DNA from: Longimicrobiales bacterium
GTDB taxonomy: Bacteria; Gemmatimonadota; Gemmatimonadetes; Longimicrobiales; Gaopeijiaceae
NCBI GenBank assembly: GCA_965249725.1
Contig: CBDFMQ010000002.1
Location: forward strand, 1,792,001-1,856,000
Reading direction: 5' to 3'
Length of the DNA: 64,000 nt
In this document: in pieces, positions 1 through 64,000 of the stretch
Layout: every line of letters starts with the position of its first letter
Position numbering within the stretch: the stretch's first letter is position 1
Translations under genes and position numbers: made by a program
The notes under the pieces: generated by a model
Databases searched by the model: none
What the model saw: only the letters and a program-made list of their open reading frames with translations
Told to the model about the DNA's origin: nothing

Positions 1-553
1 TCTGGCTGCTGCTCTCTCCACGGCGGCCGGGCTCCTTCTGGTGGTCTCTGCAGCTGTGAGCCACGACCTGCTAAAGCGAGGGTTCATGCCCGAGATCACC
101 GAACGGGGCGAGCTCATCGCGGCGCGAGTCAGCGCGGCGGCGGCCGTTATCGTGGCGGGCTACCTGGGTATCAATCCGCCCGGCTTCGTGGCCGAAGTGG
201 TGGCCTTCGCCTTCGGACTCGCTGCAGCCTCGTTCTTCCCGGCATTCGTCCTCGGGATCTTCTCCAAGCGCATGAACCGCGAGGGCGCCGTGCTTGGAAT
301 GATCTCCGGCATCTCGCTGACGGCCGCCTACATCGTCTACTTCAAGTTCGTGAACCCCGCCGCCAATACGGCCGAGCACTGGTGGCTCGGGATCTCACCC
401 GAGGGCATCGGGACCGTGGGAATGGTCGTGAACTTCACCGTGGCGCTGACCGTCTCGCGCTTCACCCCCCCGCCTCCCCAGCGGATCGCGCATCTGGTCG
501 ATATGATCCGCGTCCCGAGGGGTGCGGGAGAGGCCCACGAGATCAACGCCTAG
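1..553 (+). CDS. Sodium:solute symporter family protein (ActP-like), 5'-truncated by the window edge
   Basis: The frame is open from the window start (SGAALSTAAGLLLVVSAAVSHDL). It carries hydrophobic helices and SSS motifs VAFAFGLAAASFFP and WWLGISPEGIG. Confidence 0.85.
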   Translation, partial: LAAALSTAAGLLLVVSAAVSHDLLKRGFMPEITERGELIAARVSAAAAVIVAGYLGINPPGFVAEVVAFAFGLAAASFFPAFVLGIFSKRMNREGAVLGMISGISLTAAYIVYFKFVNPAANTAEHWWLGISPEGIGTVGMVVNFTVALTVSRFTPPPPQRIAHLVDMIRVPRGAGEAHEINA

Positions 554-714
554 GGGGGTCCGCTGCCGTAGTGGGCAGTGTGGCTGACAAGGTCCTACGG
601 CCGCGCCGCAGCCGGTGTTGTTGAAAAGACCCGCTTGAGGATCCAAGTTCGTTCCGGTTAGTCTGCTGCGGGCCAGCGAGGCTTCCAGATCCCAGAAACG
701 CAAGGAGTGAAGAG

Positions 715-1017
715 ATGGACGACGAGACCGCAGGAACCGACCGTCAGATCGGCGGCGACGGGGGAGGCAAAGAGGAGCACAAGGTCAGCGGCGACAAGGT
801 CATCGGGAAGATCAAAGAGCTGATCCATCAGGGCAACGTGCGCCGGATCATCATAAAGAACGACGAAGGTCGGTCGCTCATCGAAGTGCCACTGTCCGTG
901 GGCGTCGTGGGAGCCGTGCTGGCCCCCATGTGGGCCGCCATCGGCGCTGTCGCGGCCCTGGTATCGAGCTGCTCCATCGAGGTGGAGAGAGAGCCGGCCT
1001 CCGATGAGGAAGAATAG
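715..1017 (+). CDS. DUF4342 domain protein
   Basis: Family-typical KIKELIHQGNVRRIIIK...IEVPLSVGVVGAVLAP motif; SD AAGGAG upstream. Confidence 0.85.
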   Translation: MDDETAGTDRQIGGDGGGKEEHKVSGDKVIGKIKELIHQGNVRRIIIKNDEGRSLIEVPLSVGVVGAVLAPMWAAIGAVAALVSSCSIEVEREPASDEEE

Positions 1018-1110
1018 GACCTCAGGGGGTGACACCGTAGCCGTAGCTCCACCTGACCCGTCGGGTGGGGCCGGCCCTGTTTCTGCCGGGCAACAACCCG
1101 GCCAATCGAG

Positions 1111-1145
1111 TTGACATACGGCCTCCCGTGCGGCATACCCACGGG
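1111..1145 (+). promoter_or_regulatory. Sigma70-like promoter, probably leaderless, with an inverted repeat around the -10 box
   Basis: TTGACA (1111-1116), 17 nt, CATACC (1134-1139), 6 nt, ATG 1146. CCCGTG (1125-1130) and CACGGG (1140-1145) form an inverted repeat. Confidence 0.6.
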
Positions 1146-2594
1146 ATGTCAGAAGCTACAACAGACCACGCCACGTTCGACCTTGCCCCAGATGACTTCG
1201 CACGATTGGGAGCGCGCCTCATCGAGCTGATGCTCGAGGCCTTCGAGGCCGAGCGCTCGGAGCCGGTGCTGGGGGATATCTCGGGCCCGGACCTCCGCGC
1301 ACTGTTCGATGAGCCCCTACCTCAGCAGGGATCCCCACCCGACGACATCCTGTCTCAGTGGCGGGACCACGTGCTTCCACACTGCCGCCGTAACGGACAT
1401 CCGCGTTTCTTCGGCTACGTCTGCACGACGGCCGATCCACTCGGGGTCCTGGCCGACGCCATGGCTTCGGCCCTCAACCAACCCGTCACGGCCTGGCGCT
1501 CGGCACCCGCCGCGACAGAGGTCGAGCGCCTCGCAGTGCGCTGGCTCGACGCGCTCGTCGGGTTCGGCGGTGATGGCAGTGGACTTCTGGTCAGCGGCGG
1601 TTCCTCGGCCAATTTCCACGGAATGGCGTGTGCGGTGACGAAGGCTGAGGAACTCGCGGGTCTCCCGGCTGGCTCACGACATCGACTGACCGTCTACTTG
1701 TCGAAGGAAGGGCATGTCTCGATGCGGAAGGCGGCCCAGCTCTTGGGGGTCCCCCCTGGGCAGATCCGATTGCTCGACATCGATGAGCATAGACGGCTTC
1801 GCCCTGAAGCCCTCCGCCAGGCCTTGGAGGAGGATCGAAAAGCGGGCCTGGTGCCCGCCATGATCGGCGTGTCCGCCGGGACGGCGAATACGGGAGCCAT
1901 CGACCCCTTGGATGAGGTCGCCGAGATCGCGGAGCAACAGGCCGTATGGCTCCATATCGACGGCAGCTACGGGGCACCGGCGGTCGTGACCGACGAATAC
2001 GCCTGGATGACCCGAGCCTTTTCGAGAGCCGACTCCTTGTCGCTGGACCCACACAAGTGGCTGTTTGCCCCCACGGACGCCGGCTGCATCCTGGTTCGGA
2101 ACGACGAAGATGCGAGGCGGGCCTTCACGCTCTCCAGCGAGTACACAGAGGTCACCCAGACCGACCCCATCGAGCGCTACGCCCTCTTCGACAGGGGTCT
2201 GGAGATGTCTCGGCGATTTCGCGGCCTGAAGGTCTGGACGATACTGAAGGGTCGTGGGGTCGACGGACTTCGAGGAGCCATCGCACACGACATCGCCCTC
2301 AGGAAGCACCTGGACCGGAGGGTCGCGGACCACCCTCGCCTCGAGCCCCTCGGGTCGGAACTGAGCATCGCCTGTTTTCGGTACGTGCCCGAGAACGCCT
2401 CGAACCCAGAGGCGGTGGATGAGGTCAACCGCACGATCATAGAAACGCTCGTCACAGAGGGACGGTGCTACATGTCACCCACGAGCCTCGAGGGACGGTA
2501 TTCGCTTCGCGCCTGTATCGTCAGCTTCCGCACTACCAAGAGCGATGTGGACTTCCTGGTCGACGAGGTGCTCCGGATCGGAGGAGGACAGTGA
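1146..2594 (+). CDS. PLP-dependent group II amino-acid decarboxylase (aromatic-L-amino-acid/DABA decarboxylase-like)
   Basis: Motifs HPRFFGYV, SGGSSANF, WLHIDGSYG and PLP lysine SLDPHKWL. Start placed at ATG 1146. Confidence 0.9.
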   Translation: MSEATTDHATFDLAPDDFARLGARLIELMLEAFEAERSEPVLGDISGPDLRALFDEPLPQQGSPPDDILSQWRDHVLPHCRRNGHPRFFGYVCTTADPLGVLADAMASALNQPVTAWRSAPAATEVERLAVRWLDALVGFGGDGSGLLVSGGSSANFHGMACAVTKAEELAGLPAGSRHRLTVYLSKEGHVSMRKAAQLLGVPPGQIRLLDIDEHRRLRPEALRQALEEDRKAGLVPAMIGVSAGTANTGAIDPLDEVAEIAEQQAVWLHIDGSYGAPAVVTDEYAWMTRAFSRADSLSLDPHKWLFAPTDAGCILVRNDEDARRAFTLSSEYTEVTQTDPIERYALFDRGLEMSRRFRGLKVWTILKGRGVDGLRGAIAHDIALRKHLDRRVADHPRLEPLGSELSIACFRYVPENASNPEAVDEVNRTIIETLVTEGRCYMSPTSLEGRYSLRACIVSFRTTKSDVDFLVDEVLRIGGGQ

Positions 2595-3223
2595 CCGAAG
2601 CCGGCGCACCGAACATCCGTTGGTGGGCGAAGGGCCTCCTGTTCGAGAACTGCAACTGCCAGGTGGTATGCCCCGGGCACATGCACTTCTCCAACAAGTG
2701 CACCCACGAGCGCTGCATCGGATACTGGGCCCTACGCGTGGACGAGGGCACGTACGGCGCGGTCGACCTTGCCGGCCTATGTGCAGTGATCGCATACGAC
2801 TGCCCGCAACACATGATCTCAGGCGGTTGGACAGAGGTGCTCATCGTGGACTCCGCCGCGTCGGAGGAGCAGCTCGAGGCGGCCCTGGCGATCTTGACCG
2901 GCCAGGCCGATGGCCCTTGGGAGGTCCTCGAGCGCTTCGTCGAGCGGCGACTCCCTACCCGGGTGCTGCCGATCGACATCACCGACGAAGGGGCCGTGAA
3001 GCGAGTCGCTATCGAGGGCCTTATGGAGGGTACGGTCGAGAACCTCAGAGGGAGGGACCGGGATCAACCGGTGATGTTCGAGAACATCTTCAATCAGATC
3101 CACGCGTCCAGCCAGGTGATCGCGACCGGCACGACCACCTACGATGACGGGGACATCTCGATCGCCAATGAGGACTCGCACGCCCTCTACTCGGAGTTCG
3201 ACTGGGCCGTGTCAGGGGAGTGA
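2591..3223 (+). CDS. DUF1326 domain protein (putative metal-binding)
   Basis: N-terminal ENCNCxxxCPxH motif and GxYGxVDLxGL. GTG start overlaps the upstream stop (GTGA), with SD GAGGAGG. Confidence 0.8.
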   Translation: MTEAGAPNIRWWAKGLLFENCNCQVVCPGHMHFSNKCTHERCIGYWALRVDEGTYGAVDLAGLCAVIAYDCPQHMISGGWTEVLIVDSAASEEQLEAALAILTGQADGPWEVLERFVERRLPTRVLPIDITDEGAVKRVAIEGLMEGTVENLRGRDRDQPVMFENIFNQIHASSQVIATGTTTYDDGDISIANEDSHALYSEFDWAVSGE

Positions 3224-3903
3224 CGAGTATGGCTCTCGGTCATCTCGAACAACCGGGTATCGTGCTCGGTACGGCCATGTGGATGCTCATGATGGTGGTG
3301 ATGATGCTCCCGGCCGTGCTGCCATGGCTCATCGGCTTCGCAGCCCTTTCACGCGACCGGGAGTCCGGATCCCTGAGAGGGGGTTGGGTGACCCTCTTCG
3401 CTCTCGGGTACTTCGTCGCATGGCTGGGCTTCAGCGTCGTCGGGGCGTCGCTCCAGGTCGGGCTGCATCAGTGGGGCTTGCTCCCGGTGGCGGCACTGGG
3501 TGTATCGGCCCTCGGTGTGTCGGCACTGGGCGTGTCGGCGCTGGCTACACCCTTGGCCGGCATGGTGCTGGTAGGGGCCGGGTTGTATCAGGTGACACCG
3601 TCCAAGGCCGCGTGCCTCGAGCACTGCCGGACCCCGATGAGCTTCTTCCTGTCGCGCTGGAGGAACGGCCCGGTCGGGGCTTTCCGAATGGGTGCTTCCC
3701 ATGGAGCCTTCTGTGTGGGCTGCTGCTGGGCGCTCATGCTGACCGGGTTCGCACTCGGAGTGATGAACCTCGCATGGATGGCGGTCCTCACGCTCGTCAT
3801 CGCGGTGGAGACTCTCGCCCCCCGGGGTGACCGGATCGCGAAGGTCGCGGGGGCGGCACTCGTAGTGTGGGGACTCGTCCTGATCGGCGGGGCGTGGATG
3901 TAA
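3220..3903 (+). CDS. DUF2182 putative metal-binding integral membrane protein
   Basis: WxLMxxxMMLP, YQxTPxKxACLxHCRxP and CVGCCWALM motifs; usual partner of DUF1326. Confidence 0.85.
   Translation: MTSMALGHLEQPGIVLGTAMWMLMMVVMMLPAVLPWLIGFAALSRDRESGSLRGGWVTLFALGYFVAWLGFSVVGASLQVGLHQWGLLPVAALGVSALGVSALGVSALATPLAGMVLVGAGLYQVTPSKAACLEHCRTPMSFFLSRWRNGPVGAFRMGASHGAFCVGCCWALMLTGFALGVMNLAWMAVLTLVIAVETLAPRGDRIAKVAGAALVVWGLVLIGGAWM
3493..3546 (+). repeat. 15-bp coding tandem repeat (ALGVS x3 plus a partial copy)
   Basis: gcactgggtgtatcg / gccctcggtgtgtcg / gcactgggcgtgtcg; the differences are synonymous. Confidence 0.8.
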
Positions 3904-3998
3904 CGTTCCGCATCTCCGCCTGAGGCCTACAGGAGCTATGTTATTGGCCGCCCCTCGGATGGTCCGTCGCGACGTCGAATTCACTCCGATCCCCAGAC

Positions 3999-5747
3999 AT
4001 GTCGAAGAAGCCCAAGGTCACCGGCGCCAGCCTACAAAACGCATTCCACGAGATTATCTGGCCTCGCCGAAAGCTCATCGCCGTGGGCATCTTCCTCATC
4101 TTCCTCAATCGGTTGAGCGGGCTAGTCCTTCCGGCGTCCACCAAGTACCTCATCGACGACGTTCTGGGGCAAGGACAGGTCGATCTCCTCTTCAAGCTCC
4201 TGGGCGTCTTGGCTGTGGCCATCGGTATCCAGGCGGGATCGGCGTTCCTACTCACGCTGTTGCTGAGCGTCGAAGCCCAACATCTGATCGCCAATCTCCG
4301 GGCGCAGGTGCAGAAGCACGTGCTGGACCTCCCGATCCGGACGTTCGACAATGCGAAGACCGGTGAGCTTGTGTCGCGCATCATGGACGATGTGGAGGGC
4401 GTGCGAAATCTGGTCGGCACGGGGCTGGTGCAGCTGGTCGGGGGCACCGTCACCGTGGTGGTGGCCCTGGTCTTCCTGTTGCGGATCGACTTGATCATGA
4501 CCGTGCTGGCCCTCGTTCCGTTAGCTCTCTTCGGGATCGTCGCGACCAAGGCCTTCAAAACGCTTCGCCCCGCCTTCCGCGAGCGGGGAGCGATACGGGC
4601 CGAGGTCACCGGGAGGCTGACCGAAGCCCTCGGAGGCATCAGAGTCATCAAGGGCTTTCACGCCGTGGAGAAGGAAGGCGAGATCTTCGAGGCCGGCGTG
4701 CTCCGCATCTTCGACAACGTGAAGACCACGCTCACCACGTCGAGCACGGTCACCAGCCTGGGCACGTTCTTCATCGGGCTCGCGAGTGTCATGCTGCTGG
4801 GGTACGGCGGTCGACTAATCCTGCAGGGCTCGCTCACACTGGGAGAGCTGTTCTCCTTCACGCTCTTCATGGGATTCCTGGTCGGCCCTATCGTGGGGAT
4901 GTCGAACATCGGCACCCAGATGACAGAGGCGTTCGCCGGTCTCGACCGCACCGCCGAGTTACTGTCCTGGCCCCGGGAGGACGACGACCCGCTCCGCACG
5001 CAGATCATGCCCCCGATCGAGGGTCACGTGATCTTCGAGGACGTGTGCTTCGCATATGACGAAGACAAGCCCGTACTCAACGGGATCAGCTTCGATGCCG
5101 AGCCCGGTACGGTCATCGCTCTGGTCGGCAGCTCGGGCTCGGGCAAGTCGACCCTGGCCGGGCTGGCCGCCACGTTCCTGACGCCGGACAACGGCCGAGT
5201 GCTGGTCGACGGGATCGACCTCGCCACCGTGAGCCTCGCCAGCTACCGCGAGCAGCTCGGCCTGGTGCTCCAGGACGATTTCCTCTTCGACGGCACCATA
5301 CGGGAGAACCTGCTCTTCGCTCGAGCCGGCGCGTCGGACGCCGATTTGCAGTTGGCAGCCGAGCAAGCCCACGTGACCGAGTTCACCAATCGCTTCCCGG
5401 AGGGCCTCGACACGGTGATCGGAGAGCGGGGAGTCAAGTTGTCGGGCGGCCAACGCCAGAGGGTGACGATCGCCCGTGCCATCCTCTCCAACCCGCGAAT
5501 TCTCCTACTCGACGAGGCCACGTCGAGCCTCGACACCGAGAGTGAAGCGCTCATCCAAGAGAGCCTGGGCCAGCTCCTCCAGGACAGGACTACGTTCGTC
5601 ATCGCCCACCGCCTCTCGACCATCCAGCGTGCGGATCTGATCCTGGTCATCGAAGACGGGCGGATCGCGGAGCGCGGGCGTCACGAGGAACTGATCGCCA
5701 TCGACGGGCGGTATCACCAACTCTACACGGTGCAGGCGAGAATCTAA
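3999..5747 (+). CDS. ABC exporter, fused permease + ATP-binding domain (MsbA/MdlB-like)
   Basis: Transmembrane N-half, Walker A GSSGSGKST, signature LSGGQRQR, Walker B LLLDEATS, H-loop IAHRLST. Confidence 0.95.
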   Translation: MSKKPKVTGASLQNAFHEIIWPRRKLIAVGIFLIFLNRLSGLVLPASTKYLIDDVLGQGQVDLLFKLLGVLAVAIGIQAGSAFLLTLLLSVEAQHLIANLRAQVQKHVLDLPIRTFDNAKTGELVSRIMDDVEGVRNLVGTGLVQLVGGTVTVVVALVFLLRIDLIMTVLALVPLALFGIVATKAFKTLRPAFRERGAIRAEVTGRLTEALGGIRVIKGFHAVEKEGEIFEAGVLRIFDNVKTTLTTSSTVTSLGTFFIGLASVMLLGYGGRLILQGSLTLGELFSFTLFMGFLVGPIVGMSNIGTQMTEAFAGLDRTAELLSWPREDDDPLRTQIMPPIEGHVIFEDVCFAYDEDKPVLNGISFDAEPGTVIALVGSSGSGKSTLAGLAATFLTPDNGRVLVDGIDLATVSLASYREQLGLVLQDDFLFDGTIRENLLFARAGASDADLQLAAEQAHVTEFTNRFPEGLDTVIGERGVKLSGGQRQRVTIARAILSNPRILLLDEATSSLDTESEALIQESLGQLLQDRTTFVIAHRLSTIQRADLILVIEDGRIAERGRHEELIAIDGRYHQLYTVQARI

Positions 5748-5759
5748 GGGCGCTCGCGC

Positions 5760-6257
5760 CTACTCGAGCCGACGTAGAGTCGTGACGCGCCTCTCATCCG
5801 ACACTTCGCGGATGACCCGCACCTGGTCTCCCGAGAACTCTAGCCGGTACTCATAGGTCCCGTCCCCACTCATCGTGTTGGGACTCTTGGCGATGTCGAT
5901 CCTGATGATCAGACGATCGCCGACGACCTCGTAGGGACCCCCGTGGGCGTGGAAGACGTCGAACTCGGCGAGTCGCTCGAGCTCCGTTGTCGTATCGGTA
6001 AAGTCCGGCCTAGGACCCGACTCGCGGATCTCCTGCACCCCGTAGTAGCGCTCCGTGAACACGTAGCGACCCACCTCCGGATTGCGATTGACCCAGGAGG
6101 AGTCTCCCCGCTCATAGGATCGCTCGACGACTTCCCAGGCGCCGGTGAGCGCGGTGGGGGCGGTGAGCGCGGCGGGCGGGGTGGGCGCGGTGGGGGCGCG
6201 CGTTGCCGAGCCACCGACGATCGTCAGGGCCAGTAGGGTCGCCGTACGCATCAGCAT
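5760..6257 (-). CDS. Secreted hypothetical protein, lipocalin-like beta-barrel
   Basis: SD AGGAGG, signal peptide, Pro/Thr linker, LTGAW start motif and terminal TLRR typical of lipocalin-like domains. Confidence 0.65.
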   Translation of the reverse strand: MLMRTATLLALTIVGGSATRAPTAPTPPAALTAPTALTGAWEVVERSYERGDSSWVNRNPEVGRYVFTERYYGVQEIRESGPRPDFTDTTTELERLAEFDVFHAHGGPYEVVGDRLIIRIDIAKSPNTMSGDGTYEYRLEFSGDQVRVIREVSDERRVTTLRRLE

Positions 6258-6296
6258 GTGGGCCTCCTGGGCCGGTGGGAGTCATTCATCAGTCCG

Positions 6297-6464
6297 TCAG
6301 GGCGTCATGATGTGAGCAGTGCTGGTGCCGGCGTTCATGATCCAAGCGCCACCCGCTCTGGAGTCGTCCGGCAAGCCGGTAGAGGCCGTGGTTGCTCCAG
6401 GAACGGCAATGGTCTTGTGAACGCCCGCACTCTCGCGATCCCGGCCGTTCATGGAGTACCGCAT
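6297..6464 (-). pseudogene. 55-aa ORF or gene remnant absent from the ORF track (MRYSMNGRDRESAGVHKTIAVPGATTASTGLPDDSRAGGAWIMNAGTSTAHIMTP)
   Basis: Translated by hand. GC3-rich codons, an in-frame stop shortly upstream, and a protein-like C-terminal motif PGAT..STGLP...W.M.AGT..AHIM.P. Confidence 0.45.
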
Positions 6465-6533
6465 CCTCGCGCGCCCTCGTGGGTGCCGCCGCCCAATACG
6501 ACAGTTGATCCTTCACACAAACACACGAGAGTT

Positions 6534-7079
6534 CTACTTCTTCAGCTTGTGGGCGAACTTCGACCTCAGCTTGGCTACCTTCGGATCGATGACGACCCTG
6601 CAGTACGGCTGCTGTCCGTTCCGTCGATAGTAGCCCTGATGGTAGGTCTCGGCAGGATAGAAGGCCTCGAGCTGCGCCACCTCCGTCACGATGGGATCGT
6701 CCCACACACCCTCTTCTGTCAGCTCTGTGATGACGGCCTCGACCGTCTCCTTCTGCTCTGGCGAGTGATGGAAGACCACCGAGCGATATTGGGGGCCCAT
6801 GTCGGCCCCCTGCCGATCCTGCGTGGTAGGGTCGTGAGTGGCGAAGAAAACGTCGAGCACTTCGCGATAGCTCGTCACCTCGGGGTCGAACTCCAGACGG
6901 ACCACCTCGGCGTGGCCCGACCGTCCAGAACAGAGATCCTCATACGTGGGGTTCTCGACATGGCCTCCGGAGGCTCCCGACACCACGGACTCCACGCCCT
7001 CCAGGAGTTCGTAGACAGCCTCCAGACACCAGAAGCAACCCCCTCCGAGCGTAGCGATCTCCAGAGGGCGCTCACTCAT
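6534..7079 (-). CDS. msrA: Peptide-methionine (S)-S-oxide reductase MsrA
   Basis: GGGCFWC catalytic motif, GHAEVV, HDPT...RQGADMGPQYRS, FYPAETYHQGYY, resolving PYC. Confidence 0.97.
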   Translation of the reverse strand: MSERPLEIATLGGGCFWCLEAVYELLEGVESVVSGASGGHVENPTYEDLCSGRSGHAEVVRLEFDPEVTSYREVLDVFFATHDPTTQDRQGADMGPQYRSVVFHHSPEQKETVEAVITELTEEGVWDDPIVTEVAQLEAFYPAETYHQGYYRRNGQQPYCRVVIDPKVAKLRSKFAHKLKK

Positions 7080-7100
7080 TCAGGCAGCCGCAATGCACAT
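7080..7100 (-). other. 6-codon upstream ORF (MCIAAA*) in frame with and abutting msrA
   Basis: The minus strand reads GGGAGGATCACC ATG TGC ATT GCG GCT GCC TGA ATG AGT GAG. Confidence 0.5.
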
Positions 7101-7216
7101 GGTGATCCTCCCGTAGATGTCTGGTCTGGTGCGACAACTTAGATTGCGCGGACACGGGTCACCACCGAGGATGGCTCACGAGGCACGAATACCCGCTAGA
7201 GCAGAAGGAGATTGAG

Positions 7217-8392
7217 ATGTCACGCGTGAGCAGAAGCCTGGGTTGGTGCGTCATCACGATGACCGTATTGAGCGTGGGCTGCGAGCCCGCGGAATCGGGC
7301 CCCGCCTCGTTCGTCTCGAGGTTGGGAGACGACACGATCACGGTCGAGACGTTCACACGTTCGGACACCCGGATCGAGGGTCAGTTGGTCACCCGGCTGC
7401 CCTACACGCATCGGATCACGTATGCGGCCGATCTCGATCCGGACGGGAACATCTCCCATCTCGAAGCGGAAACGAGCACTCCGGCGGAGAACACCTCAGG
7501 TCCGGCTCCCCAGTCTTGGACGACCACCATCGCCGACGGGACCGCCACCGTGGTACGCACGGGGGGGCAGAACCCCGGCACCAACTCCTTCGCAGTGGGA
7601 GCGGCAGCGATTCCGACCCTCGGCAGGGCGTCCGTCGCCATGTTCGCATTCGAGCAGGCGATACGGCAGGCAGGAGGAGCCGAAGAGCACGCCGTCGAGT
7701 TGGTCTACCCGACTCGGCCGCAGCCGGTGAACAACAGCATCACACGGCTCTCCGGCGATACTGTGGCCATCACCTACTTCGGCGCACCGTTGATGGCTTG
7801 GGCCGACGCGGACGACAACATCATCGGCGCCGATGGCACACCCACGACCATGGACGCAGTAACCGAGAAGGTGGCGAGTCTCGACGTGGACGGCCTGGCA
7901 GCGACCTGGGCCGGGATGGACGCTCGGCGCGAGGGCATCGGAGTGCCGTCCCCCGCCGCTACCGCGCAGGGCACTATACACGGCGTGACGATCGAGGTCG
8001 CCTATTCCCAACCCGCGAAGAGGGGCCGCGACATCTGGGGCACCCTGGTGCCGCACGACGGCGTTTGGCGGACCGGTGCGAACGCCGCGACGGTCTTCAC
8101 GACGGGTGGCGACCTCGTTATCGGGGGGGCCGAGGTGCCGGCTGGCAGCTATAGCCTGTGGTCGACCTATTCTGCCGACTCCCAGCAGTTGATCCTCAAC
8201 AGCGAGACGGGACAGTGGGGCACCGCATACAACGCGGACAACGACTTCGTCGCGGTCGAGATGACCAAGTCGGAACTCCCGGGCGGCCTACTCGAGCGCT
8301 TCACGATTTCGCTGGAAGAGACGTCGGATGGCGGCTTGCTCTACCTGGACTGGGATCACACCCGCTTCTCGGTAGACATCCAGGTTCCGTGA
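7217..8392 (+). CDS. DUF2911 domain lipoprotein
   Basis: Lipobox LSVGC; C-terminal YSQPAKRGRDIWG.LVP..VWRTGANAAT and GQWG DUF2911 motifs; SD AAGGAG. Confidence 0.85.
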   Translation: MSRVSRSLGWCVITMTVLSVGCEPAESGPASFVSRLGDDTITVETFTRSDTRIEGQLVTRLPYTHRITYAADLDPDGNISHLEAETSTPAENTSGPAPQSWTTTIADGTATVVRTGGQNPGTNSFAVGAAAIPTLGRASVAMFAFEQAIRQAGGAEEHAVELVYPTRPQPVNNSITRLSGDTVAITYFGAPLMAWADADDNIIGADGTPTTMDAVTEKVASLDVDGLAATWAGMDARREGIGVPSPAATAQGTIHGVTIEVAYSQPAKRGRDIWGTLVPHDGVWRTGANAATVFTTGGDLVIGGAEVPAGSYSLWSTYSADSQQLILNSETGQWGTAYNADNDFVAVEMTKSELPGGLLERFTISLEETSDGGLLYLDWDHTRFSVDIQVP

Positions 8393-9091
8393 AGGCGCAC
8401 CGCTGCACTCGCTGAGCGAACATCGTTTCAGGGCCACCGACAGCTCCGGCGACGTCTCGGCCCTGCTCCTGGAGCCTTCCGAGGCGCGCGGCCTATTGGT
8501 CTTCGGTCACGGAGCGGGGGCCGGAATACGCCACCGGTTCATGGAGGATGCGGCGGCACGCCTGGCGGACCGGGGCATCGCCACGTTCCGGTACCAGTTT
8601 CCCTACATGGAGAAGGGTGGCCGGCGGCCCGACTACCGACCGATACTGCTCAAGACGGTGCGCTCCGCCGCCGTCGCCGCCGAGGACGTCTCGGGTGGAT
8701 TGCCTATGTTTGCGGGAGGAAAGTCCATGGGTGGACGTATGACGTCCATGGCTGATGCGAGTGAACCGTTGGACGGGATTCGGGGCATCGTCTTCTTCGG
8801 TTTCCCCCTTCACCCTGTGGCCAAGCCGGGAGTCGAACGGGCAGACCATCTCAGCGAGGTCGGCGTTCCCCTCCTCTTTCTTCAGGGGACTCGTGACAAG
8901 CTGGCCCCCTGGACCTGATGGCCCCGGTCTGCGAGCGTTTGGGACCGCGGGCCGAATTGCACGTCGTCGAGGGAGCCGACCACGGCTTCAGTGTCCTGAA
9001 ACGCTCTGGGCGCACCGACGACGAAGTGCTGGATGAGCTCGCGGACACCACACGAGCCTGGATCGACACCGTCATGAAGTCGGAGACGTAG
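8389..9091 (+). pseudogene. Alpha/beta hydrolase (KANL3/Tex30/dienelactone-hydrolase-like), frameshifted
   Basis: GHGAGA, nucleophile GGKSMGG and QGTRD in the first frame; the catalytic His (EGADHGF) lies in the -1 frame after the C5 run at 8905-8909. The start is uncertain (GTG 8389 is out of frame; CTG 8403/8412 are in frame). Confidence 0.75.
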
Positions 9092-9093
9092 GC

Positions 9094-10509
9094 ATGATTA
9101 GATGGACCACACGGATCGTCCTGATCACCGGGGCCATCGCGACCGCAACGGCGGCGGGATTTGCGCCTGTGGCATCGCAGGTCACCCTGGAGCCGCACCA
9201 GGAGCTGGCTCGCGAGCTGCTACGTGAACTCATCGAGATCAACACGGTGGACTCGGCCGGCACCACGGCAGCGGCCGAGGCCATGGCGAAACGCCTTCTC
9301 GACGCGGGTTTCCCGAGCGAAGACGTCAACGTGGTGGGACCCAACGAGCGGAAGATGAACCTGGTGGCGAGGCTCCGGGGCAACGACTCCGGAAGGCCGC
9401 CCATTCTGCTTCTGGCCCATCTCGACGTGGTCGAGGCCTTGCCCACGGACTGGAACATGGATCCGTGGACCATGAACGAGATGGACGGCTACTACTACGG
9501 GCGCGGCGTCACCGACGACAAGGACGAAGGAGCCATCTACACGGCGAACCTCATCCGGTACAAAGAAGAGGGGTTCGTGCCGGATCGCGACATCATCGTT
9601 GCGCTGACCTCCGACGAGGAGGGTGGTCAGTTCAACGGCGTGCAGTGGCTCCTCCAGAATCGGAGGGACCTCATCGACGCCGGATACGCGCTGAACGAGG
9701 GTGGCGGTGGCGCCATCAAGGACGGCGTGCACCAGCTCAACTCGGTCCAGGCCAGTGAGAAGGTCTACCAGAGTTTCTGGCTCAAGGCCACGAACCCGGG
9801 CGGCCACAGCTCCCTACCCCGCGAAGACAACGCGATCTACGACCTCTTGAACGCCGTCCTTCGCATCAGCGACTACAGCTTTCCCGTCATGCTGAACGAG
9901 GTGACGCGGGCGTACTTCACCGGAACGGCCGAGGTCGAAGGAGGCGCAGTCGCCGGCGCGATGCGCACCATGCTCGCCGACCCGAGAAACGCTCCTGCAG
10001 TCGAGCGTCTCCAGGTCTTTCCCCATTACAACGCGCGCATGCGCACCACGTGTGTGGCCACACGGCTGAGCGGGGGCCATGCCGACAACGCTCTACCCCA
10101 AACGGCGGAGGCGATGGTGAACTGTCGGATCCTCCCCGATCACGATCCGGCCGACGTGCTGGCCACGCTCAGACGTGTCGCCGGCCCCGGAGTCGAGATC
10201 ACCCCCGCCGCGACGCCCAACCCGAGCCCCCCCTCCGCGCTGACAGGAGCAGTGCTGGGCCCCATCGAGCGGATCACCGAGGAGATGTGGCCGGGCGTAC
10301 CGGTAGTTCCGATCATGAGCACCGGGGCGACGGACGGCCTCTATCTGAGGCGCGCGGGGATTCCCGTGTACGGAGTCTCGGGCCTCTTCGAAGACGTCGA
10401 TGACAAGCGAGCCCACGGCCAGGACGAGCGCATCCTCATCAAGTCGTTCTTCGAGGGGCAGGAGTTTCTGTACCGGCTGGTGAAGGCGCTGAGCGGGACG
10501 ATCAGCTAG
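9094..10509 (+). CDS. Secreted M20/M25/M40 family metallopeptidase/deacylase
   Basis: Signal peptide, LLAHLDVV, GRGVTDDK, DEE, GGHSS, GATDG and AHGQDE motifs. Confidence 0.92.
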   Translation: MIRWTTRIVLITGAIATATAAGFAPVASQVTLEPHQELARELLRELIEINTVDSAGTTAAAEAMAKRLLDAGFPSEDVNVVGPNERKMNLVARLRGNDSGRPPILLLAHLDVVEALPTDWNMDPWTMNEMDGYYYGRGVTDDKDEGAIYTANLIRYKEEGFVPDRDIIVALTSDEEGGQFNGVQWLLQNRRDLIDAGYALNEGGGGAIKDGVHQLNSVQASEKVYQSFWLKATNPGGHSSLPREDNAIYDLLNAVLRISDYSFPVMLNEVTRAYFTGTAEVEGGAVAGAMRTMLADPRNAPAVERLQVFPHYNARMRTTCVATRLSGGHADNALPQTAEAMVNCRILPDHDPADVLATLRRVAGPGVEITPAATPNPSPPSALTGAVLGPIERITEEMWPGVPVVPIMSTGATDGLYLRRAGIPVYGVSGLFEDVDDKRAHGQDERILIKSFFEGQEFLYRLVKALSGTIS

Positions 10510-10609
10510 GCGTTCCCAAAACGACCCGACTCACGTCGTCAGGTTGTCCCTCAGGTAGCGCGCTACGTCGGATATGAGGCTGTGGACCGAGGCCTCGGCG
10601 ACGAGCCGC

Positions 10610-10951
10610 CTAGATCCCGAAGAAGATCGACACCGCGAAGTTGAGGAGCCCCAGCAGCAAACTTCCGAACAGCGCCGGCTTGAAGCCCTTCACCTCGAAG
10701 CCGGGGACGAACGCCGCGGCGAGCATGAGCATGAGGGCGTTCACGACCCACACGAACAGGCCGAGCGTGATGATCGTGATAGGCATGGTGAGCATGACCA
10801 GGATGGGTCGGATCACGGCGTTGGCGAAGCCGAGCACGAGAGCCCCGATAGCGGCGGCACTCGCGTCCTCCACCTCGATGCCGGAGATCATCTTGCCGAC
10901 CACGGCGAGGAGTCCAGCGGTCACCAGCAGATGGACTGCAAACTGAATCAT
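10610..10951 (-). CDS. 4-TM 'phage holin' family IV / YvlD-like membrane protein
   Basis: LGFANAVIRPIL...TxPITIITLGLFxWVVNALML signature. Confidence 0.85.
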   Translation of the reverse strand: MIQFAVHLLVTAGLLAVVGKMISGIEVEDASAAAIGALVLGFANAVIRPILVMLTMPITIITLGLFVWVVNALMLMLAAAFVPGFEVKGFKPALFGSLLLGLLNFAVSIFFGI

Positions 10952-11023
10952 TTTCCGATCCTGAAAAAGACGACTACGGTTCGGGACTCGACGCAGGGGC
11001 ACGCCCCGTCGACTCCCCTCCCA

Positions 11024-13567
11024 TTATGACGCAACAGGACCCCCGAGGGTTTCGAGCCGCCCCAATGCACCGATGAGATCGGGCTCATCGCCGAGCACAT
11101 CAAGGTGCGGATCCCCCCCTTTGAGGCGCTTCATGCGTGAGGGTACCGTTTTGATGGTATGCTTCCGGATGTCCAGCTTGTTCGTCACCTCGCTCCACCG
11201 CAGCGGCGTGGACACGGCGGCCTCGGGCACAGGCCGCACGCAGAACGGGGCTACCAACAATTGGCCTGATGCGTTTTGCAGAAAGTCCACGTAGACCTTC
11301 CCTTCTCGGCTCTTGAGGGCCCGGGCGACGGTAGCGATCTCCGGGAGCTCTCCCACCACCACGCGGGCGAGCAGGTTGCCGAGCATGCGGGATTGCTCGT
11401 AGTCCATCTGCCGTCCGAGCGGAATGAGCACATGTAGTCCTGAAGAGCCACTGGTCTTCACATAAGTGGGAAGCTCGATCTCATCGCACACCTGGCGGAT
11501 CACCTTCGCGACCTTCACCACGTCGGTGAACGGCGCGCCCTTCGGGTCCAGATCCAAGATGCACCAGTCGGGCTTGGCGAGGCTGGAGATACGACTCGAC
11601 CAGATGTGAAGCGGGATGGCCGCCGAGTTGGCCACCCAGAGGAGCGACTCCACGTCTTCGACGACGAAATAGTCGAGGACCTTCTCAGAGTCCTCACTCA
11701 CGATGGGCTCTCTTCGGAGCCACTCGGGTGCCCACTCGGGAGCGTTCTTCTGATAGAACGAGTTCCCGTCGATGCCGTCCGGATAGCGCGTGAGCACCAA
11801 GCAACGGTCTTGGAGATACGGCGAGATCCACTCCCAAACCGATTGGTAGTACTCGATGAGGTCCCCCTTCGTGTAGCCCGCCTCTGGCCAGAAGACCTTG
11901 TCGAGATTGGTAAACGGCACCGTCCGCTCCACCGTCCTGTCCACGACCTTCACCGGCTCGGCCAGGACCTGATCCTCGTCCTCGTCCTCGCCTCGCCTGA
12001 CGCACTCCTCGGCCTGCTTGTCGTCCCTGAGGCGCGCGAACGAGGGATGCCGGATGACTCCGGCGTCCGTGAACTCCTTGTATTGCACCTCGGCAACCAT
12101 CCGGGGCTGAACCCAGTGGTGGGCCTTGCCCTTGGGGGTCGGGCCGGCGCACGGAGGCTTCGGCTCGCTGTCCAGCGACTGGAGCTCCGCGAGAATCTCG
12201 TCGAGAAGAGCGTCGCTGAAGCCGGTCCCGACACTCCCCGAGTACGTCAACTCACCGGAGACGTACTGAGCCAGGTGGAGCGCCCCGAAACCGGGCCGTC
12301 CCCCCTTCGGGTCCGTGTAGCCCACCACGACGAAGTCGTCGGCCTCGACCGTTCGGATCTTGTACCAGTTCGTCGAGCGGCCCGAGCGATAGGGAGCGTC
12401 CGCCTTCTTGGCCACGATTCCCTCGAGACGCATGTCCGTCACCTGCTTGAACATGGCCTCACCCCGCACCGCAATGTGATCCGAGTAGCGAATGGGCCCC
12501 ACACTCGGAAGCACCTCTCCGAGAAGCTCCTTGCGGGAGACCAGCGGCAGATCTCGCAGATCGAGCCCACCGAAGGCGAGGAGATCGAAGGCGTAGAAGA
12601 CCGCCGGAAGATCCAGCGTCGCCTGGAGAATGTCCGACCGTCGTTGTAGACGGCCGCGCCGCTGGAGCCGGCTGAAGCTCGGGAGCCCGGCCTCATCGTG
12701 GACGACCACCTCTCCGTCGAGGACGGTGCCGTCGTACGGAAGGCCCTGGAGGGCCCGGGCAATATCGGGAAAGGTCTCCGTGAGGTCGTTTCCGTTCCGG
12801 GACCACAACACCGCTCGTTCGGTCTCCCGGGACGCGATGAGCCGGTAGCCGTCGTACTTGAGCTCGAAGATCCAACCCTCTTTGTCGAAGGGCTCTTCGC
12901 GGCTGGTGGCCAGCATGACCTTCATCTTCTTTGCCGAGGGGGACTCCTTCTCCGCTCCGAGCTCACGGGCCCGAGCGAGGATCTCCGCCTCGCGCTGCCC
13001 AGGTTCGAGAAGCTGGTCGACCAGGAGGCCCGAGTAGATGGAGTCGTCCGGATACCCCTCGGTGCCGCTCTCATCGACGTAGCCGTCACGCTCCTTGATG
13101 AGCAGCCAGTGGTTGTGTCCACGCTTGGGGGTGTGCACCAGCGTCCAACGGCCCCGCAGCTTGTACCCTCTCAACTCGAAGAGGAGTTTGCCGTGCTCCA
13201 GCCCGTGCTTCTCGCCGGGCACGTCGATCCAAACGCCCTTGTCCCAGCAGATGGACGGACCGGCTCCGTACTGACCCTCGGGGATGACTCCCTCGAACTC
13301 GGCGTACTCGAGCGGATGGGGCTCCACATGCATGGCGAGACGCTTGTCGGCCGTGTCGGGCGATGGCCCCTTGGGCACAGCCCACGACTCCAATGCACCG
13401 TCCATCTCCAGTCGAAGATCCCAGTGCAGCGAACTCGCATGGTGTTTCTGCACGACGAACAACCGGGCCTCACCGGCCGATCCCATGCCGCCGAAGGGCT
13501 CCGGGGTATCGGAGGCAGACCGCTTTTCGCGGTAGCGCTCGAGTCTGTCGTCGGAGGTGGATGACAT
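11024..13567 (-). CDS. ligD: DNA ligase D (phosphoesterase - ATP-dependent ligase - polymerase)
   Basis: PE domain FVVQKH.A..LHWDLRLE; ligase ELKYDGYR, LDGEVV, EGIVAK; Pol domain RYPDG, LDLDP, KTSGSSGLH, VYVDFLQN. Confidence 0.97.
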   Translation of the reverse strand: MSSTSDDRLERYREKRSASDTPEPFGGMGSAGEARLFVVQKHHASSLHWDLRLEMDGALESWAVPKGPSPDTADKRLAMHVEPHPLEYAEFEGVIPEGQYGAGPSICWDKGVWIDVPGEKHGLEHGKLLFELRGYKLRGRWTLVHTPKRGHNHWLLIKERDGYVDESGTEGYPDDSIYSGLLVDQLLEPGQREAEILARARELGAEKESPSAKKMKVMLATSREEPFDKEGWIFELKYDGYRLIASRETERAVLWSRNGNDLTETFPDIARALQGLPYDGTVLDGEVVVHDEAGLPSFSRLQRRGRLQRRSDILQATLDLPAVFYAFDLLAFGGLDLRDLPLVSRKELLGEVLPSVGPIRYSDHIAVRGEAMFKQVTDMRLEGIVAKKADAPYRSGRSTNWYKIRTVEADDFVVVGYTDPKGGRPGFGALHLAQYVSGELTYSGSVGTGFSDALLDEILAELQSLDSEPKPPCAGPTPKGKAHHWVQPRMVAEVQYKEFTDAGVIRHPSFARLRDDKQAEECVRRGEDEDEDQVLAEPVKVVDRTVERTVPFTNLDKVFWPEAGYTKGDLIEYYQSVWEWISPYLQDRCLVLTRYPDGIDGNSFYQKNAPEWAPEWLRREPIVSEDSEKVLDYFVVEDVESLLWVANSAAIPLHIWSSRISSLAKPDWCILDLDPKGAPFTDVVKVAKVIRQVCDEIELPTYVKTSGSSGLHVLIPLGRQMDYEQSRMLGNLLARVVVGELPEIATVARALKSREGKVYVDFLQNASGQLLVAPFCVRPVPEAAVSTPLRWSEVTNKLDIRKHTIKTVPSRMKRLKGGDPHLDVLGDEPDLIGALGRLETLGGPVAS

Positions 13568-13579
13568 CCGGGAACGTTA
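13568..13579 (-). promoter_or_regulatory. Candidate -10 box for a leaderless ligD mRNA
   Basis: Minus strand TAACGT, 6 nt, ATG; no SD. Confidence 0.5.
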
Positions 13580-13748
13580 GCGGGGGCCCGTGGCCCTGCA
13601 CCACCTCCCCACACCCACACGCACTGGAATAGCGCCGCCGGTCGTCCCACATTGCGACCAAGACGCCGGGCCTTCGTATCGCAGCTTCCCTCGGCCAAGG
13701 TGCGTGAGGGCCCAAATCGTAGCCGGCTTCACGAGGGGCGGAGGTCCC

Positions 13749-15197
13749 ATGCATGATTCATCCGTGATCGAGAGGTGTGCACCCCCGCGGGCCGTGAACG
13801 GTAGTCAGGTAGCACAGCTCGTTCGAGCGCTCGCCCTCTCGGCTCTGGCAGCGCTGGCATTCTCGAGCACGGGCGAGCTGAATGCGCAGGACGCCGCACT
13901 CGGGCCGGCGAATCCGCTCACCAAGCTCGGGGGCTCACCGAACGTGCAGCTCCTCAGCCACCTGCCGCTCGAGGGGTTCTTCTACAACGGTGGGATCGAC
14001 ATCGAGCAAGAGATGTCGCGCCCCTACGCCTACGTCCCGCTGTGGCTCGACAAGGCGGGCTTCGTGGTGATCGACCTCGAGGACCCGGAGAACCCCGAGA
14101 TCATCTACCGGTGGGAGATCGAGAACGCCGAGCTCCATCAGTTCGGCCGTGGGGAAACGGGCAAGTATTTCAAAACGGGCGACCGTTACTACTACGTGAA
14201 GACAACGATCTTCGGCACCGCCGGGCCGGATCCGGACCTCTGTGCCGTGGTCTTCGATGTGACCGGTCTTCCCGACCCGAACAGCGTGTTCGAGGTCGGC
14301 CGCCTCCGGTCTCCGGATATCGTCACCGGATGCCTCAGCGTCTTTCCCTACAAGCACTCCGACGGACGTACGCTTCTCTTGGCCGGCGTGCGGGGGGCGA
14401 CGCCGGGGACCGAGCCCCACGGCAAGATCTACGACATGGACCGCTTCATCGCCGGAGATGCCGATCTGGGCTACGTGGGACCTGTGCCGCTACCCGACCT
14501 CGGCTTCGGGCCGACCAACTCCGCCTATCACGACCTCTACGCGGCCTACGACCCGGACAGAGCGCGCGATGTGGTCTACGGCGGCGGCGCGGGCGGGTAT
14601 CACCTGTACGACATGACGGTCCCCGAGGATCTCGAGTATCTGGGCTCGATTTCCGGGACGAGCGGGGTGCAGCGCGGTCATACTATCATCGCGACGCCGG
14701 ACGCTCGCTACGCCGTGACGCAGATGGAGTATCAGTTCGCGCCGATGATGGTCTTCGACCTCTCACCGATCCACGATGGGATCACACAGCGGATCTCACG
14801 CCCCACCGGCGCATGGATCGCCGACTGGAAGGACCTCGCCCACAACATGGAGGTGCGCTGGCCCTATGTGTTCGTGGCTGCATACGAAGACGGTCTCCAG
14901 ATCTTCGACATGCGAGACCCGGGGGACCCAATGACGCTCGGATGGCACTACACGTGCCACTGCACCCATCAGACGGGTTTCGGAGGGGGAGATCGCGTCA
15001 GGGGTACAAGCGTCTTCAACGGGGCCATGGAGGTGGACGTGCGAAACGAGGACGGACTGATCGTGGTCAGCGACCTCAATACGGGGTTCTGGGCGTTCCG
15101 GCTCAACGGCTTTACGGGGTGGAACGGCAGGGAGTACGGCCTCCCCAACATCTCGAGTGCGCAAGATTGGGACTTCGGGCCGCCCGTCCGCAGGTAG
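13749..15197 (+). CDS. Secreted LVIVD-repeat-like beta-propeller protein
   Basis: SD GGAGGT, signal peptide ending AQ, repeated F/L-x-I-x-D-x-x-D-P motifs, conserved His motifs (YHDLY, GHT, AHN). Confidence 0.7.
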   Translation: MHDSSVIERCAPPRAVNGSQVAQLVRALALSALAALAFSSTGELNAQDAALGPANPLTKLGGSPNVQLLSHLPLEGFFYNGGIDIEQEMSRPYAYVPLWLDKAGFVVIDLEDPENPEIIYRWEIENAELHQFGRGETGKYFKTGDRYYYVKTTIFGTAGPDPDLCAVVFDVTGLPDPNSVFEVGRLRSPDIVTGCLSVFPYKHSDGRTLLLAGVRGATPGTEPHGKIYDMDRFIAGDADLGYVGPVPLPDLGFGPTNSAYHDLYAAYDPDRARDVVYGGGAGGYHLYDMTVPEDLEYLGSISGTSGVQRGHTIIATPDARYAVTQMEYQFAPMMVFDLSPIHDGITQRISRPTGAWIADWKDLAHNMEVRWPYVFVAAYEDGLQIFDMRDPGDPMTLGWHYTCHCTHQTGFGGGDRVRGTSVFNGAMEVDVRNEDGLIVVSDLNTGFWAFRLNGFTGWNGREYGLPNISSAQDWDFGPPVRR

Positions 15198-15234
15198 GGG
15201 CTCATCACCTTTTCATTGCGTAGTTCCGGGGCGT

Positions 15235-15246
15235 GAACATATGTTT
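15235..15246. promoter_or_regulatory. Candidate LexA (Cheo-box-like GAAC-N4-GTTY) operator upstream of ku
   Basis: GAAC-ATAT-GTTT in the AT-rich region 40 nt upstream of the ku ATG. Confidence 0.35.
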
Positions 15247-15285
15247 TCTTCCGCCTTTTAGTCATGGAAAAGGGAGTTTTTCACA

Positions 15286-16135
15286 ATGGCCGCACGTCCG
15301 ATTTCCACGTCGACCATCTCGTTCGGGTTGGTTTCCGTGCCGGTAAAGCTCTATGCGACCGGGGAATCCAAGTCTCGGATCTCGTTCAACATGGTCCACA
15401 AAGACTGTGGAACCCGTGTGAAACAGCAGTACATCTGTCCGAAGGACGACGGTGATCGTCCCCTGAGAGGACATGGTAAAGGGGTACGAGTTCGCCAAGG
15501 GGCAGTACGTGCTCTTCACTCCCGAGGAACTCAAAGCGGTCGAGCAGCCCAAGACCGACTCCATTCAGATCACGGAGTTCGTTCCTTCGGATCAGGTGGA
15601 CCGCCTGTTCCTCGACCGCGCCTACTACCTCGGGCCGGACAAAGGTGGCAACCGGGCCTACTTGCTCCTTTCCGCGGCCCTGCAGGAGACCGAGCGCGTC
15701 GCCATCGCCAAGTACGCTACCCGGGGCAAACAGTACCTCGTGATGGTGCGCCCCTTCGGCGAAGGCCTGCTGATGGAACAGCTCCTCTACGCCGATGAGG
15801 TGCGCGACTTCGCGGATGTGCCGGTGGAGGAGGGCGAGGTGGACGACTCCGAGCTGAAGCTGGCGGTGCAGCTCGTGGATCAGGCGTCTTCGGAAGAGTT
15901 CCAGGCCAAGGAGTACAAGGACGAAGTCCGCGACCGGATGCTCGAGCTCATCCAGCAGAAGGTCGACGGCGAGGAGATCGTCTCGTCGGTCACCGAAGAG
16001 CCCCAGACACAGATCATCGATCTGATGGCGGCCCTCAAGGCCAGTCTCTCCGACGAGGGCGAGGAGAGGAAGCCGGCCAAGAAGGCATCCAGTAAGAAGA
16101 AGACCACAGCCAACAAGAAGGCGTCTTCGGGCTGA
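15286..16135 (+). pseudogene. ku: NHEJ Ku protein, disrupted (one extra base near 15451 and in-frame TGA 15464-15466)
   Basis: N-terminus ISFGLVSVPVKLY...HKDCGTRVKQQYICP in one frame; MVKGYE...YYLGPD...YxDEVR...IIDLMAALKASL plus a basic tail in the +1 frame. Confidence 0.9.
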
Positions 16136-16205
16136 TCGCCCGGGCAACCAGGCGGACCGACCACGATCGGCGGCTGATGAGCCTGCCCGACCTGGGGACG
16201 GAAAC

Positions 16206-17036
16206 ATGAAGGTGAACACCACTGGGTACACCACCCGGCAGGTAGCCGAGATCCTCGGCATCCCTATTGCCCGTGTGCAATCTCTCGCCAGGTCCGGGTT
16301 CTTCGATCCTGCCAGGGGCCCCCGCAACGAATACCGGTTCTCCTTCTCGGACATCATTCTCCTCCGCACCACCCGTGACCTGAGGGATGCAGGCGTCTCG
16401 ATGCAGCGCGTCGGCGGGGTTCTTCACGCACTGCGTGAGAAGCTCCCGGAAGGTGAGCCGCTGAGCGCTCTCCACATCACTTCCGACGGGGACACCGTGG
16501 TGGTGAAGGAAGAGAGCACTGTCTGGGATCCGCGATCCGGCCAGGTCCATCTCGACTTTTCCGTCGGTGAGCTCGCCGAGAAGGTCGAGCCCATCGCCCG
16601 CGCGGGCGCCTCACATCATGCGTCGGTCGACCTGACCGCCGACGAGTGGTACGACCTGGCGCTGGATCTGGAGCCGGTAGCGACGGACCGCGCCACGGAT
16701 GCGTACCGACGCGCACTCGCCCTCAACCCGGGGCATGTAAGGGCTCATCTCAACTTGGGCCGCCTGCAGCACGAAGCGGGAGAGGTCGAGTCGGCCGAAG
16801 CCCACTACCGTCAGGCGTTGGCCGCCAATCCCGATTCACCGACCGCCGCCTTCAACCTGGGCGTGGCTCTGGAAGACCTCGGACGGGTCGAGGAGGCCAT
16901 CCAGGCGTACGAGAGGGCGCTACGCTCCGAGCCGGACATGGCATCGGCGCACTACAACCTGTCGCGCCTCTACGAGGCCCAGGGGCGGTCCAAGGAAGCG
17001 CTGCGACACCTGGCCGACTACAAGCGGTTGGTCTAG
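16206..17036 (+). CDS. MerR-like HTH + TPR-repeat protein
   Basis: N-terminal YTTRQVAEILGI...GFFDPARGPRNEYRFSFSDI (MerR-type winged HTH); C-terminal TPRs (AHLNLG, AAFNLG, AHYNLS). Confidence 0.85.
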   Translation: MKVNTTGYTTRQVAEILGIPIARVQSLARSGFFDPARGPRNEYRFSFSDIILLRTTRDLRDAGVSMQRVGGVLHALREKLPEGEPLSALHITSDGDTVVVKEESTVWDPRSGQVHLDFSVGELAEKVEPIARAGASHHASVDLTADEWYDLALDLEPVATDRATDAYRRALALNPGHVRAHLNLGRLQHEAGEVESAEAHYRQALAANPDSPTAAFNLGVALEDLGRVEEAIQAYERALRSEPDMASAHYNLSRLYEAQGRSKEALRHLADYKRLV

Positions 17037-17043
17037 CTCCCTC

Positions 17044-18309
17044 CTATTTCGCCACCCGGTTCCGCCCCGCCTTCTTCGCACGATACAGGGCTTTGTCGGC
17101 CGCCTTCACGACCTCCTCGCCGGTGGCGGCCTTCTCGGTGCGTTCGGCGACCCCGATGCTCACGGTCACCGACAGGCGCCGCGCGGCCTTCTTCTTGGCC
17201 CGCTTGGCCCACAGCTTCCAAGGCGAGGGCTTCTTGGCGGCCGGCCTTTCCCGGGGCCGTCCCATTCGCCGCACGGCGAACCGGCTCGCCTCGATCCGCT
17301 CCCGCAATTCCTCGAGATGCGGTAGCGCGTCTTCACGGTCTTTGCCCGGGAAGACGACCGTGAACTCCTCACCGCCGTAGCGAAACGCACGGCCCCCTCC
17401 ATTCACCTTGGCCAGCTGAGCACCCACGAGCCGAAGGACCTGATCACCGACGTCGTGACCGTGACGATCGTTGAACCGCTTGAAGTGGTCGACGTCCACC
17501 ATGGCCACCGCGTAGGCACGGCCGGCCGAGTCGATCTCCTGCCACAGAGCCCGCCTCGCGGGGAGTCCCGTGAGCTCGTCCCGGAATGCCATCGCGTAGG
17601 ACGTCTCGACCACGGCCAGTGCGAGGACCAGGGCCCCGGCCGTGAGGTGCACGGTAGAGCCGACCGAGTCGGCTCCGTGCCCGAGCGCGAAGAGCACCGC
17701 GATCGTGGTCCAGAAGAGCCCCTTCTCCACCGGGTGGTCCCGGCGGATCGCCATCCCCAGGGTGACCACTGATGCGCACAGTCCCGCTACGACCGCGCCA
17801 TTCGATAGGCCGAGCCATCCAGAGGGGACCCAAGGCAGAAACGGCTCCCAGGTCCAGGTGAGCAGGTCCGGCCGGACGTCCCATAGCACCAAGCCGGCTG
17901 CGAACGCCAAAGCGACCGTCACGGGTTGGAGGACGCCGAGGCCGGAGAAGATCCCCCGGTCCTTCAGGACCGCGAGGATTCCGATGGCGAAGAGCAGGAC
18001 GATGCCGCCCGTACCCCACGCCGACCCGAGGGGGGCCTCGAGCATCCCAGGCTCGAGAACCGGAGGGCGGCCGACCTCGGAGCCTGATGCCCCCGGGCCC
18101 ATAGCGACCGGGCGGAGGAGTCGGTCCAACAGGATCAGGCCTAGAAGGGCGGCCCCGACCCTACTGCGCCGGAAGCGCCAGGCGAGAAGAAGGCCTCCCG
18201 CGAAGATGACCAGCGGATATCGCTCGACGGCCTGGTCCAGCCACGGGGCATCACCCGCCACCGTGGTGAGTACGATCCCGGAAAGGACCAGGACGGCGCC
18301 GGGCCACAC
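17044..18309 (-). CDS. Membrane-bound diguanylate cyclase (GGDEF)
   Basis: Multi-TM N-terminus, DELTGLP, DVDHFKRFNDRHGHDVGD, RYGGEEF, VTVSIG, ADKALYRAK. Start approximate (GTG 18309). Confidence 0.92.
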   Translation of the reverse strand: MWPGAVLVLSGIVLTTVAGDAPWLDQAVERYPLVIFAGGLLLAWRFRRSRVGAALLGLILLDRLLRPVAMGPGASGSEVGRPPVLEPGMLEAPLGSAWGTGGIVLLFAIGILAVLKDRGIFSGLGVLQPVTVALAFAAGLVLWDVRPDLLTWTWEPFLPWVPSGWLGLSNGAVVAGLCASVVTLGMAIRRDHPVEKGLFWTTIAVLFALGHGADSVGSTVHLTAGALVLALAVVETSYAMAFRDELTGLPARRALWQEIDSAGRAYAVAMVDVDHFKRFNDRHGHDVGDQVLRLVGAQLAKVNGGGRAFRYGGEEFTVVFPGKDREDALPHLEELRERIEASRFAVRRMGRPRERPAAKKPSPWKLWAKRAKKKAARRLSVTVSIGVAERTEKAATGEEVVKAADKALYRAKKAGRNRVAK

Positions 18310-18320
18310 CCAGCCGACGG

Positions 18321-19121
18321 CTATCCTCCCGACATCCGGTCGAGGAACGCCCGCTCCTCGATCGACAAGGCTCCAGCTCCCCCGCTGTCCACCCTCTTCA
18401 ACAGCTGCTCCACCTCGCTCCGATTGAGTTCGTGTATGGAAGCGAGGTCGATGGAGGACCACCGTGCGCGGGCTTCACGGTCCGAGCCGTCTATCGATGG
18501 AGTGTGTTGGACCTGTCGCTGGAACTCGCGCTTGCCCTTTCCGGTGTGCCAGTCGCGCCACCGCAGATATCCGGCTCCCACCGCGAGCCCGCCCAAGTGA
18601 GCGAAGTGGGCCGTGACACCACCGCTCCCGGCGATGCCGCTGTAGAGGCTGATCAGGACGAGGCCAACCGCGAGCACCCAGGCCTGGATCGGCAGGATTC
18701 CGTAGATGTAGATGTTCTCCCTGGGCCAGTACATCGCGAACCCGATCAGAACCCCGTACACCGCGGCGGAAGCCCCCACGACCGGCGCACCGAACGAGAA
18801 CAGGAAGGAGAACGCGGCCCCGCCGAGCCCACTCAGGAAGTAGAGCCACAGGAAGCCGCGCGAGCCCAGCCGAGCCTCCAACCTCGGCCCGAAGAAGAAC
18901 AGACCGATCATGTTGAAGAAGAGGTGCCCGATGCCGGCATGCAGGAACATGTAGCTGACGAGGCCCCAGGGCCTGAACGGCATCATGGGGAGATAGAAGC
19001 GATCCAACCCGATGACGGCCGGCGGAAAGAGGGTCAGCATGGCGTACGGGAGCGTCCCCGGCTGGATCACCAGGAAAACGAGGACGTTCGCGACGAGCAG
19101 CCGCTTCACCCACGGGGTCAT
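18321..19121 (-). CDS. Rhomboid intramembrane serine protease
   Basis: YMFLHA..HLFFNM, catalytic Ser in VGASAA, AHFAHLGG. Confidence 0.95.
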   Translation of the reverse strand: MTPWVKRLLVANVLVFLVIQPGTLPYAMLTLFPPAVIGLDRFYLPMMPFRPWGLVSYMFLHAGIGHLFFNMIGLFFFGPRLEARLGSRGFLWLYFLSGLGGAAFSFLFSFGAPVVGASAAVYGVLIGFAMYWPRENIYIYGILPIQAWVLAVGLVLISLYSGIAGSGGVTAHFAHLGGLAVGAGYLRWRDWHTGKGKREFQRQVQHTPSIDGSDREARARWSSIDLASIHELNRSEVEQLLKRVDSGGAGALSIEERAFLDRMSGG

Positions 19122-19145
19122 CGACAGAGTGACATCTCCTGCATG

Positions 19146-19205
19146 AAGGGTGCTTCCATCTCAGTAAGGCCTCTTCCATCTCAGTGAGGGTTCTTCCATC
19201 TCAGT
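19146..19205. repeat. Three 20-bp direct repeats with an invariant 13-bp core CTTCCATCTCAGT
   Basis: aagggtgCTTCCATCTCAGT / aaggcctCTTCCATCTCAGT / gagggttCTTCCATCTCAGT. Confidence 0.9.
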
Positions 19206-19287
19206 GAACGGTACCACGCCGGCGTTGGCAGGATCCACGAACACTAGTGGTCCTACGAAATCGGGTAAGAAAGTGTTCGTGTACCGC

Positions 19288-20466
19288 CTAAGGTACCACT
19301 TCCCCAAGAGCCTCCATGGCGGTCTGGAGCTGGTCGTCCGTGAGGTAGGGGGCAGGGCCGAATCGAAGCACGTCTCCCCGGTAGTCCGTCCGCACTCCGC
19401 GCGTGGCCAACCCCTCGCTCAACCGGGCCGCATCGGGAGAGCGTAGCGCCAGGAATCCCGCCACCCCCTCCAACGGCACGCTACGGTCCCGGTCCACCAC
19501 ATCAGGATCGAGATCCAAGCCGTCGAACACCTCCATGAGGAGCCCCACCTGGTGTTGGCTTCGCTCCCGCAAGCGCTCCTGGGTCAGTCCCTGCTCCGAG
19601 AAGAAGTCGAGCACGGCCGCCGCCCGATAATGGCTCGTGGGGTCGTACGTGGATCCGGCGAACCGAGCCGCCCCCTCGCCATAGGCCGTCCGCCCCTGGT
19701 CCTTCTCATGGGCCAGAGTGGCGAACTCGCTGAACCAGCCCGTGATGACCGGCCGGAACCGACAGCCATCCGGAAAACGCAGCCAGCAGTTTCCCTCCCC
19801 CATCTGCATGTACTTGTATCCGCCACCAACCACGAAGGCGCGACCCAACCGCTCCCGCTCGATCGAGTAAGGCACGACGTTGGTCGAGTGATACGCATCG
19901 ATCAGGAGTTCGGCCCCCAACGACTCACACGCGTCGAGGACGGCCCCGAGGTGGGGCACACAGTGAGCGTTTTGAAAGAGCACGCACGACGTCAGCACCG
20001 CCGCGGTCTTCTCGTCGACCGCGGCGATCAAGCGCTCGGCGAGCGTATCCGCCGGAAGCGCCGCGACCTTCACGACCTCCACGGGCTCCTCCGCCAGCCG
20101 ATCGAGCTGCCTCCGTATGCTATGGAACTCCTGGTCCGTCGTGACCAGTCGGGGGCGCTCAAGCAAAGGGGTGGCGGAGAGGAAGCGGGTGACGAGCTCA
20201 TGGGTGTTTTGTCCCAAGGCCACCAGTCCCTTCGGATCGTCGAGCAGTGTAGCCACACCACGTCGTAGTGCCTCCGCCCGCTCCTCGGCCAGGTCCCACT
20301 TCCGATCCACATGCTCGGCCGCATCGAGCCACGCCTGCTGCTGCGCCTCGAAGGCGACGTCGGGCCAGGCCTGGTGTGAGTGTCCGGTCAGGAGCAGCCG
20401 TTCGGAGACCCGAAAGCGAGTGTAGTGGGCGGCGAGTGCGGCTGGGTCGATCATGCGGTGCGCCAC
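19288..20466 (-). CDS. kynU: Kynureninase
   Basis: Class V PLP enzyme: LTGHSH, DAYHS, GGGYKY (PLP Lys), ITGWF, LRFGPAPY; adjacent to kynA. Confidence 0.88.
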   Translation of the reverse strand: MAHRMIDPAALAAHYTRFRVSERLLLTGHSHQAWPDVAFEAQQQAWLDAAEHVDRKWDLAEERAEALRRGVATLLDDPKGLVALGQNTHELVTRFLSATPLLERPRLVTTDQEFHSIRRQLDRLAEEPVEVVKVAALPADTLAERLIAAVDEKTAAVLTSCVLFQNAHCVPHLGAVLDACESLGAELLIDAYHSTNVVPYSIERERLGRAFVVGGGYKYMQMGEGNCWLRFPDGCRFRPVITGWFSEFATLAHEKDQGRTAYGEGAARFAGSTYDPTSHYRAAAVLDFFSEQGLTQERLRERSQHQVGLLMEVFDGLDLDPDVVDRDRSVPLEGVAGFLALRSPDAARLSEGLATRGVRTDYRGDVLRFGPAPYLTDDQLQTAMEALGEVVP

Positions 20467-20493
20467 CAGCAGGTCGAGGGGGCCTCGGTCATC

Positions 20494-21282
20494 CTAGAGC
20501 CGGCTGCGGATCGCCCAGAGATCCGGAAAGACCGGCGCGTTGAGGGTCGTGCGCAAATAAGCCGAGCCGGCGGACCCTCCGGTACCGGCCTTCATGCCGA
20601 TGGTGCGCTCCACCATTTTCACGTGCCGATACCGCCACTCCTGCAGCCCCTCGTCCAGATCGACCAGGCGCTCGCAGACGGAGGCCGCGGCGGGATTCTC
20701 CCGATACACATCGACAAGGACCTCCTGAAGATCTTCTGACGCGGCCACGGGCCGCGTGACGTCTCGGCTCAGGTGGGCCTCAGGCACCGGAAATCCCTCA
20801 CCGTGCAGGAAGGTGAGGAAGGCGTCCCACAGCGTTCTCTCGCCGAACCGTCGCTCGAGGTTCATTCGGCCGTCGCTGCCCTCCGGAAACCGTTCGATGG
20901 CCTTCGCGTTCTTGGCTCCGAGCAAATATTCCAGCTCGCGGAACTGATAGGACTGAAAGCCCGAAGCGGCCTCCAGGCGTGTCCGGAAGGAGAGGAACTC
21001 CAAGGGAGTCATCGTCTCCAGGATGTCGAGCTGAGCCACCAAAACCTTCAGGATGGTGAGCACCCGCTTGAGGGTGTGAAGCGAGCGGGAGTGATCCCCC
21101 TCCTCCATGAGTCGACACACGTAGTCCACCTCGTGAAGCACTTCCTTGAACCAGAGCTCGTAGACCTGGTGAATCACGATGAAGAGCATCTCGTCGTGCT
21201 CCGGCCCCTCGGAGAGCGGCTTCTGCAGGTTCAGCAGTTCCTGGATCTTGAGATAGCGGCCGTACGTGAGGGCTTCACTCAT
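20494..21282 (-). CDS. kynA: Tryptophan 2,3-dioxygenase
   Basis: TYGRYL, HDEMLFIVIHQVYELWFK, ASGFQSYQFRELE, WRYRHVKMVERTIG.K.GTGGSAG; ATGA overlap with the upstream gene. Confidence 0.97.
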   Translation of the reverse strand: MSEALTYGRYLKIQELLNLQKPLSEGPEHDEMLFIVIHQVYELWFKEVLHEVDYVCRLMEEGDHSRSLHTLKRVLTILKVLVAQLDILETMTPLEFLSFRTRLEAASGFQSYQFRELEYLLGAKNAKAIERFPEGSDGRMNLERRFGERTLWDAFLTFLHGEGFPVPEAHLSRDVTRPVAASEDLQEVLVDVYRENPAAASVCERLVDLDEGLQEWRYRHVKMVERTIGMKAGTGGSAGSAYLRTTLNAPVFPDLWAIRSRL

Positions 21283-23552
21283 TCGGTGGCTCCGAAGTCG
21301 AAAGCGAACCGTGCCGAATACTCGCTCACGGACTCGTACTGAGGCGGCCACTCCAGGTCATAGCCCAGCGTGTACGCGGCGTGCCGGGTCCAATACGGAT
21401 CGAAGAGGTGCGCCCTGGCGAGCAGGCAGAGGTCGGCCCGACCCGCCGCGAGGATCGTGTTCACGTCCATGTAGGACGAGATGTTGCCCACGGCCATGGT
21501 CGCGATGCCCACCTCCTGGCGCACACGATCGGCGAACGGAGTCTGGAAGAGCCGCCCGTACTGCGGGGCCTGGTCGGGAACGGTCTGTCCCGCGGACACG
21601 TCGACGATATCGCAGTCGTGAGTCTTCAGAAGACGCGCCACCTCCACCGAGTCCTCCGGCTCCATGCCGCCCGGCTTCCAGTCCACCGCGCTGATCCGCG
21701 CGGACATCGGCTTCTCGTCGGGCCACACACCACGGACGGCGTCGAACACCTCCAGAGGGAAGCGCATGCGGTTCTCGATACTGCCACCGTACTCGTCGTC
21801 TCTCTCGTTCGTGAGTGGCGAGACGAAGGAGGCCAGCAGATATCCATGAGCCAAGTGGAGCTCCAGGATGTCGAAGCCGGCCTCATGAGCGATCTCCGCG
21901 GCACGAGCGTAGTCGGCGATCGCCTGATCCATGTCGTCCCGCGTCATCTCCTTTGGGACGGGATTCTCGGGACGCCACGGAATGGGTGAGGCGGACAGTA
22001 CGTCCCACCCGTCCTGGGCCAACGGCTCGTTGTCGCCCTCCCACAGCTTCTGGGTGGACCCCTTCCGACCGGCATGACCGAGCTGGACGCCCACCTTGGC
22101 GCCGCTGTTTGCGTGGATGAAGTCCACGACCCTCTTCCAGCCGTCCACGTGCTCCGGCTTGTAGAGCCCGGTGCACCCGGTCGAGATCCGGGCATCTCGG
22201 CTCACATCGGTCATCTCTGCCATGACGAGACCGGCGCCCCCGACCGCACGGCTCCCGAGGTGCACGAGATGCCAATCGTTGGGCATCCCGTCCTCGGCCG
22301 TGTACTGGCACATCGGGGAGACCACGACACGATTCTGCAGGACCAGCTCGCGCATGCGGAACGCGGTGAACATGGGCGGTGGCGGCGGCACGAAGGGTAC
22401 CGCTCGGCCGCTCTGACGCTCGGCCTCGCAGGCGAACCAGGAGTCCACCTCGCGAATGTAGCCGGCGTCACGCAGACGGAGGTTCTCGTGCGTGATGCGG
22501 AGGCTTCTGGTGAGGAGCGTGAACCCGAACTGGACGGGCTCGATCTTCATGTAGCGCTCGGTGTCCTCGAACCACTGAAGGCTCGCCTGGGCGGCCCGTT
22601 GGACGCTCTCCACGGGCGGGCGCCGTTCCTTCTCGTACTCGGCAAGGGCGACGGACACGTCGGGAAAGCGGGCCATCGCCTCGGCGAGGGCGATCCCGTC
22701 CATCATCGCGATACGAGTTCCCGACCCCACCGAGAAGTGCGCCGTGTGCGCCGCATCCCCCAAGAGCACCAAGTTCTCGTGAGACCAAGCCTCGTTGCTA
22801 ACCGTCGGAAACTGCCGCCAGTGAGACCGGTTCTTCAGGAGGGGATGCCCCTCCAGTTCGTCCGCGAAGAGCTCCTCGCAGAACCGGGCGGTCTCGTCCT
22901 CGTCTTCGACAGCGAGCCCCGACGCCGCCCACGTCTCCTCGCGAGCCTCGACGATGAAGGTGGCCTTCCCCTCCTCGTACTGGTACGCGTGGACCCGCCA
23001 GAGACCGTGCTCGTTCTCCCGAAAGTAGAACGTAAAAGCGTCGAAGGGCCGAGTGGTCCCGAGCCATACGAAACGGTTTGGGCGGAAGTCGACGGTGGGT
23101 CGGAAGTGCTCGGCATAACGGTCGCGGATCTGGCTGTTCACCCCATCGGCGGCGAGGACCAGATCGGCGTCCCGGTAGGCCTCGACGTCGTCCACCTCCA
23201 CCTCGTAGTGGACCTCGATACCCAACCGATTCGCGCGCCTCTGCAGAATCCTGAGAAGCCTCCCCCGCGAGAGACCGGCAAAACCGTGTCCCGTCGAGGT
23301 GAGGATCTTCCCCCCGTAATGGATGTCGATGTCGTCCCAGTGGGCAAACGCTCTGGTAATGTCGAAGTAGACGTCCGGTTCAGCAGCCTCGATGCGAGCC
23401 AGCGTCGCGTCCGAAAAGACGACTCCGAATCCGAACGTGTCGTCGGGACGGTTGCGCTCGTAGACAGTGATCTCGCGGGACGGATCAGCCCCCTTCAGGA
23501 GAATGGCGGAGTACAGCCCAGCCGGTCCTGCACCCACGACATTGATTCTCAC
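21279..23552 (-). CDS. abmA: Bifunctional 2-aminobenzoyl-CoA monooxygenase/reductase (AbmA / salicylyl-CoA 5-hydroxylase family)
   Basis: FAD monooxygenase half ([35 protein letters not shown]) fused to an old-yellow-enzyme half ([29 protein letters not shown]). Confidence 0.92.
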
Positions 23553-24703
23553 TCTGAGGTACCTCTCCTCTGCTTCAAGCGATGACCTGCGATGATCAAG
23601 TGCTGAATGTCGGTGGCGCCCTCGTAGATGCGCAGTGCCCGGACGGAACGATAGAGCCGATCCACGACCGCCTCGGCCAGGACCCCGCGACCCCCCAGGA
23701 TCTGGATGGCGTCATCCACGACACGCTGAGCCGCCTCGGTGGCATAGGCCTTGGCCATGGCAGCTTCGACGGTAATACGCTCCGCCCCACGGTCCCGCTC
23801 CCAAGCCGCCCTGTACGTCAGGAGCCGCGCGGCCGTGAGTTCGGTAGCCATGCGTGCGAGCTTCTGCTGAACCAGTTGGAAGTCGGCCAGGGGCTTCCCG
23901 AACTGCTCACGCGACAGGGCATAGGCCTCCGCCTCGTCCAAAGCTCGGGCCGCCATGCCGCACGCGGCCGCTGCCACGGTGGGGCGCAGGCGATCGAAGG
24001 TGGCCATCCCGATCTTGAAGCCCTCCCCCTCGGCACCGAGTCTGGCGTGTGCGGGCACCCTGCAACCGTGAAAGGCCACTTCTCCCAGAGGATGGGGGGC
24101 GCTCATCACCAAGGGCTTCACGAACTCCAGGCCATCCGTGTCCGCGGGGACGACGAAGGCCGAGAGGCCACGGCTACCCTGCGCGGGATCGGTCGAGGCA
24201 AAGACCACGTACACGTCGGCGATACCGGCGTTGGAGATGAGCGTCTTGGTGCCCTCCAGTAGGTAGTCCTCACCATCTCGCACGGCGGTCGTACGCATGG
24301 ACGCTACGTCCGAGCCGGCTTCCGGCTCGGTCATCGCAAACGCCCCCAGGCTCGTACCGTCGAGGAGCCTCGGGAGCCATTCCTCACGCTGACCGGCGTT
24401 GTCGGCGAGCAGGAAGGGCGTCGCCGTGAGCGCCTGCAGCGCGTACACCGCGTCGGCCAGAGGACTGGCGCCCGCGATGGCCTCACGGGCTAGGCACGCC
24501 CCCCCGAGATCCTGCTCCTGAACGGGGCGCAGCCATCCACCTGATCCGAGCAGCGTCACGATCTCCCGAGCCTGAACACGCCCGGCATCATCGTCGGCCG
24601 GAGCGGGAAGCTTGGCCAGGTCAGCGGCCAAGGTCTCGACAGCGCTGGCCCATTCGACCTGCGCATCGTCCAAGAAGGCCCGCACGGCCCCGACGTCTGG
24701 CAT
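23549..24703 (-). CDS. Acyl-CoA dehydrogenase (AbmD-like)
   Basis: FAMTEPEAGSD, G.KTLISNAG, REQFGKPL, QILGGRG, RIYEGATDIQ. Confidence 0.93.
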   Translation of the reverse strand: MPDVGAVRAFLDDAQVEWASAVETLAADLAKLPAPADDDAGRVQAREIVTLLGSGGWLRPVQEQDLGGACLAREAIAGASPLADAVYALQALTATPFLLADNAGQREEWLPRLLDGTSLGAFAMTEPEAGSDVASMRTTAVRDGEDYLLEGTKTLISNAGIADVYVVFASTDPAQGSRGLSAFVVPADTDGLEFVKPLVMSAPHPLGEVAFHGCRVPAHARLGAEGEGFKIGMATFDRLRPTVAAAACGMAARALDEAEAYALSREQFGKPLADFQLVQQKLARMATELTAARLLTYRAAWERDRGAERITVEAAMAKAYATEAAQRVVDDAIQILGGRGVLAEAVVDRLYRSVRALRIYEGATDIQHLIIAGHRLKQRRGTSE

Positions 24704-25503
24704 CAGATAAACTGTGCGTCCCGCTTCGCGACAAAGGCCTCGTAGGCCTCACGGAAGTTGGGGTTCTCCATGCACTTGGCCTGGACCTGAGCCTCGGCCT
24801 CCAAAGCCGACGCGAGATCCATGGAGGCCTCTTCGTTGAGCGCTCGCTTCGTCATCTCCAGGGCATAGGACGGACCACGAGCCAGCTTCTCGGCCAGGCT
24901 GCGAGCCACATCGAGTAGATCGTCCTGGGGCACGACCTGGTTGTAGAGGCCGATCCGATGCGCCTCCTCGGGGCCGATGAAGTCGCCGGTCATGAGCAAC
25001 TGGGTGGCGTGGGCCAGCCCGACGATACGCGGCAGGAGCCAGGCGACCCCCATGTCGGCACCGGAGAGGCCCACCTTGGTGAACAGGTAGGCGATCTTGG
25101 CGTGCTCGGTGGCGATACGGATGTCGCACGCGGTAGCGATCACGGCACCCGCGCCGGCGACTGTTCCGTTCAGGGCTGCGATGACCGGGCGGCTGCACTC
25201 CCTGACGGCCAGAATCAGATTGCACGTCATCCGGGTGAAGTCGAGCAGTCCCTGGGAGTCCCGCTCGAAGAGGGCGCCGATGATGTCCTCGACGTCTCCC
25301 CCGGTGCAGAACCCCCGCCCCGCCCCGGTGATGACGATGCAGCGCACACCAGGCTCCACGTTCAGAGCCCGAAACGTGCTCTGGAGCTCCTCATAGACCT
25401 CGAACGTGAGAGCGTTGAGTCGGTCCGGGCGATTGAGCGTGATCGTGGCGACGGAGGTATCCGCATCGTGCTCGTACAGAAAGGACGTTGGCTGGATCGG
25501 CAC
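24703..25503 (-). CDS. Enoyl-CoA hydratase/isomerase (AbmC-like)
   Basis: ITLNRPDRLNAL, FCTGGDV, VAGAG, KVGLSGADMG. Confidence 0.92.
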   Translation of the reverse strand: MPIQPTSFLYEHDADTSVATITLNRPDRLNALTFEVYEELQSTFRALNVEPGVRCIVITGAGRGFCTGGDVEDIIGALFERDSQGLLDFTRMTCNLILAVRECSRPVIAALNGTVAGAGAVIATACDIRIATEHAKIAYLFTKVGLSGADMGVAWLLPRIVGLAHATQLLMTGDFIGPEEAHRIGLYNQVVPQDDLLDVARSLAEKLARGPSYALEMTKRALNEEASMDLASALEAEAQVQAKCMENPNFREAYEAFVAKRDAQFI

Positions 25504-25566
25504 TCCGCTCTCCCGGTTCCCCGTTAACGTCTGAAAGGCTGCTGAGAAGCCGTGTACCCGTGTGAC

Positions 25567-25971
25567 TTAACCGGGTAGGACGGCGGTGGCCTCTATTTCG
25601 ACCTTGGCCCTGGGATCCACCATCTCGGACACGGCAACGAGCGCCATAGCCGGATAGTGTCGGCCCATCCGGTCACGATATCTCGCTCCGAGAGGCTTCA
25701 GGCTACTGCGGTATTCGGCCATATCAGTCACGAAGATCGTGAAACGGGCGATGTTCTCCGGCCCCCCACCCGCCTCCTCCACGACCGTGATCGACCGGGC
25801 GAGAGCGGCGTCGAACTGATCGACGAAATCGTCCGATACGATGGTCCCCGAGTCGTCCGACCCGGCCTGCCCCGCCACGAAGAGAACGCGGCTGCCGGCA
25901 GGCGCCAGGAGCCCGTTGTTCCAGCCACTTGGCGGGCCCAGGGAATCGGGGTTGAAGATCTCGAAGGTCAT
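25567..25971 (-). CDS. RidA/YjgF family enamine/imine deaminase (AbmF-like)
   Basis: LFVAGQ, YPAMALVAV, KVEIEATAV; start at MTFEIFNP. Confidence 0.88.
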   Translation of the reverse strand: MTFEIFNPDSLGPPSGWNNGLLAPAGSRVLFVAGQAGSDDSGTIVSDDFVDQFDAALARSITVVEEAGGGPENIARFTIFVTDMAEYRSSLKPLGARYRDRMGRHYPAMALVAVSEMVDPRAKVEIEATAVLPG

Positions 25972-26051
25972 GAGCCGAACTTCACTGCGGAGCCCCCTGC
26001 CGTCAAACGGGGAGTGTCCTACGGTCACCCACCACGCGCGGGGGTCGGAGG

Positions 26052-26828
26052 CTAGGCCAGCAGGGCCCCACCGTCGATTACGATAGCCTGGCCGTTCACG
26101 CTCCCGGCGTCCTCCCCACACAGATAAAGCACGGCGTCGCCGACCTCGCCGGGCTCGACCAGTCGCTTTTGGGCGAGCGTCGCCAGCAACGCCTCGAGGG
26201 CCTCGCCCCTGGTCATGCCCGAGCGGGCCATGATCTGATCGATCGTGCCGTCCGTCATGGGCGTGTTGACGTAACCGGGACACAACGCGTTGACCGTGAC
26301 TCCGGTTCCGGCCATCTCGGCCGCCGCTGAGCGGGTCAAGCCGAGCACCGCATGCTTCGACGCGGAGTACGCCGACGTGTAGCGGCTTCCCAGACGCCCG
26401 GCCACCGACGCCACATTGACGACCCGCCCCCAGTCCCGCTCGATCATCCCGGGAAGGAAGGCACGGGCACAGAGGAATGAGCCCGTTGCGTTCACCTGAA
26501 TCGTCCGGTTCCAGTCCTCCAGGGTCTCGCGAACCAGAAGAGCCGAGTGGCCGACTCCGGCGTTGTTCACGAGGATGTCGACGCTCCCTAATGTGTCCGC
26601 GGCGGCCTGTTCGAGATCGGCGACCGAAGCTTCGTCGGCCACATCGCACAGGGCCCAGTGGGCCGACCCTCCCGAGGCCTCGATGGACTCGGCCACATCG
26701 CGGACCTCGTCCTGCGAGCGAGCGCTCACCAGCACCGCCGCGCCCGCATCCGCGAGCATTCGGGCTACGGAGGCTCCGATCCCACGGCCCCCGCCCGTCA
26801 CGACCGCCGTCTTACCTTTCAGGCTCAT
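26052..26828 (-). CDS. SDR oxidoreductase (3-hydroxyacyl-CoA dehydrogenase, AbmB-like)
   Basis: TGGGRGIG, NNAG, YSASKHA, VNALCPGYVNT. Confidence 0.92.
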   Translation of the reverse strand: MSLKGKTAVVTGGGRGIGASVARMLADAGAAVLVSARSQDEVRDVAESIEASGGSAHWALCDVADEASVADLEQAAADTLGSVDILVNNAGVGHSALLVRETLEDWNRTIQVNATGSFLCARAFLPGMIERDWGRVVNVASVAGRLGSRYTSAYSASKHAVLGLTRSAAAEMAGTGVTVNALCPGYVNTPMTDGTIDQIMARSGMTRGEALEALLATLAQKRLVEPGEVGDAVLYLCGEDAGSVNGQAIVIDGGALLA

Positions 26829-27598
26829 GACGGCTCACCTGCCTTCTGAGAACCCAGGATCGCGAGCACCGCCTCTTCGACGATCGCCCCGAGCGTGCGC
26901 ACGGTCTCGACCCCTTCTTCTGCGCTGGCGTCGGCCGGGAACCCGAAATAGGCCTGCGGCCCGCCCGCCTCGTGGAATGTCGAGAGTTCGTCGCGAATCG
27001 CATCCGACAAGGACTTGGGGTTGGGGGGGAGACCTCGCCGGATCTCCTCCCGTACCAACTCGGGCGCCACAGCCATTACGATGGACGTCTCGTACTGACC
27101 GGCATGACAGGCTCCTGACTGAAACTCCTCGGTCAGTCGAGCGGCCAAGTTCCTCTTGGTGAGGTCCGGGAAGATGATCGGCACTTCGGAGGCATACGCG
27201 CGCTGAACGGCGTTCCGTAGTGCGACGAGGTGGGTCGGATCCAGATGCGTATTGCAGAGCACCAAGCCCCGGGCCCCGTGAGCCGCCCCCGCCCGCGCGA
27301 TATCCCGGACCAAGCGGCTGAGCGCCTCGCTCGATACGGACACCGTTCCCGGAAACTCGGCCGCGAAGGACGCCGGCGTGTAGTCGATCGTGGGCAACAC
27401 CACCGGTCGCATGCCATGCACCTCGAGCCTCGCGGCGGCGTCGAGCGCCCATGCCTCGGCGATGATCCCATCGGTCCGCACCGGTAGATGAGGTCCATGC
27501 GCCTCCACGGCGCCGATAGGCAGCAGGCCGATCCACGGCTCGCTCTGCGCGTCTCTAGCCTCTTCCCAGGTCATCTCGGCTAGTGGACGTATCGGCAT
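26825..27598 (-). CDS. Creatininase / Fe(II)-dependent formamide hydrolase family protein
   Basis: MTWEE start, LPIGAVEAHGPHLPVRTD, FPGTV, NTHLDPTH, HAGQYETS; SD AGGAG. Confidence 0.9.
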   Translation of the reverse strand: MPIRPLAEMTWEEARDAQSEPWIGLLPIGAVEAHGPHLPVRTDGIIAEAWALDAAARLEVHGMRPVVLPTIDYTPASFAAEFPGTVSVSSEALSRLVRDIARAGAAHGARGLVLCNTHLDPTHLVALRNAVQRAYASEVPIIFPDLTKRNLAARLTEEFQSGACHAGQYETSIVMAVAPELVREEIRRGLPPNPKSLSDAIRDELSTFHEAGGPQAYFGFPADASAEEGVETVRTLGAIVEEAVLAILGSQKAGEPS

Positions 27599-27619
27599 GC
27601 GTGCTCCTATCATCGGGCC

Positions 27620-29182
27620 ATGGCCTCCATGTATCCCGAAGAGTTCAATATCGCCGACTACTTCCTGGATGCTCGCATCCGAGAAGGACGGGGGAACCGC
27701 ATCGCCCTCCGAACGGACAACTGCGACTTCACCTACACCGAGGTCCAGGAACTCGCCAACCGCTTCGGTAACCTGTTGCGTGCCGCCGGCGTGGAGCCCG
27801 GACAGCGCGTCATTATTGCGCTTCCGGACGCCCCCGAATATGTGGCGGCCCTTTTCGGGGTGCTCAAGATCGGCGCCGTGGTAGTCATGGTCAACCCGGA
27901 CCTGAAGCCCGACGCCATCGAATATTTCTACCAGTACACAGGCGCGCAGGTCGCTCTGATCCACGTCGAGACGCAGGTTGCCTTCCACGAAGCAGCCCAG
28001 GCCGTCGAGACGCCCCCCCGTCTTCGCGTCGTGGGCGACCACGACTTCGCGACGTCGCTGGACGAAGCCTCCGCCGAGTTGGACAACTACGTGAGCCACC
28101 GGGACGACCCCGCGATCTGGCTGTTCTCGGGGGGCACGACCGGTCAGCCCAAGGCCGTGGTCCAACCACATCGTTCCTTCGCCAACACCACCGATCTATA
28201 TGCGAAGGGTCACCTCCTTTATACGGAGGACGACATCACCCTCTCCGTACCCAAGCTCTACTTCGGGTACGCCACCGGATCGAATCTCCTCTTTCCGTTC
28301 TCGGTGGGTGGGTCGGCCGTCCTCTTTCCGGAGCGGTGCGTGCCGGACGTCCTCTTCGAGAAGATTCGGCGCTACAGACCCACCATCCTCATCAACGTAC
28401 CCACGATGGTAAATCACATGGTGAGCCAAGACGATGCGCGCGCTCAGGACCTCTCATGCCTGCGGCTCGCGACTTCGGCCGGAGAGGCTCTCCCGATGGA
28501 ACTCCACAGCCAATGGAACGACGTCTTCGGTGTCGACCTCCTGGACGGACTCGGGACCGCCGAGATGTGGCACATCTTCCTCTCCAACCGGCCAGGCGAC
28601 GTACGCCCCGGCACGCTCGGAACGGTGGTGGAGGGATTCGAGGTGAAGGTCTGCGGTCCCGGGGGGAACGAGCTGGCCCCCGGAGAGGTCGGATTGCTCC
28701 GCGTCCGAGGGGACTCACGAGCGATCGGCTACTGGGAACAGCCCGAGAAGACGCGCGACGCCTTCGAGGGGAACTGGTATCTGTCCAGCGACATGGTCAG
28801 CCGAAGCGAAGAGGGTGTCTTCACCTATGCCGGTCGTTCCGACGACATGCTCAAGGTGTCCGGCAAGTGGCTCTCGCCAAAGGAAGTCGAGAACTGCCTC
28901 CTTCAGCACCCGGGGGTGGACGAATGCGCCGTGGTCGGGGTCGTCGTCGAGGGGGGACTGATCAAACCGCGTGCCTACGTCGTCCTCACAGAAGAGGCGG
29001 CAGGCCGGGAGCAGGATGAAGAGGCAGGAGGCCGACAGCAGGATGATCTGGCCGACGAGCTGAAGCTCTACGTGAAGGAGACGCTCGCACCCTACAAGTA
29101 TCCACGAGAGATCCACTTCATGGACGACCTTCCACGAACCCATCTGGGCAAAGTGGACAGGGGCAAGTTGCGGAGCATATGA
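27620..29182 (+). CDS. Benzoate-CoA-ligase-family protein, probably anthranilate-CoA ligase (AbmG-like)
   Basis: FNIADYFLD, FSGGTTGQPKAV, PKLYFGYATG, SAGEALP, DGLGTAEMWHIF, GRSDDMLKVSG, LPRTHLGKV. Confidence 0.92.
   Translation: MASMYPEEFNIADYFLDARIREGRGNRIALRTDNCDFTYTEVQELANRFGNLLRAAGVEPGQRVIIALPDAPEYVAALFGVLKIGAVVVMVNPDLKPDAIEYFYQYTGAQVALIHVETQVAFHEAAQAVETPPRLRVVGDHDFATSLDEASAELDNYVSHRDDPAIWLFSGGTTGQPKAVVQPHRSFANTTDLYAKGHLLYTEDDITLSVPKLYFGYATGSNLLFPFSVGGSAVLFPERCVPDVLFEKIRRYRPTILINVPTMVNHMVSQDDARAQDLSCLRLATSAGEALPMELHSQWNDVFGVDLLDGLGTAEMWHIFLSNRPGDVRPGTLGTVVEGFEVKVCGPGGNELAPGEVGLLRVRGDSRAIGYWEQPEKTRDAFEGNWYLSSDMVSRSEEGVFTYAGRSDDMLKVSGKWLSPKEVENCLLQHPGVDECAVVGVVVEGGLIKPRAYVVLTEEAAGREQDEEAGGRQQDDLADELKLYVKETLAPYKYPREIHFMDDLPRTHLGKVDRGKLRSI
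28991..29044 (+). repeat. 27-bp in-frame tandem duplication in the CoA ligase (EEAAGREQD/EEAGGRQQD)
   Basis: gaagaggcggcaggccgggagcaggat / gaagaggcaggaggccgacagcaggat. Confidence 0.8.
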
Positions 29183-31416
29183 ACATGACGTATCGCGGGA
29201 CACGACCACCGATCTCCACACAGATCTCCACACCGATCTCCACTCCGATCTCCACTAGGATCTCCATGTGGAGTGGCATCCTCACTGCGGCATTCCTGAT
29301 CGCCCCCACCCCCGGCGGCGGGCAAGAGGCGCTCACCATCGAGCGCATCGTCTCGCAGCCGTCACTCACCGGAACCGCGCCGTCCTCGCCGACCTGGTCG
29401 CCCGACAGCCGGCGGCTCGCATTCCTTTGGAACGACTCGGCGATGCCGCGTCGAGAGATATGGATCGTGGAAGGAGACGGTTCGGGGCTACGCCGCCTGA
29501 CCCGGGAGACTGAAGGCAGGGGAGGCGTGGGCTCGCTCGCCTGGACCCCGGATGCGTCGGCGCTCGTCTACCTCCGTTCGGGCGACGTATGGCGTATGCC
29601 CCTGGACGGTACAGACGGCGAGCGCCTCACCCGTACCGGAGGCGGGAAATCGAATCTCGCCGTGTCGCCGAACGGCCGATACGCTTCCTTCCTTCAAGAC
29701 GGGGACCTTTGGCTGCTCGAACTCGAAACCAGGGTCCTGACGCGAGCGACCGCGGTCGGCGTCCCCTCGATCTCCAGCGTTCCGCTCGGGCGATACAACC
29801 GTCCCGACGTCGAGATCGGTCCGTACGTCTGGGGCGGTCCTACCTACGCATGGGCCCCGGACAGCCGAACGATCGCGGTGCACTACGTCGACCGCCGGGA
29901 GATGCGCATCGTGCCCTTCCCGTACTACCTCGGGGACGAGACGCTGGTGAACAACCTTCGTCGGGGTTATCCCGGCGACCCGAACGAGCATCGCACGATC
30001 GGCTTCTACGAAGTAGAAAGCGGTGAGCTGTCTCTGTTGGACCTTCCCGACGCTGATGCGAACCGAGTCGTCGGCTTCTCCTGGTCACCGAGTGGGGCCC
30101 TACTGCTCGACAGAGAGTCCGACACGGCGGTCGATCGCTGGCTTCACCTCGTCGACCCCGCCAATGGGCAGATCGAGGAGATCTGGCACGACCGTCGAGA
30201 AACCCGTGTGTACACAGCAATCGCGTCCGGTTGGCACTCTGACGGTGAGCGTGTCGTGTTCCTCAGCGATATCGGCGACCGCTACGGGCTCTATCTCCTG
30301 GCTGGAGGAGACGAGGCCCCCACGCTGCTCACGTCAGGCCTCTTCGACGTCACGCGGGCACCGCACATCTCCGCCGCTTCGGCCACGATCTTCTACCAGT
30401 CCAACAACCCGAGCCCCTATGAGCGGCACGTCTACCGCATCTCCGACGAGGGTGGCGAGGCGACTAGAGTCACTCGCCTGCCGGGTCAACACCAACCGTA
30501 CCCGTCGCCCGACGGCACCCGTGTGGCGCTCCTCCACACGGACGACGTGAGTCCCACCGAGCTCTACCTGGCGGACGCAGGAGGTGACGAGCCCGAAGTT
30601 CGGATCACCACGTCTCCCCCACCGGAGTTCGGCCGTCGGACCTGGGCCCGGGCGCGTTACGTCACGTTCCCGAGTCGGATCGACGATTACACGCTGCACG
30701 CGCGCATCGTCGAGCCGGTCGACCTCGATCCCTCGAAACGATACCCCGTGGTGTTCGGCCCGGCGTATTCCAACACGGTGCGCAATCGCTGGGCCGGTAC
30801 GAACGGCACGCTTCACCAACTCCTGGTGGAACGCGGCTACATCGTGGTCCAGGTCGATGTGCGAGGCAGTACGGGATACGGCCGGGACTTTCGCGAGGAG
30901 TTCCTCATGGACTTCGGCGGAGAGGACGTCGACGACCTCCAGAGCGCCGTCGAGTACCTGTCCACGCTACCCTACGTGGACCCGGAGCGAGTAGGCATCT
31001 GGGGCAGCAGTTACGGAGGGACGCTCACGATCTACTCCCTCTTCACGAAGCCGGGACTCTTCGCGGCCGGAGTGGCAGGAGCGGCCGCCGTAGATCCTTA
31101 TTTCTTCGGCACGGATGATGTCGCCATCGCGCGGCGTCCGCAGAGCCACCCGGAGGCGTTCGCCCGGGGTGCGGCTCAGTATGCGGGCAACCTCGAGGAC
31201 CACCTCCTGATCATCCACGGCATGCAGGACGACGTGGTGCCCTTCAAGACCACGGTGGCGCTCGCCGAGGAGTTGATGCGCCTCGGCAAGGACTTCGACT
31301 TCGCCTTCGCTCCGGGTGCGACACACGGGTGGACGCGGCCACCTCACTACGCCCGGTATCTACTCGGAAAGCTGGTGGCGCACTTCGATCGGCATCTCGG
31401 CGCGGGACCTCGCTAG
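29179..31416 (+). CDS. S9 family peptidase (dipeptidyl-peptidase IV / prolyl oligopeptidase-like), secreted
   Basis: Beta-propeller WSPD/WTPD repeats, DVRGSTGYG, nucleophile GIWGSSYGG, IHGMQDDVV, His in ATHGW. Confidence 0.93.
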   Translation: MNMTYRGTRPPISTQISTPISTPISTRISMWSGILTAAFLIAPTPGGGQEALTIERIVSQPSLTGTAPSSPTWSPDSRRLAFLWNDSAMPRREIWIVEGDGSGLRRLTRETEGRGGVGSLAWTPDASALVYLRSGDVWRMPLDGTDGERLTRTGGGKSNLAVSPNGRYASFLQDGDLWLLELETRVLTRATAVGVPSISSVPLGRYNRPDVEIGPYVWGGPTYAWAPDSRTIAVHYVDRREMRIVPFPYYLGDETLVNNLRRGYPGDPNEHRTIGFYEVESGELSLLDLPDADANRVVGFSWSPSGALLLDRESDTAVDRWLHLVDPANGQIEEIWHDRRETRVYTAIASGWHSDGERVVFLSDIGDRYGLYLLAGGDEAPTLLTSGLFDVTRAPHISAASATIFYQSNNPSPYERHVYRISDEGGEATRVTRLPGQHQPYPSPDGTRVALLHTDDVSPTELYLADAGGDEPEVRITTSPPPEFGRRTWARARYVTFPSRIDDYTLHARIVEPVDLDPSKRYPVVFGPAYSNTVRNRWAGTNGTLHQLLVERGYIVVQVDVRGSTGYGRDFREEFLMDFGGEDVDDLQSAVEYLSTLPYVDPERVGIWGSSYGGTLTIYSLFTKPGLFAAGVAGAAAVDPYFFGTDDVAIARRPQSHPEAFARGAAQYAGNLEDHLLIIHGMQDDVVPFKTTVALAEELMRLGKDFDFAFAPGATHGWTRPPHYARYLLGKLVAHFDRHLGAGPR
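29209..29268 (+). repeat. 12-bp tandem repeat x5 (ccGATCTCCAca), encoding PIST
   Basis: ccgatctccaca, cagatctccaca, ccgatctccact, ccgatctccact, aggatctccatg. Confidence 0.9.
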
Positions 31417-32663
31417 AGTCGATCCACTCCCAGCGCCGCGGCGGGCAGCGTGGTGCGGCCCTCCAGCACCTGCTCCGAGATGATCTGGCCGGTCACGGGG
31501 CCCAGAGTGAGACCCAGCATCGCGTGGCCCGTGGCGACGAAGAGGCCGTCCTGTCCGGGGACCGGCCCCACGTAGGGCATCCCGTCGGGCGTACAAGGCC
31601 TTAGTCCGCACCATTCCGAGCGGGGCGGACCGTCACCCACCCCCGCCACATACTGCTGCGCGGCCGAGGTGAGTTGCTCCAGACGACTGCGCCGGAGTTC
31701 ATGGTTCAACCCCGAAAACTCGAGGGTGCCCGCAAGCCGGGTGAAATTGTCCAGCGGGGTGCAAAAAACCGAAGTCTCCGCGAGCACACAGTGGAGGCTC
31801 ATCGCAGGCGCTCCAGCCCCGGACTCGAGATCTCGGTGGTAGCCCTTCCCCGCCTGTACCGGGAGATGCAACCCGAACTTCGCAGTGAGCTCCTGGCTAT
31901 AGGCACCGGTGGCGAGCACGACGGTGTCCGCTTCTACGACGTCGCCGTCGCTGAGACGGACGCCCTTCACGCCCCCGCCGTTGCTCAGAAGCTCGACCAC
32001 GCCTCGGCCGGTCATGACCTCCGCGCCATATCGGACCGCGCGATCAGCCATCTCTACCACGAACCGATACGGATCACACGTGGCAGCGTCGGGAAAGTGG
32101 ATTCCCCCGACCACCCCGTCCAAGAGAGCGGGCTCGATGTCCTGCAGCTCCCCACCAGTCAGAACGCGAGGGTTGTAGCCGTGATCCCGCATCATCGATG
32201 CGTCTCGCTCGCCACCCTCGAGCCCCTTTTCCGTGTGGCAGATCTCGTAGTAGCCCTCTCGCTCGTATGTGCAGTCCAGGCTCTCTTCCTCGACCAGCGA
32301 GTCGAAGAGCGCGAGCGTGGCATGACCGAGGGGAGCGAGGGCACCCATGCTCACGCTCAGATGCTCGTCGGTGGAATACTGGCGGAAGGTCCAAAGCCAA
32401 CGGGCGAGCCCCGGATCCCAGCGTACGGGAATGTAGAGCGGGCTCTTGGGGTCCAGCAGGAGCTTCAGAGACTGGTGGATACGGCTGGGTTTGTTCAGCG
32501 GAGGATGTCCGGCCGCCACCGTGCCCGCGTTCCCATAGGAGGCCGCCTTCCCGACCTCGTCCCTGTCCACCAACATGACCCTCGCCCCTGCCTTGGCGAG
32601 GAAGTAGGCACAACAGGCCCCGATCACTCCGCCACCTACTATGACTACTCGCTTTTCAGACAC
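31413..32663 (-). CDS. D-amino acid dehydrogenase (DadA-like FAD oxidoreductase)
   Basis: GGGVIG, ASYGNAG, GKGY, WCGLRPCTPDG.P..G, ATGHAMLGLTLGP.TG. Confidence 0.92.
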   Translation of the reverse strand: MSEKRVVIVGGGVIGACCAYFLAKAGARVMLVDRDEVGKAASYGNAGTVAAGHPPLNKPSRIHQSLKLLLDPKSPLYIPVRWDPGLARWLWTFRQYSTDEHLSVSMGALAPLGHATLALFDSLVEEESLDCTYEREGYYEICHTEKGLEGGERDASMMRDHGYNPRVLTGGELQDIEPALLDGVVGGIHFPDAATCDPYRFVVEMADRAVRYGAEVMTGRGVVELLSNGGGVKGVRLSDGDVVEADTVVLATGAYSQELTAKFGLHLPVQAGKGYHRDLESGAGAPAMSLHCVLAETSVFCTPLDNFTRLAGTLEFSGLNHELRRSRLEQLTSAAQQYVAGVGDGPPRSEWCGLRPCTPDGMPYVGPVPGQDGLFVATGHAMLGLTLGPVTGQIISEQVLEGRTTLPAAALGVDRL

Positions 32664-32694
32664 GACCGCTCCGCTAGGTCACGGGTGTGGCCAT

Positions 32695-33159
32695 CTATTG
32701 CGGGACGACGAACCGCACGGTGTCGGCGACCCATGGGCTCAGCGGGATGTGCGCTCCATCACCGACCACGGCGATGACCATGTGCTCGCCCGGCGCCAGG
32801 TCGGTCAACTCCATCTCCGTCTGCGCTTGGCCCATGTGGATATGCACACCTGGTGTGGACGGGATCGGCACACCGGCCTCGGGAAGATCCGTATCGACCA
32901 CGAGGTGATGGTGGCCCGTGCCTTCGTCCATCGTCCCCGCAGGGGCGACGACCAGGTCGGACACGTCGAGCATGACGACGACTGAGTTACCTTCGATCAC
33001 GGCGTCGTTGGTAGGCTGGGTGATCATGACCGCGGGGACCGCCGGGGCCGGAAGAGCCTCGGCCGTCTCCGTCTCGTCCGCATCAGGTGAGCCTCCGCAT
33101 GCCGAGAGCACGAGTACGAAGGCTGTGGCGGTTGAAAGCGTTGCGGTTCGGGACGGCAT
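32695..33159 (-). CDS. DUF4399 domain lipoprotein
   Basis: Lipobox LSAC, PAG...GTGHHHLVVD, HMGQAQTE, LAPGEH...GDGAH. Confidence 0.85.
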   Translation of the reverse strand: MPSRTATLSTATAFVLVLSACGGSPDADETETAEALPAPAVPAVMITQPTNDAVIEGNSVVVMLDVSDLVVAPAGTMDEGTGHHHLVVDTDLPEAGVPIPSTPGVHIHMGQAQTEMELTDLAPGEHMVIAVVGDGAHIPLSPWVADTVRFVVPQ

Positions 33160-33451
33160 GGCAGGGCTCCTGGCGGGTGGAGAGGTCTCAAACGGTGGTC
33201 CAACCCAATGGCGGAACAACCTATTCGGTCGCCGCCGCTGTGGGCAATACGAGCCCTGGGCGAAAGCCACGACCCGGGCTAACGTAGATGCGAGTGTTGT
33301 ATCCGTCCCCGAGGGGTGACACGATGTGTCCGGTTTCAGCCACGAAGGAGCCCCCCTCGACCACGCTCAAGAGCGGTATCCATAGGCTTTAACGGTCGGC
33401 ACACAACTTGCTCCGGCCCTGGCAGGAACCCCTAGCAACCGAAGGACCAAC

Positions 33452-33820
33452 ATGCGCTCTTCCAGTGCGATCATCGGCCTCGCCCTTCTCCTCAGCGCTT
33501 GCGCCAGCGCCAGCGGCACGAGCAATCGGCAAAACAGAGACGTGATGACTCAGGCGCAGCTCCTCGAGACGGGGCAAACCAACGCGTACGATGCCGTTCG
33601 GAGCCTTCAGCCCCGGTGGCTCAGACCCGGCATGTCAGTCTACATCGACGGGGCCCCGGCGGCCGGCGGTCGCGAAGCGGGGCGGGATGAAGGTGTGGAC
33701 TACCTCCGCAACCTTCAGGTCACGAGCGTCCGGGAGATGCGCTACCTCGATCCCCGACTGGCATCGATTCGTTACGGAATGGGGATGGGGGTCGTCGTAG
33801 AAGTAACGATGGTCAGGTAG
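33452..33820 (+). CDS. Small lipoprotein with a stand-alone TonB-plug-like domain
   Basis: Lipobox LSAC; NAYDAVRSLQPRWL, VYIDG, EMRYL...A..RYG...VVEV pattern. Confidence 0.7.
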   Translation: MRSSSAIIGLALLLSACASASGTSNRQNRDVMTQAQLLETGQTNAYDAVRSLQPRWLRPGMSVYIDGAPAAGGREAGRDEGVDYLRNLQVTSVREMRYLDPRLASIRYGMGMGVVVEVTMVR

Positions 33821-35189
33821 CGGCCTCGCCATCCGCAGGCCGCCCTTCGGCGCTCCGGCGGAGGAACCCGTAGACCCACCATCCGGCACCTCCCAGGATG
33901 GCGATCAGTAGCAGCCATCCCAGCACGTTCACGAGTAGGGTGGTGTCGAGCGCCGGCCACCGGAACTGATACTGTATCAGGGCGCTCCCCCGTGCGGTCA
34001 TCCAGTGCCACCCGGTATGGGCTACGAGGGCCGATAGGATGATGGTCCCCATCCGCTCCGCGACCCCGTAGCGGAAGAGCGCCTCGAGCACCGGAACCAT
34101 CATCACGAGCACGAGCAGTTGTCCAAGTTCGACTCCCACGTTGAACGAAAGAAGCGACATCAACATGTGAGATCCGGCGAACTGGAGCGTCTCCCGCAGA
34201 GCGAACGAAAACCCGAATCCATGGATGAGGCCGAACCCGAGCGTGATTGCCCATCGACGATGAAGGCCGATCTTCCCCACGATGTTCTCAAGCGCCATGT
34301 AGACGATCGACGCGGCGATGAGGGTCTCGACCAACGGCGGGAACCACAGAGTATCCGGAGCCAGCCCGAAGGCGGACGCGATCAACGTGATCGAATGCGC
34401 CACAGTGAACGCCGTCACGATGACGATGAGGGGCTTCAGACGCCGGAACGGAATCACCAGGCAAAGCAGAAACAGCAGGTGGTCGATCCCGTCCAGGATG
34501 TGAAAGAAGCCGAGCTGGACGAACCGGAAGGCGGCCTGATGCCACCGCGGATCGAGCCGCACCACACCCATGTCACCGTTGTACTGAAAGGCCCGAACGG
34601 CCCCACTGGGCGGCATGAAGCGGAGCACGGTCACCACGCGCAGTGCGAGGCGCTCGAGCCCCGGACGGATCGAGAAGTCGGATTGATCCGATTCGATCGG
34701 GTATTCGAACAGGATGTCGAGCAGGGCCTGCTGCCAGTATAGCTGGGTCTCGTCGGGGAGCCGCGGGCCCGTGACGTGAGCCAACGCACCCGCGTAGGTC
34801 GCGAACGACTTGTCCGAGGGGATCGAAGCCAGCACGGCCACGAGTTCCTGGCCCTCGAGACGGGTACCGTTCTCGAAGATCTCGACCTCATCGCCGATCC
34901 ACTGCATGGCCGCATCACGGAGAGACGCCTCGGCGCGGGCTATATCCAGGTATCCAGGCCCGAGCAGAGGAAACTCCATGTCCTGCATGGCGGTGAGTGG
35001 CACCCGCACAAGAAGCCTCAGTGTCCGGCCCTCGGGTTTGACGATCGCCTGGACCGTCACGTCGCCCGGGATCTCGTGTAGGACGACCGGCGCCACGGCC
35101 GCAGAGCCCGTGGGACGTGCGAGGACCAAAGTGGCCGCCAGGGCGACCATCAGGCACACGTCCATGACTCTTGGGTTGATTCTCGGCAA
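33813..35189 (-). CDS. HupE/UreJ-family membrane protein with an extracytoplasmic N-terminal domain
   Basis: GFFHILDGIDHLLF, FTVAHSITL, FGLIHGFGF, FNVGVELGQ; start TTG 35189 or ATG 35165. Confidence 0.88.
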   Translation of the reverse strand: MPRINPRVMDVCLMVALAATLVLARPTGSAAVAPVVLHEIPGDVTVQAIVKPEGRTLRLLVRVPLTAMQDMEFPLLGPGYLDIARAEASLRDAAMQWIGDEVEIFENGTRLEGQELVAVLASIPSDKSFATYAGALAHVTGPRLPDETQLYWQQALLDILFEYPIESDQSDFSIRPGLERLALRVVTVLRFMPPSGAVRAFQYNGDMGVVRLDPRWHQAAFRFVQLGFFHILDGIDHLLFLLCLVIPFRRLKPLIVIVTAFTVAHSITLIASAFGLAPDTLWFPPLVETLIAASIVYMALENIVGKIGLHRRWAITLGFGLIHGFGFSFALRETLQFAGSHMLMSLLSFNVGVELGQLLVLVMMVPVLEALFRYGVAERMGTIILSALVAHTGWHWMTARGSALIQYQFRWPALDTTLLVNVLGWLLLIAILGGAGWWVYGFLRRSAEGRPADGEAAT

Positions 35190-35346
35190 GACTCGTCCTC
35201 TTTCCTTTCCCGACCCTGCACGGCCAGGAGACCCTACACGATCCTCGGCGCATTCGGGTGACCAATATACGGAATCTGGTTGTAAGGGCGACCGACTCGT
35301 ATACTGACCGTCCCGCTTCGCATGCACCTGGTATTCAGCACAGAGG

Positions 35347-36591
35347 ATGGCCATGAAATCGACGCGTAGTTTCCTCATTCTGGGAACCCTGCTCTCGCTC
35401 ACATCAGCGATGGGAGCGTGTGAGGGCGCACCGGATGCGGCCGCCGCTGCTGATGCTGGAGAGGCACCCATGTTCGAGGTGGACCCGTTCTGGCCCAAAC
35501 CCCTGCCGAACCATTGGCTTCAGGGTGCCACGATCGGTGTCGCTGTCGACTCTCGGGACCACGTGTGGATCGTGCACCGCAACACCCCGGATCAATTCGC
35601 CGCGCGCACCGAGATCGGTCTTGCGCAGGATCCGCCGCTGAGTGAGTGCTGCCAGCCAGCACCGCCGGTCCTCGAGTTCGATCCGGACGGCAACTTGGTG
35701 GGCTCGTGGGGTGGACCGTCCGACTCCGGGGAGTTCGAGTGGCCGCTGTCGAACCACGGCATCGAAGTGGACAACATGGACAACGTCTGGATCGGCGGGA
35801 ACGGACCCTCCGACTCCCATGTCCTGAAGTTCGCTCGGGACGGCACATTCCTGATGCAGATCGGACAGGCGGGAGCTCGGGTCACCGGCACGAGTCCTGA
35901 AGGCAGGGAGATCATCGAGCGGAACAGCATGGACATGGAGAGCTTTGGGCAGGTCGCAAAGGTCTCGTTCAATGCCGCCGACAACGAGATCTTCGTCGCG
36001 GACGGTTACCTGAACAAGCGCATCGTAGTGATCGACGCAAACACAGGGGACTTCAAGCGGTACTGGGGAGCGTACGGCAATCCGCCCAACGATGAAGAGG
36101 CGGCCGCCATGGGGCGCTATTCACCAGGCGATCCCCCCGCGCCGCAGTTCCGTGGGCCGGTTCACTGCGCCGAGCCGTCCAATGACGGTCTCGTCTATGT
36201 TTGCGACCGTGCTGCCGACCGCATTCAGGTCTTCCAGCTCGACGGCACATATGTGAGCGAGGTCTTCATCGCTCCGGCGACGCTATCCCAGGGCTCCACC
36301 TGGGACATCGCCTTCTCGCCGGATCCCGAACAGCGGTTCATCTATCTGGCCGATGGCCAGAACATGAAGGTGTACGTCATCGAACGTGAATCGATGGAGG
36401 TCTTGTACAGCTTCGGTGACGGTGGACGGCAGCCCGGGCTCTTCTTCGCGGTCCATAGCATCGCGACCGACTCGGAAGGCAACATCTATACGACCGAGAC
36501 CTACGAGGGTAAGCGGGTTCAGAAGTTCCTCTACCGCGGCATGGGCCCGGTCACGGCCGAGAACATCGGCGCTCCCTGGCCGGGTAACTAG
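35347..36591 (+). CDS. Secreted NHL-repeat beta-propeller (peptidylamidoglycolate-lyase-like)
   Basis: FEVDPFWPKPLP, GVAVDSRDHVW, IFVADGYLN.RI, VYVCDR..DRIQVF, HSIATDSEGNIYT.E. Confidence 0.85.
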   Translation: MAMKSTRSFLILGTLLSLTSAMGACEGAPDAAAAADAGEAPMFEVDPFWPKPLPNHWLQGATIGVAVDSRDHVWIVHRNTPDQFAARTEIGLAQDPPLSECCQPAPPVLEFDPDGNLVGSWGGPSDSGEFEWPLSNHGIEVDNMDNVWIGGNGPSDSHVLKFARDGTFLMQIGQAGARVTGTSPEGREIIERNSMDMESFGQVAKVSFNAADNEIFVADGYLNKRIVVIDANTGDFKRYWGAYGNPPNDEEAAAMGRYSPGDPPAPQFRGPVHCAEPSNDGLVYVCDRAADRIQVFQLDGTYVSEVFIAPATLSQGSTWDIAFSPDPEQRFIYLADGQNMKVYVIERESMEVLYSFGDGGRQPGLFFAVHSIATDSEGNIYTTETYEGKRVQKFLYRGMGPVTAENIGAPWPGN

Positions 36592-36808
36592 CAGAGCCCC
36601 GAGCGCCGTAAGCCCGAAAGGCATCGCCACCCTCGCGGCACTCACGGCATGTGGAGGCACACCCGGACCCGGCGACTCGGGCTACGCCTACAACGTGGAC
36701 GGAGCCTACACAGGGGCCGTGTCCGAAGGCGGAGACGGCCTGTCGGGACCCGTCACGATCGATGACTGCGGGCAGGTCTTGGGCGCGAGCGTCCGCTACA
36801 CACGGTAG
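36592..36808 (+). pseudogene. Remnant of a lipoprotein gene
   Basis: Lipobox-like LAALTAC followed by GGTPGPGDSGYAYNVDGAYTG...DCGQVLG. No in-frame start codon after the NHL gene; very short. Confidence 0.4.
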
Positions 36809-36823
36809 GCCGCGGAGCCCCAC

Positions 36824-36846
36824 ACTGTAGGGTGTTCCCCTACAGT
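36824..36846. repeat. Perfect hairpin ACTGTAGGG-N5-CCCTACAGT (REP-like, GTAG-containing)
   Basis: 9-bp perfect inverted repeat read directly. Confidence 0.6.
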
Positions 36847-37183
36847 TTCCGAATTCCTCGTGTTGGCGGCACCGGCCGATTTCACCGAGAACGCGCTCAT
36901 TGCGAGTCGCGACTGGGAGACGTTGTTCGAGAGAATCCGTTCGGCTGGGAGACGAGTCATAGTCGAAGCGAGGTCCGCTTCCTTCGTGCACCTCAAACGG
37001 GGGTGACGGCCACCGGCCGTCACCCCTTCTGCTTCCCGCCGGCCCCATTGCCCGCCCCAGCCCACGTGCGCACCTTCGAGGCCATCGTGCCGCGGGTTTC
37101 CCCTCGGGTGACGAGACACGGAATCCGTCGACAGAAAGTGCCGACGATCGACTGGTTGGACGGGGCCGCATGGAGAACGCTTC

Positions 37184-37957
37184 ATGAATCGAATCGAGGG
37201 AAAGACCGCCGTCATCACAGGCGCGACGTCCGGAATCGGCAAGTCCTGCGCCCGCCAGTTTGCCGAACGCGGGGCCAACCTGGTTCTGCTCGCACGCAGG
37301 GAGGAGCGGCTCGAGGCCCTACGGGACGAGTTGTCCGAAACGGGGGTCAACGTCGAAGTCAGGGTCCACGACGTCCGAGACCGGACGCTGGCCAACGAGT
37401 TGGCCGACGACCTGAAGGAGCGGGGCATCGCCCCGGACATCCTCCTCAACAATGCGGGCCTCGGTCGCGGCCTGGGAACGATCCAGGAAGGCGATATCGA
37501 GGACTGGGAGGAAATGATAGACACCAACGTCAAAGGACTCCTTTACATGACCAGGGCGATCCTGCCGCTCATGGTCGAACGCGACCAAGGCCACGTCATC
37601 AACATCGGGAGCATCGCCGGACTGTGGGTGTACCCGGCTGGCAACGTGTACAACGCGACGAAGTTCGCGGTGCATGCGCTCAACGAGGCAATGAGCATCG
37701 ATCTCGTCGGAACGAACGTCCGGGTGTCGAGCATCGACCCAGGAGCCGTCGAAACAGAGTTCTCGCTCGTGCGATTCCACGGGGATGAGGAAAGGGCGGA
37801 GAAGATCTACCAGGGTTACACACCCCTCGCTCCGGATGACGTAGCCGACGCCGTGTGCTACGTGGCCAACGCTCCGCCCCACGTCGACATCCTCCAGTTA
37901 GTCATGATGTGCACCGCCCAACGATCCGCCACCGTCTTCCACAAGGAGATTCCGTGA
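37184..37957 (+). CDS. SDR, YdfG/Sdh-like NADP-dependent 3-hydroxy acid dehydrogenase
   Basis: TGATSGIG, ARR, NNAGL, VYNATK, PGAVETEFS.VRFHGD. Confidence 0.92.
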   Translation: MNRIEGKTAVITGATSGIGKSCARQFAERGANLVLLARREERLEALRDELSETGVNVEVRVHDVRDRTLANELADDLKERGIAPDILLNNAGLGRGLGTIQEGDIEDWEEMIDTNVKGLLYMTRAILPLMVERDQGHVINIGSIAGLWVYPAGNVYNATKFAVHALNEAMSIDLVGTNVRVSSIDPGAVETEFSLVRFHGDEERAEKIYQGYTPLAPDDVADAVCYVANAPPHVDILQLVMMCTAQRSATVFHKEIP

Positions 37958-37972
37958 GGAGGAGAGTGGCGC

Positions 37973-39196
37973 TTGAGCCCATATAGGTCGTCTCCCGCTC
38001 TCATCGTTTTCGCCTTATGGCTCCTGGTCTTCGCTGCCAGCAGCCAGATCATGATCATCTCACCGATTCTCCCCCGAATCGGCGAGGAACTCGGAATCGC
38101 AGAATCCGTCCTCGGCACGCTGGTATCGGCCTACTCCATCATGGTCGGTGCGTTCGCCATCATCTCGGGCCCGATATCGGACAAGATCGGACGCCGCCGC
38201 ATCCTGCTGCTGGGATCGGGCTTGATGACCCTGGCGTTGCTGATGCACCACTTCGTCGTGGGGTACTACTCGTTCCTGGCGGTTCGGGTGGGCGCTGGGC
38301 TCGCGGGCGGAATCCTGAGTGGATCCGCCGTGGCCTATGTCGGTGACTACTTCCCGTACAACAAGCGAGGCTGGGCCACCGGGTGGGTGATGAGCGGGAT
38401 GGCCGCCGGCCAGATCGCGGGCATCCCGCTCGGAATCGTACTCGCCGGCGCCTTCGGCTTCCGCGCTCCCTTCTACCTGTTCGCCGGCGCGATGGCGATG
38501 ACCTGGCTGCTCATCTGGTTGCGTGTGCCACAGCCGGACGTGAAACGCACCCGCGGTCCCCTCAGCGTCGTCAGAGCCATCCGCGGGTACAAAAAGCTGC
38601 TAAGACGGAAAGAGGTCGCCTCGGCGACTGTGGCCTACTTCCTGATGTTCATGGGAGTCTCACTGTACGTGGTCTATCTGCCGTACTGGCTCGAGCAGGA
38701 CCTCGGCGTCACTCCTGGTGCGATAGCCCTCATGTTCGTGGTGGGCGGAATCGCCAACGTGCTGACGGGCCCTCAGGCCGGAAGGCTCTCGGATCGGATC
38801 GGCCGCAAGCGTATCGTGATCCTATCCAGCCTCGGACTCGCGGTCGTGATGACGTTGACCACCTGGGCCATCCGAGGCTCAGGCACCGCCTACGTCCTCT
38901 TCTTCATCACCATGGTCCTAGTGGCCATGCGCATGAGCCCGTTCTCGGCCCTTTTGACGGCCCTGGTGAGCGACGACCGCCGCGGTTCACTCATGAGCCT
39001 GGCGGTCGCCATCGGTCAGGTCGGGTTTGCGATGGGGGCGGCGGTGGCCGGTCCACTCTACACGCGTTTCGGCTTTGTGAGCGACACGGTACTCGGGGCC
39101 ATCGCCGTCATGGCCATGGCGGCCGTGGTGGCCTATCTGGTACCGGAACCGGACCTGGAGGCCCTCCCCACCACTGTGGTTGGCGCGGCAGACTGA
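37973..39196 (+). CDS. MFS transporter (DHA1-like)
   Basis: About 12 hydrophobic segments; motif A GPISDKIGRR and GRLSDRIGRK. Confidence 0.92.
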   Translation: MSPYRSSPALIVFALWLLVFAASSQIMIISPILPRIGEELGIAESVLGTLVSAYSIMVGAFAIISGPISDKIGRRRILLLGSGLMTLALLMHHFVVGYYSFLAVRVGAGLAGGILSGSAVAYVGDYFPYNKRGWATGWVMSGMAAGQIAGIPLGIVLAGAFGFRAPFYLFAGAMAMTWLLIWLRVPQPDVKRTRGPLSVVRAIRGYKKLLRRKEVASATVAYFLMFMGVSLYVVYLPYWLEQDLGVTPGAIALMFVVGGIANVLTGPQAGRLSDRIGRKRIVILSSLGLAVVMTLTTWAIRGSGTAYVLFFITMVLVAMRMSPFSALLTALVSDDRRGSLMSLAVAIGQVGFAMGAAVAGPLYTRFGFVSDTVLGAIAVMAMAAVVAYLVPEPDLEALPTTVVGAAD

Positions 39197-39362
39197 GCCG
39201 ACGGGAGCCGGACACTACCCGGACCAGCGGTCCGCCGTCGCCGAGGGTAGTCAGGTGCTCAAGAGGACGAGATGCGGTAAAATACGTGGAGGGGTCTCGC
39301 ACCCTCGCCGATCCGGAGACCCGGATCCCCCCTCGACATATGCGTAGGAGCAGCCACACCTG

Positions 39363-40427
39363 GTGAGCACGCCTCAGAACAAAGCCCCGATCCTACTCGT
39401 GGAGGACGCGGTAGATCAGATCCTCCTCCTGAGAACGCTCATCGAGCAGGCGGGTCCCTATCACGTCACGTCCGCGCAGGACGGGCAAAAGGGGCTCGAG
39501 CTGCTCCTGGGAGGCGGGTGGGCCCTGGCGCTTATCGACCTGAACCTGCCGGGGCTCGACGGAATCGAAGTGATCCAACGGGGAAAGGAGGCGCACCCCG
39601 ACATTCCGATCGTGGCGATCACCGGCTCTACGAGTAGCCTGATGATCGACGGCGCCTTCCGCGCCGGGGCCGAATACGTGATGAACAAGCCCATCGAACG
39701 CGATGAACTCCTACGGAAGGTCAGGGAGTTCGTGCAGATCGAGGGTGAGGGGCAAGTCCGTTCGGGCCCAGCTGCCGGGGACCTCGATTCCGGCGAGAGC
39801 GCCCCCGACGAGGACGGTGTCGACGGTGCTGCGGCAACCGGTCCGACCGTGGTGGCCGTCGGCGCCCAACCGGGCGATGTCGAGATGGGCTGCGGGGGTA
39901 TTCTCTTCAAGCACCGAGCCGAGGGACATCACGTCGTGATTCTGAACCTAGCCGGTGGTGGGGACCCGCACTCCAACCAGGCCACCGCCGCTGTGCGCGC
40001 CGCCGGAGTCCTGGGAGCCCAACTGACGAGCGTGGGGGACGACGGCACCATCGATCTGGAGGCGGCCACCGAGCTACTGGAGTCCGTAATCGCCGAGACC
40101 AGCCCCGGCATGCTCTACCTTCCGACGGCGTCCTCACAGAGACACAGTTCGGTCGAGAGCAACAGGGTCGCGCTCGCCGCGGCCGAGGGTGTTCGAAACG
40201 TCCTCGCCTACGAGTGTCCTACCGCGACCCCGGATTTTCGTCCTCAGTTCTTCGTCGACGTGGGCCCGTTCATGGCCAGGAAGAAGGAAATGCTCCTGCC
40301 CTACGGCGACCTCGGCCTAGAGAACGTAGACCCGGAGTTGGCAGCCGCGACCGCCCGATACTGGGGGCGATTCATGGATCCGGAACTGGTCGAGCCCTTG
40401 GAGGTCATTCGGCGCGGGGGCTCCTGA
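39363..40427 (+). CDS. Response-regulator receiver fused to a degenerate PIG-L/LmbE deacetylase-like domain
   Basis: REC: LLVED, IDLNLPGLDG, AITG, NKP. C-terminal VAVGAQPGDVEMGCGG (canonical AHPDD), YECP, FRPQFFVDV..K, YWG. Confidence 0.82.
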   Translation: MSTPQNKAPILLVEDAVDQILLLRTLIEQAGPYHVTSAQDGQKGLELLLGGGWALALIDLNLPGLDGIEVIQRGKEAHPDIPIVAITGSTSSLMIDGAFRAGAEYVMNKPIERDELLRKVREFVQIEGEGQVRSGPAAGDLDSGESAPDEDGVDGAAATGPTVVAVGAQPGDVEMGCGGILFKHRAEGHHVVILNLAGGGDPHSNQATAAVRAAGVLGAQLTSVGDDGTIDLEAATELLESVIAETSPGMLYLPTASSQRHSSVESNRVALAAAEGVRNVLAYECPTATPDFRPQFFVDVGPFMARKKEMLLPYGDLGLENVDPELAAATARYWGRFMDPELVEPLEVIRRGGS

Positions 40428-40545
40428 TCCGGCGCGGGAATGTAGCCGCCACGGGTCTCGATCGATTAGAATACTCTAGTTTCCCCACGCCGCCGGACGC
40501 CACTAGCGTTCGGCGGCACCTTTTCCCAAGGTCCGGAGGCGACCC

Positions 40546-41574
40546 TTGGCCCAATCGCCGAGGCTGGATTTCGAGCGTGACATCGTCGAGGTCCAGGAAC
40601 AGATTGACGGGTTGGTAGCATCCGCCGAGCGAAGCGGCTTCGACGTTTCCGCCGAACTGAGGGAGCTCCGGACCAAGTTGGACACGCTCAAAGAGTCCAC
40701 CTACCAGAACCTGACCCCCATGGAGCAGGTCCAGGTAGCGCGGCACCAGGACCGTCCATACACGCTCGACTACATCGAGCGCATCTTCACCGATTGGATG
40801 GAATTGCACGGCGACCGGACTTTCCGGGACGACGAAGCCATCGTGGGTGGATGGGCCACGCTCGACGGTGCTACAACCATGGTCATCGGGCACCAGAAGG
40901 GCCGCGACATGAAGGAGAACCTCCACCGAAACTTCGGCATGGCCCACCCGGAGGGATATCGGAAGGCCCTCAGACTCATGCGCCAGGCGGAGAAGTTCGG
41001 TCGACCGGTGGTGACGTTCATCGACACTCCCGGCGCGTATCCCGGCCTGGGCTCAGAGGAGAGAGGGATTTCGGAAGCCATCGCCCTCAACCTGCGTGAG
41101 ATGGCCCGTCTGCGGGTCCCTCTGATCTCCATCGTCATCGGTGAGGGCGGCTCCGGTGGCGCCCTCGGGCTCGGGGTGACGGACCGGATCCTCATGCTCG
41201 AGCATTCGGTCTATTCGGTGATTTCTCCCGAAGGCTGCGCAGCCATCCTGTGGCGCTCTCGAGACTTCAAGGCCGACGCGGCGACCGCCCTCAAGCTGAC
41301 CTCGAAGGACCTCGTCGCGCTGGGCGTCGCGGACGAGATCATCCCGGAGCCGGCGGGTGGGGCGCACTCGGACTGGGAAGCCACCGCCGCCGCCGTGAAG
41401 GAAGCCGTCACCCGCAACCTCGTCGAGCTGAAGAACACCAAGGTCAAAGACCTTCTCGAGCGGCGATGGAACAAATACGAGACCATGGGAGAGTGGACCG
41501 AGTCTGCCACCGAGTCCGCCACCGAGTCCGCGTCCGGGTCCGAATCGGCCTCCGGATCGCTGGGCGGGGCTTAG
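40546..41574 (+). CDS. accA: Acetyl-CoA carboxylase carboxyltransferase alpha subunit
   Basis: LDFE, ARHQDRP, ELHGDR, PEGYRKALR, DTPGAYPG, GEGGSGGAL, YSVISPEGCA; TTG start with GGAGG. Confidence 0.97.
   Translation: MAQSPRLDFERDIVEVQEQIDGLVASAERSGFDVSAELRELRTKLDTLKESTYQNLTPMEQVQVARHQDRPYTLDYIERIFTDWMELHGDRTFRDDEAIVGGWATLDGATTMVIGHQKGRDMKENLHRNFGMAHPEGYRKALRLMRQAEKFGRPVVTFIDTPGAYPGLGSEERGISEAIALNLREMARLRVPLISIVIGEGGSGGALGLGVTDRILMLEHSVYSVISPEGCAAILWRSRDFKADAATALKLTSKDLVALGVADEIIPEPAGGAHSDWEATAAAVKEAVTRNLVELKNTKVKDLLERRWNKYETMGEWTESATESATESASGSESASGSLGGA
41497..41559 (+). repeat. 12-bp tandem repeat forming a TESA/SGS tail on AccA
   Basis: accgagtctgcc, accgagtccgcc, accgagtccgcg, then degenerate copies. 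Confidence 0.8.
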
Positions 41575-41580
41575 GGAACT

Positions 41581-42414
41581 GTGGCCAGCTTCGCAGAGGT
41601 CCGTTTCAAAGGCACCCGCAGGGAGTACTTCGCCTACCAGGACCTGGAACTCCGACCCGGATCGAAGGTGATCGTCGAGGCCGACCGCGGTGAGGATCTC
41701 GGCGAGGTGACGGCCCTCGGGACCATCGCGGAACGCAAGTGCGGCTCTTCAGGTGGCTGTGCCACTCCCCTCCCCGAAAAGCAGGTCCTCCGGTTCGCGA
41801 GAGATGGAGAGGCCGCAAAGGTCCCGGACCTGAGGGACGACGAGCATCGCGTCCGTACCGAGACACGAAAATTGGTCCAGCGGCATCAGCTGAAGATGAA
41901 GGTCACCGAAGCCGAGTGGCAGTTCGACAAGAACAAGCTGATCGTCTACTTCACGGCGGAGCGTCGGGTCGACTTTCGAGAACTCGTCCGTGATCTGGCT
42001 CGCACGTTCAGGACTCGCATCGAGCTCAAACAAATCGGCGTCCGCGATGAGGCGGCGCTGCTCGGGGGGGTCGGCCGGTGCGGCCGTGAACTCTGCTGCT
42101 CGACCTGGCTGCCCGACTTGAAGCCGGTCAGCCTCCAGCTCGCCAAGGACCAGAGGCTCTCGCTCAATCCCGCCCAGATCTCGGGTTGCTGCGGGCGACT
42201 CATGTGCTGCCTCATGTACGAGCACAAGACGTACGTCGAGGCCCGACGCCGATTCCCGCGGGAAGGTAAGATCCTGAAGACCGACCACGGAGACGAACGC
42301 GTCGTTGCCGTCGACATCTGGAGAGAGACGGTCACTCTTCGCTCGGAAGTGGGAGACCGCCGCACCGTACCCCTGGAGGAACTCAAGGGCGAAGTAACCC
42401 ACAAGCCCAATTGA
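41581..42414 (+). CDS. ricT: PSP1-domain Fe-S protein RicT (YaaT)
   Basis: YFTAERRVDFRELVRDLA, RIELKQIGVRDEA, GRCGRELCC, ISGCCGRLMCCL.YE. Confidence 0.92.
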   Translation: MASFAEVRFKGTRREYFAYQDLELRPGSKVIVEADRGEDLGEVTALGTIAERKCGSSGGCATPLPEKQVLRFARDGEAAKVPDLRDDEHRVRTETRKLVQRHQLKMKVTEAEWQFDKNKLIVYFTAERRVDFRELVRDLARTFRTRIELKQIGVRDEAALLGGVGRCGRELCCSTWLPDLKPVSLQLAKDQRLSLNPAQISGCCGRLMCCLMYEHKTYVEARRRFPREGKILKTDHGDERVVAVDIWRETVTLRSEVGDRRTVPLEELKGEVTHKPN

Positions 42415-42444
42415 GTCTCCTTCTGTAACGCAGATGATGACCCC

Positions 42445-43983
42445 TTGAACCGGCGCTACCTCACCACACCGATCTACTACGCCTCCGGCGAGCCCCATCT
42501 GGGGCACGCCTACACCACGGTGCTCACCGACTTCCTGGCCAGATACTATCGGCAGACCGGGGCCGACGTGCTCTTCCTGACGGGGACCGACGAACACGGT
42601 CAGAAGATGCAGGAGGCGGCCGCAGCGCAGGACCTGACCCCTCTCGAATTGGCCGATCAGATGGCCGAGCGCTTCGAGGCGGCTTGGAAGGACCTGAACA
42701 TCTCCCACGATCGCTTCATTCGGACGACGGAAGCCGAGCACGTGGGCGTGGTCACCACCATCCTGGAACGCCTGTGGGCGAAGGGGCAGATCTACGAAGA
42801 CGTCTACAGCGGCTGGTATTGCGTCCAAGACGAACGGTACTGGACCGAGAAGGACGTGGGGCCGGACCACCTCTGTCCCGACTGCAAGAGGCCGGTGACC
42901 TACGTGGAGGAGAAGAACTACTTCTTCCGCATGAGCGAGTACCAGCAGCGGCTCATCCAGCACATCGAGGACCACCCTCGCTGGATCGTCCCCGAAACCC
43001 GGCGGAACGAGATCCTCGGTTTTCTGGCCCAGCCGCTCCAGGATCTCTCCATCTCACGCCCCAAGTCGAGGCTGCAGTGGGGCATCACGCTGTCCTTCGA
43101 CGACGAGCACGTCTGTTATGTCTGGGTCGACGCCCTCATCAACTACGTGACCGCTTCGGGTGTGCTCGACCCTGAGGGCGGTGCGGACCAACCCGGTTTT
43201 ACAGACCCCGGCGACTCCTGGTGGCCGGCCGACATGCACCTGATCGGAAAAGACATCCTCACGACCCACGCGGTGTACTGGCCCACGATTCTGATGGCCG
43301 CGGACCTCGATCTTCCCCGACAGATCCTCGCTCACGGGTGGTGGGTGGCCGGCGAGACGAAGATGTCCAAGTCGCTGGGCAACGTGGTCGATCCTCTTGC
43401 GCTCAGAGAGGACTTCGGAACGGACGGTGTACGCTGGTACCTGATGAGGGACATGCCGACCGGCGCCGACGCGTCCTATACCCCCGAGAGGTTCCTGGCG
43501 CGGTACGAAGAGCTGGCGAACGTGCTCGGCAACCTGGCGAGCCGTGCGACGTCCATGATCGTCAAGTATCGCGATGGCGTCGTCCCGGACGCACCGGGGT
43601 CCGGCTTGGACGAAGAGATCCGGGCGACCTTGGACGCGGTGGCCGCGCATATGGACGCCCTTCGCATACACGACGCTCTGGCATCCGCCATGGATCTGGC
43701 CCGCCATGCGAACGGGTACGTGGACACCCGAGAGCCCTGGGCACAGGCAAAGGACCCGAGTCGATCGGGAGAGTTGGACGAGACGCTTGCGACCCTCGCC
43801 CGGGCCCTCACGGTGCTCACTGCGCTTTTCCTGCCGGTGACCCCGGAAAAAATGACCGACCTGGCAAAAATGTTGGGTCTGGACGGCGTCCCGCCGATCG
43901 AGGAGGCGGTGTCAAAAAACCTTACAGGACTTACGGTTACCAAAGGAACGCCGCTGTTCCCGAAGCCCGAGATGAACGCTTGA
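42445..43983 (+). CDS. metG: Methionine--tRNA ligase (short form, no C-terminal Trbp111-like domain)
   Basis: TTPIYY, HLGH, TGTDEHGQK, Zn-knuckle Cys residues, YVWVDAL, GKDI, KMSKS. Confidence 0.97.
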   Translation: MNRRYLTTPIYYASGEPHLGHAYTTVLTDFLARYYRQTGADVLFLTGTDEHGQKMQEAAAAQDLTPLELADQMAERFEAAWKDLNISHDRFIRTTEAEHVGVVTTILERLWAKGQIYEDVYSGWYCVQDERYWTEKDVGPDHLCPDCKRPVTYVEEKNYFFRMSEYQQRLIQHIEDHPRWIVPETRRNEILGFLAQPLQDLSISRPKSRLQWGITLSFDDEHVCYVWVDALINYVTASGVLDPEGGADQPGFTDPGDSWWPADMHLIGKDILTTHAVYWPTILMAADLDLPRQILAHGWWVAGETKMSKSLGNVVDPLALREDFGTDGVRWYLMRDMPTGADASYTPERFLARYEELANVLGNLASRATSMIVKYRDGVVPDAPGSGLDEEIRATLDAVAAHMDALRIHDALASAMDLARHANGYVDTREPWAQAKDPSRSGELDETLATLARALTVLTALFLPVTPEKMTDLAKMLGLDGVPPIEEAVSKNLTGLTVTKGTPLFPKPEMNA

Positions 43984-44008
43984 CATCTCGACCGACGCCG
44001 GGTATGTT
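43980..44008 (+). promoter_or_regulatory. Sigma70 promoter overlapping the metG stop codon
   Basis: TTGACA (43980-43985), 17 nt, TATGTT (44003-44008). Confidence 0.7.
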
Positions 44009-44108
44009 TTCTGCTCCACCCTGGAGGATCAGGTACGATCCCTCCGTATGTGCCACGACCATTGTGGACCACGGGGAATCCTCTCGACAAAGGTGAATAC
44101 ACGCACGT

Positions 44109-45038
44109 ATGGCTGACCAACGCTGGACTTTCCTGTGCATGTCGGACGAGGGAAGCCCGATTCGCCAATACAGTGCGTCCTCACGGACCCTCCACTACCT
44201 CGGCTCCGTGTTGGGCGGTTTCACCGTCCTGGTGACGGGGCTGGCCACATTTGTGGCCGTGGACGGCTCCGCCCGGTACGAGGCACACCAGCTCAAGCAG
44301 GAGAAGACGCTCCTCACTCAGGAGCTTCTGACGATTCAGACCCGGGTCGCTCAGATGGAGAGCTCCATCGATGGCCTCATCGATCAGGACGAACAGTTCC
44401 GTCTTCTTGCGGGCCTCGGCACCATCGATGAAGAGATCTTCCAGGTAGGGGTCGGAGGGCCCGGCATGCTGACGCCCGAGTCCAGCCCGCTCTGGAATGC
44501 AGATCCGACTACGGCGAAGGAGACGTTCGCGACGTCGTACGACCTATTGGCTCTCGAGCGCCGTGCCAGACTGCTGTCGGAGAGTCTCGCTGAAGCTACC
44601 GACAGCCTGGAGGCTAACCACGACCGCCTCGAGTCGACCCCGTCGATCGTCCCGACCGAAGGGCTCCTGAGCAGCGGATTCAGCTATGCACGACTGCATC
44701 CGATCTATCACAAGGAGCTCCCGCATCCGGGCATCGACCTCCACGCCCTCAAGGGGACGCCCATTCTGGCAGCCGCCAAGGGTTCGGTCTCGTATACCGG
44801 GTGGAAGGTGGGGTACGGAAACACGATCGAGGTCAACCACGGTTTTGGATTCATGACCCGCTACGCCCACGCATCGGAAATCATGGTCCAAAAGGGCCAG
44901 AAGATCGCGCGGGGCGACGTGCTCGGCCAGGTCGGCCGAACGGGAACCGCCACCGCCGATCACCTGCACTACGAGGTCTGGGACGGTGGCAAAGCGAAGA
45001 ATCCCCTGGACTACGTGCTGAGCGGGGTCATCCCCTAG
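44109..45038 (+). CDS. M23 family peptidoglycan endopeptidase
   Basis: TM anchor, coiled coil, HPGID, GYGNTIEVNHG, TRYAH, HLHYEV. Confidence 0.93.
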   Translation: MADQRWTFLCMSDEGSPIRQYSASSRTLHYLGSVLGGFTVLVTGLATFVAVDGSARYEAHQLKQEKTLLTQELLTIQTRVAQMESSIDGLIDQDEQFRLLAGLGTIDEEIFQVGVGGPGMLTPESSPLWNADPTTAKETFATSYDLLALERRARLLSESLAEATDSLEANHDRLESTPSIVPTEGLLSSGFSYARLHPIYHKELPHPGIDLHALKGTPILAAAKGSVSYTGWKVGYGNTIEVNHGFGFMTRYAHASEIMVQKGQKIARGDVLGQVGRTGTATADHLHYEVWDGGKAKNPLDYVLSGVIP

Positions 45039-45062
45039 CACGACACTCGCGAGCGGTTATTG

Positions 45063-45085
45063 AGGCGCCCCCAGGGCGCCTTTTT
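45063..45085 (+). terminator. Intrinsic terminator
   Basis: AGGCGCCC-CCA-GGGCGCCT followed by TTTT. Confidence 0.7.
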
Positions 45086-45259
45086 CGTTGGCGCCTACCC
45101 GGCTCTCCAAGCCTAGAGCCGCTTCTTCTCGCATCCGTCTTCTGAGGATCGCGATCGACCCTGTGGACCTAACCGGTCAATCGGTTACGTTTACCTTGAT
45201 TGGGCCCCTTACGGGTAGTACCTTGGGCCACTTTTTTGAAACGTGTAACGGAGTTGGAC

Positions 45260-46030
45260 ATGACGCGAAGCAAGCTTCTGCTGGGTGTGCTCGGTACGGC
45301 ACTTCTCGCAGCCTGCGGCCCCACTCAGGTTGTGGTGACCGCCGAGCTGAGTTCTGACGACCAGGCGTCCCCGGCGAGAGCCTTGGGCGATCTGGAGATT
45401 CGAATCTTCCCGTACGATCGCGATGTCATCTTCGATTCCTTGACGGCGGCGGCGACCACTCCCGAGCCTTCCATTCCCGATTCTGTGCTGAACGCTCAGA
45501 CGGCCGTCCGGGATGCTCAGCAGGCATGGCGCGACACCGAAGGTCGCTGGAACGTCCTACGCGACACGCTGCAGACCCTCAGTGAGTCGCTCGACGGCAT
45601 GAGTCGCGGAAGCGGCACGTACCGGGTTCTTTTCCGTGATTTCCAGGACCTCGAGTCCCAGTACAACAGTGTGGAGCGCGCGCGGGACCGAGCCTTCGAG
45701 AGCTTCACGTCTCTGCAAGAAGCGTCGATCGCAGCGGCCGAGGAGGTCAAGTTGCTCCGTGATCAGTGGGCCGACGAGGCCTTCGCCGAGGTGGGGGCCA
45801 TCATGGCCTCCCGTCAACAGGCCTCCGGACGTGACGTCCTGTGGGATACCACCGACGCCAGTGGCGTAGCGGGCGGCTTAGAGGCCGAGGCAGGCGCGTG
45901 GTGGGTGTCAGCGCGCTACGAGTTGCCCTATACGGAACTGTATTGGAACGTCCCGCTCACCGTTGAGGGAGGAGACCCGGTTCAGGTGCGTTTGACCCGG
46001 GACAACGCGACGTCGCGACCCAAGCTGTAA
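45260..46030 (+). CDS. Hypothetical lipoprotein with a coiled-coil insert
   Basis: SD GGAG, lipobox LAAC, GC3-biased codons. Confidence 0.8.
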   Translation: MTRSKLLLGVLGTALLAACGPTQVVVTAELSSDDQASPARALGDLEIRIFPYDRDVIFDSLTAAATTPEPSIPDSVLNAQTAVRDAQQAWRDTEGRWNVLRDTLQTLSESLDGMSRGSGTYRVLFRDFQDLESQYNSVERARDRAFESFTSLQEASIAAAEEVKLLRDQWADEAFAEVGAIMASRQQASGRDVLWDTTDASGVAGGLEAEAGAWWVSARYELPYTELYWNVPLTVEGGDPVQVRLTRDNATSRPKL

Positions 46031-46050
46031 ATCGTCGCATTCTACGGACC

Positions 46051-46087
46051 GAAGGCCCCGGAGATCGCTCGCGATCCCGGGGCTTTC
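46051..46087 (+). terminator. Probable terminator hairpin
   Basis: GAAGGCCCCGG-A-GATCGC-TC-GCGATC-CCGGGGCTTTC, 20 nt after the stop. Confidence 0.6.
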
Positions 46088-46170
46088 TCGTATCCGGGCC
46101 GGTCGGAAGACTGTAGCTTGAGGGGGAGCCACACTCGGAGCCTCCTGACGAAGTGGGGTGCGGCGCGCAC

Positions 46171-48345
46171 ATGAGTTCGATCCAACCAAACGGCCTGAAT
46201 CCCTCCCTAGAGGTAGGCGAGGACGGGGTCGCACGTCTCACGTTCGACGGCCCGGACAGGAAGGTCAACGTCCTCACTGAGGCGGTCATGACCCGTGTCG
46301 CTGAACTGGTGAGCGAGGTCGGTGATCTGGCGAGACAAGGACGCGTAAGCGCCTTGATCTTCCGAAGCGGCAAGAGCGGGTTCATCGCGGGCGCCGACGT
46401 TTCCGCGATCGAGGCGGTGGAGGACCCGGCCGCGGGTGCCGACGCCGCGAGAATGGGACAGGCGGTCTTCCGGGCCATCGAAGACCTCGACATCCCCAGC
46501 GTGGCCGCCATTCACGGGGTCTGTCTGGGCGGCGGGACGGAGCTGTCGCTGGCTTGCAGCCATCGTGTGGCCTCCGACTCCCCGAAGACCTTCATCGGCC
46601 TTCCCGAGGTGATGCTCGGCATTCTGCCGGCCTGGGGCGGTACCACGCGGTTGCCACGCCTGGTGGGCCTCCAGGCGGCGCTCGACATGATACTCACCGG
46701 CCGCCAAGTCTCAACCTCGAAGGCGAAACGGATCGGTCTCGTGGACGCCGTGCTGCCTGCGGACCTGTTCGATGAAAAGGCGGTGGCCTTCGCGGCGGCG
46801 CAGACGGAACGCCGCTCCAAGGGAAGCCGGGCGCGCCGCTCCATCTTCAAACGCCTGATGGACGACACCGTACCGGGTCGCCGCCTGGTGCTCACCCTGG
46901 CCAAGAAGCGCGTACTGGCCCAGACAGGCGGCCACTATCCGGCTCCACTCAAGATCCTCGAGGTGCTGGGGCGCAGTCTCGGTCGTCCCCTGTCCCGGGC
47001 CCTGGAGATCGAGGCGACGGCAGCGGGAGAACTCATCGTCTCGACGGTGAGCAAGAACCTGATCCACGTGTTCAATCTCCGGGAAGAGGCACGCAAGGGG
47101 ACGGGAGTCCGGAACGCTGAGATAGTACCCGGGCGTGTGGAGTACCTGGGCGTCCTGGGCGCGGGTGTCATGGGAGGCGGCATCGCCCAACTGGCCGCCC
47201 ACCGTGGTGTGCACGTCCGGATGAAGGACATCAATCACGAGGCCATCTCCAGCGGCCTGCAGCACGCCCAGAGCCTCTTCGACAAACTGGTGAAGCGGAG
47301 GAAGCTGCGTCGACGGGAGGCCGATCAGAGAATGGCGCTCATCTCGGGCGGCCTCGACTACGAGGGGTTCGGGCGCCTCGATCTGGTGGTGGAGGCCGTG
47401 GTCGAGAAGATGGACATCAAGCGTATCGTCCTGCGGGAGACCGAAGAGGCCGTCGGCAGAACGTGTATCCTCGCCACCAACACCTCCTCGCTCTCGGTCG
47501 ACGAAATGAGCACCGCTCTGTCACGCCCGGAGAGCTTCGCCGGCATGCACTTCTTCAACCCGGTCCACCGGATGCCTCTGGTCGAGGTCGTACGAGGCAC
47601 CCAAACGAGTGACGAGGCGGTGGCGACCGTATACACCTTCGCGCTTGCGTTGGGCAAGGTCCCGGTCGTCACGAGCGACGGTCCCGGCTTCCTGGTGAAC
47701 CGAATCCTGGGACCCTACATGAACGAGGCCGGCTTCCTTCTGGCGGACGGGGCCAGCGTGGAGGCCGTCGATGAAGCGGCGAAGAACTTCGGCATGCCGA
47801 TGGGGCCACTCCGGTTGGTGGACGAGGTGGGGATCGAGATCAGCCGCCATGCCGGTCAGTCCCTGTACGAGGCGCTGGGCGAGCGTCTCTCCCCGTCGGG
47901 GCCACTGGTCGCCCTGGCCGAAACCGAACGACTGGGCAAGAAGGGTGGGCTGGGGTTCTATCAGTACGAATCAGGCAAGGAGAAGGGCGTCGATCCGGAC
48001 ATCTATGCCGTGCTGGCACCGAGCGTCCCGGCAGAGCGCGTCACCATGGAGACTCGGGAGATTCGGAGTCGGCTCGTGCTGGCAATGCTGAACGAAGCCG
48101 CCCGGGCGCTAGAGGCCGGCATCGTGTCCCGGGCGGGCGATGTGGACCTCGCCATGATCATGGGCACGGGCTTTCCGCCCTTCCGCGGTGGCCTTCTCCG
48201 CTTCGCGGACACCATTCACGCGCGTATCGTCCTCGCCAGGCTCGAGGACCTGGAGAACCGACACGGGCCTCGCTTCGCCCCGGCGGATCTGATCCGTCGC
48301 TTGGCTCGTGAGGACCGTGGCTTCTACGAGTCCTTTGCAGGCTGA
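46171..48345 (+). CDS. fadJ: Fatty-acid oxidation multifunctional alpha subunit (enoyl-CoA hydratase / 3-hydroxyacyl-CoA dehydrogenase)
   Basis: FIAGADV, CLGGGTE, GLPEVMLG, GAGVMGGGIA, ATNTSSL, MHFFNPV, PGFLVNRIL, GTGFPPFRGG. Confidence 0.92.
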   Translation: MSSIQPNGLNPSLEVGEDGVARLTFDGPDRKVNVLTEAVMTRVAELVSEVGDLARQGRVSALIFRSGKSGFIAGADVSAIEAVEDPAAGADAARMGQAVFRAIEDLDIPSVAAIHGVCLGGGTELSLACSHRVASDSPKTFIGLPEVMLGILPAWGGTTRLPRLVGLQAALDMILTGRQVSTSKAKRIGLVDAVLPADLFDEKAVAFAAAQTERRSKGSRARRSIFKRLMDDTVPGRRLVLTLAKKRVLAQTGGHYPAPLKILEVLGRSLGRPLSRALEIEATAAGELIVSTVSKNLIHVFNLREEARKGTGVRNAEIVPGRVEYLGVLGAGVMGGGIAQLAAHRGVHVRMKDINHEAISSGLQHAQSLFDKLVKRRKLRRREADQRMALISGGLDYEGFGRLDLVVEAVVEKMDIKRIVLRETEEAVGRTCILATNTSSLSVDEMSTALSRPESFAGMHFFNPVHRMPLVEVVRGTQTSDEAVATVYTFALALGKVPVVTSDGPGFLVNRILGPYMNEAGFLLADGASVEAVDEAAKNFGMPMGPLRLVDEVGIEISRHAGQSLYEALGERLSPSGPLVALAETERLGKKGGLGFYQYESGKEKGVDPDIYAVLAPSVPAERVTMETREIRSRLVLAMLNEAARALEAGIVSRAGDVDLAMIMGTGFPPFRGGLLRFADTIHARIVLARLEDLENRHGPRFAPADLIRRLAREDRGFYESFAG

Positions 48346-48952
48346 CGTCTGGGGGGTCATTCCCTGCTCCGGACTCTCGAGCCGGATGGGGACGCCCAAG
48401 GCCATGCTGGACGCCGGCGGACGCACCTTTCTGGAGCGCGTGATTCACGCCCTGCGTGAGGGCGGCTGCGCCCGTGTGCTGGTGGCGCTCCCGACGCCCA
48501 AGGGTCCGGTCGCCGCGAAGGCGAGCGAGGCCGGCGCCGTGGTGGTGAGGAATCCTTCGCCCGACGACGGCCCCATCGGCTCTCTACGCGCGGCTCTCGC
48601 GGTGCTGGATCCCGCGGTGGAGGGCGTCGCCTACTGCCCGGTGGACTACCCCCTGCTCCAGGCCGACACCGTCCGCGCACTGCTTGCCGAGTTCCATTCG
48701 TCACAAGCACCGCTCGCTCTGCCGACCTTTCGAGACCAGCGGGGCCATCCAGTCGTGTTCCGCCGGTCCGTATACGGCGAGTTGCTCGGCGACGACCTGC
48801 CGCAGGGGGCCAAGACGGTCGTGCACCGGCATCTCGCCACGGCGGCCCTCATTCCGGTCGAGGACGAGGGCTCGGTCATCGACATCGACGATCTGACCGA
48901 TTACCGTCGGCACTTCCCCGACGCGTACCGCAAACGCTTTCATGCCCGCTGA
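48335..48952 (+). CDS. MocA-like nucleotidyltransferase (Moco cytidylyltransferase family)
   Basis: G.SSRMGTPKAML, NP...G.I.SL, PVDYP, RGHPVVF, G..IDIDD. Start approximate (TTG 48335 or GTG 48308). Confidence 0.85.
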   Translation: MQADVWGVIPCSGLSSRMGTPKAMLDAGGRTFLERVIHALREGGCARVLVALPTPKGPVAAKASEAGAVVVRNPSPDDGPIGSLRAALAVLDPAVEGVAYCPVDYPLLQADTVRALLAEFHSSQAPLALPTFRDQRGHPVVFRRSVYGELLGDDLPQGAKTVVHRHLATAALIPVEDEGSVIDIDDLTDYRRHFPDAYRKRFHAR

Positions 48953-49001
48953 AGCCCTAACGCTGAAGCCCTAACGCTGAAGCCCTAACGCTGAGCCCCA
49001 A
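48947..49001 (+). repeat. 14-bp tandem repeat x3 plus one degenerate copy (cgctgaagccctaa)
   Basis: Read directly; it begins in the last codon and stop of the MocA-like gene. Confidence 0.92.
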
Positions 49002-49003
49002 CG

Positions 49004-49840
49004 ATGACGTCCAAACACCACTCCCTCTCGGCCGCCAAGGCCGCCGAGGAGGTCTTGGCGGCTCAGGAAGCACGCGAGCCCTCGGCGGTCATCGTGCCCG
49101 TGGACGGGCCCGCGGAGCTGGTCGGACGACGCGTAGTCGTCCGCCAGGCCGAAGACGGTACGGTGCGGCGCGTCGGAACGTTCGGTGACACCGGCCTGGA
49201 CGAAGCGGCGATCGGCCTGGCCGAACAGGCCCTGCACGACCCCTCCTCGAAGGTGGACGGTGTCCACGAGCTGATCTCTACCGGCGGCGACCCGATCACC
49301 GTATATGTGGAAGGCCACCATCCGCACCCGGAGCTGGTGATCGTCGGAGCCGGTCACATTGCTCAGCCACTCTGTGCCATGGGCGCCCTGATCGGCTTCC
49401 GAGTCATCGTGGTCGACGACCGGCCCGACTTCGCCACCTCGGAGCGGTTTCCCGAGGCGGATCGGGTGGTGCGGGTGGACTTCGCGGACCCGTTCGCCGA
49501 CATCCTCATTCACTCCGCGAGCCACGTCGTGCTCGTGACTCGCGGACACAAATACGACTACGAGTGCCTCCGACAGCTGCTCAGGATGGAGGTCGAGCCC
49601 CCTTATGTGGGCATGATCGGAAGCCGGCGACGCGTCCGTGCGGCCTTCGCGCAACTCGTCAACGAGGGCTTGCCCCGGGATCGTCTCGAGAAGGTCCGGG
49701 CTCCCCTGGGCCTCGACATCGGTGCCGAGACCCCCGCGGAAATCGCGGTGAGCGTGGCGGCTGAGATCGTGCTTCTTTGGCGGGGTGGGGCCGGCTCTCC
49801 GCTCGCCGACAAGGAACGTGTCCTGGAGAGGTTCTTCTAG
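49004..49840 (+). CDS. XdhC family protein, Rossmann (C-terminal) part
   Basis: LVIVGAGHIA, VVDDR, VTRGHKYD, YVGMIGSRRR, APLGLDIGAETPAEIAVS. Confidence 0.9.
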   Translation: MTSKHHSLSAAKAAEEVLAAQEAREPSAVIVPVDGPAELVGRRVVVRQAEDGTVRRVGTFGDTGLDEAAIGLAEQALHDPSSKVDGVHELISTGGDPITVYVEGHHPHPELVIVGAGHIAQPLCAMGALIGFRVIVVDDRPDFATSERFPEADRVVRVDFADPFADILIHSASHVVLVTRGHKYDYECLRQLLRMEVEPPYVGMIGSRRRVRAAFAQLVNEGLPRDRLEKVRAPLGLDIGAETPAEIAVSVAAEIVLLWRGGAGSPLADKERVLERFF

Positions 49841-49842
49841 CC

Positions 49843-50172
49843 ATGAATCGACAAGACGACTACAACCTCTTCCGGGCCATGAGCGAGAAGGTGCGTGAGG
49901 GCCGCCCCTGCGCTCTCGCCACCATCGTCGCCACCAAGGGATCGGCACCCCGTAAGGTCAGTGCGAAGATGCTGGTCGATCCCGAACGCGAACTGGTCGG
50001 GACGGTCGGAGGAGGGTGTGGAGAGGGCGAGGTCATCGAGGCGGCGCTCGAGGTGATCCGTACCGGCCAAGCTCGCATGGTACGGGTCGATCTCACCGAA
50101 GACCTGCTCTCCCTGAGCCCGGCCGTGTGCGGAGGGATCATGGAGATCTTCGTGGAGGCCGTGGGCGTGTGA
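49843..50172 (+). CDS. XdhC/CoxI N-terminal domain as a stand-alone protein
   Basis: ALATIV..KGSAPR..AKMLV, GTVGGGCGE, VCGGIMEIFVE. Confidence 0.9.
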   Translation: MNRQDDYNLFRAMSEKVREGRPCALATIVATKGSAPRKVSAKMLVDPERELVGTVGGGCGEGEVIEAALEVIRTGQARMVRVDLTEDLLSLSPAVCGGIMEIFVEAVGV

Positions 50173-50174
50173 GG

Positions 50175-50306
50175 CCACAACTGAGCCCACAGCTGAGTCC
50201 ACAGCTGAGCCCACAGCTGAGCCCACAGCTGAGCCCACAACTGAGCCCACAGCTGAGCCCACAGCTGAGTCCACTTCCGAACCCACGTCTAAGCCCAAAC
50301 CCGAGT
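50175..50306 (+). repeat. 12-bp tandem array (ccacagctgagc): 8 near-perfect plus 3 decayed copies
   Basis: Read directly; it fills essentially the whole intergenic gap. Confidence 0.95.
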
Positions 50307-50308
50307 CC

Positions 50309-50851
50309 ATGAGCGATCCACCGCTGGTCGACATCCACTACCTCAGGCCCCCCGACCGAGAACAGATCTTCACCCAGCATCTGATCTGGGACGAACCAGA
50401 CGTCAAGATCACTCTGTCCACCGATCTGACCTTCGATCCCCCACTCCGCATCGACGATGAGGTCGTTCTCGAGACCGGCTCCCAGGTGATCTGGTTCACC
50501 TTTCCGCGCGCCTGGCACGATGTCGGGCTGTTCCATCGGGCCAACGGGGCCTTTTCGGGCACGTACGCCAACATCCTGACACCTTGCGTGTTCGAGGCAG
50601 GGGGCGTCTGGCGTACGACAGACCTGTTCCTGGACGTCTGGACGGATCCGGCGGGACGGGTGCAGGTCCTGGACGAGGACGAACTGGCGGATGCGGAGGA
50701 GCGAGGGTGGGTGACCGGGGAGACCGCAGGCCGCGCGCGCGAGGAGGCCCAGACCCTAAAGCAACAGGCGGAAGCCGGGTCGTGGCCTCCGCCTGTCGTC
50801 GGTGAGTGGTCCCTCTCGCGGGCCCGGGACGTGCTGGGTAGTTCCCTTTAG
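50309..50851 (+). CDS. DUF402 (FomD/Ntdp-like) protein
   Basis: GTYANILTP, TDLFLDVW and VLDEDEL metal-binding pattern. Confidence 0.8.
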   Translation: MSDPPLVDIHYLRPPDREQIFTQHLIWDEPDVKITLSTDLTFDPPLRIDDEVVLETGSQVIWFTFPRAWHDVGLFHRANGAFSGTYANILTPCVFEAGGVWRTTDLFLDVWTDPAGRVQVLDEDELADAEERGWVTGETAGRAREEAQTLKQQAEAGSWPPPVVGEWSLSRARDVLGSSL

Positions 50852-51048
50852 CCGTCCCCGACCAATTGCGCCGAGCAAAGGCGCGCGAGATCGACGTACA
50901 CCTGCTTGAGAACCTCGGGCTCCTCCTGGAGGCAGTCGATCAGACGCTCATGCCGCTCGAGAATGGCCGTCGGAATCTCGACCTCTTCGTGGTGATAGGA
51001 TCCATCGTCCACAAAAAGGAGCCGTACCTTGGCCACGTCGGTGCTCAA
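50848..51048 (-). CDS. Small hypothetical protein (66 aa)
   Basis: TTG start overlaps the DsbA-like stop; GC3-biased codons; LLF.D.G...YERLID-like pattern. Confidence 0.65.
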   Translation of the reverse strand: MSTDVAKVRLLFVDDGSYHHEEVEIPTAILERHERLIDCLQEEPEVLKQVYVDLARLCSAQLVGDG

Positions 51049-51785
51049 TTGCCCTCGCCCTCTCTCATCAGCTCGTCGACGACCTCCTGCACACCGGCGA
51101 ATTCACCCCAGCGGGCAATCCGCGTGGCCCGGCCGCCGCCCTTACTGGCATACAACGTCGGAGTACCGGTCACACCCAGCTCCATGCCGAGCCGCATGTT
51201 GGCGCTGACCACGTCCGCGTGGCGGTCGCTGTTCAGGCATTCGGCGAAGTCCGCCTCGTCCAACCCGATCGTCGCCGCGTACGTCTCGTAGGCGTTGAAC
51301 GGGGGAGATTGGCTCAGGGCCCACGTGGACTGGTGCGCGAACAGCTGGTCGTGGAACGGCCAGTAGTACTGCTCCCCCTGGTCGAGTGCGCAACGGGAGG
51401 CCCTCGCCGCCAGGAAGGCGTGTGGATGTCCCGCCAACGGAAAATCGTGGAAGACGAAACGGACCATGCCGGTCTCGATGTAGGCGAGATCCACCTCGGG
51501 CTTAACGAGCGTCGCGAACTGCTGGCACGCGGGACACTGATAGTCCGCGAACTCCATGATCGTGATGGGCGCGTTGGGGTCACCGCGCTCGACGCCGGTC
51601 GCCATGTTCACCAGCGCTTCAACGTCCGTCAGCTCACCCGAAACGATCTCGAGGATCGGCTCGGTCGCGGCCGAACTCAGCGTACTCTGGACAAATGTCC
51701 ACCCGATGGCGCCGACGGCGATGACCGCCACCGCGCCAAGAACCAGGTAGAATCCCTTCAAGTCCCCACTCTTTTGTTCAGCCAC
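51045..51785 (-). CDS. DsbA/BdbD-like thiol-disulfide oxidoreductase
   Basis: TM anchor, EFADYQCPAC, DFPL..H, cis-Pro loop GVTGTPT; start GTG 51785. Confidence 0.9.
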   Translation of the reverse strand: MAEQKSGDLKGFYLVLGAVAVIAVGAIGWTFVQSTLSSAATEPILEIVSGELTDVEALVNMATGVERGDPNAPITIMEFADYQCPACQQFATLVKPEVDLAYIETGMVRFVFHDFPLAGHPHAFLAARASRCALDQGEQYYWPFHDQLFAHQSTWALSQSPPFNAYETYAATIGLDEADFAECLNSDRHADVVSANMRLGMELGVTGTPTLYASKGGGRATRIARWGEFAGVQEVVDELMREGEGN

Positions 51786-51922
51786 GCTCCGACTCCACTT
51801 CCTTGGGTGTACAGCCCTCGTAGACCAACTCGCTACGCGGTCCGGAACAAGATGTTCCTCCTCAGGATCCTCGGCAATTGCTCGATGGGTCGCGGGACAT
51901 GAGTCGAGTCCTCCGCGAGGCC

Positions 51923-52606
51923 TCAGGCCAGGAGGATCTCCAACACGTCGCGTATCTCGGAAAAGTCCTCTAAGACCACATCCGCCCCGGTCGCTTCCAG
52001 CTGCTCCTCGTCGAAGTGCCCTGTTGCGACGGCCACGGTTCTGGTCCCGTGGTGTTTGCCGCATTGGACGTCGCGTGGGGTGTCACCCACCACGAACACG
52101 GAGTCTCCGGGAAAGTCGACCCCCCACGTCTCGAGAGCTCTGGTCAGAGCGAAGCCGGGAAGGTGCTGCCTCTCTTCGTGATCGGACCCATAGCCACCCA
52201 CGTGGAAGCGCCCGTCCAGCCCGACCGAGCCGAGCTTGAGCCGGGCACCCCGTGCGATATTGCCCGTCACGAGACCGAGAGCCACGTCGGCCTCGGCCTC
52301 GAGGGCTTCGACGAGCGGCCCCACACCGGGAAGAAGCCGCATCGGGTCGGCGGCGATCCGGTCCTCCAGCTCCTGGACGTATCCGTCCCAGAGCATGGGG
52401 AAACGGTGATCGATCTCGGCATCGACGAACCCGCTGGCGGCCAGCAGCTCCCTCGCGATCTGCGGGTCCGTCTTGCCGGCGAAGCTGTGCGTGTCGATCG
52501 CACCCGCTGTGCCGAACGTCGCTTCCATGGCCACGCAGAACGCTTCCTTGGCGGGTCCTCCTTCGGCCAGGGTCCCGTCGATATCGAATAGGATCAGACG
52601 CTTCAT
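51923..52606 (-). CDS. HAD family hydrolase (phosphoglycolate phosphatase-like)
   Basis: LFDIDGTL, LVTGN, VGDTPRDV. Confidence 0.92.
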   Translation of the reverse strand: MKRLILFDIDGTLAEGGPAKEAFCVAMEATFGTAGAIDTHSFAGKTDPQIARELLAASGFVDAEIDHRFPMLWDGYVQELEDRIAADPMRLLPGVGPLVEALEAEADVALGLVTGNIARGARLKLGSVGLDGRFHVGGYGSDHEERQHLPGFALTRALETWGVDFPGDSVFVVGDTPRDVQCGKHHGTRTVAVATGHFDEEQLEATGADVVLEDFSEIRDVLEILLA

Positions 52607-52615
52607 CGACAGATC

Positions 52616-53572
52616 CTAGAGTTGCGTGAGAATCGAAGGATCGATGTTGCCACCACTTACGACGGCCACGGTCTTCCGGTCCTTGGTCGGGACCAGGCCG
52701 CTCCGGAGCGCTGCAACGGTAGCAGCACCCGAGAACTCGATCACCAGCCGCTGGCGGTTGAAGAGCAAGGCTGATGCGTCGCGGATCGCCTCGTCGTCCA
52801 CCAACACCACATCGTCCACCAACTCCCGCACGTGCTGGAAGGTCAGGTCGCCCGTCCGCACGGGAAGCAACCCGTCCGCGATGGACACTGCACTCCCGAT
52901 CGTCACAGGCTCTCCGGCGTCCAACGCCGCGTGCATGGACGCGGCCGTGACCGGCTCCACTCCGAGAATCGTCACATCGGGCCTGAGTCTACGCAGCGCG
53001 GCCGAAGTACCACTGCACAGGCCCCCGCCCCCGATCGGAATGAGAACCGTGTCGAAGTCGTCCCAGTCCTCCGCGATCTCGATACCGACCGTTCCCGCTC
53101 CCGCGATGATCCAGGGATGGTCGAACGGCGGCACTACGACTAGGCCGTCCGCCTCGGCGATGGCCTCGGCGCGTACCTTTCGATGGAGCGATGTCGTGCC
53201 CTCGAGGACGACCTCTGCCCCGAGCCTCTCGGCCCCCTTCCGCTTGACGTCAGGGGCGGTCACGGGCATGACCACCACAGCACGGATTCCATGAAGCTGA
53301 GCGGCCAGAGCGACGGCCTGGGCGTGGTTGCCCGACGAGTAGGTGATGATACCCCTCGCGCGTTCCTCTTCCGGAATCTGAGCGACGAAGTTGTACGCCC
53401 CTCGGGCCTTGAACGAACCGGTCCGCTGTAGAGACTCCAGTTTCAGGCGGACTTCGCCCCCGAGCTCTTCGGCCAGGGCGTCGGCAGGATGGAGCGGCGT
53501 CCGGACCACAACGGAGCGAACTCGCTCATGCGCCCGCCGTATGTCGTCGAGTGTGACCAGGGCGTCACTCAC
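52616..53572 (-). CDS. Threonine/serine dehydratase (PLP, no regulatory domain)
   Basis: [35 protein letters not shown]. Confidence 0.92.
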
Positions 53573-56156
53573 CCTCGGAATCCGCCTCGACCTCCGTTTC
53601 AGCCTCGGCTTCCACTTCTGCTTGCGCCTCTGTGTCCGGCACCCCAGCCGTTACCTCGGTATCGGCGTCGTCACCGGTCTCACCCTCGGCACCGTCGCCA
53701 TTGCCATCCTCATCCTCTGGGATGACCCGGGCCACGTCCATGACCACATCGCCCTTGTCCAGGTTCACGAGGCGGACCCCCTGGGTGGCTCGGCCGATTA
53801 CGCGGATCTCGTCGATCCGCTGGCGGTTGATCACACCCTTCCGGGTGATCACCATGAGCTCGTCGTGGGGCACCACGGCCTTGATCGCGACCACCTGTCC
53901 GGTCTTATCGGTCGTCTTGAGGTTGATCACACCCTTGCCGCCTCGCGTCTGTAGCCGGTAGGCGTCGATCTCGGTACGCTTTCCCATCCCTCCCTCGGAC
54001 ACCACGAGGAGGGTGGTGTCTTCTCTTCGGACCACCACCATGCCCACCACGTGGTCGTCCTCACCGAGTCTGATGCCGCGAACCCCCTCGGACACTCGGC
54101 CCATGCTCCGGGCATCCTGCTCCTTGAACCGGATCGCCTTGCCCTTCTGCGTCGCGAGGATCACCTCGTTGTCGCCGTCCGTGATCTGAACGTCGATGAG
54201 TTCGTCACCCTCACGGATGTTGATCCCGATCAGTCCCACCGACCGCACGTTTCCGTATGCGGACAGCGGGGTCTTCTTGACCTTGCCCTCCTTGGTCGAG
54301 AAGAGGAGGTACTGATCGTCGGAGAACTCCCGGACCGGCACGATCGAGGCGATCTCATCGGTCGGATCGATGTTCAGAAGGTTGACGATCGGCTTGCCCT
54401 TGGAGTGACGGCCTGCCGGCGGCACCTGCCACACCTTCAGCCAGTGGCACTGTCCCGAGCGGGTGAAGATCATGAGGTACTCGTGAGCAGACGCCACGAA
54501 CAGGTGCTCCACCCAGTCCTCGTCCTTGGTGCCCATCCCCTGGAGCCCCCTGCCCCCTCGCCGCTGGGCCCGGTACGTGTCGATCTCCGCGCGCTTCACG
54601 TATCCCTGACGCGAGACGGTGATGACCATCTCCTCGTCGGCGATCAGGTCCTCGACGTTCAGGGACGACGCGTCACCGACGATTTCGCTCCGACGTTCGT
54701 CGCCGTACTTGGCGTCCACCTCGGTCAGCTCTTCGGTGATGATCTCCATGCGACGATCCTTGCTGCCCAGGATCGCCTGCAGTTCGTCGATGGTGGCGCG
54801 GATCTCGGCGAGCTCTGCCTCGAGCTTCTCCATCTCCAACCCGGTCAGCCTGGCCAGCCTCATGTCGAGGATGGCCTTGGTCTGACGCTCGGTGAGCTCG
54901 AAGGACTCCTGGAGGCTCGCCGAGGCGGTCTCCGCGTCGTGAGACCCACGGATGATCCTGATGACCTCGTCGATGTTGTCGACGGCGATCTTGAGACCCT
55001 CCAGGATGTGCTCACGATCCTGAGCCTTGGCCAGATCGAACGCCGTCCGCTTCACCACCACCGTGTGACGGTGATCGATGAAGTGGAGCAGCATGTCCCG
55101 AAGCGGGAGCACGCGCGGTTCGCCGTTCACGAGGGCGAGCAGAATGGTCCCGAAGGTGGACTGCATCTGCGTGTGCTTGAAGAGCTTGTTCAGGACGATC
55201 TGCGGTATGGCGTCCCGCTTGAGCTCGATGACGATCCGCAGGCCGTCCCGGTCGGACTCGTCACGCATGTCGCGGATGTCGGTGATCTTCTTGTCGCGGA
55301 CGAGCTGAGCGATCTGCTCGATGAGCCGCGATTTGTTCACCATGAACGGAATCTCGGTGACCACGATCCGCTCGGAGTTCGCGTCCACCTCCTCGATGGT
55401 GGCCCGGGCACGCATGACCACCCGTCCACGACCCGTGCGGTAGGCGTCCTCGATGCCTTCTCGCCCGCAGATGAACGCTCCCGTCGGGAAATCGGGACCG
55501 GTGACCAGGCTCTCGAGTTCCTCCTGAGGGAGCTTGCGGTCGATGATGAGGGCCTTCGTGGCGGCGACGATCTCCCGCAGATTGTGGGGCGGGATGTTGG
55601 TCGCCATTCCGACCGCAATTCCCGAGCTCCCGTTGATCAGGAGGTTCGGGACCTTGGAAGGGAGAACGGTAGGCTCTTCCAGCCGCCCGTCGAAGTTCGG
55701 TGTGAAGGCGACGGTCTCCTTGTCGATATCCTCGAGCATCTCCGTGGCCAGCGCCATCAGGCGGGCCTCGGTGTACCGGTAGGCCGCCGCCGAGTCCCCG
55801 TCGATAGACCCGAAGTTCCCCTGGCCGTCTACGAGGGGATAACGCAGCGAGAAGTCCTGAACCATCCGGACCATGGAGTCGTAGACCGCCGAGTCACCGT
55901 GCGGATGGTACTTGCCGAGCACCTCTCCCACGACCGTCGCCGACTTCTTGTACCCGCGTCCCGGATTGAGCCCCAACCCGCTCATGGCGAAGAGTATGCG
56001 GCGGTGCACCGGCTTCAGGCCGTCCCGTACGTCGGGAAGCGCCCGCTGCACGATGACGCTCATCGAGTAGTCGATGAACGACTCTCGCATTTCGTCTTCG
56101 AGTAGCCGTTCTAGAACTTTCTCTCCACTGAGAGGAGGGAGTTCGTCGTTCGCCAT
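53565..56156 (-). CDS. gyrA: DNA gyrase subunit A
   Basis: [23 protein letters not shown], catalytic AAAYRYTE, GyrA box QRRGGRG, acidic tail. Confidence 0.98.
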
Positions 56157-56204
56157 TCAGCTCGCCTTCATTTGAAATTCGGTCGACGCATACTCGTCAC
56201 GTCG

Positions 56205-56591
56205 TCAGCCCATGTAACTGAGGCCTCGCCAGCCACAGTCCGCGCAGTGCCTACCGGAGAGCGCCTTGCCCAGGATCCGCCCGAGGACCCGCTGCCGCAC
56301 CGTGCGCCGTACCCTCTTGGTTCGAGCCCCGCATTTCGGGCACCCGTCGTGATCCATTATCCCCTGCTGACGGTACCGGACAACGACCGTCACTCCGGCC
56401 ATCACAACCGAAATCAAGACCAGCCCGAGCCCGCCCAAGGACCTCCAGGGGATGCCGTCCGATTGACCCGCACCGAGCGGATTGGCAAACGACTCCCGCA
56501 GCCGGACAATCGTGAGGCTGGGTGTCCCGGTGGTTAACTCCAGACCGAGCAAGAAAAGGCCTAGAGATATGACCTCGAGAGTGCGTCTCAA
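56205..56591 (-). CDS. Hypothetical membrane protein with a C-terminal Zn ribbon
   Basis: Two hydrophobic segments, then CPKC...CADC; upstream of and co-oriented with gyrA. Confidence 0.6.
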   Translation of the reverse strand: MRRTLEVISLGLFLLGLELTTGTPSLTIVRLRESFANPLGAGQSDGIPWRSLGGLGLVLISVVMAGVTVVVRYRQQGIMDHDGCPKCGARTKRVRRTVRQRVLGRILGKALSGRHCADCGWRGLSYMG

Positions 56592-56717
56592 AGAGGCTCC
56601 GCGACGGGACGGTGCGATGGGGGCTAAGTCGTTGAAAACTAACGAACAAATGGCCCTCCAACAAGCCGGAAAACAGGCCTGCGAGAGGGCCCGGGAGGCA
56701 CCCGTGAAAGGGCCCTT

Positions 56718-58676
56718 TTAGGGGCCTGGGCGACGGACCGGCGCAACCCCCGGTCTCCGCATGCGATTCATGAGTGTTACGAAGCGGGGATCGGAGCGCA
56801 GTGGGTCCCAAACGGCGTCGCTTCGGACGGACATCAGCCGCCGATCTCGACTCTCGAAGGCCACCTCGAGGAGATCCAACGCCTCGTCCCGCTCTCCGGT
56901 CCCTGCGTGCGCCGCCGCCAGGTAGACGGGCGACACAGACTGTCCCTCGGCCTCACGTCCCCGGAGCTCTTCCAGTCGCCACTCCCAGTACCCGAAGGCG
57001 CCGTCCTCGCCCATCCGCTCCTCGAGCCGTGTGACGGCCTCGGCGTCTCCTTCCGCGTGGTCCACCCAAACCTGCCTCATGTCGAGCAGCTCGTCGTAAT
57101 CACCCTGCGAAGCGTAGATGAGCTCCAGAGCCTCCCACGCCTCCTGGTGCTCGGGATCGAGCTCACAGACCTCTTCGAGAAGCTGCTTGGCCTCGTCCAG
57201 CCGTCCTGCGGCCTTGAGCTTCTGCGCCGCACGGATCATGCGGGCTGGCTGGTCCACCGCCCCGGCCCTCTGGACCGTCCGGCCGGCCCAGGTAGCCTGG
57301 AGCTGCTGGCCCAACTCGGTCATGCTCTCGAAGAGGAACGTCGAGTCCATCCTGAAGTCACTCACGCTCGCAGCCACGACCGAGTCGAGCTTGATGACGG
57401 TGAGGGCCTCCTGGCCTTCGTCACCACGCCGATGTACGACGCGGACCTCGGTGCCCGGCTGGGGAAGGCTCAGCAGAGTGCCGGGTGCTCCCATCTCCTC
57501 GCTCAGGTGCTCGTCGATGAGCGCCAGGATGTCGCGGGCTTCCGCCAGTTCGGGATCTACCTCCAGCGCTTTCAGCGCCATGAGCCGTGCCCGCTCCAAG
57601 GACGCGACGAGGTCGGTGGGATCGGCCAGCTCCATCATCAGTTCGGTGCCCGCCAGGCCGGCGTACGCGGGAGCGAAGTCGGGATCCGCTTCCACCGCTT
57701 CGCTGAAGTGGCCCATCGCGGCCCTGAGCCCTTCTTCGGTCTGACTCGACTGCTCGTAGCGGGCCTTCATGAACTGCTCGTTGGCTTCCGGCACCTCACT
57801 GGAGGAGAACGACGACGACATGGTCACCGCGTCCTCGGGTGAAAGCTCTCCCTGGATTTCCCAGGCGATGGCTTCCGCGACCTCGGCCTGGAGGTTCAGC
57901 ACGTCGGAGAAGTCGCGCGTGTAGCTCTGAGTCCATACGTGCGTGTCACTCGGACCGTGGATCAGCTGCACCGTGATCCTCACCTCGTCTCCGGCGCGGG
58001 TCACGGAGCCCTCCACGATGCCCTCGACGGCGAGTTCCCGTGCGATCTCGGGAATTGTCATCTCCGTGCCCGCGTAGCGAGTCACCGACGTCCTGGAAAC
58101 GACCCTGATCGCCGGCAACTGGCTCAAGCGTGCGATCAGCGCCTCGTGCATTCCCGCAACGAAGTAGTCCTGCTCGTCGGTATCGGAAAAGTTGTCCAGA
58201 GGGAGCACCGCCATGGAGCGGATGAGATCGCCCGCTACGTACGCCGCCGGGATGACGGTCGGGCTGCTGCCCGCCCTCGGGCCGAGGCTCGGAGCCTGGG
58301 CGGTTTTCCCGATCCACCACGAACCCAGCCCTCCCACTGCGAGCACCGTGACGGTGAGAAGAGCGGCCCGGGGGAGGACTCCCGTCCCGGGCATCCCCTG
58401 CCCGCGTCCTCTCTCGATGTCGATGGCATCGGTCTTGCGGATCCCCTCGGACGTGATGTCGAAGACCCATGCCAGGACCATGACGAGCGGAAAGCCCAGC
58501 ACCGAAAAGACCACCACGTACTGAAGGGCCCACTCGGCGGAGAAGGCGGGGAGGATGATCTCGCCGAGCTGGAGCACCACGAAGGCCACGGCCGCGTAGG
58601 CGATCGCCACGCGCACCACGTGCCGGCGCCTCAGCTCCGCCAGGAAGCACTCCAGTCTGGAAGGTTGGTCACCCAT
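56718..58676 (-). CDS. Membrane-anchored TolB-N-like / TPR protein
   Basis: ELRRRHVVRVAIAY TM module, SMAVLPLDN, VVSRTS, VEGSV...VRITVQLI, TPRs, DPLRSDPRF terminus. Confidence 0.85.
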   Translation of the reverse strand: MGDQPSRLECFLAELRRRHVVRVAIAYAAVAFVVLQLGEIILPAFSAEWALQYVVVFSVLGFPLVMVLAWVFDITSEGIRKTDAIDIERGRGQGMPGTGVLPRAALLTVTVLAVGGLGSWWIGKTAQAPSLGPRAGSSPTVIPAAYVAGDLIRSMAVLPLDNFSDTDEQDYFVAGMHEALIARLSQLPAIRVVSRTSVTRYAGTEMTIPEIARELAVEGIVEGSVTRAGDEVRITVQLIHGPSDTHVWTQSYTRDFSDVLNLQAEVAEAIAWEIQGELSPEDAVTMSSSFSSSEVPEANEQFMKARYEQSSQTEEGLRAAMGHFSEAVEADPDFAPAYAGLAGTELMMELADPTDLVASLERARLMALKALEVDPELAEARDILALIDEHLSEEMGAPGTLLSLPQPGTEVRVVHRRGDEGQEALTVIKLDSVVAASVSDFRMDSTFLFESMTELGQQLQATWAGRTVQRAGAVDQPARMIRAAQKLKAAGRLDEAKQLLEEVCELDPEHQEAWEALELIYASQGDYDELLDMRQVWVDHAEGDAEAVTRLEERMGEDGAFGYWEWRLEELRGREAEGQSVSPVYLAAAHAGTGERDEALDLLEVAFESRDRRLMSVRSDAVWDPLRSDPRFVTLMNRMRRPGVAPVRRPGP

Positions 58677-58807
58677 GGTTCACGTAATCGATTGCGCCGA
58701 ATTCGGGGCGCCTACATCGAGGAGTCTCGCGGCCTGCCATGCTAACACTTGAGACACCGCCCGAGGTCCCGTGGTTAAGGCCACGGCATCGGTTCATCCG
58801 TTTCGTC

Positions 58808-59818
58808 TCAGGCCACCGCGATGAAATCTGGGCCCTCGCGCCAACCCGCCTCCTGTAGGGCACTCCTGATCTCGTCCCTCGCCCCGACCCGCCCCACCGC
58901 CGCCACACAGTATGCGTCTCTGTATTGGTTGATGCCTGAAGGGGTAACGACTGTTGCCCCGTGAATGCTCTGTCCGATCTTTCGGTCGTCGAGATCGACG
59001 AACGCCCTGATCCGTCCGCCCTGTCTCTGGACCTCCTGGGCGAACGACTTCCCGAGGGGGCCGGCGCCCCAGACCACCAGGCCGTCCCGATCTCTGGCGT
59101 ATGTGCGCAGCAGATAGTGCACCTTGCAGCGGCGGAAGGCGGCGGGTGAATAGGCTTCATGCTGGCGCGAGGCTCGTTCCTCTCGCTCTCTCCAGTGGAG
59201 CAGCACCCGATCTACCACGGCGAGGCCGGCCCCCGATTCCCAGAGCCTCATGATGAGGTCGTAGTCCTCGGGCCACCCCCGATCCGTATAGCCCCCAACG
59301 TCTTCCACGGACGCCGCCCGGAGGAAAAACGTGGGGTGGGCCAGCGGGCACTCGACGAACAGATCGCGCTCCACATCCGCGAGCGAGTGCATGCCGTTGA
59401 GCCACTCCTCGTATCGAAGCCCGCCGTCTTTCAAGACCTCACGCGGAAAGTACCGGACCCCCGCCCCGCAGACAGCCAGGTCCGGCTCGCGCTCCAGGAG
59501 GTCTCTCTGCTCCTCGAAGCGAGTCGCCATCGCAATGTCGTCGGCGTCCATGCGAGCCAGGTAGCGACCGCGCGCCCGGCTCCGTGCAGCCTCCAGGGCG
59601 GCCGTGATTCCCGATGCGGGCTGCGAGGTCACGACGACGCGAGGGTCTTCGCGCGCCCACTGGGACAGGATGTCGACGCTCTCGTCTATGGATCCATCGT
59701 CGACCGCGAGCACCTCGAAGTCCTCGAAGGTCTGCGATCGCAGCGACTCGATGCACTCGGGTAGGTAGGCCGCTGCATCACGCACCGGGAGGAGGACCGA
59801 GACGTCGGGCTCAGCCAC
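58808..59818 (-). CDS. Glycosyltransferase family 2 with a C-terminal Rossmann-like domain
   Basis: VSVLLPV, VDDGS.D, ARMDADD, EDYDL, VVWGAG..GK. Confidence 0.92.
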   Translation of the reverse strand: MAEPDVSVLLPVRDAAAYLPECIESLRSQTFEDFEVLAVDDGSIDESVDILSQWAREDPRVVVTSQPASGITAALEAARSRARGRYLARMDADDIAMATRFEEQRDLLEREPDLAVCGAGVRYFPREVLKDGGLRYEEWLNGMHSLADVERDLFVECPLAHPTFFLRAASVEDVGGYTDRGWPEDYDLIMRLWESGAGLAVVDRVLLHWREREERASRQHEAYSPAAFRRCKVHYLLRTYARDRDGLVVWGAGPLGKSFAQEVQRQGGRIRAFVDLDDRKIGQSIHGATVVTPSGINQYRDAYCVAAVGRVGARDEIRSALQEAGWREGPDFIAVA

Positions 59819-61973
59819 CCCCGGGAACCTCCTCGGCCTCGAGCTCGATCACAAAAGGCTGCCCGGGCGTCTCCAGCTTCACGATGATGTGCGGAGCCCT
59901 CACCCGCGCATAGACGAGCTGTGGGGCCTGGGCTCCTTCGATTTCTATGCGATAGGCATCGTAGCGGCCGGCCGGGACGGTCACCCGGGTCCGGTCCAGC
60001 ACACGCACCCGCACATATGCCACGACACCCGATTCGGCCTGGATGACGGGCAGCACTAGTTCCATGCCCTCTTCGAGATCTGCCAACCAGACCGCCACTT
60101 CGAGCATCTCTCCCACCAGCGAGCCGGATACCAGCGACGCCTCGAACGGCTCCGTGTGGCCGTCTGGTAGGATTCGGCCACCGGAGACCCTGCCATCCAC
60201 CACGTCGAGCCGGGCACCCACGCGTTGTCCTCCCCGCGTGAACTCGAAGCTCCCCCCGAGCGGCCGGAACTCCGGTCCGTCGAACCTCACCTCCTGGGTC
60301 AGAACCTGCGGCCCCAAGGTGGTCGACGACCGCAGGGAGAACGTCCCATCCACACCAGACGTGTCCGTTGCGAGGGTGCGCACCATCTCGCCCGCGACCT
60401 CACCGTCCAGGGTGATGCGATATCGCCAGGAACCGGATTCGAGTGAGGACGCATCAAGCGCGAGCGGCGTGACCGTGGGTGTCAGATCGGCCAGGTCGAG
60501 AGGGGACCCATCGAGGTCCACCATACGAACGGACCCCATCGCTGCTAGACGCGGACGCAGGAGGCGGGCGTCACCGACTACGACTACGGACAGATCCTGG
60601 GGTCTCAGGTGGTCCCGGACGATCCTCAGCAGCTCGTCCGGAGTCAGGGTAGCCACCGACTTCGCATAGTTCTCCAACGCCTCGGCTCCAGGGGTCGAGG
60701 TGCCCGCCAGCAATCGGAAGCGGCCTATCTGTCCCACGGCCTGCCTCGAAGTAGCCAGCTGGAGGGGCAGCGCCACCGAAATGAAGCTCTTCAACGCCTC
60801 GACCTCCCCGACGTCGACCGTTTCGCTCCTCAGCGCCTCTAGAGCGGACATGACCTCGGATATCGCCATGTCGGCCGCCTCTACGGGAACGTCGAGCTCC
60901 ACCTCCAGCAAGCCGGGACCGCGGCGGCGATTCAGGGTGGTCGCGGCCGATCCCGACCACTGCCTCGTTCGCAGCAGCGTCTGGAGGCGGGCCTCTGGGC
61001 CTCCACCCAGAATCTGACCCAGCAGCGACAGTCCCGCCCAGTCCGCATCGTCTCCATGTACCAACGCGTGCCCCATGCGGATGACGGCGCGGGTGGACCC
61101 CGGCATGTGAACGATGAGGCTCTGTGCCCCACCCACGGTGGCCTCGGCCGGATCGAGCGACTCCCCGAGCGACACCCCGAACGACGGGCCGACCGCTGCC
61201 CCGGCGGACCAACCTGCGAAACGGGCCTCCAGGCGTGTCACCAGGTCGTCCGGGTCTACGTCGCCCGACACCAGAAAGAGAGCCCCGTCCGGTCCGAAGG
61301 CCCTCCGATGGTACTCACGCAGGTCGTCGGCTGTGAGGTCGCGGACTTCTTCCGGACGCTCGAACCGGCCATAGGGATGTGACCCGTAAACAGCCTGCCG
61401 CAGGGCGCGCGCGGCCACGGCCTTGGACTCCGTCCAACCGGTCTGCAGCTCTACAAGGCTCTGGCGACGCACCCGCTGGACCTCCGACTGAGGAAAGGAC
61501 GGCCGCAGCACGACGTCGGCCATGAGCGCAAGCGCCGAATCCAGCTGGGTCGTCAGTGAGCCCAGCGACACCGTGGTCCAATCCGTGCCCACCACCGCCG
61601 ACAGGGTCACGCCCGAGCGATCCACCGCATCGGCCAGGTCCTGGGGCGAGCGGCTGTCGGTTCCCTCGGTAAGCAGATGCGAGGCGAGCCCGGCGGAACC
61701 GGCGAGGCTGGGGAGCTCCGCCGATCGTCCTCCCGGAACCACGAGGCTCACGTCCACCCAAGGAAGCAGCGTGTCTGATATGATCAGCACCCCTGCCCCA
61801 TTCGAGAGCGTGCGCTCCTCGAGGGTCGGGAAGGCGGGTGGCTGCGGGGGAGTGACCTCGGGTGGCACTTGCTGGGCGGAGGCCGACCCGGCACCTGCGA
61901 GGCACCAGAACAGCGTCGCCCACGCACAGCCGACTCCGGCTGCGATCGGTCGACCTGCCCCGCGCCTAGCCAC
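59811..61973 (-). CDS. M16 peptidase-like non-catalytic subunit with a C-terminal DUF3108-like beta domain
   Basis: Signal peptide, TLSNG, GLASHLLTEGT (no HxxEH), HPYG, ILGGG..ARL; C-terminal VTVPAGRYDAYRI. Confidence 0.8.
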   Translation of the reverse strand: MARRGAGRPIAAGVGCAWATLFWCLAGAGSASAQQVPPEVTPPQPPAFPTLEERTLSNGAGVLIISDTLLPWVDVSLVVPGGRSAELPSLAGSAGLASHLLTEGTDSRSPQDLADAVDRSGVTLSAVVGTDWTTVSLGSLTTQLDSALALMADVVLRPSFPQSEVQRVRRQSLVELQTGWTESKAVAARALRQAVYGSHPYGRFERPEEVRDLTADDLREYHRRAFGPDGALFLVSGDVDPDDLVTRLEARFAGWSAGAAVGPSFGVSLGESLDPAEATVGGAQSLIVHMPGSTRAVIRMGHALVHGDDADWAGLSLLGQILGGGPEARLQTLLRTRQWSGSAATTLNRRRGPGLLEVELDVPVEAADMAISEVMSALEALRSETVDVGEVEALKSFISVALPLQLATSRQAVGQIGRFRLLAGTSTPGAEALENYAKSVATLTPDELLRIVRDHLRPQDLSVVVVGDARLLRPRLAAMGSVRMVDLDGSPLDLADLTPTVTPLALDASSLESGSWRYRITLDGEVAGEMVRTLATDTSGVDGTFSLRSSTTLGPQVLTQEVRFDGPEFRPLGGSFEFTRGGQRVGARLDVVDGRVSGGRILPDGHTEPFEASLVSGSLVGEMLEVAVWLADLEEGMELVLPVIQAESGVVAYVRVRVLDRTRVTVPAGRYDAYRIEIEGAQAPQLVYARVRAPHIIVKLETPGQPFVIELEAEEVPGGG

Positions 61974-63372
61974 CGGACCCCGCAGGCACGGCCAGCACCA
62001 CGGCGCGATTCTCAGGAACCAGGTATCGACGTGCCACCCGGAGCACGTCTTCGGCCGTCACGGCGTCGTAGCGCTCCAGCTCGTCGTTGGCCCGAGCCGC
62101 CCGGCCGCCGTAGAGCTGGTGTCGCTGCAGCTCGGAGGCACGCCCCGGCAAGGTCAGGCGCGCTGCGACCTCCGTCGCCCTTCGCTGCGTCTTGGCCTTC
62201 TCCAATTCCTCGGCTGAGACGCCACTCTCGCGAACCTCATCGAGAGCCGATAGCAGCACCCGCTCCAGGCGCTCCAGCTCGGTTCCCTCGGTCGGTAGCG
62301 CACCCAGAAGGAGCGAACCGGGCCCTTTCCGGCGGTTGAGTACGGAGACGACGTCTCGCGCCACTTGGGTGCGCTTCACAAGAACGGAATCGAGACGGCT
62401 GCTCCGGCCGGCACTGATCACGGAGGAAAGGAGGGACAGAGCGTACAAGTCCTCGTCGACGGCCTCCGGCACGGCATAGGCGATCCAGAGCAGAGGGGCC
62501 GCGGCAATGGGATCCTGGACCGTGGCGCGCCCCTCTCCCACACCGGTCGGCACCGTCGGAAACGGCAGCAACCGGGTCGGCGCAGGACGATCGTCGAGCG
62601 ATCCGAAATAGCGCTGCGCCAGCGTCTCGACCTGGGCCCTCGAGGCGTCCCCCACGACCGTGAGCACCGCGTTGGCCGGCACGTAGTAGAGATCGTGGAA
62701 GCGCTGAACGAGCCCCAGGTCGATCCCTTCCAGCCCAGGACGTCCCGCGAGCGGGTTCCGGTAGGGTCCGTACGCGGAGATCAGGGTATCGACCACGATC
62801 TGTGAGCGGGCGTACGGTTGCGCGTCGATCTGCGTCCGTACTTCCACCGCCACGTCCGCCGTTGCCTCAGTCAGCAGCGCGTCGCTGAACTGCGGGTCGG
62901 CCATGCGACCCGACTGGATCCAAAGCGCCAGGTCCAGGGCGCCCGACGGCACCACCATGTCGAAGGCGGTGCGGTCTACGTCGGTCGACGCCGAGGCGAG
63001 ACCTCCGACATCCGACACAAGGCGCTCCATCTCGGCTTCGGACAGAGAACGCACCCGGTTTCCGAGGAGATGCTCCAGCAGATGGGCGAGTCCCGTATGG
63101 CCCTCGAATTCATGCGCACCGCCCACGTGATACCACACGCTCACCGCCGTGACGGGGGCCGAGTGGTCCTCGCTCAGAATAACGGTGAGGCCATTGTCGA
63201 GGCGGAAGGTCTCCACAGGAAGCACCGCGGAGACCCCTGCGCCGGCGACCGCCGGGGCAGTCGGCGGGCGGGTGGCCGGCTCCTGAGCGGAGATCTCAGC
63301 GCCGCGAAGAAGCAGCGCGCAGGCCCCCACCAGCACGACGACCAACGCGACGACCGAGGGGCGGATGGTCAC
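61966..63372 (-). CDS. M16 (pitrilysin) family zinc peptidase
   Basis: [21 protein letters not shown] with a Glu 76 residues later, YVPANA, GRSSRL. Confidence 0.88.
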
Positions 63373-64000
63373 TCTACCCGACCTTCACCCCGTTGAGCAC
63401 CCCGTTGAGCACCCCGTTGAGCACCCCGTTGAGCACCCCGTTGAGCACCCCGTTGAGCACCCCGTTGAGCACCACCGTTGAGCACCTCCGCCAGGTACTG
63501 TCCCGTGAAGCTCTCCGGCACCGAAGCCACGCTCTCGGGACGGCCGATGGCCACGATCTCGCCCCCACGGATTCCGGCCCCCGGCCCCAGGTCGACGATC
63601 CAGTCCGCCGACTTTACCACCTCGAGGTTGTGCTCGATGACGAGCACGGTGTTCCCTGTGTCGACCAGACGGCCGAGGACCCGCAGGAGCTTGCGGATGT
63701 CCTCTCCCGCCAAGCCCGTTGTGGGCTCATCCAGAATGTAGAGCTTCCGCCCTTTCCGGCCCGCCACGCCGGCGAGCTCCCGAGCGATCTTGAGTCGCTG
63801 CGCCTCTCCGCCCGAGAGGGTCGGCGCAGGCTGTCCGAGCCGCAGGTAGCCCAAGCCGACCTGTTGGAGATGCCACAGAATCTGGCCCAACCTATCCTGA
63901 CGGATGAAGAACCGAATGGCCTCGTCCACCGTCAGTTCCAGTACCTCGGAGACGTTGCGTCCCTTGAACCGCACGTCGAGCATCTCGCTCTTGTATCGAC
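63369..64000 (-). CDS. uvrA: Excinuclease ABC subunit A, C-terminal part (cut by the window edge)
   Basis: [51 protein letters not shown]. Confidence 0.95.
63386..63482 (-). repeat. 12-bp perfect tandem repeat x7 plus a 13-bp variant, giving a (GAQR)7 tail on UvrA
   Basis: + strand unit caccccgttgag, read directly. Confidence 0.95.

Follow-up and report, generated by a model that had tools for sequence, protein, structure and literature searches.

KynA makes N-formylkynurenine, and according to the older literature kynureninases can cleave this compound. Archaeal ArfB is a creatininase-family formamidase of the riboflavin pathway. In tryptophan catabolism the formyl group is usually removed by KynB (TIGR03035; accessible part of PMC4243253), with which the gene described here shares its proposed chemistry, a metal-dependent reaction that frees formate from an aryl formamide with an ortho substituent; the two genes have largely mutually exclusive distributions. 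KynB has a cyclase fold, whereas the protein found here has a creatininase fold, is linked to a CoA ligase rather than to kynA and probably acts after kynureninase. A precedent for formamide hydrolysis in the same Pfam family is the proven formamidase Sm-BrbF, as described in the accessible sections of PMC9478397. BrbF and ArfB belong to the riboflavin pathway and act on a phosphorylated pyrimidine, whereas the recurring neighbours surveyed here included no riboflavin genes. The abm cluster of Azoarcus evansii, known to us from the available part of a review (PMC4539516), contains a ligase, a monooxygenase/reductase and beta-oxidation-type genes, and anthraniloyl-CoA is passed to AbmA and the beta-oxidation-like enzymes. 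The locus studied here has the same types of gene, but its ligase is of another clade, with Gly at the Ala227 column, and three further genes are attached: the creatininase-family gene, kynA and that of a divergent kynureninase (KynU*).

The window, i.e. the whole stretch of 64,000 nucleotides that was analysed, carries an operon on the minus strand and a divergent ligase gene (Table 1). Profile matches confirmed the gene order given in an earlier note (creatininase-like, SDR, Rid, enoyl-CoA hydratase, acyl-CoA dehydrogenase, abmA, kynA, kynU-like), but that reading of the neighbourhood had omitted the aryl-CoA ligase, the most constant partner. The operon is covered by contigs of four public runs, one of which spans 21049-27913 with 3 differences. 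The creatininase-family ORF begins with an ATG at 27598, immediately preceded by AGGAG, and its stop codon overlaps the SDR start. The divergent creatininase-like and ligase starts (27584-27620, plus strand) are 21 bp apart. A promoter-like hexamer ends 7 bases 5' of the ligase ATG, as in a leaderless transcript (1 site versus 1.0 expected by chance); a promoter and terminator scan was at chance level. On TIGR03036, kynA scored 282.7 bits, below the cut-off of 390.7.

Table 1. Genes of the creatininase-family locus (window coordinates) and the evidence for each assignment.
Feature	Position	Strand	Evidence
Creatininase-family metallo-amidohydrolase gene	26825..27598	-	PF02633, aligned ligands, subfamily motifs NxH[LF][DE]P and SGACHAGxxE
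Aryl-CoA ligase of distinct clade (LIG*)	27620..29182 (start 27620 or 27629)	+	TIGR02262, 485.8 bits, above cut-off; PDB alignment; clade and motif
Short-chain dehydrogenase (SDR) of abm cluster	26052..26828	-	PF00106, 206.9 bits
Rid/RidA-family protein	25567..25971	-	PF01042, 42.8 bits on in-frame part; start from ORF translation
Enoyl-CoA hydratase family protein	24703..25503	-	NF006107, 365.8 bits, above cut-off
Acyl-CoA dehydrogenase	23549..24703	-	PF00441, 165.6 bits
abmA, anthraniloyl-CoA monooxygenase/reductase type	21279..23552	-	NF006101, 1130.8 bits, above cut-off of 1078
kynA, tryptophan 2,3-dioxygenase	20494..21282	-	PF03301 (Pfam TDO), 225.2 bits
Divergent kynureninase KynU*	19288..20454 (start 20454 or 20466)	-	PF22580, 26.9 bits (cut-off 27); fold; motif census

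The creatininase-family gene product has 257 aa and matched the Pfam Creatininase profile (PF02633) at 173.5 bits (gathering cut-off 31.3). When its predicted model (pLDDT 94.5) was submitted to Foldseek, the best fold matches were all creatininases. All ligands named in the earlier note (E-x-H, D, H and HAGxxE) were found to align with those of Pseudomonas creatininase, with E32, H34, D43, H118, H165 and E170 corresponding to E34, H36, D45, H120, H178 and E183. These binuclear metal ligands are invariant or nearly so across 55 subfamily members. The NTHLDPTH loop had been taken as a sign of a distinct substrate, but NTHLDP resembles the NGHYEN loop of true creatininase, and D120 falls on E122 in the alignment, so that the loop by itself is no proof of a new substrate. 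E122 has a catalytic role; E122Q mutants of creatininase have been deposited in the PDB. The protein thus resembles Pseudomonas putida creatininase (1j2t, 3a6d; TIGR04448) in fold, in all metal ligands and in the acid at the E122 column, and differs in its low identity (23-26%) and in the SGACHAG sequence around the last His. It scored 87 bits on the creatininase equivalog model TIGR04448 (cut-off 235), 103.4 on MftE (TIGR03964, cut-off 172) and 33.8 on IolN (NF041098, cut-off 245). The KynB profiles TIGR03035 and PF04199 gave no match, and the fold also differs. Hence it does not count as a KynB, even if its function may be similar. The gene is real and conserved, and encodes an uncharacterised enzyme.

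The earlier note was also right that the window contains no cyclase-family kynB, and no canonical kynB was found elsewhere in the source genome (95.8% complete). Four cyclase-family genes are present, all outside the window, and reach 31-72 bits on TIGR03035 (cut-off 223). The one compared with the PDB was of the isatin-hydrolase type. A BD-FAE alpha/beta hydrolase of the source genome is 39% identical to one located beside a canonical kynU elsewhere, and a formamidase of the alpha/beta-hydrolase fold may be present.

The gene called kynU in the earlier note has the kynureninase fold but belongs to a divergent subtype. KynU* matched no NCBIfam model, including TIGR01814 (cut-off 246.4), and was missed by phmmer against the PDB; its top Foldseek match was kynureninase 1qz9 (TM 0.82, 22% identity). 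It shares with KynU the fold, the PLP lysine and the place beside kynA, and differs in having HSH[QH] for NSLG, the motif GHSHQAWP replacing GNSLG in the window's protein. No canonical kynureninase was detected in the source genome, where the best TIGR01814 match reached 93.9 bits against 246; this is the score of L314 (G000:C1:28263-29369), a further PLP enzyme related to kynureninase, whose motif reads NSCSLG. As our KynU profile (A2) mixes 31 HSH-type and 7 other rows, subtypes were assigned from motifs and single-protein searches. His-type KynU* was found in 42 of 50 ligase-carrying genomes (including the unpublished G479), and the HSHH type in all five proteobacterial carriers that have no TIGR01814 match. 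Most other hosts examined have His at the motif, including four that also have canonical KynU or KynB. In four Planctomycetota carriers the KynU-like gene is of the NNSLG type, not the His type, and no KynU was found in carrier G016. Elsewhere, in seven small Sphingomonadales genomes (L190-L202) abmA stands alone, away from any ligase or other abm genes, and kynA adjoins an HSHH-type KynU*. Searches of the control genome, Caulobacter vibrioides, gave a TDO match but neither a cyclase nor a kynureninase above cut-off, which makes it a possible KynU* host.

The subfamily to which the creatininase-like protein belongs is recognised by F[QRKM]SGACHAGxxE (78 of the first 80 loci) and NxH[LFH][DE]P (80/80). 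A second scan of GTDB genomes recovered at least 567 loci from Gemmatimonadota, Eisenbacteria, Acidobacteriota, Planctomycetota, Alphaproteobacteria, Myxococcota and Vulcanimicrobiota. Where source names are shown, members are annotated solely as 'creatininase family' or 'creatinine amidohydrolase', and a protein atlas search returned creatininase-family clusters alone. A neighbour census covered 147 loci, those left when 9 duplicates were removed from the 156 retrieved; the ligase was present in 128 and lay within 400 bp in 111. SDR (98), enoyl-CoA hydratase (97), Rid (95), abmA (84) and kynA (42) were less constant, and a cyclase was found in none. Of 81 long loci, 77 had at least one abm-type gene. 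A two-gene module of ligase and creatininase-like gene only is found in several Sphingomonas and Terricaulis-like genomes, with abmA elsewhere in 5/5 checked, and the gene stays with the ligase where kynA-kynU relocate. Cultured carriers include Sphingomonas horti MAH-20, S. changbaiensis NBRC 104936 and S. leidyi DSM 4733. In the Planctomycetota carriers L059, L061, L078 and L087 only a reductase-half abmA match was seen within 10 kb, together with thioesterase and MarR genes, a divergent kynA and the NNSLG KynU-like gene.

Natural fusions were found for several partners. Six protein clusters join the subfamily to SDR and one joins it to Rid; in P0212, a 658-aa singleton, it is fused to a KynU* that is 56% identical to the window's. 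A search of longer proteins revealed no second KynU* fusion, a blank that is weak evidence. A mirror-tree test on 52 carrier loci gave rho of 0.80-0.89 for all pairs and singled out no partner. The predicted complex of ligase and creatininase-like enzyme scored 0.00, which speaks neither for nor against an interaction.

We also used the ligase as bait. Of 69 loci, 14 were set aside (contig edges, weak matches), leaving 55 informative ones with enough downstream DNA, and the creatininase-like gene was present in 46 of these. Five of the nine genomes without it at this position were searched whole (completeness not given) and the gene was found in none; no common substitute gene lies downstream of the ligase in the nine loci. 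A quick tree was built from 69 of the 143 full-length ligases; a single long branch separated carriers from non-carriers, G435 being the sole exception. The motif is FGYA[TML]G in 124 of 126 carrier loci, whereas 26 of the 27 abm loci of non-carriers have xFT[FY]. By PDB alignment, LIG* has Gly at the BadA Ala227 column, where the anthranilate ligase AuaEII has Thr. The A227G mutant of BadA gains activity on, and favours, ortho-substituted benzoates (accessible part of PMC10803450, citing Thornburg 2015). Carrier status switches twice on the ligase tree and at least five times on a tree of 76 of 107 AbmA sequences; the gene is therefore tied to the ligase and not to AbmA type. About 33 kb from the operon lies a stand-alone ligase very similar to AuaEII (L389:5057-6655, G000:C3; 735 bits to 4wv3), flanked by dnaE-like and phosphate-transport-like genes as read from their translations. 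It has no close counterpart in five other carriers and was judged incidental.

The phylum-wide distribution was examined in 201 Gemmatimonadota genomes (including the unpublished G228, G143 and G203). The creatininase-like gene was present in 63, kynA in 122, a KynB-like cyclase in 70, abmA in 83 and KynU* in 74. Nearly all carriers had kynA (62/63) and KynU* (61/63). Among kynA-positive genomes, KynB-like cyclases were found in 8 of 62 carriers and in 36 of 60 non-carriers; those of the eight carriers all scored 163 bits or less and none was beside kynA, as opposed to 21 of the 36 in non-carriers. With the threshold set post hoc at 165 bits, the counts were 0/62 and 28/60. This contrast is largely one of family f5 (0/40 carriers, KynB-rich) versus f1/f4/f7/f9 and the genomes are kin, so that P values overstate it. 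In three Gemmatimonadota carriers (L094-L096) KynB-like cyclases lie among enoyl-CoA hydratase and other acyl-CoA genes, away from kynA. Two Acidobacteriota carriers, G023 and G027, are exceptions with near-canonical KynB (232.8 and 220.6 bits).

The gene was found in all 59 genomes that have both abmA and KynU*. With abmA and no KynU* it was found in 1 of 24 (a genome with kynA at a contig end), and 19 of these 24 have KynB-like genes; with KynU* and no abmA it was found in 2 of 15, both fragmented assemblies. KynB-like matches occurred in 9 of the 74 genomes with KynU* and in 35 of the 48 kynA-positive ones without it. Thirteen genomes have kynA and KynU* but not the creatininase-like gene, 12 of which also have no KynB-like match; of the single-contig assemblies among them, 5 were tested, and cyclases are wholly absent from 3. 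The co-occurrence with kynA/kynU and the anti-correlation with kynB that the earlier note proposed to check are seen, but the 13 genomes have lost the gene while kynA and KynU* stay.

Many abm clusters lack the gene. It was present in 0/20 Gemmatimonadota non-carrier abm loci, in one of which (L151) kynB-kynA adjoin instead. In 191 genomes of Sphingomonadales, the order of S. horti, abmA was found in 73 and the creatininase-like gene in 2. Among 20 abm loci fetched from these 73 genomes, those with canonical KynU, often beside kynB, were without the gene; G297 (His-type KynU*) and S. horti had ligase and creatininase-like gene, and G435 had KynU* and a carrier-type ligase without it. The creatininase-like gene is not a core abm pathway gene. 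A bacterial indoleamine 2,3-dioxygenase gene (PF01231, 305 bits) lies beside canonical kynU and an abm cluster in Gemmatimonadota (L144:11418-12548 and relatives L152 and L157). At L147 and L185 the abm clusters adjoin two other genes, for a cyclase of the isatin-hydrolase type and a protein like TPP-dependent oxidoreductases, which suggests that an indole-derived compound enters there.

The sequence data suggest that two textbook steps run in reverse order, and that the gene is probably the deformylase of tryptophan breakdown in bacteria without the usual enzyme. KynA would convert tryptophan to N-formylkynurenine, which KynU* would split, without prior deformylation, into alanine and N-formylanthranilate. 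Next, the creatininase-family enzyme, whose fold and ligands are those of a binuclear metal amidohydrolase, would remove the formyl group from N-formylanthranilate, either free or as CoA ester, and anthraniloyl-CoA would enter AbmA and the beta-oxidation-like steps. We consider this order, with KynU* acting first, somewhat better than an even bet. KynB's job would be done by the creatininase-family enzyme one step later. If the enzyme acted before KynU*, the 13 genomes with kynA and KynU* but no creatininase-like gene would stall at N-formylkynurenine. It is simpler to suppose that KynU* takes N-formylkynurenine itself and that the formyl group has to be removed only from rings bound for the CoA route. 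Removal of the formyl group from free N-formylanthranilate, before the ligase, is a serious possibility that falls short of even. It is favoured by the likely instability of the formylated thioester, which on chemical grounds may cyclise to a benzoxazinone. Removal from N-formylanthraniloyl-CoA, after the ligase, is favoured by the roomy ligase and is rather doubtful. We likewise put forward only tentatively a widespread 'formyl-late' pathway with neither kynurenine nor free anthranilate. Its three dedicated subfamilies would be KynU* as N-formylkynureninase, the ligase with Gly at the Ala227 column as N-formylanthranilate-CoA ligase, and the creatininase-fold protein as N-formylanthraniloyl-CoA deformylase. 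Several carriers and ligase loci fit the preferred order poorly: the 9 of 55 ligase loci and G435 that have no creatininase-like gene, the KynB of G023 and G027, the NNSLG KynU of Planctomycetota and G016 without KynU.

The earlier note had put forward a plain non-orthologous kynurenine formamidase, by which N-formylkynurenine would be deformylated between KynA and KynU* in the textbook order. It was correct in that carriers have kynA (all 50 hosts, besides the phylum sample) and are mostly KynB-free, and in that the gene is absent from the abm clusters of genomes with KynB (0/20). The anti-correlation with KynB at the post hoc threshold and the kynB-kynA pair that adjoins the non-carrier cluster L151 fit this role, the P0212 fusion is compatible with either order, and KynU*-only genomes could be served by alpha/beta-hydrolase formamidases or by spontaneous deformylation, in which case the textbook order would survive. 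The gene is nevertheless no drop-in partner of kynA. It adjoins and follows the ligase, down to the two-gene modules with the ligase that lie apart from abmA in Sphingomonas; it is lost with abm in 13 genomes where kynA and KynU* remain; and a plain formamidase leaves the joint change of ligase clade and KynU subtype unexplained. We regard this role as unlikely, though it overlaps with the preferred one, as a dual activity on both aryl-formamides is possible. The linkage to the ligase and the 13 genomes favour N-formylanthranilate, which the earlier note had given in brackets.

That note's other suggestion, action on a product downstream of AbmA, would mean hydrolysis of a C-N bond in an alicyclic CoA intermediate, or of a C-C bond as in IolN, a creatininase-family member named 3-dehydro-scyllo-inosose hydrolase in NCBIfam. 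The gene is indeed embedded in the abm operon, with an abm-type gene in 77/81 long loci, and has the SDR and Rid fusions and a weak IolN match (33.8 versus 245 bits). These fusions mirror gene order, however, and complete abm clusters exist without the gene, both in Gemmatimonadota (0/20 non-carrier loci) and in Sphingomonadales (gene in 2, abmA in 73 of 191). As carrier status also tracks ligase and KynU type and not AbmA clade, we find a downstream role improbable. A repair enzyme that clears a ligase side product or formylated by-products (a benzoxazinone, a mis-activated formyl-CoA ester), with another hydrolase doing the main deformylation, would explain why the gene is tightly linked to one ligase clade yet dispensable (9/55 loci; G435), and creatininases act on cyclic amides according to the accessible sections of PMC9478397. 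However, all 59 genomes that combine abmA with KynU* have kept the gene, a stricter retention than an accessory role would predict, and no common substitute follows the ligase where it is missing. We find a repair role improbable. NAD synthesis via kynurenine was not supported, with 3-HAO above cut-off in 0/5 genomes, but the control was positive in 0/14.

On sequence grounds, then, the tryptophan pathway is most likely reordered here, and the gene most likely encodes a new deformylase of aryl formamides within it. A literature search, with poor coverage of subscription journals and older biochemistry, found no creatininase-family kynurenine or N-formylanthranilate deformylase, and neither this subfamily nor this route. 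If the assignment is true, it fills the 'missing kynB' gap in hundreds of genomes annotated merely as 'creatininase family protein', adds a third fold for aryl-formamide hydrolysis and gives a function to a kynureninase subtype missed by current NCBIfam models. If the order is reversed, tryptophan would be degraded without kynurenine, and pathway tools would have to predict differently which soil and sediment communities produce kynurenine and anthranilate. The 'formyl-late' pathway, if true, would apply to ~30% of sampled Gemmatimonadota and to scattered Alphaproteobacteria, Acidobacteriota, Planctomycetota and Eisenbacteria. The cultured Sphingomonas carriers make the question directly testable.

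Elsewhere in the window, a Ku (NHEJ) gene at 15286-16135 (plus strand) is split over two frames. One base near 15451 is missing in contigs of 3 of 4 public runs, indicating an assembly error or a strain variant.
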